28,401 bases of DNA from Gammaproteobacteria bacterium. GTDB lineage: Bacteria; Pseudomonadota; Gammaproteobacteria; Steroidobacterales; Steroidobacteraceae. Below the pieces are notes generated by a model. It was not told the origin of the DNA and did not search any database. It saw only the letters and a program-made list of their open reading frames with translations. The DNA lies in assembly GCA_025350345.1 (NCBI GenBank), contig JANXYA010000049.1, positions 1 through 28,401 of the forward strand. The letters run 5' to 3'. Both the position numbers and the translations under genes were made by a program. Shown one piece after another: positions 1 to 28,401 of the stretch (positions are counted from its first letter, which is position 1; each line of letters starts with the position of its first letter).

Positions 1-1
1 G

Positions 2-499
2 ATCCGCATTCCTGTGCACATGATCGAGACTATTAACAAGCTGAACCGCATTTCCCGGCAGATGCTGCAGGAGATGGGCCGCGAGCCCACTCCCGAAGAG
101 CTCGCCGTGCGCATGGAAATGCCCGAGGACAAGGTGCGCAAGGTGCTGAAGATCGCCAAGGAACCGATCTCGATGGAGACGCCGATCGGGGACGATGAGG
201 ATTCACACCTCGGGGACTTCATCGAGGACACCTCGGTCACCTCCCCCATCGACCAGGCGACCAACGAATCGCTCAAGGAGACCACGCACTCGGTGCTCGC
301 CCAGCTCACGCCGCGCGAGGCCAAGGTGCTGCGCATGCGCTTCGGCATTGACATGAACACCGACCACACGCTCGAGGAAGTCGGCAAGCAGTTCGACGTC
401 ACCCGCGAGCGCATCCGGCAGATCGAGGCCAAGGCGTTGCGCAAGCTCCGGCATCCGAGCCGCAGCGAGCAGTTGCGCAGTTTCCTGATGGACGATTGA
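2..499 (+). CDS. rpoD: RNA polymerase primary sigma factor RpoD, C-terminal part (5'-truncated by window edge)
   Basis: Frame open from base 2: [34 protein letters not shown]...region 4.2 [33 protein letters not shown]; TGA 497-499. Confidence 0.98.
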
Positions 500-511
500 G
501 GGCGGGCCGAT

Positions 512-853
512 CTAACGGCAGCTGGGGCCGGCTGAACTCCACTCCTGGATGAAGCCGGCGCGGTCGACCACCACGCTCAGCGTGCAGTTCTGCCCTTCAT
601 TGGCGTTGACAAGATACACGCTGTTTCCCCGGGCATCCGCGACCACGCCCTGCTGTTCCTTCTCGTGCCCGGTCCAGTGCAGGAACTCGCTGTAGCGCTG
701 GCCCACCCAGTCATCCATGCGCTGCCCGTAGGTTGCACAACCCGACAACAGGCTGTACACCATTGCGGCGGCCAGCAGAAAGGCTGCGCGGTGCAGCCCT
801 GAGTGCGCGAAGCCGGTGGAGGGGCGAGAAAGTCCGGGCAGGTCCTGGTTCAT
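512..853 (-). CDS. Small hypothetical lipoprotein
   Basis: From ATG 853 (MNQDLPG...): hydrophobic stretch AAFLLAAAMVYSLLSGC ending in a lipobox-like LSGC, then a ~70 aa soluble domain. Start codon uncertain (the ORF track extends to 925). Confidence 0.6.
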   Translation of the reverse strand: MNQDLPGLSRPSTGFAHSGLHRAAFLLAAAMVYSLLSGCATYGQRMDDWVGQRYSEFLHWTGHEKEQQGVVADARGNSVYLVNANEGQNCTLSVVVDRAGFIQEWSSAGPSCR

Positions 854-1066
854 CGCGGCTCGGTTTTCCTGATTCGGCGGCAGGATGTGGGCAGTGATCG
901 CGGCTGCATCATGGACCCATGGCACCGCACTTATCAGCCTATTTCTTCGGTTTGCGACAAATTCCCAAAGTTATGCCCATGATCCCGTCGTCGCCCGGCG
1001 ACAGCGGCGCAAGACATTGCGGCGAATTGTAATGAGTCTAAATAATTCCAGGCCGCTGGCCACCCG

Positions 1067-3511
1067 TTAGGCTCTGATCCGAGCCATCTTCGGGTCGTAC
1101 AGCGGCGCGAGGTGCAGCTGGCAGGGGAAGCGCTCGGTGGCGACCTCGAGTTCATAGTGTCCGGAGAGCAGGTAATCGCGGTCCACGCCGGCTGCGCGGC
1201 GCACGTAGCCGTAGCCAATCGATTGCCCGAAAGTGTGGCCATAGCCGCCGCTGCTCAGCCAGCCGACGCGCTCGCCGTTGCGGTAGAGTGTCTCCCGGCC
1301 GAGCAGCTGCACATCCGGGTCGGCGAGGGTGAAGGCACACAGGAGCTTGGGCAGTGGCGACTGGTTGCGCTCGATCAGGGCCTCGCGGCCCAAGAACGGC
1401 ACGCCGGACTTGAGCTTGACGGCCCAGCCCAGGCCCGCCTCGAAAGGGGTGTGATCGGGGCCGATGTCCGCGCCCCAGGCGCGATAGCCCTTTTCCAGCC
1501 GCAGGCTCTCGATCGCGCGATACCCGGCATTGACGATGCCGAAGGCCGCCCCCGCGCGCAGCAGCGCGCTGTAGACAGTCACGGCGAACTCCACCGGGAC
1601 ATGCAGCTCCCAGCCGAGCTCGCCGACATAGGTGATGCGCAGCGCCAGCACCGGTGCGCCGGCGAGCTGCAGGCGACGCGCCTGGCCGAAGGGAAAGGCG
1701 GCGTTGCCCAGTGGCTCGCGCGTCAGCATCTCCAGCACCTGCCGCGAGCGCGGTCCCATGAGCGCGAGCACCGCGTGGGCGGGCGTGACGTCGATCAGGC
1801 GGGCGTCCAGGCCGGGTGGAATCTGCCGCGAGATCCAGTCGAAATCGTGGGTCGCGAAGCCGGTGCCGGTGACAAGGTAGTAGGCGTCCGTCGCGATACG
1901 TGCGAGGGTGAGGTCGCACTCGATGCCGCCGCGCTCATTGAGCAGCTGCGTGTAGACGAGACTGCCGACGGGCCTTGCCACCTCGTTGGCGCAGATCCAG
2001 CTCAGGGCCCGCTCCGCGTCGCGCCCGACCAGCTCAAACTTGGCGAAGGAGGTCTGGTCAAAGAGCGCCACCCGCTCGCGCGTGGCCTGGTGCTCGCGCG
2101 CCACGGCCGCGAACCAGTTCGGACGCCCGAAGCTGTAGACATCGCGCGCCTCTTCTCCCGCCGCCGCGAACCAGTTCGGCCGTTCCCAGCCGAGCTTCTC
2201 GCCGAACACCGCGCCCTGCTCCTGCAGCAGCGCGTACAACGGCGAGCGGCGTAACGGCCGGCCGCTCGCGTGTTCCTCGCCGGGCCAGGCGATGGTGTAA
2301 TGCTTGCCATAGAGCTCGAGCGTGCGGCTGCGCACCCAGTCGAGGTCCGCGTGCGGCGGGCCGAAGCGCCGGATGTCGACCGGCCACAGATCGAGCGGCG
2401 CCTCGCCGCCGACGATCCACTCGGCGAGCATCTTCCCGGCGCCACCGCCCGAGGCGATGCCGAAGGCGTTGAAGCCGGCGCCCACGTAGAACCCGCTCAC
2501 TCCCGGCGCCGGCCCGAGGATGAAATTGCCGTCGGGCGTGAAACTCTCCGGCCCGTTGATGAGCTCCTTGACGCCGGCGGAGGCGAGCGCGGGCACGCGC
2601 GATAGCGCCAGCTCGAGGAGCGGCTGGAAGTGATCCCAGTCGGCCGGCAACAGCTGAAAGTTGAAATTGTCGGGAAAGCCCTCGATCGCCCAGGGCTTCG
2701 GGTTCGGCTCGTAACCGCCCATGACCAGTCCACCGACGTCCTCCTTGTAATAGGTGAGCCGGTCCGGATCGCGCAGGGTGGGCAGGCCGCGCTTGATGCC
2801 GGCAATGGCGTCCGTGATGAGGTACTGGTGCTGCACCGAGACCAGCGGCACGTTCACGCCCGCCATCGCGCCGATCTGCCGCGCCCACTGGCCGGCGCAG
2901 TTCACGATCACTTCGCACGACACGCGTCCCCGATCGGTGTTGATCGCCTGCACCCGGCCGCGCTCGAGCTCGACGCCGAGCACGGTCGTGTCTTCGAACA
3001 CGCGTACTCCGCGCATGCGCGCGCCCCTGGCGAGCGATTGCGTGATGTCGGAGGGATTGACCTGGCCGTCGGTCGGCAGGAAGGCGGCGCCGACCAGATC
3101 CGAAATTTCCATCAGCGGCCACAGTTGCTGCGCTTCGCGTGGCGTGAGCAGGTGCATCTCGAGGCCGAAGGAGCGCGCGCTGGTGGCCTGGCGCTTCAGT
3201 TCGATCCAGCGTGCCTCGTTGCAGGCGAGACGCAGGCCGCCGTTCATCTGCCAGCCGCTCGCCAGACCCGTCTCCGCTTCGAGCGCGTTGTAGAGCGCCA
3301 CCGAGTGGCCGAGCAGCTGCGTGATGTTGGCGCTGGTGCGCAGCTGCCCGACCAGGCCGGCGGCGTGATGCGTCGAGCCCGAAGTGAGCTTGTGCCGCTC
3401 GATGATGATCGTATCGGTCCAGCCCAGCTTCGCCAGGTGGTAGGCCGTCGAACAGCCGACGATGCCGCCACCGATGACCACCGCGCGCGCCTGCGTGGGC
3501 AGCTCAGCCAT
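1067..3511 (-). CDS. GcvT-family FAD-dependent oxidoreductase (dimethylglycine/sarcosine dehydrogenase-like)
   Basis: N-terminal VIGGGIVG FAD motif, TSGSTHHAAGLVGQLR, GPESFTPDGNFILG, GFNAFGIASGGGAG, then GcvT-like folate-binding domain (LNERGGIECDLT, YVGELGWEL, AGYRAIESLRLEKGY); 814 aa. Confidence 0.93.
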   Translation of the reverse strand: MAELPTQARAVVIGGGIVGCSTAYHLAKLGWTDTIIIERHKLTSGSTHHAAGLVGQLRTSANITQLLGHSVALYNALEAETGLASGWQMNGGLRLACNEARWIELKRQATSARSFGLEMHLLTPREAQQLWPLMEISDLVGAAFLPTDGQVNPSDITQSLARGARMRGVRVFEDTTVLGVELERGRVQAINTDRGRVSCEVIVNCAGQWARQIGAMAGVNVPLVSVQHQYLITDAIAGIKRGLPTLRDPDRLTYYKEDVGGLVMGGYEPNPKPWAIEGFPDNFNFQLLPADWDHFQPLLELALSRVPALASAGVKELINGPESFTPDGNFILGPAPGVSGFYVGAGFNAFGIASGGGAGKMLAEWIVGGEAPLDLWPVDIRRFGPPHADLDWVRSRTLELYGKHYTIAWPGEEHASGRPLRRSPLYALLQEQGAVFGEKLGWERPNWFAAAGEEARDVYSFGRPNWFAAVAREHQATRERVALFDQTSFAKFELVGRDAERALSWICANEVARPVGSLVYTQLLNERGGIECDLTLARIATDAYYLVTGTGFATHDFDWISRQIPPGLDARLIDVTPAHAVLALMGPRSRQVLEMLTREPLGNAAFPFGQARRLQLAGAPVLALRITYVGELGWELHVPVEFAVTVYSALLRAGAAFGIVNAGYRAIESLRLEKGYRAWGADIGPDHTPFEAGLGWAVKLKSGVPFLGREALIERNQSPLPKLLCAFTLADPDVQLLGRETLYRNGERVGWLSSGGYGHTFGQSIGYGYVRRAAGVDRDYLLSGHYELEVATERFPCQLHLAPLYDPKMARIRA

Positions 3512-3653
3512 GCTGTTCCTGGAACTGCTGCCCGCTGCGATCGCTGACCCGGCAGTCGCGATTGGTGATGCCGCCGCACAGGGGTGCGATCTCTGCGTTG
3601 CCGGTCCAGCACGGTAGCGCGCGTATCGCCTTATCGTTGTTCTTTTCGCTCAT
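3504..3653 (-). pseudogene. Remnant of choline/ethanolamine kinase-family phosphotransferase (49 aa, large internal deletion)
   Basis: Hand translation from ATG 3653: MSEKNNDKAIRALPCWTGNAEIAPLCGGITNRDCRVSDRSGQQFQEQHG*. ALPCW.G..EI.PL.GGITN resembles the N-terminus of choline kinase-family proteins. The stop overlaps the GcvT-family start. Below the ORF-track cutoff. Confidence 0.7.
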
Positions 3654-3684
3654 GCCAGCCTTCCGGGCGCGTGCCGGCGCCGAT

Positions 3685-3690
3685 TATACT
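3685..3690 (+). promoter_or_regulatory. Candidate sigma70 -10 element (TATACT), 7 nt before the hisN ATG
   Basis: gatTATACTcgggcgcATG. No Shine-Dalgarno in the spacer and no convincing -35. Confidence 0.4.
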
Positions 3691-3697
3691 CGGGCGC

Positions 3698-4486
3698 ATG
3701 ATCTTCGCGCGTCATCCCGACGGCCCCCGTGCTCTCGCGCTCGCCCAGAGCATGGCGGACATGGCGCGCCGGATTGCGCGCGGTTATTTCCGCGGCGCCA
3801 TCGATGTGGAACAGAAGGCCGACCACAGTCCGGTGACCGTGGCCGATCGCGCGATCGAGAGCGAGATGCGCCGCATGATCCGCGCGGAGTTTCCGACGCA
3901 CGGCATCCGCGGTGAGGAATTCGCGGCCGAGGCCGGCGCGGAGTTCACCTGGGTGCTCGATCCGATCGACGGCACCAAGAGCTTCATCAGCGGCTTTCCG
4001 CTGTTTGGTTCCCTGATCGCGCTGATGCTGGAGGATCGGCCCGTGCTCGGCGTGATCGAAGCTCCGGCGCTCAACGAGCGATGGATCGGCAGCAGCGGGT
4101 CGCCGACGACATTCAACGATGCGCCGGCCCGCACCAGCGCCTGCCAGGCCATCGAGGCGGCGCGCGTGTACAGCACTTCCACCGATTCCCTCCACGGCGA
4201 GCACCTGCGACGCTTCGACCAGCTCTCGCGCCGCGCGGCCATGCGCCGCTACGGGGGCGATTGCTACATCTATGGCCTGCTGGCCTCCGGCCATTGCGAT
4301 CTGGTCATTGAAGGCGCGCTCAAGCCGCACGATTTCATGGCGCTGATTCCCGTGATCGAAGGTGCGGGCGGCAGGATCAGCGACTGGAACGGCGCGGCTC
4401 TCAGCAGCCAATCCGGTGATCGCGTGGTGGCGGCGGCCACCGAGAAACTGTGGGCGCAGGCGGTCAGCGCGCTGGCAGGCCCGTAA
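3698..4486 (+). CDS. hisN: Histidinol-phosphatase, inositol monophosphatase family
   Basis: KADHSPVTVADRAIE, HGIRGEEF, WVLDPIDGTKSFISGFPLFGSLIAL, RYGGDCYIYGLLASG, LKPHDFMALIPVIEGAGG. Start placed at ATG 3698 (MIFARHPDG). Confidence 0.85.
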   Translation: MIFARHPDGPRALALAQSMADMARRIARGYFRGAIDVEQKADHSPVTVADRAIESEMRRMIRAEFPTHGIRGEEFAAEAGAEFTWVLDPIDGTKSFISGFPLFGSLIALMLEDRPVLGVIEAPALNERWIGSSGSPTTFNDAPARTSACQAIEAARVYSTSTDSLHGEHLRRFDQLSRRAAMRRYGGDCYIYGLLASGHCDLVIEGALKPHDFMALIPVIEGAGGRISDWNGAALSSQSGDRVVAAATEKLWAQAVSALAGP

Positions 4487-4508
4487 TGACTGGACTCAAG
4501 GAGCCAAG

Positions 4509-5291
4509 ATGACCGATCTGCTTCAGGCCGTGGTGCTCGGCATCATCGAAGGCCTCACGGAATTCCTGCCCGTCTCCAGCACCGGCCACCTGCTGATCGC
4601 CGAGCACTGGCTCGGCGAGCGCAGCGAGTTGTTCAACGTGGCCATCCAGGCCGGCGCAATTCTTGCCGCGGTCGTCGTCTTCTGGCCGCGAATCAGCCAG
4701 CTGCTGCTGGGCTTCGCCGTGCGCGAGAACCGCGACTACCTCGCCAAGCTCCTGCTCGCGTTTTCAATCACCATGGCGGGCGCCTTCACGGCCAAGCAGC
4801 TGGGCGTGACGCTGCCCGAGTCGGTCGTTCCGGTCGCTATTGCGCTGCTCGTGGGCGGCGCGCTTATCCTGCTGATCGAATGGCGGGTGAGCGGCCGCCC
4901 GCTCGTGACCGAGCTCAGCTGGTCGATCGCCTTCTGGGTGGGAGCAGCGCAGGTCCTCGCCGCCGTGTTTCCGGGCACCTCGCGCTCTGCCGCCACGATC
5001 TTCGCCGCGATGCTGGCCGGCCTCACCTCGCGCCCGGCCGCGACCGAGTTTGCCTTCCTGGTCGGCATTCCCACCATGTTCGCGGCCACCGGCTACGAAT
5101 TCATCAAATTGCGCGGCACCCCGACGGCGGGGGAGGACTGGAGCGCGCTGGCGGTCGCCTCAGTCGTTGCCGCCGTGGTGGCCTTCGCGGCGGTCAAGTG
5201 GCTGCTGCGCTATATCCAGACCCACCGCTTCACGGTATTTGCCTGGTACCGCATTGCGGCAGGACTCTTTCTCCTTTTATTCGCACGCTGA
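4509..5291 (+). CDS. uppP: Undecaprenyl-diphosphate phosphatase (BacA/UppP)
   Basis: LGIIEGLTEFLPVSSTGHL and PGTSRSAATI motifs; polytopic membrane protein; AAGGAG RBS before ATG 4509. Confidence 0.96.
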   Translation: MTDLLQAVVLGIIEGLTEFLPVSSTGHLLIAEHWLGERSELFNVAIQAGAILAAVVVFWPRISQLLLGFAVRENRDYLAKLLLAFSITMAGAFTAKQLGVTLPESVVPVAIALLVGGALILLIEWRVSGRPLVTELSWSIAFWVGAAQVLAAVFPGTSRSAATIFAAMLAGLTSRPAATEFAFLVGIPTMFAATGYEFIKLRGTPTAGEDWSALAVASVVAAVVAFAAVKWLLRYIQTHRFTVFAWYRIAAGLFLLLFAR

Positions 5292-5374
5292 TCGGACCTG
5301 ATCCCGTTGGCGGTCAACCGATCGCCCGGCGCGGCGTTGTCTGCTGTACCCGTAACCTTCGAACGGAGACAGCC

Positions 5375-7285
5375 ATGTCTGCAAATCCAGACACCATTAC
5401 GTCCAATTCACCCGTCCGCTGGGCTGCCCGCCTGTTCAAGGCCGGCGTTGCCACCGTGGCCGCGTTGCTCGTCGCCTGTGGCGGCGGCTCCGGTGACATG
5501 GGTGGTTCGAGCAATGGAGGCAGTGGCACGAGCTGCACCGGGAGTTGCGGTGCAACCGTCATCACGATGCAGGACGCGGCCGGCGATTTCCTCAGTTATA
5601 CCGTGGACGTTGTCTCCCTCAAGCTCAGGACGGCCAGCGGCGCGACAGTTGAGACGCTACCCGCCACCACCCGCGTCGACTTCGCGCAGCTGGTCGACCT
5701 GTCGGAGCTGATCAGCGCCGGACAGATCCCGGCCGGCGACTATGTGGCCGCGACCATGACGGTCGACTACAGCAACGCCAGCATTACGGCCGACGATGGC
5801 GCCGGCGGCAGCCTGGCCCTCACGCCGCTCGATACCAGCGGCAATGCGCTGACCGGCCCTGTCGATCTGACCGTGCAACTCGACAACCGCCACCAACTCG
5901 TCATCACACCGGGACGCACCGCGCGCCTGGCCTTTGATTTTAATCTTGCCGTGTCCAACACGGTCGACCTCGCCACCGCCTCGGTCACCGTGATGCCGTT
6001 GATTCAGGCCACGGTCGTGCCGCCGGCGGACCTCCCGATACGCGTGCGCGGCATCATGGTCGCGACCGACACCACAGCGAGTACCTACACGGTCAACGTG
6101 CGGCCCTTCCATCTCTGGTCGGGCAGTGCGGGCCAGGTCGTCGTGCACACGACCGGTACCACCTCGTATGAAGTCGATGGCACCTCCTACACGGGTGCCG
6201 CGGGTCTCGCGGCGCTGGCCGCCGAGCCTGCCAATACCTACACCGTCGCCCGGGGCACGCTGCAGACCAGCGACTGGAGTTTCACCGCGACGCGCGTGCT
6301 GGCCGGCAGCAGCGTCGATGGCGATACCATGGATCACGTGCGCGGCGTGGTCACTGCACGGAGCGGGGACACGCTGACCGTGCGCGGCGCCACGGTCGAC
6401 TGGCGCGCTGGCGGCTTCGAGTTCATGCGTGGCAGTGTCACGGTCAACGTGGCAGCGGCGACCAAGGTCACAGAGGAAGGCGCGACCGGGAGCTTCGACA
6501 TCAGCGACATCTCGGTGGGCCAGCGCATCTCCGCATCTGGCACCGTGAGCGTCGACAGCGTCTCTGGCGCGGCGACGCTCGATGCCACGGCCGGCCGTGT
6601 GCGCCTCGAGATCACCTCGCTCTGGGGCCTCGTCACCGGATCGGTCGGCAATCCCCTGGTGCTGAACCTGCAGGCGATCGAGGGCCGCGATCCGTCGCAC
6701 TTCAACTTCGCGGGCACGGGCGCCAGCGCGGCCACGGACGCCAGCGCCGCGGCCTACGCCATCGACACCGGCACGCTCGATCTGAGCGCCCTCTCGGTCG
6801 GCGGTCCGGCGCGGCTGTTCGGATTTCCGGTCCCCTTCGGTAGCGCCACGAACGTGGACTTCAGCGCCCAGACGCTGGTGTCGTACTCCGCTGTTCCGAA
6901 TGTGCTGGCCATCGGCTGGACGCAGTCGGGCTCCACCACGGCGTTCCCGAGCCTGAGCGCCAGCAGCACCAGCCTGAATCTGGATCTGACCGGCGTAGGC
7001 CTGGTGCACTTCCTGCAGATCGGGCCGCAACGCCTGAACCTGCTGAGCCTGGCTGCGGCGCCGCAGATCGTGCCCGACACGACGGCGCTGGCCACGCTCT
7101 ATGCGATCGGTCATGCCCACTCGCGCAGGATCGACAATTTCCTGGCGTTCAGCGATTTCATCACCGCCCTGGCGGGCGACATGAATGGCACGACCGCGGC
7201 GCTCGGCATCGCCGCCGCGGGCCAGTACGATGCGACCGGCAACACGTTCAGCGCCAACCACCTCGCGGTGCTGCTGAACGACTGA
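5375..7285 (+). CDS. Large beta-rich lipoprotein, DUF4382-like N-terminal domain
   Basis: GGAG RBS then ATG 5375; lipobox LLVAC followed by a Gly/Ser linker; ITMQDAAGDFLSYTVDV...TTRVDFAQLVDLSE resembles DUF4382 proteins; Thr/Val/Gly-rich repeated beta modules; 636 aa. Confidence 0.75.
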   Translation: MSANPDTITSNSPVRWAARLFKAGVATVAALLVACGGGSGDMGGSSNGGSGTSCTGSCGATVITMQDAAGDFLSYTVDVVSLKLRTASGATVETLPATTRVDFAQLVDLSELISAGQIPAGDYVAATMTVDYSNASITADDGAGGSLALTPLDTSGNALTGPVDLTVQLDNRHQLVITPGRTARLAFDFNLAVSNTVDLATASVTVMPLIQATVVPPADLPIRVRGIMVATDTTASTYTVNVRPFHLWSGSAGQVVVHTTGTTSYEVDGTSYTGAAGLAALAAEPANTYTVARGTLQTSDWSFTATRVLAGSSVDGDTMDHVRGVVTARSGDTLTVRGATVDWRAGGFEFMRGSVTVNVAAATKVTEEGATGSFDISDISVGQRISASGTVSVDSVSGAATLDATAGRVRLEITSLWGLVTGSVGNPLVLNLQAIEGRDPSHFNFAGTGASAATDASAAAYAIDTGTLDLSALSVGGPARLFGFPVPFGSATNVDFSAQTLVSYSAVPNVLAIGWTQSGSTTAFPSLSASSTSLNLDLTGVGLVHFLQIGPQRLNLLSLAAAPQIVPDTTALATLYAIGHAHSRRIDNFLAFSDFITALAGDMNGTTAALGIAAAGQYDATGNTFSANHLAVLLND

Positions 7286-7309
7286 AGAGCGGCCCTGCCT
7301 CCTCGGCTG

Positions 7310-7340
7310 AAGGGCCCGCGCCGCAAGGCGCGGGCCCTTT
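7310..7340 (+). terminator. Rho-independent terminator-like hairpin
   Basis: AAGGGCCCGCGCC-GCAA-GGCGCGGGCCCTT-T: perfect 13-bp stem, GNRA tetraloop, short T tract, 25 nt after the stop at 7285. Confidence 0.8.
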
Positions 7341-7353
7341 GGCGTTGCGCGGG

Positions 7354-7381
7354 TTGCAAACGGAAGGACGCCACCCCACAT
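7354..7381 (+). promoter_or_regulatory. Candidate sigma32 (RpoH) promoter
   Basis: TTGCAA-N14-CCCCACAT versus the E. coli consensus TTGAAA-N13/14-CCCCATNT; lies 33 nt upstream of the nitroreductase ATG. Confidence 0.55.
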
Positions 7382-7414
7382 TACCCGTCCACGACCCGAC
7401 TCCTGGATTCTCCC

Positions 7415-8002
7415 ATGGTCAAAGGCAGCGCCTACCGCCAGGCCGCATATCCCATCCAGCCCCAGTTCCTCGACCGCTGGTCCTCACGGGCGATGTCGGG
7501 CGAAGCGCTCAGCGAGGCCGAACTGATGCCGCTGCTCGAGGCGGCACGCTGGGCGCCCTCATCGGGAAACTTCCAGCCCTGGCGATTTCTCTACGCGCGG
7601 CGCGACACCGATTTCTGGCCGGCATTCCTGGATCTGCTGAATCCGCGCAACCAGGGCTGGGCCCAGCACGCCGGCGCGCTGGTGCTGCTCATCTCACGCA
7701 CTCACCTGGACGGCGACGGCAAACCCTCCCGCACGCATTCCTACGATACCGGCGCCGCCTGGATGAGCCTGGCGCTGCAGGGCATCTCCGCTGGCCTCGT
7801 GGTCCACGGCATCGAGGGGTTTGACTACGAACGGACGCGACGGGTGCTGCGCGTGCCGGCCGAATATGCCATCGAGGCCATGGCCGTGATCGGCAAGCCG
7901 GGCGATGCGGCGAAGCTCGACGAATCGCTCCAGAAACGCGAGGTGCCCAGCAATCGCCGGCCGCTGGCGCAGAGCGCCTGCGAGGGGCCGTTCAGCCTCT
8001 AG
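7415..8002 (+). CDS. Nitroreductase family protein
   Basis: FLDRWSSRAM, EAARWAPSSGNFQPWRFLYA, HSYDTGAAWMSLALQG, VHGIEGFD motifs. Confidence 0.92.
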   Translation: MVKGSAYRQAAYPIQPQFLDRWSSRAMSGEALSEAELMPLLEAARWAPSSGNFQPWRFLYARRDTDFWPAFLDLLNPRNQGWAQHAGALVLLISRTHLDGDGKPSRTHSYDTGAAWMSLALQGISAGLVVHGIEGFDYERTRRVLRVPAEYAIEAMAVIGKPGDAAKLDESLQKREVPSNRRPLAQSACEGPFSL

Positions 8003-8040
8003 GCGAGGCGCCCGGCTATCCTGCAGGAGCAGCGCAACCG

Positions 8041-8388
8041 ATGAACTACAAAGGCAGCTGTCACTGCGGCCGGATTTCCTTCGGGGTCGACGGACTCCTG
8101 GAGCAGGCCATGGAGTGCAACTGCTCGCACTGCAGTCGCAAGGCTTACCTGTTGTGGTTCGTGCCGCGTGCACAGTTCTCGCTGCACTCCCCTGAGGCAG
8201 ACCTGGCCACCTACACCTTCAACAAGCACGTCATCAAGCATCACTTTTGTCCAAGATGCAGCTGCGCACCTTTCGGCTTCGGCACGGACCGTTCCGGTAC
8301 AGCGACCGCAGCGATCAATGTGCGCTGCCTGGAAGGCGTGGACCTTGCGTCGATCAGGAAAGTGGCCGTGGACGGGCGCTCCTTCTAG
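8041..8388 (+). CDS. GFA/CENP-V family protein
   Basis: GSCHCG, CNCSHC, HHFCPRCSC, INVRCLEG zinc-binding pattern. Confidence 0.92.
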   Translation: MNYKGSCHCGRISFGVDGLLEQAMECNCSHCSRKAYLLWFVPRAQFSLHSPEADLATYTFNKHVIKHHFCPRCSCAPFGFGTDRSGTATAAINVRCLEGVDLASIRKVAVDGRSF

Positions 8389-8428
8389 CGCGCGCGGTCC
8401 CAACAAAGGGGTAATTGGTTCGGGGTGC

Positions 8429-8457
8429 TGGACTGCCTATTGGGCAAGGACCATAGT
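8429..8457 (+). promoter_or_regulatory. Candidate sigma70 promoter
   Basis: TGGACT-N17-CATAGT (4/6 and 4/6 to consensus) in the 123-nt gap before 8512. Confidence 0.3.
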
Positions 8458-8511
8458 GCGCAGCGCGCGCGACACCCTCTCGTTCGGTCCAGCCAAGTTT
8501 GGGGGATTGAC

Positions 8512-8697
8512 ATGGCACAACGCTTCCTGAAGATCGCCGTCGTATTCCTCTTCCTCGGAGCCGTGCTGGGTATCACGATGGGGATCCTGCAGAATTTCGC
8601 CCTGGTCCCGGTGCACGCGCACGTGGTGCTGCTCGTCCTGCTCGGGCTGGGGTTGTTCATGGTGAACGTGCTGATCAACGTCAGGACTGCCGTGTGA
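8512..8697 (+). pseudogene. Probable internally deleted member of a ~120-aa membrane family (cytochrome oxidase subunit I-like VHAH proteins)
   Basis: MAQRFLKIAVVFLFLGAVLGITMGILQNFALVPVHAH then directly VVLLVLLGLGLFMVNVLINVRTAV. Recalled family members continue VHAHLNLLGW...HFW for about 60 more aa before a similar C-terminal helix. GGGGG RBS; GTGA overlap with the next gene. Confidence 0.5.
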
Positions 8698-9125
8698 GCA
8701 GGTCGCCTGCTTCGACTGGCTATTCCGGGACTCCACTGGCAAAGAAGCTAGGGATCGTCGCTGGATCAAGGATCCTCGCCAGGAACGCACCGGCGGAGTA
8801 TGAAAAGTGGCTGGCGCCCCTGCCCCCGGACGTCACTTTTGAGGAGCGGATCAGCCCCGCCACGGCTATCGTCCATTTATTCTGTGATCGCAGGGCGACA
8901 CTGCAGGCCGAGCTGGTGCAGCTGCGCGCGTCCATCCGGGGTTCCGGAGCCATATGGGTGTCGTGGCCCAAGAAAGCAGCGAAGCTGGCCACCGATATCA
9001 CGGAGGACACCATTCGCGCGCTGGCATTGCCGATCGGCCTGGTCGACGTGAAAGTGTGCGCCGTCAGCGAGGTCTGGTCTGGCCTGAAGCTGGTGATCAG
9101 GAAGGAGCTGCGGCCTCAGGATTGA
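8694..9125 (+). CDS. DUF3052-family protein
   Basis: GYSGTPLAKKLGI, GAIWVSWPKKAAKLATDITEDTIR..ALP.GLVDVKVCAVSEVWSGLKLVIRKELR. Confidence 0.85.
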   Translation: MSRSPASTGYSGTPLAKKLGIVAGSRILARNAPAEYEKWLAPLPPDVTFEERISPATAIVHLFCDRRATLQAELVQLRASIRGSGAIWVSWPKKAAKLATDITEDTIRALALPIGLVDVKVCAVSEVWSGLKLVIRKELRPQD

Positions 9126-9156
9126 GGAGCCCGAACGAAGCGATGGAGATCAGCGC

Positions 9157-9528
9157 ATGAGCAAACCCGTTTCGCCAGGATCGGTGGCCGCCACGCTCAC
9201 CGAGTACTGGTCACCTCGCGTCGTCGCCGAACTGGATGACTCGTACGTCAAAGTGGCGAAGGTCAAGGGTACGTTCACGTGGCATGCCCACGATCAGGAA
9301 GACGAGCTCTTCTTTATCCTGAAGGGTCGGCTGCGCATCGAGCTGGAGAGCGGGGCCGTGGAACTCTCCGCGGGCGACGCCTATGTCGTGCCCAGGGGCG
9401 TGCGGCACAACCCCGTCGCTGACGAGGAGTGCCACGTCATGCTCATCGAACGAAAGACTACACTGCACACCGGGTCAGTGACCACGGACCGGACACGAAG
9501 TCTCGAAGATCAGCTTCGCCCCATCTAG
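9157..9528 (+). CDS. Cupin domain protein
   Basis: EYWSPRVVAEL, FTWHAHDQEDELF, VVPRGVRHNP cupin motifs; GGAG RBS. Confidence 0.9.
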   Translation: MSKPVSPGSVAATLTEYWSPRVVAELDDSYVKVAKVKGTFTWHAHDQEDELFFILKGRLRIELESGAVELSAGDAYVVPRGVRHNPVADEECHVMLIERKTTLHTGSVTTDRTRSLEDQLRPI

Positions 9529-9604
9529 TTCCGCGGACCAGGACCAGGCGTCACAATTCACGTGGCCGGGAGAAGAAAATGGGTCGCACCACGTTAGGCT
9601 CCCG

Positions 9605-10018
9605 GTGAAAGGAGCGGGAGAATACGGGATCGCCGCTCGGGCCCTGCCGTGGCTGCTCCTTTTGTACTGCGGGACGAGCCTCCTGCACTTTGTGCACAAC
9701 GCCGAGTACCTGGCGGACTACCCCAATCTGCCGGCGTGGATTTCGCGCGCTTCGGTCTACAGCGTCTGGGGCGGAATCTTCATGCTTGGCCTGGGCGGCT
9801 ATCTGCTTTACCGTCGCGGCCATCTCCTCATCGGCCTGGCGCTGCTGGCGCTCTACACGGCGCTCGACTTCGATGGCCTGCTGCACTATGGCCGGGCTCC
9901 CATGGCTGCACATACGCTAGCCACGAATCTGACCATATGGAGCGAGGTGGCTGCCGCTGCTGTCGCACTGGCAGCGGTACTGTGGCTCACAATTCAATGC
10001 GCACGCGTGGCGCGCTAG
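9605..10018 (+). CDS. Hypothetical membrane protein (about 4 TM)
   Basis: Hydrophobic segments with SLLHFVHNAEYLADYPNLPAW and DGLLHY...HT...NLTIWSEV motifs; GTG start uncertain. Confidence 0.75.
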   Translation: MKGAGEYGIAARALPWLLLLYCGTSLLHFVHNAEYLADYPNLPAWISRASVYSVWGGIFMLGLGGYLLYRRGHLLIGLALLALYTALDFDGLLHYGRAPMAAHTLATNLTIWSEVAAAAVALAAVLWLTIQCARVAR

Positions 10019-10025
10019 GCGGCTG

Positions 10026-10526
10026 ATGCACAACGGCAAGGGTACTGGGCTCTTCGCGCTCTATATCGCCGGCGCCGCCGCCTTCGTGTGGCTCTCCAGC
10101 TCAGGGCTGCCGCCGGTGGTGGCTGCACACTTCGGAGCCGGTGGCGCCGCCAATGGGTTCATGACCCGCGCCGGCTACACGCGGTTCATGATGGCGTTCG
10201 TGATTGGCCTGCCGGCCTTCATGGTACTCGTGACGTGGTTCGCCGTCGGCAATGCCCGGGCACGCCTTAACTTGCCGAACCGGGACCACTGGTTGGCGCC
10301 CGAGCGACGCGCGGCGACCGTGGCTTTCCTGCGGACCGGTATCCTGTGGTTTGGTGTCCTGCTGGTGACCTTTCTGTGCTACGCACACGGGCTGGTGGTA
10401 CTGGCCAACGAGGTTCAGCCGCCTGAACTCCCGGAGTCCTGGTTCATTGGCGGACTGGTGGTCTTCTTCCTGGTCCTGTTCATCGCGGCCAGGACATTTC
10501 TGCGCCGCTTTCAGCTCAGCCGTTGA
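10026..10526 (+). CDS. DUF1648-like membrane protein
   Basis: LPPVVAAHFGAGGAANGFM after the first TM helix and LNLPNRDHWLAPERR; about 4 TM segments. Confidence 0.75.
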   Translation: MHNGKGTGLFALYIAGAAAFVWLSSSGLPPVVAAHFGAGGAANGFMTRAGYTRFMMAFVIGLPAFMVLVTWFAVGNARARLNLPNRDHWLAPERRAATVAFLRTGILWFGVLLVTFLCYAHGLVVLANEVQPPELPESWFIGGLVVFFLVLFIAARTFLRRFQLSR

Positions 10527-10914
10527 GTTCGACCGTACCGAAGTGCCACTTCTCCACCGGGGGCTCGGTGCCCAGGGGTGCGTCGTGTGCAGGATCCAGT
10601 CGGGCGAGGTTCTTGCGCAGCAACGACTCGAGTCTCTTGTCGGCCGGCTCGCGCTCATCCGGCGCGCTCCGGCCGTACTCCTCCATCGCCTCCGCACTGA
10701 TGCCGACCCGCACCGTCTTGCTGCGTTTGTTCGGGCGCATCGGATCCGTGCCAAGCTTCCAGGAGGCGAGCAGCACGAACTCGGCCTCTCCGGGTAGCGT
10801 AATGAGGCGCGTGCCGGTGGGGAACACCCGTTCGGCCACGGCACGCACCCGCTCTTGCTGGTCGCGCCCCAGATGAATCCTCGGAGCCGCGCGATCAGCG
10901 AAGGCGTTCTTCAT
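10516..10914 (-). CDS. Hypothetical soluble protein (132 aa)
   Basis: GGAGGGAG RBS upstream of ATG 10914 (MKNAFADRAAP...); plausible globular composition; 11-nt convergent overlap with the 10026 gene. Confidence 0.65.
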   Translation of the reverse strand: MKNAFADRAAPRIHLGRDQQERVRAVAERVFPTGTRLITLPGEAEFVLLASWKLGTDPMRPNKRSKTVRVGISAEAMEEYGRSAPDEREPADKRLESLLRKNLARLDPAHDAPLGTEPPVEKWHFGTVELNG

Positions 10915-11035
10915 CGCTCCCTCCCCTCTCTCGCCGACCATGCCCCAGGACCATTGGGATGTCTAGTGAGGTAAATTATGTAGGCGCACCGTGCGCGGCT
11001 TGCGTTGGGCGATTGATCGTGGCAAGTAACCCTCC

Positions 11036-11557
11036 ATGAAGCAATTCATGTCCCTGATTTCGCTCCTGTGTGTGCTCGCAGCCACGCGGCTGGCGGGCGC
11101 GCCCATTGCGGAGGAGGTCCAGATCGGGCAAGCGCTGCGACAGGCGACACTGCAGGGTCTCAATGGCCCCTCCAGGGCATTGTCGGAATTCCGTGGCAGG
11201 CCGCTGATCATCAATGTCTGGGCCAGCTGGTGTGGGCCGTGCAGGGCGGAGATGGCCTCACTGGAGCGCCTCGCCTGGCTGGACGAGGGCAAAGGCCTCA
11301 CGATCATCGGCATCTCCACCGATGACTTCCCCGATCAGGCCAGGACCTGGCTGAAACACTCCAATGCAACGATCAATCAGTTCATCGACCAGCATCTGCA
11401 GATGGAACACATGCTCGGCGCCGCGACACTGCCTCTGACGGTGCTCGTCGATGCCCATGGTCGGGTACTCGGGAAGATCTATGGCGCCAGGGAATGGGAC
11501 AGCCCGGAATCCGTTTCGCTGGTGAGCAGGACCTTCCACGCGGCAGCCGGCAACTAG
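11036..11557 (+). CDS. TlpA-family thiol:disulfide oxidoreductase (exported)
   Basis: Signal peptide, RGRPLIINVWASWCGPCRAEM, LPLTVLVDAHGRV; GGAGG is absent, start at ATG 11036. Confidence 0.9.
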   Translation: MKQFMSLISLLCVLAATRLAGAPIAEEVQIGQALRQATLQGLNGPSRALSEFRGRPLIINVWASWCGPCRAEMASLERLAWLDEGKGLTIIGISTDDFPDQARTWLKHSNATINQFIDQHLQMEHMLGAATLPLTVLVDAHGRVLGKIYGAREWDSPESVSLVSRTFHAAAGN

Positions 11558-11563
11558 GAGACG

Positions 11564-12013
11564 ACGAAGAGACTGGCTGCCTCCCTTCTTTTCCAGTTGG
11601 CCGCGTTGGGGGCCCTTGCGGGCTGCACTGCAATGCCGGCACCCTCTCAAAGGGCCTGCTTCCATCGCAGCGAGCGCATCGAGACGGAGATCGGGTACTG
11701 CCAGGCGGTGCGCAGCGGCAATACGTTGCATGTTTCCGGGATTGCCGGCGAAGGCAGCATGGACTCGGCTGTCCGTTCGGTGTACGAGCGCCTGCGGCAG
11801 ACGCTGACGGCCAACGGCTTGTCGTTTGCCGATGTCGTCAAGGAAAATGTCTACACCACCGATCTCGACGCGTTCATCGGCGCGAAGGAGATTCGGAAAG
11901 ACTACTATGGGTCCGTGCTGCCTGCGGCGACCTGGGTACAGGTGCAGCGGCTGTACCTGCCATCGTTCGTGGTCGAGATTGAGCTGACTGCGGAGTATCC
12001 CCGGAAGAAATAG
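11564..12013 (+). CDS. RidA/YjgF/UK114-family protein with lipoprotein signal peptide (start codon non-canonical or uncertain)
   Basis: GYCQAVRSGNTLHVSG, DVVKENVYTTD, PAATWVQVQRL, VEIE. In-frame upstream ACG-AAG-AGA-CTG... reads (M)KRLAASLLFQLAALGALAGC. The ORF track starts at TTG 11597. Confidence 0.8.
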   Translation, partial: TKRLAASLLFQLAALGALAGCTAMPAPSQRACFHRSERIETEIGYCQAVRSGNTLHVSGIAGEGSMDSAVRSVYERLRQTLTANGLSFADVVKENVYTTDLDAFIGAKEIRKDYYGSVLPAATWVQVQRLYLPSFVVEIELTAEYPRKK

Positions 12014-12053
12014 CGATGGGTCGTACCTCACTCATTACGCCAGCCATCGATTG

Positions 12054-12443
12054 ATGCGCATTGACCACGTCGCGCTCTGGACACGTGATCTTGATCGGCT
12101 CAAGCGCTTCTACGTGGGCTACTTTGGCGCGGCCGCAGGGCCCGGCTACGTGAACCCCACGAAGGGCTTTGAATCCTGCTTTCTCAGCTTTTCAGACGGC
12201 GCCCGACTCGAACTGATGAGGACCACCTCGATCCCACTGTCCGTGCTGCCGCCCGGTACCCAGGGCCATGGGCTGACCCACCTGGCCATTGCGGTGGACT
12301 CTGAGTCAGCCGTCGATCATCTCGCGGAGCAGCTCAGGACCGACGGGATCGCAATTCTCGATGGCCCGCGCCGTACCGGCGACGGTTACTATGAAGTCGT
12401 CCTCCTTGACCCCGACGGCAATCGCATTGAAATCTGCGCGTAG
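12054..12443 (+). CDS. VOC/glyoxalase family protein
   Basis: MRIDHVALWTRDLDRL, GARLELM, GLTHLAIAV, GPRRTGDGYYEVVLLDPDGNRIEI. Confidence 0.92.
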   Translation: MRIDHVALWTRDLDRLKRFYVGYFGAAAGPGYVNPTKGFESCFLSFSDGARLELMRTTSIPLSVLPPGTQGHGLTHLAIAVDSESAVDHLAEQLRTDGIAILDGPRRTGDGYYEVVLLDPDGNRIEICA

Positions 12444-12514
12444 CGGCCGCGCAGTCTTGCCCCTCACCGCAGCCATAAAACCAGGCCGCCCATGCAAATC
12501 ACAGGAGTCCAGAC

Positions 12515-13015
12515 ATGAACCGGCCAGTCATTGCTGCCAAGTTCTGCCAGGTTGCCTGGGTAGTCAGGGACCTCGCGGCAGCCGAGAAGTTCTTCGTCGA
12601 CACGATGGGGATCAGCCGCTTCATGCACATGGACAACCTGGCCGCCAAGGATACGGAGGGCACGTACATGGGGAAGCCCGGGAACTGGGTCTGCAACCTC
12701 CATATCGCCTATGCGGGCGATACGCAGATCGAACTCATCCAGCCCGTGTCGGGAGCGAGCATGTTCCAGGAGTCGCTCGATCGGCATGGGGACGCCGTCC
12801 AGCACGTGGCGTACTGGCTGGATGATGCGGACTACGACGCCGCTGCCGCTCACCTGGAGTCCTCGGGGTATCGCCAGATCCAGAGCTTCCGCCTGCCGAT
12901 CCTGCGCGTGGGCTACTACGACACGCGCAAGGTCATCGGGGTCGTGACCGAGATTGTCGGCGCCAGCAAGGAAGGCCACGAGTTGCGACGCAACCTGCAG
13001 GCGGGAAACTTCTGA
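12515..13015 (+). CDS. VOC family protein (methylmalonyl-CoA epimerase-like)
   Basis: QVAWVVRDL, AYAGDTQIELIQPVSG, GDAVQHVAY, YYDTRKVIGVVTEI; AGGAG RBS. Confidence 0.88.
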   Translation: MNRPVIAAKFCQVAWVVRDLAAAEKFFVDTMGISRFMHMDNLAAKDTEGTYMGKPGNWVCNLHIAYAGDTQIELIQPVSGASMFQESLDRHGDAVQHVAYWLDDADYDAAAAHLESSGYRQIQSFRLPILRVGYYDTRKVIGVVTEIVGASKEGHELRRNLQAGNF

Positions 13016-13105
13016 GAAGGCGGAGCCCGGTATGCACGCGAGGCGTTCCCATTGGCGTGCCGGGACGGGTACTCTAGGGGCTCGGATCCATCAAGGAGTG
13101 GTCTC

Positions 13106-13534
13106 ATGAAGCGCTCGGCCTCGGCAGTCTGGCACGGTGATCTCAAGCAGGGCCATGGAGCACTGGCAACCCACAGCGGCGTACTCAAGGACACGCCGTA
13201 TTCATTCGGGATGCGCTTCGAGCAGGCACCGGGTACGAATCCGGAGGAGTTGCTGGCAGCGGCTCACGCCGGCTGTTTCACGATGGCGCTGACCGCTTCG
13301 CTCGGCCGTGCCGGCTTTGTGCCCAAGCGCCTGGCCACCCAGGCCGTCGTGTCGCTGGAACAGGTGGACGGGAAGTGGACCATCAACCACGTCCAGCTGA
13401 CCACGGAGGCCTGGATCCCCGGAATAGATGTCGCTCACTTCCAGAAGATTGCCGCTGACGCCAAGGCTGACTGCCCGGTCTCGCGATTATTCAAGGCAGA
13501 CATCTCGCTGTCCGCCAAACTCGAACCGAGCTGA
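13106..13534 (+). CDS. osmC: OsmC family peroxiredoxin
   Basis: MKRSASAVWHG, GTNPEELLAAAHAGCFTMAL, AKADCPVS; AAGGAG RBS. Confidence 0.92.
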   Translation: MKRSASAVWHGDLKQGHGALATHSGVLKDTPYSFGMRFEQAPGTNPEELLAAAHAGCFTMALTASLGRAGFVPKRLATQAVVSLEQVDGKWTINHVQLTTEAWIPGIDVAHFQKIAADAKADCPVSRLFKADISLSAKLEPS

Positions 13535-13543
13535 TATGCTGGG

Positions 13544-13565
13544 GGTCGCGTAGGTAACCGCGACC
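13544..13565 (+). other. Inverted repeat GGTCGCG-N8-CGCGACC directly before ATG 13566
   Basis: Perfect 7-bp stem with loop TAGGTAAC; no T tract; role unclear. Confidence 0.4.
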
Positions 13566-13700
13566 ATGCTCCCAACCGAAATCCTGCTGGCCTGTCTCGA
13601 AGCGGCCCTGATCGTGGTGGTCGCACCGGGACCCGACGACATCCTCGCCATCAGCCGCGGGCTGACGATCAGACGCCACGGAAGTAAATGCCATGATTGA
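13566..13700 (+). pseudogene. N-terminal remnant of a LysE/RhtB-family translocator
   Basis: Hand translation MLPTEILLACLEAALIVVVAPGPDDILAISRGLTIRRHGSKCHD*. PGPD..L.ISRGL is the LysE N-terminal signature; similarity is lost after about codon 33 (full proteins are ~200 aa). Confidence 0.75.
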
Positions 13701-14055
13701 TGTGGGCGTGATCCTCAAGCGTTTCGAGACACCCGACGAGACCCGTGAGCTCGATCACGGCAGCTTTGAATTGGTGAATCTCGGCGGCATGAGCATTGGC
13801 CGTGCGACTTACCTGCCGGGGTGGAAGTGGTCGAAGCACGTCGGCCCGGTGGTGGGTGCGACTCGCTGCCACGTCAAGCACGTCGGTTTGGTGCTCTCGG
13901 GAGTGGCCACTGCAGCGTTTGATGACGGTACGATCATTGAACTGCGTGCCGGAGACGTCTTCTATATACCGCCAGTGCCTCATGACAGCTGGGTCGTGGG
14001 CGATCAACCCTATGTATCGCTCCACTTTGGCGGTGCGGAGCGCTACGCGCGCTGA
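13693..14055 (+). CDS. Cupin domain protein
   Basis: KRFETPDETR, GRATYLPGWKWSKHVGP, CHVKHVG, IPPVPHDSWVVGD. Confidence 0.9.
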   Translation: MIDVGVILKRFETPDETRELDHGSFELVNLGGMSIGRATYLPGWKWSKHVGPVVGATRCHVKHVGLVLSGVATAAFDDGTIIELRAGDVFYIPPVPHDSWVVGDQPYVSLHFGGAERYAR

Positions 14056-14073
14056 GGCCGGGCTGCACTCAGC

Positions 14074-14457
14074 ATGGCGAAGCAACGATTTGCAGGGAGC
14101 TGTCACTGTGGCCGCGTGCGCTTCATCGTGCACGCAGACCTGGCCACCGCCGCCGTCTGCAACTGCTCGATCTGTACCAAGAAGGGTATCGTGCACCTCA
14201 TCGTGCCACCGGCGGATTTCGAGCTGGTTGCGGGTCGCGAGGAACTTGCGACCTACCGGTTCGGCACGGGGATCGCGCAGCATCAGTTCTGCCGGACCTG
14301 CGGGGTCCAGTCCTTCTACATCCCGCGCTCCGATCCCAATAGCATCGACGTAAACGTACGCTGCCTGGAGGGCGTTGATGTCCATGGCCTCGAACTCGCC
14401 CGCTTCGACGGCCAGAACTGGGAGGAGGCCAACGCGGGCAGGGTTCCGTGGCGATGA
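14074..14457 (+). CDS. GFA/CENP-V family protein
   Basis: GSCHCG, CNCSIC, HQFCRTCG, VNVRCLEG. Confidence 0.92.
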   Translation: MAKQRFAGSCHCGRVRFIVHADLATAAVCNCSICTKKGIVHLIVPPADFELVAGREELATYRFGTGIAQHQFCRTCGVQSFYIPRSDPNSIDVNVRCLEGVDVHGLELARFDGQNWEEANAGRVPWR

Positions 14458-14507
14458 TCTTCGACGGCTGAGGGTGCCTGGTCGGGTGCCATGCCCTCGC
14501 CCCGGGC

Positions 14508-15284
14508 CTACCGGACCTGTTGCTCCGGGGCTGCTGGTCGCTGCGCCAGCATCACCAGCAGCCCGATCGCCGCCATCGCCCAGACGATCACCGGGCTCGA
14601 GGGCAGATCGGTGAGCGCCGAGACGATCAGGCCGACGATGTAGCTGGCGGCCGTCAGCAGATAGCCAATGAGCAGCTGTCGCCCCTGCGGATATCGATAG
14701 GTGGCGACCGCCGGAATGATCAGGCTGGAGAACACCAGGTACACGCCCACCAGCTGCACCGACACGGTCACCGTCACGGCAAATACCACGTAGAAGCCGG
14801 TGCGGCCCAGGCGCTCCCGCCACCTGAACCAGGCCAGCAGCACGAACGCCGTCAGTACCGCGGCACGTACCAGCTGCGGCATTGAGACCCACAGGATCTG
14901 CCCTGCCAGCAGATCCTTCAGGTCCTCGCCACCGTGCGGATCGTTGGCAAGCAGCAGGATCTGCGCGGTGGAAGCAAGCACGAACAGCACGCCAATCAGC
15001 GCTTCCTGCACCTCCGGGCGCCGCTTCTCCGTCCAGGTCAGCAGCAGCGCCGCGAGCAGCGCCGCGCTCACTGCGGCCAGCTGCGTCACCCAGCCCTGCA
15101 GTTCAAGGCCGAAGAAATGCGCGGCGATCACGCCAACACCGGCCACCTGGGCGATGGCCAGGTCGATAAAGACGATGCCGCGCGCGAGCACCTGCTGTCC
15201 GAGCGGCACGTGCGAGGCCAGCACGATGAGCCCCGCCAGCAGTGCCGGCCACAGGATGCTCAGGTTGGCCGACAGCGCGCTCAT
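14508..15284 (-). CDS. Metal ABC-type transporter permease (ZnuB/ABC-3-like)
   Basis: HVPLGQQVLARGIVFIDLAIAQVAGVG, QEALIG, LKDLLAGQILW, VQLVGVYLVFSSLIIPA; about 8 TM; ATGA overlap with the SBP. Confidence 0.88.
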   Translation of the reverse strand: MSALSANLSILWPALLAGLIVLASHVPLGQQVLARGIVFIDLAIAQVAGVGVIAAHFFGLELQGWVTQLAAVSAALLAALLLTWTEKRRPEVQEALIGVLFVLASTAQILLLANDPHGGEDLKDLLAGQILWVSMPQLVRAAVLTAFVLLAWFRWRERLGRTGFYVVFAVTVTVSVQLVGVYLVFSSLIIPAVATYRYPQGRQLLIGYLLTAASYIVGLIVSALTDLPSSPVIVWAMAAIGLLVMLAQRPAAPEQQVR

Positions 15285-16186
15285 TTGACGGCACCGAGCA
15301 GGCGCGCGATGGTGTCGTCGAACAGCGTGAACAGGTCATGCGCCGCAGGCGTTCCGCCGACTGAATAGGGCAACAGCACCACAGGCACGTGAATGCGCTC
15401 GGACAGCCAGTCCGCCGCCTTGGAGTCGTTGTAGGCGTTGCGCAGGATCAGCTTCGGAGGCGCAGCCGAGAGCTTGGTCACCAGTTCCGCCAGGTAGCTG
15501 CTGCTGGGCGGCACGCCCGGCTTCGGTTCGATGGCGGCCACCTCCCGCAGCCCCAGCCAGTGGCACAGGTAAGCCTGGTCGCGATGGATCACTACGACGG
15601 GCACACCCTTCAGCGGCGCGGCCTGCTGCTCCCAGCGTACTATGGCCGCCTGCCAGCGCGACTGGAAATCGCTCCCGCGACCCTGGTAGTAGCTGGCGTT
15701 CGCGGCATCGAGCGTGGCCAGTCTCGCGCTCAGCGCCGCCGCCACGATCGCGATGTTGTGCGGATCCAGGTGCGCGTGCGGATTGCCGAGGGGGTGCACA
15801 TCGCCCATCGAGCGATCGACGGCGGAGGGCACCTCGAGCAGCCGCAGATTGGTATCGGCCTCAAAGTTGCCGGGGTTGCCCGGCTGGATGCGCGCGTTGC
15901 CCGATTCGCGCAGCAGTACCGGCAACCAGCCGATCTCGAGCTCGGCACCGGCCGCGACCACCAGGTCCGCATTGCGCGCCCGCGCCACCAGGCTGGGCTT
16001 GGCGTCGACGCGGTGCACGTCCTGGAAGGCGCTGGTCGCGGCGTACACATCGACCTTGTCGCCGCCCAGTTCCCGCGTCAGCGCGGCCCACTCCGGCGTC
16101 GTGGCCAGCACTCTGATGGCAGCCTGCGCGGGCAGCGTCACGGCGGCAATCAGGATGGCCGCGGCAATTTTCACAATACTGTTCAT
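15281..16186 (-). CDS. Zn/Mn-type (TroA/ZnuA-like) substrate-binding protein
   Basis: Signal peptide ending AQA; QDVH.VDAKPS, AELEIGWLP, MGDVHPLGNPH.HLDP, EPKPGVPPS. Start at 16186 gives 8-nt spacing from GGAG. Confidence 0.9.
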   Translation of the reverse strand: MNSIVKIAAAILIAAVTLPAQAAIRVLATTPEWAALTRELGGDKVDVYAATSAFQDVHRVDAKPSLVARARNADLVVAAGAELEIGWLPVLLRESGNARIQPGNPGNFEADTNLRLLEVPSAVDRSMGDVHPLGNPHAHLDPHNIAIVAAALSARLATLDAANASYYQGRGSDFQSRWQAAIVRWEQQAAPLKGVPVVVIHRDQAYLCHWLGLREVAAIEPKPGVPPSSSYLAELVTKLSAAPPKLILRNAYNDSKAADWLSERIHVPVVLLPYSVGGTPAAHDLFTLFDDTIARLLGAVK

Positions 16187-16197
16187 GATCATGGCTC

Positions 16198-17640
16198 CTA
16201 GAACTTGTGGGCGCCGTGCGCGCCGATGCTGTAGAGGTATTGCAGCATGAGCTGCCGATCGCGGAGGTCGAGGCGCGCATCGTCCCAGGCGTACTGCGCA
16301 CGCAGTCGCGTGAACTCGCTGGGATTCCAGTCAAACATCACGCTGACGCGGGTCGGCTTGGCCGGCGCCAGCGTCGGGAAGCTGATGGGAGGCAGCAGGC
16401 CGCTGTCGATGAGGCCGATGTAAGTGCTGCCCGAATCAAGCGCGTCGTAGCGGGCGCCGAAGCGCCAGCGCGGCATGAACTGATACACGCCCTGTGCGTA
16501 CCAGCCCGATTGCCGGCTGCGGTAAGGCGCCGACAGCGTCAGCTGATTGATCGTCGCCGCGAGCTGTCCGTCCTCGGTGCGCTGCAGGTACTCCGCCTGC
16601 AGCTTCAGCGAGTGCACGTTGGCATTGCCGTGCGGTGACCACTTCAGGATCCCATCGACCACCCAGGTGTGCGAATCGCCGGTGAATGCCTCATCGTTCG
16701 GAACACCGCCCGCCGTGATGTCGGTGAAACTGCGGTCTTCGGCGCGCGCGTCCAGCCACGACAGTCCGAGGCGCCAGCTGGTCGAATCGCCGATGTCATC
16801 GCCCACATGCGCCAGCAGCGCGCCGCCGTTGAGGCCGTTGCCCTGCAGGCTGGTGCGCGGAAACTGCGCGCCGTTGCCGGTCTCCGCGCCGAGTTCGACA
16901 AAAATGTCCGTCGGTGCCACCCACTTGAGCTGGGCGCCGTCCTGCGCCAGCTGCCCGCCGAACATCGCCTGGTAAATGAGCGGCTGGTCCACGAAATCCC
17001 AGGCGTGGCTGTGAACTTCGTTCAGGTAGCCCAGGCCGGAGAAGAACCGCCCCGCCTTGATCGACAGGCCGGAGGGCAGGGCGAAGGTCTTGACGTAGGC
17101 CTCTTCCACACTGATCGAATTGTCGCCGGTGATGGCGGTGGTGAGATTGGCGAAGAAATAGGGATCGACGTTGGCTGCGAGCGACAGCTCGGATTCACCC
17201 AGGGTGAAGCCGCGCGGGCCCGGGCCCACTCCCTCGCCCGCCGGCATGAAGCCGGCGATGCGATAAGTCGCCGGATCCTCGGACAGCTGCGCATAGCGGC
17301 CGCCGAGAATGACCGAGATGGCCGGATTGAAGGCATTCTGTCCGCCCCCGCCTCCCGGAACGCTGGGTGGCAACGCCACGGCAGCAGGGGCCGGGACCTC
17401 CGCCGCCGCAACCGGCGGCGCGGCGCTGGACGCCGCAGCGCTCGAGGCCGCGGCGAGCTGCGACTCGAGCTGTGCCACGCGCGCCTCGAGCGCGCTGAGC
17501 TCCTCCTGGTAGCTTGATTTCACCGCGTCGAGCTCCGATCGCAGCTCGCTCAGCTCGGACGCACGCGCCGGCATCACCGCCAGCGCCAGCAGGCTCAACG
17601 CCGCCAGGCGCAATACGCCTATAGCCTTGTATCTGATCAT
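16198..17640 (-). CDS. Outer-membrane beta-barrel (porin-like) associated with metal uptake
   Basis: Signal peptide, coiled coil, Ala/Pro linker, NAFNPAISVIL, GESEL.L.ANVDPYF, NEVHSHAWDFVDQPL, alternating beta-strand patterns, C-terminal GAHGAHKF; GGAGAGG RBS. Confidence 0.8.
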   Translation of the reverse strand: MIRYKAIGVLRLAALSLLALAVMPARASELSELRSELDAVKSSYQEELSALEARVAQLESQLAAASSAAASSAAPPVAAAEVPAPAAVALPPSVPGGGGGQNAFNPAISVILGGRYAQLSEDPATYRIAGFMPAGEGVGPGPRGFTLGESELSLAANVDPYFFANLTTAITGDNSISVEEAYVKTFALPSGLSIKAGRFFSGLGYLNEVHSHAWDFVDQPLIYQAMFGGQLAQDGAQLKWVAPTDIFVELGAETGNGAQFPRTSLQGNGLNGGALLAHVGDDIGDSTSWRLGLSWLDARAEDRSFTDITAGGVPNDEAFTGDSHTWVVDGILKWSPHGNANVHSLKLQAEYLQRTEDGQLAATINQLTLSAPYRSRQSGWYAQGVYQFMPRWRFGARYDALDSGSTYIGLIDSGLLPPISFPTLAPAKPTRVSVMFDWNPSEFTRLRAQYAWDDARLDLRDRQLMLQYLYSIGAHGAHKF

Positions 17641-17705
17641 GGGACCGCCTCTCCAAACTCATGAGAATCGCCGGACCGCCGCGGCGGCCGGACCCGTGCC
17701 GAGAG

Positions 17706-18026
17706 CTACGGGTGAGCGGGCGGGGCTCGAGAGCGATAGGCAGTGTGAGTGGCGGCGCGCGGCTGCAGCTGCGCCTGAAAGGCGATGACGGAGGATGCGC
17801 GTGCCGGCAGATGCAGCAGAGGAACCGCTGAACCGCCCACGGTGGCCAGGAGCGGTGCAAAGGCCACGCACTCGCTGCAGGTCAGTGCATGGACGCGCTG
17901 CGGCTCGTCATTGGCGTCGCGCGCTACGGTCAGGTGCGAGTAGGCGTGCGCCTGCGCCCCCAGCTGCGCGATCACGAGGACCAGCGCCTGGAGCTTGCAC
18001 AGTACCCTTAGCCTGGAAAGACGCAT
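17706..18026 (-). CDS. DUF2946-like upstream ORF with CxxC and C-terminal RAPP motif
   Basis: 106 aa from ATG 18026: hydrophobic N-terminus, AHAYSH, CSEC (17868-17879), and ...YRSRAPPAHP* (RAPP codons 17718-17729); ends 65 nt before the porin start. Confidence 0.75.
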   Translation of the reverse strand: MRLSRLRVLCKLQALVLVIAQLGAQAHAYSHLTVARDANDEPQRVHALTCSECVAFAPLLATVGGSAVPLLHLPARASSVIAFQAQLQPRAATHTAYRSRAPPAHP

Positions 18027-18052
18027 CTGCTGGCTGCCGCTCACTGCGTGGA

Positions 18053-18081
18053 ATCCTAGCACTTTCAGCGGGTTAAAGCAG
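18053..18081 (-). promoter_or_regulatory. Candidate extended -10 sigma70 promoter for the uORF/metal operon
   Basis: Minus strand CTGCTT-N17-TAGGAT with TGn directly upstream of the -10 (TGcTAGGAT); about 27 nt above ATG 18026. Confidence 0.5.
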
Positions 18082-18155
18082 CGCCCGCGGGCTGTAAACG
18101 ATCTGTAGGTACCCGGTAAGCCACCGGCAAGTAGCCCTGGGGCATCGTTGGCCCC

Positions 18156-19754
18156 ATGGAAACCCAAGCAATCAGCCCGATTTCAAGGACCGCAGGCCAG
18201 GCTCGCGCCGCGCGTGCCCTGCTTCCGGTGTTCTGCGCCAAGGCCGCCTGCGCCGCCGTTTCGCTGGCGCTGCGCCTGGTCCGCAGCCACTTCCAGCTGT
18301 GGCGACTGTGCGCCCGCCACTACCCGGAGGCGCTCAGTCGCCTGGCCGCCTTGATGGCGTACCTGAACTGCCGGCTGGCGACGGCTACCGTGCCGGCGTA
18401 CCAGCGGTTTCTCGCAGCACAGCGCGTCCCGGCCGACACCGCGGCACTGTCGGAGTTTCCGGAGACGACGCGCGAGAACTACGCCGGCGTGTACACGCTG
18501 GAAAGTCAGTGCCGGCAGGGCCGCTGGGACTTGCCCGGCTCGACCGTGGACGAATCCTCCGGCTCGACGGGGCAGCCCTTCAACTGGCTGCGCTGCGCGG
18601 CGGAGCTCGAAGACATCCATCGCAACATCGGCAACTACATCCGTCTCGAATTTCCCACCGAGCGGTTGTTCTGCATCAACGCATTCTCGATGGGAGCCTG
18701 GGCGACCGGCGTCAATTTCACCGCCGCGATGCGCCGCGTCGCGATGGTCAAGTCGGCCGGGCCCGACGTGCCCACCATCATCGCCACGCTGCGGGCCTTC
18801 GGGCCGAAGTACGACTACCTCATCACGGCCTACCCGCCCTTTCTCAAGCACCTGTGCGACGAGCTCGAGACCTCCGGACTGCCGCTCAGCGACTACCGGC
18901 TGTACGGACTGGTGGCGGGCGAGGCGATGACCGAGGCGCTGCGATCACACCTGCAGAAGCGCTTCATCAAGGTGCTGTCGGGGTACGGTGCCTCCGATGT
19001 GCAGGTCGGCATCGGCGGCGAGACCGATTTCACCGTCGCGCTGCGCCAGCGCATCGCCGCGGATGCCAGGCTGCGCTACGCGATCCTCGGCGAAGGGGAG
19101 GACCGGATCCCGATGATCTTCCAGTACAACCCCTGCGAAAGCTACATCGAGGTCAACACGCGCGATGAGCTCATCTTCACGCTGGGCAATACCTCGGTGT
19201 GCTGCCCGAAGCTGCGCTACAACCTGCACGACGAAGGCATGGTCAGGTCCTTCGGCGAAATCGCAGCGACGCTCGCACGGTGCGGGGCCGCCGCCGGAGG
19301 TGCCGCAACGGCCATGCCGCGCGCCAGCATGCGCATGCCGCTGCTGTTCCTGTTCGGGCGGCGCGACAGTACGGTCTCGGTCATGGGTGCGAACATCTAC
19401 CCGCAGGACATCGAGCACGGCCTGTATCGCAATCCGCAGCTGGCGCAGCGCATCCACGGCTTCGTGCTGGCGCTCGAGGAGCACAGCGACCTGAGCGGCA
19501 GCGTCACCGTGCACGTGGAGTGGCGCGACCAGCCCTCAGCCGCGTCCAGCGCAGCCATCGCCGCGGAGCTCGAAGCGGGCGTCTGCACCTACCTGCAGGC
19601 CAGCAACCGCGACTTTGCCAATGCGGCGCGCGAGCTCTCGCAGGCCACGCGCATCCGCGTGAACCTGCACAAGATGGGCACCGGGCCTTTCGCCGCGCGC
19701 CGCGCGAGCATCAAGAACCGCTACCTGCTGCGCGCCGCGCCGGCGACGGTGTAG
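18156..19754 (+). CDS. PaaK-like adenylate-forming (ANL superfamily) enzyme
   Basis: VPAYQRFL, ESSGSTGQP (A3 P-loop), AGEAMTE, YGASD, RYNLHDEG, GRRDSTVSVMGANIYPQDIE (A8); start uncertain because no clear RBS. Confidence 0.85.
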   Translation: METQAISPISRTAGQARAARALLPVFCAKAACAAVSLALRLVRSHFQLWRLCARHYPEALSRLAALMAYLNCRLATATVPAYQRFLAAQRVPADTAALSEFPETTRENYAGVYTLESQCRQGRWDLPGSTVDESSGSTGQPFNWLRCAAELEDIHRNIGNYIRLEFPTERLFCINAFSMGAWATGVNFTAAMRRVAMVKSAGPDVPTIIATLRAFGPKYDYLITAYPPFLKHLCDELETSGLPLSDYRLYGLVAGEAMTEALRSHLQKRFIKVLSGYGASDVQVGIGGETDFTVALRQRIAADARLRYAILGEGEDRIPMIFQYNPCESYIEVNTRDELIFTLGNTSVCCPKLRYNLHDEGMVRSFGEIAATLARCGAAAGGAATAMPRASMRMPLLFLFGRRDSTVSVMGANIYPQDIEHGLYRNPQLAQRIHGFVLALEEHSDLSGSVTVHVEWRDQPSAASSAAIAAELEAGVCTYLQASNRDFANAARELSQATRIRVNLHKMGTGPFAARRASIKNRYLLRAAPATV

Positions 19755-19759
19755 CCGCC

Positions 19760-21445
19760 ATGCTACGCCGCGCCACTTTGTCTGCAGCCCTCCCCGGCGT
19801 TGCCCTGGCGCTGGTGTTGCTGGCCGCCTGCCGCGGCCCGCAGGTTTACCTGGCGGCCACGTCGGCGGACCTGCAGGCCAATCCGGTCGCGGGCCTGGGC
19901 GACGCCGACGCCGGGCGGATGCGCTTTCTGTTCGATGACCTCAATGGCCTGAGCACGCAGACCCTGCAGACCAACGCTTTCCCCTGGAAGGTCGTCACCA
20001 CCGCGTTCCTGCTGGAACGGCAATCGCACCCGCTGACGCCGGCCGATCTGGACGGCCTCGGCGCCGTATTCCAGGAGTTCGGCTTCATCACACCCGCGGG
20101 CATCGCCAACTGGCCGGCCGGCCAGCCTGCACCGCACTTTGCACGGCCCATGGGAATTACCGCCGGCACCATCAGCAGCCCGGTGCTGGGATTCAGGCTG
20201 GAAGTGGCCAACGTGACTTGTGCGGCCTGTCATGCGGGCGTGAGCTACGACGCGCAGGGCATGCCACAGGCGCAAGTCTGGCTGGGCCTGCCCAACACCT
20301 CGGTCAACTACCAGGCCTTCGGGATCGCTGTGACGCGCGCGCTCGGCGCCGCAGTCCGTGATCCGCAGCGATTCCTCGCGGCCCTGCAGGCGCTCTACCC
20401 GCAGCTGGACCGGCGCGAGTTTCACACGATTGCCGGGCGCGTGCTGCCGGCGCTGTCCCGCCACCTGGCCCAGATCGCGGCGACGACGCCGGACTACCCG
20501 TTGGGATTTCACGGCGGCTCGAGCGGCTTCATCAACGGGCTCGGCGCTGCCAAGCGCATGTTCGGGGTGCTGCCGGCTGCGCTCGTCCCCGCCGATCGGG
20601 GCTCCACCTCGGTGCCGGATCTGGCCAGCCTGCGGCTGCGCTCCTCGGCCTTCTGGGATGGCGGCGATGCGCCGGCCGGACAGGCGCGCTTCGAGGAACG
20701 GACCGCCGCCGAGGCGACAGAGGCGCATTACCAGGATTTCGCACCGATCATGAACGCGGTGACGACGCCGGTCATGGGCATCGAGCCCAAGGTCGCGATC
20801 CGCTCGCTGCCGCGCGTGCGGCAGATCGCGCAGTTCCTGCGCGGCTATGCGCCGCCGAAATTTCCCGGAACGATTGATCGCGAGCGCGCGCTGCGCGGCC
20901 GCGAAATCTTTGCGCACTCCTGCAGCCGCTGCCATGGCGAGTACAGCGCAGGCATCGACGAGGTGAGCCTGGAGCGCTTTCCCAATCGCCTGGTCCCGGT
21001 CGAGCGCATCGGCACCGATCCTCTGCGTGCGCAGCTCGTCACAGCCAATCTGGTCGCGGCCTTCAAGCGTTCGCCATTCGCGGCGGGTGTCGACGCGGCG
21101 GCGACCGGCGGCTACGCCGCACCGCCGCTGGATGGCCTTTGGGCTACGGCGCCGTACCTGCATAACGGCAGCGTACCGACGCTGTGGGACATGCTGCACC
21201 CGGCCTCGCGGCCGCAGCGCTTCTGGGTCGGCGGCCACGCCCTCGATTTCTCCCGTGTCGGCATCGCCCTGCAGCCCGATGCCGATGGAGTGTGGGTCTA
21301 CGCCCCCGGCTATCGGCCGTGGGCACAACCGAGCCTCTACGACACGCGCGAACCCGGCCAGTCCAACCAGGGCCACGCCTTTCCCTTCGAGCACCTGACC
21401 GAAGCGGAGAAGACCGACCTGCTCGAGTACCTGAAACTGCTTTGA
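19760..21445 (+). CDS. Di-heme c-type cytochrome lipoprotein, RoxA/MauG/CcP-like
   Basis: Lipobox LLAAC; CAACH (20219-20233) and CSRCH (20921-20935); IGTDPLRA; APPLDGLWATAPYLHNGSVPTL (PYLHNGSVP at 21152-21178); 561 aa. Confidence 0.85.
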   Translation: MLRRATLSAALPGVALALVLLAACRGPQVYLAATSADLQANPVAGLGDADAGRMRFLFDDLNGLSTQTLQTNAFPWKVVTTAFLLERQSHPLTPADLDGLGAVFQEFGFITPAGIANWPAGQPAPHFARPMGITAGTISSPVLGFRLEVANVTCAACHAGVSYDAQGMPQAQVWLGLPNTSVNYQAFGIAVTRALGAAVRDPQRFLAALQALYPQLDRREFHTIAGRVLPALSRHLAQIAATTPDYPLGFHGGSSGFINGLGAAKRMFGVLPAALVPADRGSTSVPDLASLRLRSSAFWDGGDAPAGQARFEERTAAEATEAHYQDFAPIMNAVTTPVMGIEPKVAIRSLPRVRQIAQFLRGYAPPKFPGTIDRERALRGREIFAHSCSRCHGEYSAGIDEVSLERFPNRLVPVERIGTDPLRAQLVTANLVAAFKRSPFAAGVDAAATGGYAAPPLDGLWATAPYLHNGSVPTLWDMLHPASRPQRFWVGGHALDFSRVGIALQPDADGVWVYAPGYRPWAQPSLYDTREPGQSNQGHAFPFEHLTEAEKTDLLEYLKLL

Positions 21446-21458
21446 CAGGCAAGCCACC

Positions 21459-22580
21459 ATGCACTTCCAGCCCATCACCACGCGCCGTGAACTGACCGAG
21501 TGGCTCGATCTGACGCGGCGGATCTACCCGACGCCCCTGTACGTGCCGCCGATCAGGCAACAGCTCGTGAAGTACTTCGAACAGCAGGGTGACGGCGGCT
21601 CGACGCACTGCGCCTTCTTCGCGGTGCGCGATGCGAGCGGCGCCATCGTGGCGCGCACCACCGCGCACTCGAATGCCGCACTCGACGAGAAGTTCGGCCT
21701 GCCGCTGCAGCTGTTCGGATTCACGGAATTCATCGAGGATCCGGCCGCGTTTGCCGCGCTCATCCAGGGACTGCACCGCCAGGGCAGCTATGCCGGGCGC
21801 CACGCGCTGTTTGGCCCCTGCAACCTCCTGCCCAATGCCTACGGCGGCGTGCTCACGGCCGGGTTCGACCAGCGCGGCATCCTCGACAGCGTCTACAACC
21901 ACGCCTACTACGCCGACTACTACCGCCAGGCCGGGTTTCGCGAGCGCTTTGCCTCGGCCACCTACATCTGCGACAGCGTGCAGAGCGGGCCCGACGCCAC
22001 GGCCGTGTTCCGCTTTGACGACGGGCGAATCGCCGGCGAGGGGCTGGAGATCCACTACGCCGACCGCCGCCGCTTTGGCGAACAGATACCGCTGTTTCAC
22101 CAGCTGTTGAACACCTGCTTTGCCGAGCGGCCCTACTACACCAGCATCTCCCTGCCCGAGTTGCATGAACGCATGGCCGAGCTGGTGCACATCATGGACG
22201 AGCGGCTGCTCATGTACCTCACCCGCCATGGCCAACCCGTCGCCTTCGCCATCTGCCTGCCCGACATCTCGGAATTCCTGGCGAAGGTCGACGGCAACCT
22301 GAACCTGTACAACCAGCTGCGGCTGCTGCTCACGCGCCACCGCTATCGGCGCGACGCGCTGTTCGTGGTCGCCGGCGTCGTCGCCAGCTGCCGGGGCCTG
22401 GGCTACCAGGCCTTGCTCCAGCGGCAGCTGTTTCGCAACCTGCGTGCCCACGGCTATCGCGCGATCCGCTCCACCTATGTCGAGGACGACAACGTCGCGG
22501 CCCGCACGCAGTTCCTCAGGATGGGCGGACGCGTCATGCAGCGCCTGAACTTCTTCCAGCTCGAGGTTGCCGGTGACTGA
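21459..22580 (+). CDS. Tandem-GNAT acyltransferase, YghO/bacterial ceramide synthase-like
   Basis: IY...YVPP, FGFTEF, LFGP, GF, N..YY..YY..AGF, LLN..F.....Y.S, GQPVAFAICLPDISE.L.KVDG.L, YVEDDN match the recalled layout of this ~370-aa family. Confidence 0.72.
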   Translation: MHFQPITTRRELTEWLDLTRRIYPTPLYVPPIRQQLVKYFEQQGDGGSTHCAFFAVRDASGAIVARTTAHSNAALDEKFGLPLQLFGFTEFIEDPAAFAALIQGLHRQGSYAGRHALFGPCNLLPNAYGGVLTAGFDQRGILDSVYNHAYYADYYRQAGFRERFASATYICDSVQSGPDATAVFRFDDGRIAGEGLEIHYADRRRFGEQIPLFHQLLNTCFAERPYYTSISLPELHERMAELVHIMDERLLMYLTRHGQPVAFAICLPDISEFLAKVDGNLNLYNQLRLLLTRHRYRRDALFVVAGVVASCRGLGYQALLQRQLFRNLRAHGYRAIRSTYVEDDNVAARTQFLRMGGRVMQRLNFFQLEVAGD

Positions 22581-23607
22581 CTTCGCAGCCCTGCGGGAGC
22601 GCGAGTGGCTGGCGCGGCGCGCGCCCTCGGCCCACAACACCCAGCCCTGGCTGCTGCACTACCAGGCCGACGCCATCCGCCTGGACTTCGACCCGCGCCG
22701 GCACCTGGTGCAATCGGATCCGGGACACCGCGACCTGCTCCTGTCACTGGGCACGTTCGTGGAATCGCTCCTCATCGTGGCAAGCGATGCGGGCCTGGGG
22801 CTGGCGTTCGAGGCTGCGATCGATCTCGAGCGGCACCGCATCGGCTGGTTCCGCCGCAGCGAGGACCTCTACCCCACTGCCTTCGTTCCGCAGGACCTGC
22901 TGCGCCGCCGGACCAGCCGGCTGCCGCTGACTTCGCCGAAGCTTGCTCCGGCTGCCCGCGAGGCCCTGCATTCGCAGCTGCGCGCCGCCGAGCGGCTCGA
23001 TCTGCTGCGCGGCGAGGAGGTGCGCGACCTGCTCGGCCCGGCCGATCGCCACATGCTGGATGAACCCGGCATAGCCGCCGAATTGCGGCAGTGGTTGCGC
23101 CACGATGGCGATGCCCCCGACGCAATGGCGGCCGACTCGACGGCGGCCGATGGACTGAGCAGCGCGTGCCTGTCGCTGAGCGCGCTGGAAGGGCGCGTGC
23201 TGGCGGCCCTGCTGAGCCCGCCGGTGCATCCCTGGTTCCGGCGCCTGCACCTCGCCGCGTTGCTCAATGCCCTGACGCCGCGACTGGTCCACGAGGACAG
23301 CACGCTGCTGGCCCTGCGCGCCCGGGGCAGGGAGCCGGCAGATGTGCTCGAGGCCGGGCGCAGCCTGATGCGATTGTGGCTCGAGCTGGGCCGGATGGGC
23401 CTGTACGTTCAGCCACTGAGCCAGATCCTGGATTTTCCGGAGACGCAGGCGCGATTGGCAGAACGCCTGCGTGTTGGTGCGGACGAGCACCTGTTGTGCC
23501 TGTTCCGTACCGGCCATTCGCCACCGCCCGCGCTGTCGCGACGACTGGGCGAGACGGCGGCGCAGCGCGCATCGCTGCGTGCCGCCGCGGGCGCGGACCT
23601 GCCGTGA
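22573..23607 (+). CDS. Acg-like nitroreductase-fold protein
   Basis: ARRAPSAHNTQPW, LRRRTSR, GRSLMRLWLEL..MGLYVQPLSQ, LCLFRTGH; GTG 22573 with GAGG RBS, overlapping the upstream stop. Confidence 0.8.
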   Translation: MTDFAALREREWLARRAPSAHNTQPWLLHYQADAIRLDFDPRRHLVQSDPGHRDLLLSLGTFVESLLIVASDAGLGLAFEAAIDLERHRIGWFRRSEDLYPTAFVPQDLLRRRTSRLPLTSPKLAPAAREALHSQLRAAERLDLLRGEEVRDLLGPADRHMLDEPGIAAELRQWLRHDGDAPDAMAADSTAADGLSSACLSLSALEGRVLAALLSPPVHPWFRRLHLAALLNALTPRLVHEDSTLLALRARGREPADVLEAGRSLMRLWLELGRMGLYVQPLSQILDFPETQARLAERLRVGADEHLLCLFRTGHSPPPALSRRLGETAAQRASLRAAAGADLP

Positions 23608-25787
23608 AGCCGCCGCGTCCTGATGGAACCCACGGCGCCGGGCGCCGGGGCACGCTGCTGCTGTGGCTGCTGGTCCTCATCGCTTCTTTGCCCCTCGCCT
23701 CGGGGCTCGAGGCGCGGCTGGAAACCGCTGCGCGCGTCACCGGCTCGGATCATGAGCGCGTCGCGCAGCTCCTGCGCAGCGAATTCGACAGCGCCTTCGC
23801 CGACCCGCTGATCCTGGTGGCCAGCGGCATCGCCCCCGGCGATGCGATCACGGCCGAGCAGCTGAGCCATCGACTGACCGCGGCCCTGGAAGTCGATCCG
23901 CACGTCGCCGGACTGCTCAGTTACGAGAACACGCACGATGTGCTGTTCCTGGGCGCCAGGGGACAGGGTGCCGTCATACTCGTGCGGCCGAAGGATCCGG
24001 CGGGCTCGATGGACGCGACGCTCACGCAGCTGCGCGCGCTCACCGCGATGCTGGAGCGTGAGCTGCGTGGCTCTGCCCCGGCGCTCTCGCTCCAGTGGAC
24101 GGGCGCGGCGGCACTCAATGCCGACCTGCGGCGCGTCAGCGCGACGGAAGCCCAGGCGGCCGAGGCGCGGGTGATGCCGCTCGTCCTGCTGCTGCTCCTG
24201 CTGGTGTTCCGCTCGGTGCCCGCGGCGCTCCTTCCGGCGATCGCCGGCATGGTCTGCATTCCGATCGCACTCGGGATCGCCGCGCTCGCGAGCCGCGTCC
24301 TGCCGCTCTCGATCGTGCTGATCAACGTCGTCTCCATGCTGGGACTCGGACTCAGCATCGACTATGCCCTGCTGATGGTCGGCCGCTTTCGCGAGGAGCT
24401 CGCCGCCGGTCACGACGGCCCCGCGGCGGCCCGGCGGACGCGTCGCAGCGCCGGTCATACCATCCTGCTGTCGGCAGCCGGCATTGCCGTGGGATTCGCG
24501 GCACTGCTGCTCGTGCCGATCAACGAGATCCGCTCGATCGCGGTGGGTGGACTGATCGTGCTGGCCGTCGCCGTGCTGCTGGCCTGCACCCTGCTGCCGG
24601 CCCTGCTCGCCAGGCTCGGCAGCCGGATCAATGCCTGGCCCGTGCCGTGGCCCAGGCGCTGGTCGCTGCCCCACGGTTCCTGGAGCCGCGCGACGGGCGC
24701 ACTGTTCCGGCGCCCCGCGCTGTTCCTGCTGTGTGGACTGGCGCCGCTCCTGTTGCTCGGCGTGCACGCCCTGGATCTGCGCATCAGCCTGCCGCGCGGG
24801 CAGTGGCTGCCGCGCTCCGCCGCCTCGGTACGCGCGATGACACAGCTTCAGGCCATGGGCCAGCCAGATCTGTCACAGCTGATTGAAGTGCTGGTCGGGC
24901 TGCCCGCCGGGGTGAGCGTGGATGATCCGCGCGGGCGCGCCCTGCTCGCGGATGTCTCGCGCCAGCTGGGCCGTGACGCCAGAGTCGGCGCGGTGCGCGA
25001 GCTCAGCGCTGCCGCCGTCCTGGCCGAGGCGGCGGGCGTCCCGGTCACGAAGGCGCTGCCCCAATTGCACCGCATGTTTGCCAGCCGTGACCTGCGCACG
25101 GCCCTGGTCGCGCTCATTCCGGCGGCCGGGACCGACAGCATCGCACTGACCGAGCTGGTACGCGACATCCGCGCCGGGCGCAACTTCGTGCTGCCCGAGA
25201 GCGCCGCCTCGATCCTGGTCGGCGGCCTGCCTGCCCTGAACGCCGACTACGAAGACTCGGTTCGCTCGCACAGTCCAGCGGTCGTCGCCACCGTGCTGGG
25301 CGTCAGTTTCCTGATGCTCCTGATCGGCTTCCGTTCCGTGGCGATCGCCCTGAAGGCCGTGCTGCTGAACGTGATTTCGGTGGCGGCCTCACTGGGCGCG
25401 CTCGTCTGGGTGTTCCAGGACGGCGTCTTTCCCAATATTCCCATCCTCGCCTTCTGCATCGTGTTCGGGCTGAGCATGGACTACGAGGTGTTCCTGTTCC
25501 ATCGGGTGCTGGAATCCCACCGGGCCGGCCGCACGGACGAAGAGTCGATGGACGATGGCCTGCGACTGACCGCGAGGCTGATCGCCAGCGCCGCACTCAT
25601 CATGATCGCGGTGTTCGGCGCCTTCTGCCTGGGCGAGTTCCTGTTCATCAGGATGCTCGGCTTCACGCTCGCCGTAGCGGTATTGATCGACGCGACGCTC
25701 GTGCGGCTGCTGCTCGGTCCGGCGATATTTGCGCTGGCCGGACGCTGGAACTGGTGGCCCGGGCCGCGCCTGGACCGCCTGCGCTAG
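23604..25787 (+). CDS. MMPL (RND superfamily) transporter
   Basis: Two internal repeats with GLGLSIDYALLMVGRFREE and FGLSMDYEVFLFHRVLE (paired Asp-Tyr), ITG/TARLIASAALIM, DATLVRLLLGPA; about 11-12 TM; GTGA overlap with the upstream gene; 727 aa. Confidence 0.92.
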   Translation: MKPPRPDGTHGAGRRGTLLLWLLVLIASLPLASGLEARLETAARVTGSDHERVAQLLRSEFDSAFADPLILVASGIAPGDAITAEQLSHRLTAALEVDPHVAGLLSYENTHDVLFLGARGQGAVILVRPKDPAGSMDATLTQLRALTAMLERELRGSAPALSLQWTGAAALNADLRRVSATEAQAAEARVMPLVLLLLLLVFRSVPAALLPAIAGMVCIPIALGIAALASRVLPLSIVLINVVSMLGLGLSIDYALLMVGRFREELAAGHDGPAAARRTRRSAGHTILLSAAGIAVGFAALLLVPINEIRSIAVGGLIVLAVAVLLACTLLPALLARLGSRINAWPVPWPRRWSLPHGSWSRATGALFRRPALFLLCGLAPLLLLGVHALDLRISLPRGQWLPRSAASVRAMTQLQAMGQPDLSQLIEVLVGLPAGVSVDDPRGRALLADVSRQLGRDARVGAVRELSAAAVLAEAAGVPVTKALPQLHRMFASRDLRTALVALIPAAGTDSIALTELVRDIRAGRNFVLPESAASILVGGLPALNADYEDSVRSHSPAVVATVLGVSFLMLLIGFRSVAIALKAVLLNVISVAASLGALVWVFQDGVFPNIPILAFCIVFGLSMDYEVFLFHRVLESHRAGRTDEESMDDGLRLTARLIASAALIMIAVFGAFCLGEFLFIRMLGFTLAVAVLIDATLVRLLLGPAIFALAGRWNWWPGPRLDRLR

Positions 25788-25806
25788 CCCCGCTGGCGCC
25801 GCCGCC

Positions 25807-26427
25807 TCAGCGGCTGGCCGGACGATCAAGCAGGCGCACATGGCGCGGCTGCGCCGCCACACGCGCCAGCCACGCGCGAATCGCGGGGAACGGGGCGAGC
25901 TCGAGCCCAGCCTCCTCCGCCACGTGCGTGTAGGCATACAGCGCGATGTCGGCAATGCTGTAGCGCTCGCCCACGAAGTAGCTGCGCGTGGAGAGCTGCC
26001 CCTCCATCACCGCGAGTGCCGCGCGACCACGCTCCTGGCGTTGCGGCAGTTCGGCGCGGCGCGGATGGTCCGCGGGCAGGTGGTGCATGATGAAGCGCGG
26101 CGTGGCCACGTTGGGCTCGTGGCTGTATTGCTCGAAGAACATCCACTGCAGCACCTGCGCGCGCGCCAGCCGCTCGGTGGGCAGGAAGGCCGTGCCCTCG
26201 GCCAGATAACACAGGATGGCATCCGATTCGGCCAGGCATTGCCCGTCCTCGAACTCCAGCGTCGGGATGCGGCCGTTCGGATTCTTGGCCAGGAACTGCG
26301 GCGTGCGCGTCTCACCGCGCGTGATGTCGAGTTCGACGTAGCGGTAAGGCTGCTGCAGCTGCGCCAGCAGCAGGCGGATCTTGTAGCCATTGCCGGAATC
26401 GAGAAAGTCGTAGAGCGTGTACATCAT
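25807..26427 (-). CDS. Glutathione S-transferase family protein
   Basis: SGNGYKIRLLL, KNPNGRIPTL, LAESDAIL.YLAEG, QWMFFEQYSHEP, SIADIALYAYTH. Confidence 0.93.
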   Translation of the reverse strand: MMYTLYDFLDSGNGYKIRLLLAQLQQPYRYVELDITRGETRTPQFLAKNPNGRIPTLEFEDGQCLAESDAILCYLAEGTAFLPTERLARAQVLQWMFFEQYSHEPNVATPRFIMHHLPADHPRRAELPQRQERGRAALAVMEGQLSTRSYFVGERYSIADIALYAYTHVAEEAGLELAPFPAIRAWLARVAAQPRHVRLLDRPASR

Positions 26428-27263
26428 TCAGTCCCTATTGGTGTGTCGGCACGCGCGCCCCATTCCGCCCAGGACCCGTCATAGAGGGCGCCCTCGGGCA
26501 GGCCGGCCACGGCCAGGCCGAGGTTCAATATCGCCGCCGTCAGGCCCGAGCCGCAGCTCGTGATCACGGCGCTGTGTTCATCCACGCCGGCGCGCGCGAA
26601 GCGCTCGCGCAACTCCTCGCGCGGGCGCAACGTCTGTTCAGGGGTCAGCAGCTCGGCATAGGGCAGGCTGCGGGCGCCCGGTATGTGCCCGCTGCGCAGC
26701 CCCGGCCTCGGCTCGCTCACCCTGGCATGGAATCTATCGGCGGAACGGGCATCGAGCACGAGTTCACGCCCCGAGCGGAGATTGTCCAGCAGGTCCCCCA
26801 TCCCACGGAGCAATCCGGCGCGCAGCGCGGTCCTGTACACGGCCGGAACGGGCGCAGTGATCGCACCCTCCTGCAGCGCGCGTCCTTCGCTGCGCCACTT
26901 CGGCAATCCGCCGTCGAGCACCGCGACCTGCTCGTGACCAAACAGCCGCAGCATCCAGCGGCCGCGGGCCGCGGAGAAGATGCCGAGCTGGTCATAGCAT
27001 ACGATGCGACTTGCATTAGAGACGCCCAGTTCCCCGACCAGCTGCGCGAAGCGGCCCGCAGCGGGCACCATGTGCGGGAGTCCCGATTCACGATCCGCGA
27101 TCAGGTCGATATCGAAGAAACGCGCCCCCGGAATGCGCCCCGCCGCGAACAGCCCGCGGGCATCACGCTTGTCCCCAGGCATGTACCACGTGGCATCCAG
27201 TACCACGAGGTCCGGGTCCGCCAGCCTGGCGGCGAGCCATTCCGTGCTGACGATGGGATCCAT
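26424..27263 (-). CDS. sseA: 3-mercaptopyruvate sulfurtransferase (tandem rhodanese)
   Basis: MDPIVSTEWLA, VLDATWYMP, IPGARFFDID, LDGGLPKW, LDARS..RF, GHIPGA, active-site SCGSGLTAA, YDGSWAEWG. Confidence 0.95.
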   Translation of the reverse strand: MDPIVSTEWLAARLADPDLVVLDATWYMPGDKRDARGLFAAGRIPGARFFDIDLIADRESGLPHMVPAAGRFAQLVGELGVSNASRIVCYDQLGIFSAARGRWMLRLFGHEQVAVLDGGLPKWRSEGRALQEGAITAPVPAVYRTALRAGLLRGMGDLLDNLRSGRELVLDARSADRFHARVSEPRPGLRSGHIPGARSLPYAELLTPEQTLRPREELRERFARAGVDEHSAVITSCGSGLTAAILNLGLAVAGLPEGALYDGSWAEWGARADTPIGTE

Positions 27264-27366
27264 GACGCATCTTCCTGCCGGCCGGGTGAGTGCCGCAACC
27301 CCCGCCGGCGCGGTAGAATTCCGCCAGCAAGAGCGGCGCCCCTGTGGCGCCGAAGGGGACCCGGTC

Positions 27367-28020
27367 GTGATCCTCATCGGCATGTTCGATTCACCGTTTG
27401 TCCGCCGCGTGGCGATCAGCATGAAGCTGCTCGGAATCGGCTTCGAACATCGCGACTGGTCGGTCGGCGGCGATTTCGAGCGCATCCGCGCCTACAATCC
27501 GCTCGGTCGCGTACCGACCCTCATCGCCGACGACGGCGAAGCGCTGATCGACTCGGCGGCGATCCTGGACTATCTCGATGATCTCGTGGGCCCCGCGCGT
27601 GCGCTGCTGCCCGCCACGGGCGCACCGCGCCGCGCCGCCCTGCGCCTCGTCGCCATCGCCATCGGAGCGGCGGAGAAAGGCGCCCTGCAGGTCTACGAAC
27701 GCGTGTTTCGCCCCTACGAGAAGCGGCACGAGCCCTGGCTGGAGCGCCTGCGCACGCAGGTGCATGGCGCACTTGCCGAGCTCGACCGCAGCTGCGAGCG
27801 CAGCAGCGGCACCTGGCTGGTCGGCGAGCGCTTGACGCAGGCGGACATCAGCGTGAGTTGTGCCACGACCTTCCTGGATGGCGCGCTGAGTGCCGCGCCG
27901 CGGCCGGAGCAGTATCCGGCCTTGCGCGCCCTGGTCAGCCGCTGCGAGAGCCTGCCCGGGTTTGCCGCGACGCGCATCGCCTGGTCGGCGCCCACCGCCG
28001 CTGCAGCGGCGTCGAGCTGA
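27367..28020 (+). CDS. Glutathione S-transferase family protein
   Basis: GTG start with GAAGGGG RBS: (M)ILIGMFDSPFVRRVAI, YNPLGRVPTL, LIDSAAILDYLD, LTQADI; a TAGAAT -10-like element at 27314-27319. Confidence 0.92.
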   Translation: MILIGMFDSPFVRRVAISMKLLGIGFEHRDWSVGGDFERIRAYNPLGRVPTLIADDGEALIDSAAILDYLDDLVGPARALLPATGAPRRAALRLVAIAIGAAEKGALQVYERVFRPYEKRHEPWLERLRTQVHGALAELDRSCERSSGTWLVGERLTQADISVSCATTFLDGALSAAPRPEQYPALRALVSRCESLPGFAATRIAWSAPTAAAAASS

Positions 28021-28070
28021 TGGCGCGCGTACTGCCGCCGTAGGAAGCGGCGCGCGGGCACCAGCCGGAA

Positions 28071-28203
28071 TCAGTCGCGACTGTTGCGATCGGAACGGCG
28101 ATCGGGCTCGCGCTGCTGGTGGCTTTCAGCCGGCGCCGCGGGCGCCTGGCGCGCCGGCGGCGCTTCGCGAACCGCCGGTACGGCGCGCACCGGCGGCGCC
28201 AAC
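28071..28203 (-). other. Probable C-terminal Pro/Ala-rich tail of a gene convergent on the GST
   Basis: LAPPVRAVPAVREAPPARQAPAAPAESHQQREPDRRSDRNSRD* with mostly G/C third positions; stop 50 nt from the GST stop; no credible 5' part. Confidence 0.4.
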
Positions 28204-28401
28204 TGCTTGTACCCGACGTGGACGGCCGGCCCCGGGGCAAACGAGAGCAAGCCGATGAACTGCATCACCTGGTACGAGGCGCTCGCGTTCTGCATCTGGG
28301 ACGGCGGCCGCCTGCCCACCGAAGCAGAGTGGAACTACGCTGCGGCCGGGGGAATCGAGCAGCGGGTTTATCCATGGGGAGCAGTGGTCCCTGGTGCCGA
28401 C
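28201..28401 (+). CDS. Internal fragment of an FGE-sulfatase (SUMF1/EgtB/PvdO) domain protein; no 5' end, runs off the window
   Basis: Hand translation NCLYPTWTAGPGANESKPMNCITWYEALAFCIWDGGRLPTEAEWNYAAAGGIEQRVYPWG: canonical P.....W..A..FC.W...RLPTEAEW.YAA.GG...YPWG. Not in the ORF track. Confidence 0.85.

What the first reader, a model, noticed from the sequence alone, without database searches (positions are those of the whole stretch)
17641..18081. CxxC/RAPP upstream ORF: candidate metal-sensing ribosome-arrest regulator of the uptake operon
Seen: its own extended -10 promoter, then a 106-aa ORF with an export-like hydrophobic N-terminus, H27/H31, CSEC and RAPP five to eight codons from the end. 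Then a 65-nt GC-rich spacer (CCGGCCGCC..GGCGGTCCGG hairpin; CTCTC just after the stop is complementary to GAGAG in the porin SD GGAGAGG). Established, from recall: RAPP-like motifs cause ribosome arrest in ApdA/ApdP, and DUF2946-type uORFs (Bordetella CruR, Rhodobacter CutF) control downstream copper-related genes post-transcriptionally. Inference: stalling at RAPP, modulated by metal binding to CxxC during export, switches translation or termination of a Zn/Mn-type porin-SBP-permease operon. This would extend the mechanism to a new transporter class.
Basis: partly seen in the sequence, partly recalled or inferred. Interest (0 to 1): 0.8.

Follow-up and report, generated by a model that had tools for sequence, protein, structure and literature searches.

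The report
Metal-sensing ribosome-stalling leader gene
A small conserved gene in front of a metal-uptake operon has the hallmarks of the copper-sensing leader peptide CruR (two cysteines, a fixed 46-residue spacer, then the ribosome-stalling ending Arg-Ala-Pro-Pro), so it most likely switches the operon by stalling its own ribosome; here the cargo is a zinc-type porin/binding-protein/permease module, which has not been described for such leaders.

Summary
The minus-strand ORF 17706-18026 (106 aa) has an export-like N-terminus, H27/H31, CSEC at 50-53 and RAPP at 100-103. A stop follows three codons later, then a 65-nt spacer and the porin gene.

- **Conservation:** about 120 close homologues and 1296 representative clusters share these features. 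CxxC and RAPP are exactly 46 residues apart in nearly all, while the spacer sequence varies. All synonymous codons occur in RAPP.
- **Family:** this is the CruR/DUF2946 signature (PMC9426467), but the Pfam model scores below its cut-off. I treat it as an unannotated sister subfamily with an added HxYxH motif.
- **Context:** in 120 loci the leader precedes either this porin family (49) or a TonB receptor (about 45). The two leader groups separate almost completely on a tree.
- **Metal:** cargo is zinc-type (His3 ZnuA-like binding protein, ABC-3 permease, ZIP, CDF), so zinc is favoured over copper. This is untested.
- **RNA:** Family-wide, the three codons after RAPP are locus-specifically complementary to the next gene's ribosome-binding site (z about -9), but not in this window's clade. 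A CruR-like C>G bubble is present.

The scan has noted CruR-like leaders before on other DNA (115 notes).

Verdict: new variant of a known kind; mechanism inferred, not shown.

The parts
18053..18061 (-). Promoter-like extended -10 element (TG-n-TAGGAT). It ends 8 nt before the in-frame GTG at 18044.
   Evidence: Read directly. The block CTGAAAGTGCTAGGATTC is conserved in the clade while its flanks diverge. TGnTAnnnT-type elements recur at a clade-specific offset across many of the loci. The two-hexamer promoter scan does not call it.
17706..18026 (-). Leader ORF, 106 aa from the ATG (112 aa if the GTG at 18044-18042 is the start). It is a CruR-like CxxC/RAPP arrest-peptide candidate.
   Evidence: There are 120 homologues and 1296 representative clusters at E<=1e-3. 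Synonymous codon variation in RSRAPP shows selection on the peptide.
17943..18026 (-). Export-like N-terminus (residues 1-28): basic n-region, hydrophobic core, and AQA-HA candidate signal-peptidase sites.
   Evidence: By inspection and the alignment. No signal-peptide predictor was available.
17934..17948 (-). HAYSH motif (H27, H31), a candidate second metal-binding site that is specific to this subfamily.
   Evidence: Q21, G23, A24, H27, A28, Y29 and H31 are invariant in 27 diverse members. An H-x-Y/C-x-H form (HxYxH in all but two) was found in about 128 of 144 representatives.
17868..17879 (-). CSEC, the CxxC metal-binding motif (C50, C53), followed by the conserved FAPLL.
   Evidence: C50, C53, A57, P58, L59 and L60 are invariant. 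CxxC is present in all 120 homologues.
17730..17867 (-). 46-residue spacer of variable sequence and fixed length between CxxC and RAPP. Its 3' part lies inside the C>G bubble.
   Evidence: Spacing is 46 in 118 of 118 and in 131 of 133. The sequence is variable.
17690..17830 (-). C-rich, G-poor tract (C>G bubble). C/G reaches 2.8 and the tract ends in the intergenic spacer. It is a candidate Rho-utilisation region.
   Evidence: Sliding windows. It is family-wide: C 0.44-0.47 and G 0.22-0.24 in the last 78 nt of the leader. CruR has the same feature.
17718..17738 (-). Y-R-S-R-A-P-P arrest motif (RAPP = 17729-17718). The predicted stall has Pro102 (17723-17721) in the P site and Pro103 (17720-17718) in the A site.
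   Evidence: [YF]RSRAPP is nearly invariant. The stall position is taken from ApdA/ApdP and CruR experiments (PMC10951233, PMC12992588) and is inferred here.
17706..17717 (-). Three-codon tail (A-H-P) plus the TAG stop. It would lie inside the footprint of a ribosome stalled at RAPP. Its CACCCGT pairs with ACGGGT (17697-17692).
   Evidence: The tail is 3 residues in 89 of 118 and 102 of 133. The local pairing is seen. In other clades the tail is complementary to the SD.
17641..17705 (-). 65-nt intergenic spacer. It holds hairpin 2 (17691-17671), a direct repeat of GGCGGTCC (17680-17673 and 17649-17642), and the SD GGAGAGG (17654-17648).
   Evidence: Sequence is conserved in the clade, but the consensus structure has only one both-sides change among 34 predicted pairs and an unfavourable covariation term.
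16198..17640 (-). First regulated gene: a 480-aa outer-membrane porin-like protein with an N-terminal coiled coil.
   Evidence: Weak BBP2 hit. Atlas neighbours are 'Porin family protein', Porin_O_P and BBP2. It is the first downstream gene in 49 of 120 loci.
15281..16192 (-). ZnuA-family (cluster A-I) periplasmic metal-binding protein with His at the three canonical ligand positions (H60, H139, H203).
   Evidence: PF01297, E 7.7e-37. AztC and MntC models score below threshold. Alignment to solved structures is and the sequence.
14508..15284 (-). ABC-3 family permease, the last gene of the operon. No ATPase gene follows it.
   Evidence: PF00950. The next genes are convergent GFA and cupin genes. 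Gene order is conserved in 28 genome loci.

Best explanation
The ORF is a cis-acting regulatory leader of the CruR type, not an ordinary protein gene.

**Proposed mechanism (inferred)**
1. It is transcribed from its own promoter and starts being exported through Sec.
2. When codons 102/103 (Pro-Pro of RAPP) reach the P and A sites, peptide-bond formation fails and the ribosome stalls.
3. At that moment C53 lies 49 residues behind the peptidyl-transferase centre. The CxxC and HxYxH sites have then just left the ribosome tunnel or translocon, which would explain the invariant 46-residue ruler.
4. By analogy with CruR and because the cargo is an uptake module, the stall should persist without metal. 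The stalled ribosome covers about 17738-17706, including the 3' end of the C-rich tract and the stop codon. It blocks Rho and lets RNA polymerase read into porin-SBP-permease, so the operon is ON.
5. When the metal binds the nascent chain, the stall is relieved. Translation ends three codons later, the C-rich RNA is bare, and Rho terminates in the 65-nt spacer, so the operon is OFF.

**My odds**
- Arrest-peptide leader that controls the operon: about 0.8.
- Output in this locus: Rho-type attenuation about 0.45, SD masking about 0.3, both or other for the rest.
- Metal: zinc about 0.45, copper about 0.3, other about 0.25.

**Shown:** motifs, spacing, conservation and context.
**Inferred:** stalling, metal sensing, polarity and output.
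For: - **Motif architecture:** identical to CruR, with CXXC, a 45-46 aa spacer, and RAPP 3 residues from the end.
- **Conservation pattern:** typical of an arrest peptide. [YF]RSRAPP is nearly invariant, the spacer is variable but of fixed length, and all synonymous codons are used.
- **Pfam:** DUF2946 is the leading Pfam match (in 18 of 27 members; best E 2e-4) although below threshold; the window's own sequence scores about as well against Cas_Cas5d.
- **Experimental precedent:** RAPP stalls ribosomes with Pro/Pro in the P and A sites in ApdA, ApdP and CruR. CruR mutagenesis shows RAPP, CXXC and the spacing are needed for control.
- **Position in the operon:** the leader is always the first gene, with its own promoter-like element. 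It sits before an outer-membrane gate gene in about 94 of 120 loci.
- **Co-inheritance with cargo:** only 2 label changes on the tree against 21 expected.
- **Rho-type signal:** a C>G bubble runs from mid-leader into the spacer, as at the CruR rut site.
- **RNA link in other clades:** the post-RAPP tail is locus-specifically complementary to the SD (own -13.3 against permuted -9.6 +/- 0.4 kcal/mol, 0 of 20000; controls flat). This ties the stall site to downstream expression in the family.
Against: - There are no experimental data for this family, and no RNA runs hold this DNA.
- The Pfam score is below the gathering cut-off. A profile-profile comparison with three bona fide DUF2946 proteins aligns only the RAPP end (probability 1.9%), so common descent is not shown.
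- In the window's own clade the tail-SD signal is absent (z = 0.2).
- The spacer structure has no compensatory support and no excess stability.
- Footprint-constrained folding does not open the SD.
- C-richness could follow from Pro/Ala/Thr/His codon content alone.
- The 65-nt spacer is much shorter than the 162 nt of CruR.
- Zinc is inferred only from cargo family names and His3 ligand positions. CxxC is a classic Cu(I) site.
Confidence: 0.72

Rival explanations
1. Same arrest leader, but the output is translational, as in CutF. An RNA helix masks the porin SD (GGAGAGG), and the stalled ribosome opens it. The partner could be the reader's CTCTC after the stop, the CTCTC in the R-S-R codons, or the 5' arm of hairpin 2, which can also pair with the repeated GGCGGTC next to the SD.
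For: - SD masking by the post-RAPP tail is strongly supported in other clades of the same family.
- CutF works this way.
- The MFE folds pair the SD with CUCUC of the Y-R-S codons.
- WIN has CTCTC/GGAGAG while L001 and L003 have CTCGC/GGCGAG at the R-S-R codons.
Against: - No single partner is kept across the clade. L002, L068, L070 and L071 break the R-S-R pairing; L001 and L074 break the after-stop pairing.
- There is no locus-specific signal for the pre-RAPP or RAPP codons family-wide, nor for the tail in this clade.
- SD accessibility does not change in constrained folds (0.25, 0.21 and 0.22).
- The alignment fold shows no compensatory support.
Confidence: 0.3
2. The ORF encodes a stable small periplasmic metal-binding protein, a chaperone or metal shuttle for the porin/SBP system. 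RAPP would then be a structural or processing feature rather than a regulatory stall.
For: - HxYxH and CxxC-FAPLL are invariant and look like a mature metal site.
- The signal peptide predicts export.
- The gene is always co-transcribed with transport genes.
Against: - The 46 residues between CxxC and RAPP vary freely in sequence but never in length. This fits a ruler, not a fold.
- RAPP is an experimentally robust arrest sequence and is depleted from bacterial proteomes except near the C-termini of small exported proteins.
- CruR could not be detected as a protein.
- The tail codons are selected at the RNA level in many loci.
- The two roles are not mutually exclusive.
Confidence: 0.1
3. It is a copper sensor like CruR and CutF. 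The porin/ZnuA-like/ABC-3 module would then import copper, or be repressed by copper, rather than handle zinc.
For: - CxxC is a classic Cu(I) ligand pair, and both characterised DUF2946 leaders sense copper.
- If cleavage occurs after AHA, the mature N-terminus would be Y-S-H, an ATCUN-like Cu/Ni motif (inspection).
- The second RAPP leader in this genome sits with AhpC/TSA, as in copper-linked DUF2946 operons.
Against: - The cargo families in this subfamily are zinc-type: a His3 ZnuA-family SBP, ABC-3, ZIP, CDF and one ZnuD-like TBDT. No TIGR01778 copper receptor, PCuAC, YcnI or CopC was seen in the subset of downstream genes scanned.
- In Caulobacter, a DUF2946 gene carrying a predicted Zur-box sequence precedes the czrCBA zinc/cadmium efflux genes in the Zur regulon table.
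Confidence: 0.3
4. It is a chance ORF in GC-rich DNA that happens to contain CxxC and RAPP.
For: The genome is 67% GC and full of spurious ORFs. Twelve other small ORFs in this genome end with R[AG]PP and look like noise.
Against: - There are hundreds of homologues with invariant motifs, fixed spacing and synonymous codon turnover.
- Synteny is conserved.
Confidence: 0.01

Closest known systems
CruR (Bp2923) of Bordetella pertussis, prototype of Pfam DUF2946/PF11162 (Roy et al. 2022, PMC9426467)
   Same: - It is a small exported leader, the first gene of a metal-transport operon led by an outer-membrane protein.
- CXXC is followed by a fixed spacer (45 aa there, 46 here), then RAPP three residues before the stop.
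- A C>G bubble runs from the second half of the leader into the intergenic region.
   Different: - It falls below the Pfam cut-off, and only the RAPP end aligns profile to profile.
- The motif is C-x-[ED]-C-x-x-FAPLL rather than [H/Q/D]-C-P-x-C.
- An invariant HxYxH replaces the semi-conserved upstream Cys.
- It is shorter (106 against 145 aa), with a 65-nt spacer against 162 nt.
- The cargo is a porin plus ZnuA-type SBP plus ABC-3 permease, or a TBDT with ZIP/CDF, rather than TBDT plus PepSY. The metal is probably not copper.
CutF of Rhodobacter capsulatus (cutFOG; PMC9973294, bioRxiv 10.1101/2025.02.05.636593)
   Same: - It is an exported nascent-chain metal sensor with a C-terminal proline stall.
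- The stalled ribosome unmasks the SD of the next gene. This logic is matched by the tail/SD complementarity in other clades of this family.
   Different: - CutF has CxxxC and a PPP stall that depends on EF-P, and copper induces the stall to switch on a detoxifying oxidase.
- Here the motifs are CxxC and RAPP, and the cargo is an uptake operon, so the opposite polarity is expected.
- SD masking is not supported in this window's clade.
RAPP-type arrest peptides ApdA/ApdP and the RAPP/RGPP uORFs surveyed by Fujiwara et al. 2025 (PMC7897499, PMC10951233, PMC12992588)
   Same: - RAPP lies near the C-terminus of a small secreted protein encoded upstream of the regulated gene.
[quoted passage not shown]
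- That survey lists TonB receptors and metal genes among the downstream classes.
   Different: - ApdA and ApdP monitor Sec/YidC activity and precede sec genes. They have no CxxC and no fixed ruler.
- That paper does not mention porin, zinc or ABC substrate-binding contexts.
SecM of Escherichia coli
   Same: It is an exported leader whose C-terminal R-A-G-P stall controls the downstream gene, and the stall is relieved by a pulling force on the nascent chain.
   Different: SecM senses secretion activity rather than a metal. Its output is unmasking of the secA SD. It shows no sequence relationship to this leader.

Membership tests
DUF2946 / CruR family (PF11162) | Scores at or above the Pfam gathering cut-off (23.7 bits) | tested here: not met
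   The score is 16.8 bits (E 0.012). Of 27 diverse members, 18 hit at E<1, best 2e-4. The whole-genome scan gives 16.5 bits.
DUF2946 / CruR family (PF11162) | Conserved CXXC motif | tested here: met
   C50 and C53 are invariant. The motif is present in all 120 homologues.
DUF2946 / CruR family (PF11162) | C-terminal RAPP motif about 3 residues from the end | tested here: met
   RAPP is at 100-103 of 106. R[AGT]PP is present in 118 of 120 homologues (RAPP itself in 116), with a tail of 3 residues in 89 of 118.
DUF2946 / CruR family (PF11162) | [quoted passage not shown] | tested here: met
   The spacing is 46 residues in 118 of 118 and in 131 of 133. Three bona fide DUF2946 proteins have 43, 47 and 47. 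The family rule is quoted.
DUF2946 / CruR family (PF11162) | N-terminal export signal | tested here: inconclusive
   A basic n-region, hydrophobic core and AxA sites are seen by inspection. No predictor was run.
DUF2946 / CruR family (PF11162) | First gene of an operon of metal-homeostasis genes, with a sizeable intergenic gap | tested here: met
   The leader is followed by porin, ZnuA-like SBP and ABC-3 permease after a 65-nt gap. The same order is found in 28 genome loci. The first downstream gene is a porin or TBDT in about 94 of 120 loci.
DUF2946 / CruR family (PF11162) | Detectable homology across the whole length to bona fide members | tested here: inconclusive
   hhalign of A1 against A3 (only 3 sequences) aligns 18 columns at the RAPP end with probability 1.9%.
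DUF2946 / CruR family (PF11162) | RAPP-dependent ribosome arrest and metal-dependent control of the downstream genes | not testable with these tools
   This needs toeprinting and reporter assays. No RNA runs hold this DNA.
CutF-type SD-masking switch | An RNA helix masks the downstream SD and lies within reach of the stalled ribosome | tested here: not met
   It is met in other clades of the family (tail against SD, z = -9.1 to -9.8). In the window's clade z = 0.2, and SD accessibility does not change in constrained folds.
CutF-type SD-masking switch | CxxxC motif and a PPP stall | tested here: not met
   The motifs here are CSEC (CxxC) and RAPP followed by Ala.
Sec/YidC monitoring substrates (ApdA, ApdP, SecM) | Encoded upstream of a protein-localisation gene (secA, secDF, yidC) | tested here: not met
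   The downstream genes are a porin, a metal SBP and a permease.
Sec/YidC monitoring substrates (ApdA, ApdP, SecM) | RAPP-like arrest core near the C-terminus of a small exported protein | tested here: met

The most novel reading that the evidence does not exclude
This is a zinc-sensing (or otherwise non-copper) nascent-chain sensor family. It would read periplasmic metal through HxYxH plus CxxC exactly when a 46-residue ruler places these sites at the translocon exit and RAPP at the peptidyl-transferase centre. It would gate an unusual ATPase-less porin/binding-protein/permease uptake module. The same leader would have evolved two different RNA outputs in sister clades: an anti-SD tail in one, and Rho or another mechanism in the other.
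Probability: 0.3. Interest if true: 0.7.

Novelty: new variant of a known kind. Interest (0 to 1): 0.5.

Why it matters
Metal-sensing arrest peptides are known from only two studied cases, CruR and CutF, and both sense copper.

- **Size of the branch.** This is a large unannotated branch: 1296 representative clusters, mostly in Steroidobacteraceae-like soil and sediment Gammaproteobacteria. Pfam does not capture it.
- **Different sensor and cargo.** It carries an extra HxYxH motif and controls zinc-type transport genes, including a porin-led module with no ATPase gene in the operon.
- **If zinc is confirmed.** The principle of nascent-chain metal sensing would extend beyond copper. It would also explain how these operons could be regulated without a Zur box; none was found upstream with one simple pattern search.
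- **A testable RNA rule.** Across the family, the three codons after RAPP are complementary to the next gene's ribosome-binding site. This gives a sequence-level explanation for why RAPP sits exactly three codons from the stop, and a compensatory-mutation test could be designed from the paired sequences.

Tried and rejected
- **Pfam/NCBIfam assignment of the leader.** Only sub-threshold DUF2946 hits were found.
- **Profile-profile comparison with bona fide DUF2946.** It was uninformative: three template sequences, and only the RAPP end aligned. A class-wide genome scan gave just 3 DUF2946 genes in 151 genomes.
- **Single-sequence folding of the spacer.** It is no more stable than shuffles.
- **RNAalifold on 11 clade members.** Only one both-sides change occurs among 34 pairs, because the sequences are too similar.
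- **Ribosome-footprint-constrained partition functions.** The effect was small and noisy (mean SD accessibility 0.38 to 0.44) and nil for the window.
Neither is kept across the clade. Family-wide controls for the pre-RAPP and RAPP codons are flat.
- **Intrinsic terminator.** None was found.
- **Zur/Fur-like operator upstream of the leaders.** A simple GTWAY-N(3-9)-RTWAC search found no inverted repeat in 77 loci.
- **Other RAPP leaders in this genome.** Only one more convincing case was found, on contig C121; the other 12 hits look like GC-rich noise.
- **RNA-seq evidence for attenuation.** Only DNA runs of sediment and soil metagenomes hold this sequence.
- **Literature search for a CruR-zinc link.** The first query matched only 'cruris' noise. 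The second found no zinc, porin or ZnuA context.
Full report
**1. Observation**

On the minus strand an ORF runs from ATG 18026 to TAG 17708-17706 (106 aa). An in-frame GTG at 18044 would give 112 aa, the length of the database gene model.

Its features are:
- an N-terminus with a basic stretch, a hydrophobic core and AQA/AHA sites;
- HAYSH at residues 27-31;
- CSEC at 50-53;
- RAPP at 100-103, followed by A-H-P and the stop.

The spacer to the next ATG (17640) is 65 nt and carries GGAGAGG at 17654-17648. The region is no more stable than dinucleotide shuffles (z = -0.02). No intrinsic terminator or two-hexamer promoter is called.

**2. It is a real, conserved gene**

A word-indexed search found about 120 homologues of 88-130 aa.
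- All have CxxC.
- 116 have RAPP; one has RGPP and one RTPP.
- In all 118 with both motifs, the two are exactly 46 residues apart.
- The tail after RAPP is 3 residues in 89 and 6 in 26.

In a 27-sequence alignment the invariant columns are Q21, G23, A24, H27, A28, Y29, H31, C50, C53, A57-L60, R100, P102 and P103. The 46-residue spacer is almost free in sequence.

A profile search of 1.8 billion cluster representatives gave 1296 hits at E<=1e-3. Of the best 133 with both motifs, 131 again have a spacing of 46 and 102 a 3-residue tail.

At the DNA level all four synonymous codons occur at R, A, P and P across loci, so selection acts on the peptide.

**3. Relation to known families**

Roy et al. 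(PMC9426467) define DUF2946/CruR by four things:
- an export signal;
- CXXC;
- RAPP three residues from the C-terminus;
- a spacing of 45 residues, kept to within one or two.

They show that RAPP, CXXC and the spacing are all needed for copper control of the downstream TonB receptor.

[quoted passage not shown] For CruR itself this stall position was suggested by toeprinting.

The window's leader meets every motif criterion but scores 16.8 bits against PF11162, whose cut-off is 23.7. Of 27 members, 18 give sub-threshold hits. hhalign against three bona fide DUF2946 genes fetched from genomes aligns only the RAPP end.

I therefore do not file it as a Pfam DUF2946 member. I call it a CruR-like sister subfamily. 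It differs by HxYxH in place of the upstream Cys, and by C-x-[ED]-C-x-x-FAPLL in place of C-P-x-C.

**4. Context and cargo**

Downstream in the window are three genes:
- a 480-aa porin-like protein (weak BBP2; Atlas neighbours are 'Porin family protein' and Porin_O_P);
- a ZnuA-family binding protein (PF01297, 7.7e-37);
- an ABC-3 permease.

Convergent GFA and cupin genes follow, so no ATPase gene is present.

The binding protein has His at the three canonical ligand positions (H60, H139, H203). This is the zinc/TroA-type set rather than the His-His-Glu-Asp manganese set. I infer this from the alignment and the sequence.

In 60 genome loci, all from Steroidobacteraceae or unclassified Gammaproteobacteria/Pseudomonadota MAGs, 28 keep leader-porin-SBP-permease where the contig is long enough (25 complete, 3 cut short). 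Over 120 genome and metagenome loci the first downstream gene is this porin family in 49 and a TonB-dependent receptor in about 45.

The TonB loci often add zinc-type genes:
- a ZIP transporter;
- a CDF;
- in one case a ZnuD-like receptor;
- in a few cases HME-RND efflux genes.

A leader tree separates porin-linked from TonB-linked leaders with only two label changes, against 21 expected. Leader and cargo have therefore been inherited together for a long time.

The held papers on CruR and RAPP uORFs mention no zinc, porin or ZnuA context. In Caulobacter, a DUF2946 gene carrying a predicted Zur-box sequence precedes the czrCBA efflux genes in the Zur regulon table.

**5. RNA level**

Printing the codons after RAPP next to each spacer showed that the tail plus stop is often the reverse complement of the next gene's SD or its 5' flank. 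There are compensatory differences between loci. Examples:
- GTTCTTCTC/GAGGAGAAC against GTCCTTCTC/GAGGAGGAC;
- AGAACCCC/GGGGTTCT;
- CCTCGATC/GATCGAGG.

| RNAduplex comparison | Representative loci | Own (kcal/mol) | Permuted (kcal/mol) | Result |
|---|---|---|---|---|
| Tail vs own SD window, all clades | 38 dereplicated loci | -13.3 | -9.6 +/- 0.4 | 0 of 20000 permutations as low |
| Four codons before RAPP vs SD window (control) | 38 | -8.6 | -8.7 +/- 0.3 | z = 0.6 |
| RAPP codons vs SD window (control) | 38 | -11.1 | -11.1 +/- 0.3 | z = -0.2 |
| Earlier codons (-12..-5) vs SD window (control) | 38 | -14.7 | -15.0 +/- 0.5 | z = 0.6 |
| Tail vs first 35 nt of spacer (control) | 38 | -7.4 | -7.4 +/- 0.3 | z = 0.1 |
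| Tail vs SD window, window's clade only (with its 6-codon-tail sister) | 7 | -12.5 | -12.7 +/- 0.8 | z = 0.2 |

A ribosome stalled with Pro102 in the P site protects roughly +15 nt. That covers exactly the three tail codons and reaches the stop. In those clades the stall should therefore free the SD, which is CutF-like logic.

This does not hold for the window's own clade. There the tail CACCCGT pairs with ACGGGT ten bases after the stop, followed by hairpin 2.

The alternative CTCTC in the R-S-R codons is lost in L002, L068, L070 and L071. Alifold finds one both-sides change among 34 pairs. Constrained folding leaves the SD about 0.2-0.25 unpaired in the free, stalled and terminating states.

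What the window does share with CruR is a C>G bubble. It runs from about 17830 into the spacer, with C/G up to 2.8. In the last 78 nt of the leader, C is 0.47 and G is 0.24. The next gene has C below G.

**6. Promoter**

The TGcTAGGAT element (18061-18053) lies in a block that is conserved while the flanks diverge. Similar TGnTAnnnT or TTGACC-17-TAGTAT elements sit at a roughly constant offset for each clade before the leader in many of the loci. A simple pattern search found no Zur/Fur-like palindrome in 77 upstream regions. This is consistent with, but does not establish, post-transcriptional control.

**7. Most likely mechanism**

Inferred steps:
1. The leader is exported.
2. The ribosome stalls at Pro102/Pro103.
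3. At that point the CxxC lies 49 residues from the catalytic centre, at the tunnel or translocon exit. This rationalises the invariant ruler.
4. For an uptake operon, and by analogy with CruR, metal-free stalling keeps transcription and translation of porin-SBP-permease on.
5. Metal binding relieves the stall and the ribosome terminates three codons later.
6. The operon is then shut off, by Rho acting on the exposed C-rich RNA (my preference for this locus, about 0.45) or by SD masking (about 0.3).

Zinc is favoured over copper on cargo grounds only.

**8. Verdict**

It is a new variant of a known kind of system: a different sensor motif, a different cargo, probably a different metal, and two RNA outputs within one family. 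Earlier notes of this scan report many CruR-like leaders in other genomes, some with zinc-type cargo or RBS pairing. I tested the pairing idea here independently, and it applies to sister clades only.

Noticed in passing
G000 contig C121, L061:1453-1824 (+): A second RAPP leader lies in the same genome. It is 124 aa with a hydrophobic N-terminus, a His-rich HHLHHHGDSH stretch and a single Cys (HCPF), and it ends QPRAPPRLA. It has no CxxC. It precedes a Phenol_MetA_deg-type outer-membrane channel and an AhpC/TSA thioredoxin-like gene. Its DUF2946 score is 18.3 bits, below the cut-off.
   Followed up: partly
window 14508-17640 (-); also L004:6412-10934: The porin/ZnuA-like/ABC-3 permease module has no ABC ATPase gene. 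In the window it ends convergently on GFA and cupin genes. In L004 the permease is followed by a 181-aa unknown and a DUF481 outer-membrane protein, not an ATPase.
   Followed up: partly
window 18042-18061 (-); L004, L005, L009, L016 and others upstream of the leader: In the sister clade the -10-like element (TAAATT or TAGATT) ends only 6 nt before the leader ATG, so the leader mRNA may be leaderless. In the window TAGGAT ends 8 nt before the conserved in-frame GTG 18044, which may be the true start rather than ATG 18026.
   Followed up: no
window 17673-17680 and 17642-17649 (-): GGCGGTCC occurs twice in the spacer, once as the 3' arm of hairpin 2 and once between the SD and the porin ATG. The 5' arm (GGCCGCC) therefore has two alternative partners, an attenuator-like layout. 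Relatives keep it only imperfectly.
   Followed up: partly
L025:6001-12215; L023 and L036 downstream genes: Some leaders of the same subfamily precede efflux systems: OEP-HlyD-CusA/CzcA in L025, and HlyD plus an RND pump after the TBDT in L023 and L036. An exporter should be switched on by metal, so the same leader would need the opposite regulatory polarity there.
   Followed up: no
window 18092-18107 (-): TACAGATCGTTTACAG lies upstream of the promoter-like element. Close relatives have GTTACAGATCGTTAAC, an imperfect 8+8 inverted repeat whose left half resembles the Caulobacter znuM Zur box quoted in PMC4176598. It is not found outside the clade.
   Followed up: partly
L009 and L012 (both from MAG fen_1191, PMNQ01): One genome carries both a porin-linked and a TonB-receptor-linked leader of this subfamily, so the two operon types coexist as paralogous circuits.
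   Followed up: no

Follow-up and report, generated by a model that had tools for sequence, protein, structure and literature searches.

Five tightly spaced genes in a soil gammaproteobacterium, apparently a member of the Steroidobacteraceae, raise two questions: do they belong together, and what could they make? The window, that is, the whole 28,401-nucleotide stretch of DNA that we analysed, carries them as co-oriented open reading frames on the plus strand at 18156-25787. ORF calling returned the arrangement that a first-pass annotation had described, with gaps of 5 nt between g1 and g2 and 13 nt between g2 and g3, overlaps of 8 nt (g3-g4) and 4 nt (g4-g5), and a convergent GST gene. The latter (25807-26427, minus strand) lies 19 nt past the g5 stop codon and shares its orientation with the genes upstream of g1.

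A five-gene inserted island

18108..25805, no strand: inserted island of 7698 bp with the whole operon inside, a clean indel relative to same-genus genomes
18156..19754, plus strand: g1, PaaK-fold ANL adenylating enzyme (ATG start, 532 aa)
19760..21445, plus strand: g2, periplasmic c-type lipoprotein with two haems and a RoxA-like domain at the C-terminus (ATG, 561 aa)
21459..22580, plus strand: g3, tandem-repeat GNAT acyltransferase, YghO/bCerS-like (ATG, 373 aa)
22573..23607, plus strand: g4, flavin-dependent oxidase of the nitroreductase superfamily, Acg-like (GTG, 344 aa)
23604..25787, plus strand: g5, MMPL-type RND transporter (GTG, 727 aa)

In the two nearest same-genus genomes (G013:C26 and G023:C22), the flanks of the operon are separated by only 6-10 nt, the left flank ending at window positions 18103-18107 and the right flank starting at 25804-25806; the block 18108-25805 is therefore a single inserted unit in this Steroidobacteraceae MAG. 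The island DNA had no match in any of 30 same-genus genomes, and the g3 protein was not found among 24 of that genus. The GC content is 0.69 in the island versus 0.66 in the remaining window, and no direct repeats, integrase or transposase were seen at the junctions. Scans of 17500-26500 returned no promoter-like site and a single weak terminator-like site, located within g5. Since the block is a clean indel and its gene combinations recur elsewhere, the five-gene arrangement is more than chance.

Families of the five proteins

Profile, fold and structure searches upheld all five family assignments of the first-pass annotation. In the adenylating enzyme g1, residues 21-44 form a hydrophobic helix near the N-terminus, and the nucleotide motif, a Ser/Thr-Gly-rich loop, reads SSGSTG at residue 134. 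The start codon of g1 is less secure than those of the other four genes, because the N-terminal ~44 residues are absent from the actinomycete homologues. It matches the PaaK equivalog TIGR02155 below threshold (E 4.8e-9, 35.2 bits against a cut-off of 646.3) and PDB 2y4o by sequence at 1.8e-10. The AF2 model (pLDDT 83.7) found PaaK1/2, BT_0428, ClxA and NatL2 as its best Foldseek matches, with an E of 4e-20 and a TM of up to 0.71 on the target for 2y27 and 2y4o; as modelled, g1 has a PaaK fold with a nucleotide-binding loop. It shares fold and nucleotide motif with PaaK, NatL2 and ClxA (PDB 2y4o, 6tm4 and 9s45; the latter AMP-ligases of benzoxazole biosynthesis), from which it differs in being ~100 residues longer, with an extra helical hydrophobic extension at the N-terminus. 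The usual substrates of PaaK-family enzymes are aryl or arylacetic acids, not fatty acids or N-acyl amino acids, and some members form ester or amide bonds without CoA en route to an oxazole-type ring.

The second protein, g2, carries an LAAC lipobox and haem motifs at residues 154 (CAACH) and 388 (CSRCH). It passes NF040606, the 'di-heme-cytochrome C peroxidase' family, with 162 bits against a cut-off of 150, and matches the RoxA-like domain PF21419 at 2e-21 (75.7 bits). RoxA, RoxB and RoxC thus have both of their hallmarks in g2, two CxxCH sites and a RoxA-like cytochrome c domain, but the full-length equivalog score is not reached: the three models give 62-88 bits, failing cut-offs of 900-1000. 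The domain is what lends some appeal to a catabolic alternative, in which a hydrophobic polymer or lipid is cleaved by the periplasmic di-haem protein, much like rubber by RoxA, and the fragments are imported and activated by the ligase. RoxA was discovered in a rubber degrader of the Steroidobacteraceae, the family to which the host apparently belongs. We nevertheless consider this reading improbable and favour biosynthesis, as the first-pass annotation had. Apart from the low Rox scores, genes for a di-haem protein, a transporter, a hydrolase or beta-oxidation are all lacking from the actinomycete version of the cassette, MMPLs are known to export, and the block is missing from the 30 same-genus genomes searched.

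Pfam and NCBIfam searches with the acyltransferase g3 gave no match, and a profile search of solved-structure sequences gave nothing useful, so that a fold search was needed. The AF2 model (pLDDT 86.3) retrieved tandem GNATs (7q3a, 2wpw and MshD) as its best Foldseek matches, and a Cupriavidus homologue (26% identity) passes PF00583. Aligned by hhalign, the g3 family matched E. coli YghO with a probability of 99.7% (E 2.7e-25, 364 columns, 19% identity); judged by these profiles, g3 is homologous to YghO along its full length, which bears out the earlier YghO/bCerS-type call. The call also agrees with PMC9386255, which gives yghO as the E. coli equivalent of Caulobacter CC_1154 ('aca'), an acyl-CoA N-acyltransferase required for dihydroceramide; a literature search for a pairing of the names bCerS and YghO found none, and the link rests on that paper. 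The bCerS family (CC_1154, YghO), of which g3 is a profile homologue, comprises cytoplasmic acyl-CoA N-acyltransferases acting on a lipid amine. The genes of bCerS contexts, serine palmitoyltransferase (spt), ACP (acpR) and ceramide reductase, are all lacking from the island, and none is conserved around 80 actinomycete cassettes. We found no orthologue of g3 in 400 genomes sampled from the phylum, the best match being 27% identical. Distant paralogues in two same-order genomes (G027 and G033) were uninformative on the cassette, with every partner gene missing.

The tandem GNAT fold is also shared by FemX and aminoacyl-tRNA-dependent transferases, which appear lower among the g3 fold matches, and nitroreductase-fold dehydrogenases serve azole-forming peptide pathways. 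One could accordingly picture a system that modifies a ribosomal peptide or a protein, with g1 as adenylating enzyme, g3 as a Fem-like tandem GNAT and g4 as a SagB-like dehydrogenase. We regard this as highly improbable: the genes overlap or abut and leave no space for a precursor gene, no conserved small ORF flanks them, no YcaO occurs among the called neighbours, and g3 finds its best fold matches in small-molecule GNATs instead of Fem proteins.

The flavoprotein g4 scored 145.6 bits against the Acg family NF047509 (cut-off 199), with model positions 5-313 of 319 aligned, and would thus be a relative of that family but not a member by the NCBI threshold. It also matched the Rv1355c-family model (76.5 bits, oxidase part aligned) and PF00881 (3.5e-8), and its only PDB relative is 2ymv, named Acg nitroreductase (3.1e-11). 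Grigg et al. (PMC10404671) distinguish FDO-A (TyzC, TrzS, OxzB) from FDO-B (Acg, Rv3131) and argue that the Acg type is absent from oxazolone clusters; going by model scores only, g4 lies closer to the Acg/Rv3131 model than to the Rv1355c (TrzS) model. The Acg-like call of the first-pass annotation is retained, whereas g4 is better read as an O2-dependent desaturase than as the generic FMN redox step that it proposed.

The transporter g5 matched PF03176 above the gathering score (3.3e-71, 240.4 bits in two stretches), and a crude count of nine long hydrophobic stretches indicates that it is polytopic.

Conservation of the cassette in other genomes

Lack of co-occurrence in other genomes would have refuted the first-pass proposal, but the genes co-occur strongly. 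Of 80 actinomycete loci, ~75 gave tblastn matches to the window proteins g1, g3 and g4, arranged in that order. When the Yinghuangia genes were used for the search, ligase, GNAT and oxidase are together in 76-80 of the 80 (ligase 76/80, GNAT 80/80, oxidase 78/80), and a 154-aa protein is present in 79/80; no other neighbours are conserved around these loci. The ligase is among the most conserved cassette genes (median identity 69.6%). The 154-aa protein, 16 of 17 copies of which weakly match PF13826 (Monooxy_af470-like), is ABM-like and sits in exactly the slot that g2 takes in the window; it has no real match in the window's own genome (E 0.08).

The di-haem arrangement recurs as well. The order ANL, di-haem, GNAT (with or without Acg) was found on contigs L101, L088, L086, L090 and L126, and di-haem versions and MMPL versions recur on independent metagenome contigs. 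On L110 a g5 homologue (56% identity) follows GNAT-Acg, and on L111 another (51% identity) adjoins ANL-di-haem. There is no MMPL downstream of the cassettes on L086 and L090, nor near the actinomycete cassettes; the MMPL is confined to the Gram-negative branch. Full-length metagenome relatives of g2 (n=16) lie beside a tandem GNAT in 11 cases, most of which are also next to a ThiF and an Acg-like oxidase, and the same neighbours accompany the di-haem protein of a Cupriavidus locus (L103). In a quick g3 tree with a very long outgroup branch, the sequences from di-haem contexts group in a single clade (SH-aLRT 99) that sits within those of actinomycetes, which suggests a single origin of the di-haem-context cassettes. 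The five genes form one acquired block, but they are not equally conserved: the core consists of three genes (ligase, GNAT and oxidase) plus a swappable oxygenase slot.

Relation to N-acyl-oxazolone pathways

Of the known systems, the Oxz/Tyz/Trz N-acyl-oxazolone pathways come closest. In these, an acyltransferase, a ThiF cyclase and an FDO desaturase produce N-acyl tyrazolone or tryptazolone, with mmpL9 flanking tyz (PMC10404671, PMC12856293), and a conserved set of NAS, ThiF and nitroreductase serves N-acyl dehydrotyrosines (PMC12479983). An acyltransferase, an adenylating enzyme and a nitroreductase-superfamily oxidase with an MMPL nearby follow the OxzAB/TyzABC/TrzAS logic (PMC10404671, PMC12856293), so the statement that no described cluster with this combination was known is not supported.

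Among them, TyzABC of M. tuberculosis (Rv2336, Rv2338c, Rv2337c; Grigg et al. 2023, PMC10404671) resembles the island in having an N-acyltransferase, a single adenylating enzyme that uses ATP, a nitroreductase-superfamily flavin oxidase of one domain and ~340 aa, and an MMPL (mmpL9) alongside. The oxidase adjoins the acyltransferase in the oxazolone pathways, as it does in the island, where g4 overlaps g3 by 8 nt. The parts themselves differ: TyzABC has a TyzA/NAS-type acyltransferase where the island has a 373-aa YghO/bCerS-type tandem GNAT, a ThiF-type ATP enzyme in place of the PaaK fold, and an oxazolone-type oxidase, whereas g4 is nearer the Acg/Rv3131 model; the island-type cassettes also include one more oxygenase, either a di-haem or an ABM-like protein. 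OxzAB of Pseudoalteromonas rubra and TrzAS (Rv1356c/Rv1355c) of mycobacteria and Rhodococcus (PMC12856293; bioRxiv 10.1101/2020.06.11.147165) likewise acylate an amino-acid-derived amide, activate it with ATP and desaturate it with O2, but their ThiF is fused to the oxidase, which in the island stands alone and without ThiF. None of the five island proteins matches PF00899 or a ThiF model, and the island holds no NAS/TyzA/OxzA-type synthase or second acyltransferase besides the tandem GNAT g3.

From the observed gene set, folds, island structure and conserved linkage, we infer substrates, a step order and a product. In the first step, g3 would N-acylate an amine or amino acid with an acyl thioester as donor, after which g4 would desaturate the product with O2, like TyzC and the TrzS oxidase domain. 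The single ATP-dependent step would fall to g1, which might adenylate the carboxylate of the N-acyl amino acid for cyclisation, the role of ThiF, or activate the acid destined to become the acyl group. The lipid would then be carried over the inner membrane by g5 and oxidised in the periplasm by g2, whose slot in actinomycetes would be filled by the cytoplasmic ABM-like monooxygenase.

Most likely, then, the island is a ligase-type variant of N-acyl-oxazolone-like pathways, related to OxzAB/TyzABC/TrzAS yet built differently; that it is a self-contained cassette for biosynthesis and export of an N-acylated amine or amino-acid lipid of this kind has, by our estimate, a probability of about 55%. 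Supporting it are the linkage of the core, the oxygenase slot, the di-haem and MMPL linkages and acquisition as one block, together with family chemistry, the g3-YghO homology and the single origin in the g3 tree. Counting against it, none of the island proteins is an orthologue of the corresponding enzyme in the characterised oxazolone pathways; the Acg-leaning g4 scores, the aryl-acid preference of the PaaK family and the patchy MMPL weigh in the same direction.

How g1 acts is where the strongest competing explanation enters. A ThiF-type cassette with a di-haem protein (Cupriavidus L103 and metagenome loci L112-L123) has a tandem GNAT 26% identical to g3, an Acg-like oxidase 27-30% identical to g4 and a di-haem lipoprotein 41-50% identical to g2; it adds a 324-aa protein, ThiF and a polytopic membrane protein, and lacks the PaaK-fold ligase and the MMPL. 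We found no paper describing it; the 324-aa and 425-aa Cupriavidus proteins fall in no NCBIfam or Pfam family, and a crude hydrophobicity count marks the latter as polytopic. This sister cassette has a separate, divergent acyl-CoA synthetase in addition to ThiF, so activation and cyclisation can be distinct jobs. By extension, g1, whose nearest folds are acid-activating PaaK enzymes, may only make an acyl-AMP or acyl-CoA, perhaps aryl or arylacetic, for the GNAT, and the product would be an open-chain, desaturated and oxygenated N-acyl amide with no heterocycle. We hold this possible but doubtful: GNATs usually take their donor from the acyl-CoA pool of the cell, as TyzA and TrzA do, which would make a dedicated ligase unnecessary, and the high conservation of the ligase suggests a committed, specific step.

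Returning to the oxazolone-like reading, a bolder version, which we advance tentatively, is that the cassette represents a lipid-amide pathway of a ThiF-independent class not described so far, with a new lipid made by the PaaK-fold ligase, the ceramide-synthase-like tandem GNAT and the Acg-type flavin oxidase. The last step, oxygenation, would have moved from the cytoplasm, where actinomycetes have the ABM-like enzyme, to an MMPL-fed di-haem protein in the periplasm on entry into Gram-negative bacteria. If true, this class would be the first biochemical context for Acg-type oxidases, which include M. tuberculosis dormancy-regulon proteins without known substrate, and the large uncharacterised di-haem 'peroxidase' family would gain a likely lipid substrate context. 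The swap between ABM-like and di-haem proteins and the gain of the MMPL amount to a natural experiment in re-plumbing a pathway between cell-envelope types. Standard genome-mining tools probably miss such cassettes, because they lack a PKS or NRPS gene. In hundreds of genomes, genes for an acyltransferase and an adenylating enzyme are linked to that of an Acg-like oxidase, and the cassette offers a concrete, testable pathway. Its four-gene form is present in many cultured actinomycetes (Nonomuraea, Micromonospora, Dactylosporangium, Embleya and Actinomadura), hosts that make expression and knock-out work straightforward.

The acquired five-gene island and its products

The window spans the whole of contig C16 (28.4 kb), which belongs to a metagenome-assembled genome of 2.2 Mb and 72.5% completeness. 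NCBI assigns to Steroidobacteraceae a protein that clusters at 90% identity with the window's 814-aa sarcosine-dehydrogenase-like protein. Five co-oriented genes, g1 to g5, occupy the following positions.

Open reading frames of the operon (window coordinates)
18156-19754, plus strand: g1, PaaK-fold ligase
19760-21445, plus strand: g2, di-haem lipoprotein
21459-22580, plus strand: g3, tandem GNAT
22573-23607, plus strand: g4, Acg-like oxidase
23604-25787, plus strand: g5, MMPL transporter

The spacing given in the first-pass annotation is correct: gaps of 5 and 13 nt are followed by overlaps of 8 and 4 nt. Beyond g5 lies a convergent GST gene, and the genes 5' of the operon lie on the opposite strand. 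Searched at the DNA level, 30 same-genus genomes gave matches to both flanks of the block and none to the block itself. In the two nearest genomes (contigs G013:C26 and G023:C22), whose flanks are ~85% identical to the window, the left flank ends at 18103-18107 and the right flank restarts at 25804-25806. Because only 6-10 nt separate the flanks in these genomes, 18108-25805 (7698 bp) is an insertion with ends that match the operon, and the five genes are a single acquired block. The island ends showed neither repeats nor an integrase or transposase; GC is 0.69 within the island versus 0.66 outside. Protein searches did not find g3 in 24 same-genus genomes, nor a g3 orthologue in a phylum-wide sample of 400 genomes. 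Metagenomes contain near-identical copies of three island proteins (GNAT 97%, di-haem 85%, MMPL 95%), and the island is therefore present in close relatives in nature. The island is preceded by genes (14508-17640, minus strand) for a ZnuA-like binding protein, an ABC-3 permease and a 480-aa porin-like protein; since same-genus genomes conserve them, these genes are part of the host backbone and lie outside the island.

The first gene encodes a PaaK-fold ANL enzyme. Its sequence matches are weak (TIGR02155 at 4.8e-9, far below the cut-off; PDB 2y4o at 1.8e-10); its predicted structure, of good confidence (pLDDT 83.7), matches PaaK1/2, BT_0428, ClxA and NatL2, and the SSGSTG loop is retained. 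The g2 product has the LAAC signal of a lipoprotein and two CxxCH sites, scores above the cut-off of NF040606 ('di-heme-cytochrome C peroxidase') and contains a RoxA-like domain; it is far removed from the RoxA, RoxB and RoxC equivalogs. No family model matched g3. Its predicted structure (pLDDT 86.3) identifies it as a tandem-repeat GNAT, resembling MAB_4324, the clavulanate tandem GNAT and MshD. E. coli YghO aligns to the g3 family profile over 364 columns (probability 99.7%, 19% identity), and yghO is listed as the counterpart in E. coli of Caulobacter CC_1154, the acyl-CoA N-acyltransferase needed for dihydroceramide (PMC9386255); together these support, at the level of a remote homologue, the earlier description of g3 as YghO/bCerS-type. 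The remaining products are an Acg-like member of the nitroreductase superfamily (g4; NF047509, 145.6 bits against a cut-off of 199; PDB 2ymv) and an MMPL transporter (g5).

Distant YghO-like tandem GNAT paralogues (24-29% identity) occur in two same-order genomes (L105, G027:C155, about 50595-51668; L106, G033:C53). One of the two lies within a 653-aa open frame, and neither locus has partner genes.

Conservation of the cassette in actinomycetes and metagenomes

When species-representative genomes were pattern-scanned with the g3 family, 281 relatives emerged; the best 80, all from Actinomycetota, were examined for context. In ~75 of the 80, homologues of g1, g3 and g4 occur together with their order preserved. 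With Yinghuangia genes as queries, the same best 80 of 281 contain the ligase (76/80), a 154-aa protein (79/80), the GNAT (80/80) and the oxidase (78/80), and have no further conserved neighbours. The 154-aa protein takes exactly the position of the di-haem gene in the window, and gives a weak but consistent match to ABM/af470-like monooxygenases (16 of 17 members, best E 1e-4). In Yinghuangia-like genomes, a 590-620-aa Ala/Arg/Leu-rich protein without a Pfam match is encoded directly 5' of the cassette (L082:6008-7879, L083:6116-7879); present in only 3 of the best 80 loci, it was rejected as a cassette member.

The di-haem form was found again on five metagenome contigs, and the MMPL gene recurs on two.

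Cassette genes on metagenome contigs (listed in gene order; percentages, identity to the window protein)
L101: ANL 62%, di-haem 63%, GNAT 62%
L088: ANL, di-haem, GNAT, Acg
L086, L090, L126: di-haem, GNAT, Acg
L110: GNAT 68%, Acg 49%, MMPL 56%; gene order as in the window
L111: MMPL (51%) divergent from a run including ANL (53%) and di-haem (54%); arrangement unlike the window

From these runs it follows that all five genes are linked outside the window's genome. The co-occurrence that the first-pass annotation proposed to look for is thus found in other DNA, across actinomycete loci and metagenome contigs, and on sequence grounds the cassette genes are functionally linked. The actinomycete form lacks the MMPL gene, as does the DNA 3' of the cassette on L086 and L090. 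On L086, a 146-aa DUF6152 protein (2837-3277) follows the di-haem, GNAT and Acg run in place of an MMPL; on L111, the MMPL gene is separated from the ANL-di-haem genes by ORFs for a 171-aa PEGA-domain protein and an 83-aa product (1893-2696). Gram-negative-form ligases are extended at the N-terminus by a stretch that includes a hydrophobic helix (g1 residues 1-44, window 18156-18290; L101:2500-2740; L111:1666-1905); this stretch, which is shorter or absent in actinomycete homologues, may be a membrane anchor.

We built a quick maximum-likelihood tree of g3 homologues, using ThiF-type sequences as an outgroup on a very long branch. One clade (SH-aLRT 99) unites four di-haem-context sequences with four whose context is unknown; it is nested among actinomycete sequences and has a Gaiellaceae/uncultured-actinomycete group as sister. 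This topology is consistent with the di-haem gene having taken the place of the ABM-like gene once.

A sister cassette and the oxazolone pathways

Full-length g2 relatives on L103 (Cupriavidus) and L102 adjoin an operon for a 324-aa protein, ThiF, a 425-aa polytopic membrane protein, a tandem GNAT (26% identity to g3) and an Acg-like oxidase (27-30% to g4).

ThiF-type sister cassette
L103:11641-16942 (Cupriavidus consociatus), minus strand: beside a di-haem protein of the g2 family; also on L112-L123

On L103, a divergent acyl-CoA synthetase gene adjoins this cassette. In a metagenome scan, 11 of 16 full-length g2 relatives lie beside a ThiF-type or ligase-type cassette. Tandem GNAT, Acg-like oxidase and di-haem protein thus form a trio that pairs with either ThiF or a PaaK-fold ligase.

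ThiF also features in pathways to N-acyl oxazolones. TyzABC of M. tuberculosis makes N-acyl tyrazolones: besides an acyltransferase and a ThiF cyclase it has a flavin oxidase of the nitroreductase superfamily, which carries out an O2-dependent desaturation, and mmpL9 adjoins the cluster (PMC10404671). TrzAS is the tryptophan equivalent, its ThiF fused to the oxidase (PMC12856293), and for N-acyl dehydrotyrosines a core of NAS, ThiF and a nitroreductase is conserved across three phyla (PMC12479983). The island shares the logic of TyzABC and TrzAS but differs in its parts, namely a ceramide-synthase-like tandem GNAT, a PaaK-fold ligase and an added oxygenase; by model score only, g4 is closer to Acg than to TrzS. 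Since the island lacks the defining NAS-type acyltransferase and ThiF, we class it as working like an oxazolone pathway, not as a member. Although the literature searched held no description of this pathway, the first-pass statement of knowing no described cluster with this combination is not upheld: by analogy with TyzABC and TrzAS (PMC10404671, PMC12856293), it appears to be a variant of chemistry known since 2021 and not unprecedented.

Proposed function

Two alternatives to biosynthesis are weak. A catabolic role for the cassette is at odds with the actinomycete form, which has no transporter or degradative enzymes, and with g2, which is not a rubber-oxygenase orthologue; a peptide-modifying role would call for a precursor gene, which is lacking. 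We favor biosynthesis, in which g3 would carry out N-acylation, g4 desaturation and g1 one ATP-dependent step, followed by export through g5 and oxidation by g2 in the periplasm. Because sister cassettes exchange ThiF for the ligase, g1 may, by analogy, activate a carboxylate that then cyclises; its PaaK fold, and the fact that the ThiF-type operon has a separate acyl-CoA synthetase next to it, point instead to g1 simply activating an acid. According to Grigg et al., Acg-type oxidases lack an oxazolone context but may desaturate other lipids (PMC10404671), and the cassette provides just such a context.

Follow-up and report, generated by a model that had tools for sequence, protein, structure and literature searches.

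Homology to the bacterial ceramide synthase bCerS (Caulobacter CCNA_01212/CC_1154), taken together with Spt and CerR, has been used to predict which bacteria make sphingolipids (PMC11334938). In E. coli BL21, yghO (ECD_02850) is one of the genes of the spt cluster and corresponds to CC_1154 (PMC9386255). YghO is also 52% identical to the bCerS-type GNAT of G027, a genome of the same order as the one described here, in which that gene adjoins a true Spt; on these two grounds YghO is a bCerS orthologue. The other systems that bear on our locus are those of the N-acyl-oxazolones: OxzAB of Pseudoalteromonas rubra, and TyzACB (Rv2336-Rv2338c) and TrzAS (Rv1356c/Rv1355c) of M. tuberculosis. TyzACB comprises an acyltransferase, a nitroreductase-superfamily FDO desaturase and an ATP-dependent carboxylate activator, with an MmpL gene adjacent (PMC10404671), and TrzAS is a further precedent for such an enzyme set (PMC12856293). 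For the FDO-B enzymes, by comparison, no substrate is known, and they have not been connected with the synthesis of oxazolones (Grigg et al., PMC10404671).

We analysed a stretch of 28,401 nucleotides (the window) from a Steroidobacteraceae metagenome-assembled genome (MAG) that is 72.5% complete, here termed G000. The gene of interest, the window GNAT (P0001), is the third of a five-gene cassette (Table 1).

Table 1. Features of the cassette in the window.
Feature	Position	Strand	Remarks
Five-gene cassette, 7.7 kb	18108..25805	+	Precise insertion relative to congeners
PaaK-family (ANL) adenylating enzyme, 532 aa	18156..19754	+	Extra N-terminal helical region of ~100 aa
RoxA-like di-haem cytochrome c peroxidase/oxygenase lipoprotein, 561 aa	19760..21445	+	
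Tandem-GNAT N-acyltransferase, bCerS/YghO fold, distinct clade	21459..22580	+	Open reading frame of 373 aa
Acg-family flavin-dependent oxidase (nitroreductase superfamily)	22573..23607	+	Start GTG 22573 or TTG 22567; overlaps GNAT stop
MMPL/RND-type lipid exporter, 727 aa	23604..25787	+	GTG start overlaps Acg stop by 4 nt

The sequence-only reading had placed the window GNAT in the YghO/bCerS tandem-GNAT family. No Pfam or NCBIfam model scored over its cut-off (the best was GNAT PF00583, E 0.068), a sequence search of PDB chains returned chance matches only, and a protein-atlas search returned generic 'N-acetyltransferase' clusters only. Direct comparison by BLASTP aligns the protein end-to-end with E. 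coli YghO (E 2e-21, 21% identity) and with the bCerS-type, Spt-linked GNAT of G027 (E 5e-29, 26% identity), covering ~97% of its length. More than 200 full-length homologues exist at ~45% identity. The AF2 model (pLDDT 87.7) is a tandem GNAT, and its two top matches among Swiss-Prot structures, found with Foldseek, are the Caulobacter 'Bacterial ceramide synthase' A0A0H3C8X0 (TM 0.87/0.84) and YghO (TM 0.85/0.82), with the tandem-GNAT fold shared over the whole length. The next Swiss-Prot family, the mycothiol synthases, scores far lower (TM ~0.6), and the family placement is thus borne out by a wide margin. Within the PDB the top fold matches are also tandem GNATs, namely MAB_4324 (7q3a), the clavulanate-pathway CBG protein (2wpw) and the mycothiol synthase MshD (1ozp). 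These have the same two-GNAT-domain architecture, but they reach a TM of only 0.54-0.65 at 12-15% identity, are shorter (290-340 aa) and use acetyl-CoA. No FeeM or AHL-synthase match occurs among the top 50 fold matches. The C-terminal GNAT domain has a motif-A-like stretch, R312-G-L-G315-Y-Q (clade consensus Q-G-x-G-Y), in which the final position of the pattern Q/R-x-x-G-x-G/A is not G/A, although the GNAT fold itself is present. Judged from the predicted structure, the window GNAT shares the bCerS/YghO fold, and probably, like bCerS, uses a thioester as acyl donor and a primary amine as acceptor.

Sharing the fold does not make the window GNAT an orthologue of bCerS or YghO. Here bCerS was represented by its Swiss-Prot AlphaFold entry, matched via Foldseek, and by two Spt-linked GNATs of the same order (L014:8581-9720:- and L015:8566-9780:-). 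The window GNAT is 21-26% identical to the YghO/bCerS-type proteins, compared with 52% identity between YghO and the G027 gene. In a family tree of 94 rows (IQ-TREE 'quick' setting, unrooted, with SH-aLRT support only), it falls in a 43-row clade with SH-aLRT 100 that takes in every member with known PaaK/Acg context, while YghO and the two Spt-linked GNATs form a trio, also with support of 100, nested in the opposite half of the tree. A profile of the clade scores 551 bits on the window GNAT and more than ~280 on its own members, but 109-134 bits on bCerS/YghO. At 67 of 88 clade-conserved positions bCerS/YghO carry a different residue; many of these positions are polar (H70, R139, D143, D247, R337, E342, H361). 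The remaining 21 conserved residues, including R66, G119-P120, N126, N218, P268 and N345, are common to both groups. Finally, bCerS and YghO are proteobacterial or from Bacteroidota, whereas the clade of the window GNAT is mainly actinomycete.

The sequence-only reading had also remarked that the operon contains neither a class I/II aminotransferase (Spt) nor an SDR/epimerase, and indeed we found neither there. The search of the wider genome that it proposed gave the same outcome. The alpha-oxoamine synthases of G000 are only Kbl and a partial BioF. On the Spt models, the cut-offs of which are 500-670 bits, G000 reaches 313 at most, while G027 and G033, used as positive controls, reach 624 and 562. 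No CerR-like gene was found in G000 using a CerR-like query from the same order. Because G000 is only 72.5% complete, the absence of Spt there rests partly on its congeners: none of 24, many of them >95% complete, has an Spt over cut-off, and no homologue belonging to the clade of the window GNAT is present in 24-30 congeners. Indeed, G000 alone among 301 genomes of the order has a protein scoring >150 bits on the clade profile. The two genomes of the order that do have Spt carry next to it a different, YghO-like GNAT (52% identical). Among actinomycetes, none of five complete genomes carrying the clade has an Spt over cut-off.

What does accompany the clade was surveyed in its best 80 species-genome loci, all of them from Actinomycetota. 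The gene order is a PaaK-type adenylating enzyme (present in 75/80 loci), a small 154-aa DUF4188/ABM-like oxygenase (79/80), the GNAT and, directly downstream of it in 79/80, an Acg-type flavin oxidase; the clade is never beside spt, acpR or cerR. Fusions of the GNAT to the Acg-type oxidase occur in at least 10 50%-identity clusters (P0123, P0126, P0127, P0147, P0151, P0152, P0157, P0159, P0161 and P0166), and fusions of the 154-aa protein to the GNAT were also found. The di-haem protein is in none of the 80 actinomycete loci, where the 154-aa protein fills its slot, and it occupies the same slot as in the window on three metagenome contigs (those of P0018, P0007 and P0005). In the 80 loci no MMPL gene adjoins the cassette. 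In Yinghuangia, the PaaK-type orthologue is 46% and the Acg-type orthologue 40% identical to that of the window; the latter matches the NCBIfam Acg model at E 5e-51, below the 199-bit cut-off. Identities of 46%, 47% and 40% between the partners in the cassette and the window's genes suggest co-inheritance. Two genes of 623 aa and 1233 aa upstream in Yinghuangia were considered as cassette members and rejected, each being present in 3/80 loci. We found nothing useful in the literature on DUF4188.

These results also alter how the partner of the window GNAT should be described. The sequence-only reading had named an adenylating enzyme, and such an enzyme is indeed present. It overlooked, however, the Acg-type oxidase downstream, which is the tightest partner of the GNAT and is fused to it in many lineages, the adenylating enzyme being the looser of the two. 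Similarly, its suggestion that the fold had been repurposed holds in that the clade is separate and no Spt or CerR was found, but the repurposing is ancient and clade-wide rather than local to this genome. It follows that a good structural match, or a moderate sequence match, to bCerS/YghO need not mean ceramide synthesis, and that membership of the clade, with PaaK/Acg neighbours in place of Spt, is a simple discriminator.

The other genes of the cassette fit known families to differing degrees. The adenylating enzyme matches TIGR02155 PaaK weakly (E 4.8e-9, 35 bits against an equivalog cut-off of 646), and is thus not a phenylacetate-CoA ligase proper. Its AF2 model (pLDDT 80) has the ANL two-domain fold and matches PaaK1 (2y4n/2y27, E 8e-21) and, in Swiss-Prot, PaaK (E 3e-20), IaaL and CapK; a P-loop-like stretch, D132-E-S-S-G-S-x-G-x-P141, is invariant in the alignment. 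Its PaaK-family relatives include ligases that form amides directly (IaaL, fumarate-DAP ligase) as well as ClxA. The di-haem lipoprotein scores 160 bits on NF040606 (cut-off 150) and matches PF21419 (E 2e-21); it carries a lipobox signal, LLAAC, and two CxxCH motifs, one at residue 154 and one at residue 388. Over its full length the flavin oxidase matches the model 'Acg family FMN-binding oxidoreductase' (NF047509, E 2.3e-42), at 145.6 bits and so under the cut-off of 199; its match to the Rv1355c family is at E 1e-21. The exporter matches PF03176 MMPL (E 8e-71), and the MmpL3 and HpnN models match too.

In the congeners G013 (85-86% nucleotide identity) and G023, window positions ~18107 and ~25806 are directly adjacent. 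The inserted block includes the MMPL gene. Inspection of the borders by eye showed no direct repeats, tRNA, integrase or mobility genes, and no foreign composition was seen in the cassette, both GC (69.0%; genome mean 67.1%) and GC3 being within the genome's range. From the precision of the insertion and its lack in close congeners, we conclude that the cassette was horizontally acquired. An open reading frame at 25729-26484 (+) was considered as a sixth gene of the operon and rejected, because the conserved flank starts at ~25806 and the actual gene there is 25807-26427 (-).

Our preferred explanation is that the window GNAT forms the amide in a conserved pathway of four enzymes, and belongs to a separate, mainly actinomycete clade of the bCerS fold that is not tied to sphingolipid synthesis; we put the probability of this explanation as a whole at roughly 0.6. 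Given that this separate branch consistently occurs with an acid-activating enzyme and an Acg-type oxidase, the product is probably an N-acylated lipid rather than ceramide. The PaaK-type enzyme would spend ATP to make either the acyl donor (acyl-AMP or acyl-CoA) or the activated carboxylate of the N-acyl product. The GNAT, acting as a cytoplasmic tandem-GNAT N-acyltransferase, would then N-acylate an amine that is common in the cell, with an amino acid as the likeliest candidate; as neither a carrier protein nor an amine-making gene is encoded in the cassette, this acceptor is a guess. The Acg-type flavin oxidase, coupled and often fused to the GNAT, may desaturate or oxidise the N-acyl product, and a second oxygenase would oxidise it further, this being the small ABM-like protein in actinomycetes and the periplasmic di-haem lipoprotein here. 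In the Gram-negative host the MMPL pump could deliver the amphiphile to the periplasm, the site of the di-haem enzyme. We infer the substrates, the order of the steps and the product; the analogy with TyzACB and TrzAS would make the last an oxazolone-like or N-acyl-dehydroamino-acid lipid. Separately, it counts against this model that the tandem-GNAT fold also serves aminoacyl-tRNA-dependent transferases and acetyltransferases, and that the flavoprotein, which scores under the NF047509 cut-off, resembles the FDO-B (Acg/Rv3131) enzymes described above as having no link to oxazolones.

The most direct challenge to this explanation is that the window GNAT is a genuine ceramide synthase, that spt and cerR are among the 27% of the genome missing from the MAG, and that the operon modifies and exports ordinary ceramide. 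Such a view could appeal to bCerS and YghO being the best structural matches, to the completeness of the MAG (only 72.5%), to the adenylating enzyme AasR of the Caulobacter sphingolipid locus, and to the presence of the pathway in some genomes of the same order. We nevertheless consider it very improbable, given that true orthologues across classes retain 52% identity where the window GNAT has 21-26%, that it sits in a separate clade with support of 100, and that its gene is within a 7.7-kb insertion not found in close congeners. Nor do the genomes at hand favour it: the 24 congeners (many >95% complete) have neither an Spt over cut-off nor a family member, the best 80 clade loci are all from actinomycetes, the five complete carrier genomes have no Spt, and G000 has no CerR-like match.

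Two further explanations keep the cassette together but give it a different role. One is a detoxification or resistance module, in which the GNAT acetylates or acylates the amine of a xenobiotic or antibiotic (as in Eis or MshD-like enzymes), the nitroreductase-fold protein reduces a nitro group or quinone, and the MMPL protein is an efflux pump. Eis and aminoglycoside-type acetyltransferases do appear in the fold list, at lower rank, nitroreductase-superfamily enzymes and RND pumps are frequent in resistance, and the cassette was gained horizontally. Yet the MMPL gene is not part of the actinomycete core, and two constant members, the PaaK-type ligase with its ATP dependence and a dedicated oxygenase, fit biosynthesis better than detoxification. 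The GNAT-flavoprotein fusions moreover imply channelling of one substrate, and the flavoprotein is of the Acg/FDO type, whose characterised members TyzC and OxzB are oxidases and not NAD(P)H nitroreductases (PMC10404671). We therefore regard a detoxification role as unlikely. We are similarly doubtful that the GNAT acts as transferases of the Fem/MprF/Sbb17 type do, depending on aminoacyl-tRNA or modifying a peptide or protein, and gives a small peptide-like product to which the PaaK-type enzyme ligates an acid directly. IaaL and fumarate-DAP ligase, of the PaaK family, form amides directly without a GNAT, so that the GNAT here could serve some other function, and FemX, MprF and Sbb17/Sba18 are found among the fold matches (ranks 16-49). 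These matches reach a TM of only 0.37-0.45, however, against 0.85-0.87 for bCerS/YghO, the Q/R-x-x-G part of the motif-A-like stretch is typical of users of CoA-thioesters, and the residues listed above as common to bCerS/YghO are conserved.

Returning to the preferred explanation of a pathway to an N-acylated lipid, the best analogy for the cassette is with TyzACB and TrzAS, its own parts not being homologous to theirs. Like these systems and OxzAB, it combines an N-acyltransferase, a nitroreductase-superfamily flavin oxidase and one ATP-dependent carboxylate activator. The FDO is likewise coupled to the acyltransferase, as its neighbour in 79 of the 80 loci and as one polypeptide with it in at least 10 cluster representatives; oxidases fused to a partner enzyme are common in both. 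The M. tuberculosis systems and the window cassette also both have an adjacent MmpL gene. Every part, however, comes from a different family or subfamily. TyzA and OxzA are AHL-synthase/FeeM-like, whereas the cassette employs a tandem GNAT of the bCerS fold; their oxidase is FDO-A, whereas ours is Acg/Rv3131-like (FDO-B), and closer to that than to the Rv1355c type; and their ATP enzyme is ThiF/E1, whereas the sole ATP-using member of the cassette is a PaaK-type ANL enzyme. Unlike them, the cassette also has an extra oxygenase (ABM-like or di-haem) as a fixed member.

The cassette may conceivably be a fourth route, put together independently, to lipids of the N-acyl-dehydroamino-acid or oxazolone type, with the GNAT in place of TyzA, an Acg/Rv3131-type (FDO-B) desaturase, a PaaK-type adenylase in place of the ThiF cyclase and an extra tailoring oxygenase, although we hold this more specific proposal only tentatively. 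No ThiF-type cyclase is in the cassette, and the nearest match to PF00899 in the five complete carrier genomes is at least 80 kb away, so that an oxazolone end product would need cyclisation by the PaaK-type enzyme; in the literature covered we found no precedent for such an enzyme as a cyclase.

The proposal bears in particular on Acg, Rv3131 and Rv3127, the DosR-regulon 'nitroreductases' of M. tuberculosis, which are FDO-B. The cassette oxidase fits the Acg model over its full length, if under the curated 199-bit cut-off, but unlike these proteins, which are stand-alone, without assigned substrate and without GNAT or PaaK neighbours (PMC10404671), it lies in a conserved operon and is repeatedly fused to its GNAT, and so offers a testable biochemical context for Acg-type flavoproteins. 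If the oxazolone-type proposal is true, the Acg family of mycobacterial dormancy 'nitroreductases' would gain its first substrate class, and bCerS-fold enzymes would prove to be general lipid-amide synthases rather than sphingolipid-specific. The cassette is found in actinomycetes that can be cultured, among them Micromonospora, Nonomuraea, Embleya and Dactylosporangium. Being short (4-5 genes) and self-contained, it offers practical access to a class of N-acylated metabolites that has probably not been described before.

The tandem GNAT P0001 is encoded third among the five closely spaced genes of a plus-strand operon, which are listed in the table below together with two sphingolipid clusters from the same order. 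Since the operon contains neither a class I/II aminotransferase nor an SDR/epimerase, the sequence-only reading was correct in describing a locus without a serine palmitoyltransferase (Spt)-type aminotransferase or an SDR/epimerase, in which the GNAT is partnered by an adenylating enzyme. A 251-aa ORF that seemingly follows the MMPL gene (25729-26484, plus strand) was rejected as spurious, the conserved flank beginning at ∼25806; the real gene past this point is a 206-aa ORF (25807-26427, minus strand) common to congeners.

Features of the operon, and sphingolipid clusters of two same-order genomes
Feature	Position	Strand	Remarks
PaaK-like adenylating enzyme	18156-19754	+	
RoxA-like di-haem cytochrome c lipoprotein	19760-21445	+	LLAAC lipobox; CxxCH at residues 154 and 388
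Tandem GNAT P0001, 373 aa	21459-22580	+	
Acg-family nitroreductase-fold flavoprotein	22573-23607	+	
MMPL transporter	23604-25787	+	
Sphingolipid cluster L014	G027:C155:42000-58208		YghO-like bCerS and Spt included
Sphingolipid cluster L015	G033:C53:23000-41000		YghO-like bCerS and Spt included

Curated profiles do not recognise P0001 (best match GNAT PF00583, E 0.068). It can be aligned over its entire length to E. coli YghO (E 2e-21, 21% identity), and its AlphaFold2 model, built with 36 homologues as input, is a tandem GNAT (pLDDT 87.7, pTM 0.85). The two best Swiss-Prot model matches are YghO (TM 0.85/0.82, E 2e-30) and the Caulobacter vibrioides 'Bacterial ceramide synthase' (bCerS) A0A0H3C8X0 (TM 0.87/0.84, E 1e-28), while the next family, mycothiol synthase, reaches a TM of only ∼0.6; among solved structures, the model matches the tandem GNATs MAB_4324, CBG and MshD. 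The resemblance to YghO and bCerS proposed in the sequence-only reading is real. Also among the fold matches, at ranks 8 and 30, is M. tuberculosis BioF2 (P9WQ84/P9WQ85, 771 aa), annotated as an alpha-oxoamine synthase, the N-terminal half of which aligns to the tandem GNAT with a TM of about 0.49. If that annotation holds, BioF2 would combine Spt-like and bCerS-like logic in one chain, which would hint at an ancient link between this fold and the acylation of alpha-aminoketones. A further protein, P0155 (784 aa), carries two complete tandem-GNAT units (residues 3-370 and 399-782) in a single chain.

YghO and bCerS belong together as orthologues, in a group that does not include P0001. Two same-order genomes, G027 and G033, encode P0001 homologues at 24-26% identity, that of G027 being 52% identical to E. 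coli YghO. Both are located within complete Caulobacter-type sphingolipid clusters, with an AMP-binding AasR-like enzyme, a NAD-epimerase resembling ceramide reductase (CerR), LptF/G, a DAG-kinase-like gene and a CDP-alcohol transferase; Spt lies 7-9 kb away, scoring 624 and 562 bits on NF047599 (curated cut-off 500 bits). In a maximum likelihood tree of 94 rows, the trio of YghO and these two Spt-linked genes has a support of 100, and P0001 falls in the opposite half of the tree, within a distinct 43-row clade that also has a support of 100. With a profile of this clade, P0001 reaches 551 bits and clade members exceed about 280, against 109-134 for bCerS/YghO. At 88 clade-conserved positions, bCerS/YghO are identical in 21 (including R66, G119-P120, N126, N218, P268 and N345) and differ in 67, many of them polar; the differing polar residues would line a different pocket. 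The superfamily as a whole comprises 4768 clusters (50% identity) at E <= 1e-3.

The alternative is that P0001 is nonetheless the true bCerS of its host, with spt elsewhere in the genome, and the incompleteness of the metagenome-assembled genome (MAG; 2.2 Mb, 410 contigs, 72.5% complete) of which the window is contig C16 leaves room for this. However, typing every PF00155 match in the MAG revealed only two alpha-oxoamine synthases: a Kbl, which its own model scores at 637 bits, and a BioF at the end of a contig. Both score no more than 313 bits on the Spt model, far under the cut-offs, and they are the only matches (34-37% identity) to the Spt query. A same-order CerR-like query had no match in the MAG. 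In 24 congeneric genomes, many of them >95% complete, neither an Spt above the cut-off nor a GNAT superfamily member at E <= 1e-5 was found; the MAG alone among 301 genomes of the order exceeds 150 bits with the clade profile. Nor do five complete actinomycete genomes carrying the clade show an Spt-level match (<= 339 bits). We therefore consider it very unlikely that P0001 is a true bCerS whose spt lies elsewhere.

Comparison with two congeners, G013 (85-86% nucleotide identity) and G023, in which the sequences flanking ∼18107 and ∼25806 are contiguous, demonstrates that the five genes are a precise 7.7-kb insertion. The inserted cassette has no atypical composition, and inspection of its borders by eye showed neither repeats nor mobility genes. 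The closest relatives of the window, at 47-53% identity, are on metagenome contigs only. In species-representative genomes, the 80 best loci all come from Actinomycetota (including Actinomadura, Nonomuraea, Embleya, Dactylosporangium and Micromonospora), and have a near-invariant order of PaaK-like enzyme (75/80), 154-aa protein (79/80), GNAT (80/80) and Acg-type flavoprotein (79/80). Identities of 46%, 47% and 40% between the partners and the genes of the window suggest that the module has been inherited as a unit; the MMPL gene is inside the inserted block and outside the actinomycete core. The 154-aa protein is DUF4188/Monooxy_af470/ABM-like, a candidate small oxygenase, and its slot is held by the di-haem protein in the window and its closest metagenome relatives. 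Both versions thus fill this position with an oxidative enzyme, probably through non-homologous replacement.

Among 50%-identity cluster representatives there are at least 10 GNAT-Acg fusion proteins, five fusions of the 154-aa protein with the GNAT, and one triple fusion. Read-through artefacts are an unlikely explanation, given that the adjoining genes normally overlap out of frame, and from the GNAT-Acg fusions we conclude that the flavoprotein is functionally the closest partner of the GNAT. The adenylating enzyme (model pLDDT 80) matches PaaK1 and PaaK2 (E 8e-21), and is related to IaaL and other amide-forming ligases, as well as to CapK and ClxA. Its N-terminus (18156-18450) has ∼100 extra residues, modelled with good confidence as long helices, that have no counterpart in PaaK (alignments begin at residue 53-58) and are conserved in actinomycete orthologues (e.g. 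W49, A68, C72 and an invariant V79-P-A-Y82).

The closest functional precedent for the cassette is the N-acyl-oxazolone pathway, in which TyzA/TrzA carry out acyl-CoA-dependent N-acylation of Tyr or Trp, a nitroreductase-superfamily flavin-dependent oxidase (FDO; TyzC, or the FDO domain of TrzS) desaturates the N-acyl product, and a ThiF-type enzyme performs ATP-driven cyclisation (PMC10404671; PMC12856293); the tyz genes adjoin mmpL9 (PMC10404671). The cassette likewise combines acyl transfer with an FDO and a single ATP-dependent enzyme for carboxylate activation, but draws these three activities from other families and adds an oxygenase. It contains no ThiF, and none was found within 80 kb of it in the five complete carrier genomes. 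While only the architecture is established, for substrates, step order and product we infer, from the three shared activities, a scheme in which the GNAT would N-acylate an amine common in the cell, with an amino acid as the probable acceptor. Desaturation or oxidation of the N-acyl product by the Acg-type oxidase would follow, and the role of the PaaK-type enzyme would be either to provide the acyl thioester or to adenylate the N-acyl acid. In this host, MMPL may export the product, which would meet the periplasmic di-haem enzyme. We are cautious over this scheme mainly because, according to Grigg et al. (PMC10404671), Acg-type (FDO-B) enzymes lack both a known substrate and a link to oxazolones. 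The separate clade, the lack of an Spt-level or CerR match in the MAG and the conserved gene context support the earlier interpretation that the fold was repurposed: P0001 belongs to a clade of bCerS-fold acyltransferases committed to a different, widely conserved, hitherto uncharacterised pathway.

The orthology of YghO and bCerS also touches on E. coli itself. In BL21, yghO (ECD_02850) is the counterpart of CC_1154 inside a complete spt cluster (PMC9386255). In K-12 MG1655 (L010:9044-11341), yghO abuts IS5 and is listed as a 'putative DNA-binding transcriptional regulator'. Judged by homology and the published cluster (PMC9386255), K-12 yghO is a ceramide-synthase gene left over from a sphingolipid cluster that E. 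coli B strains retain intact, and its annotation looks wrong.
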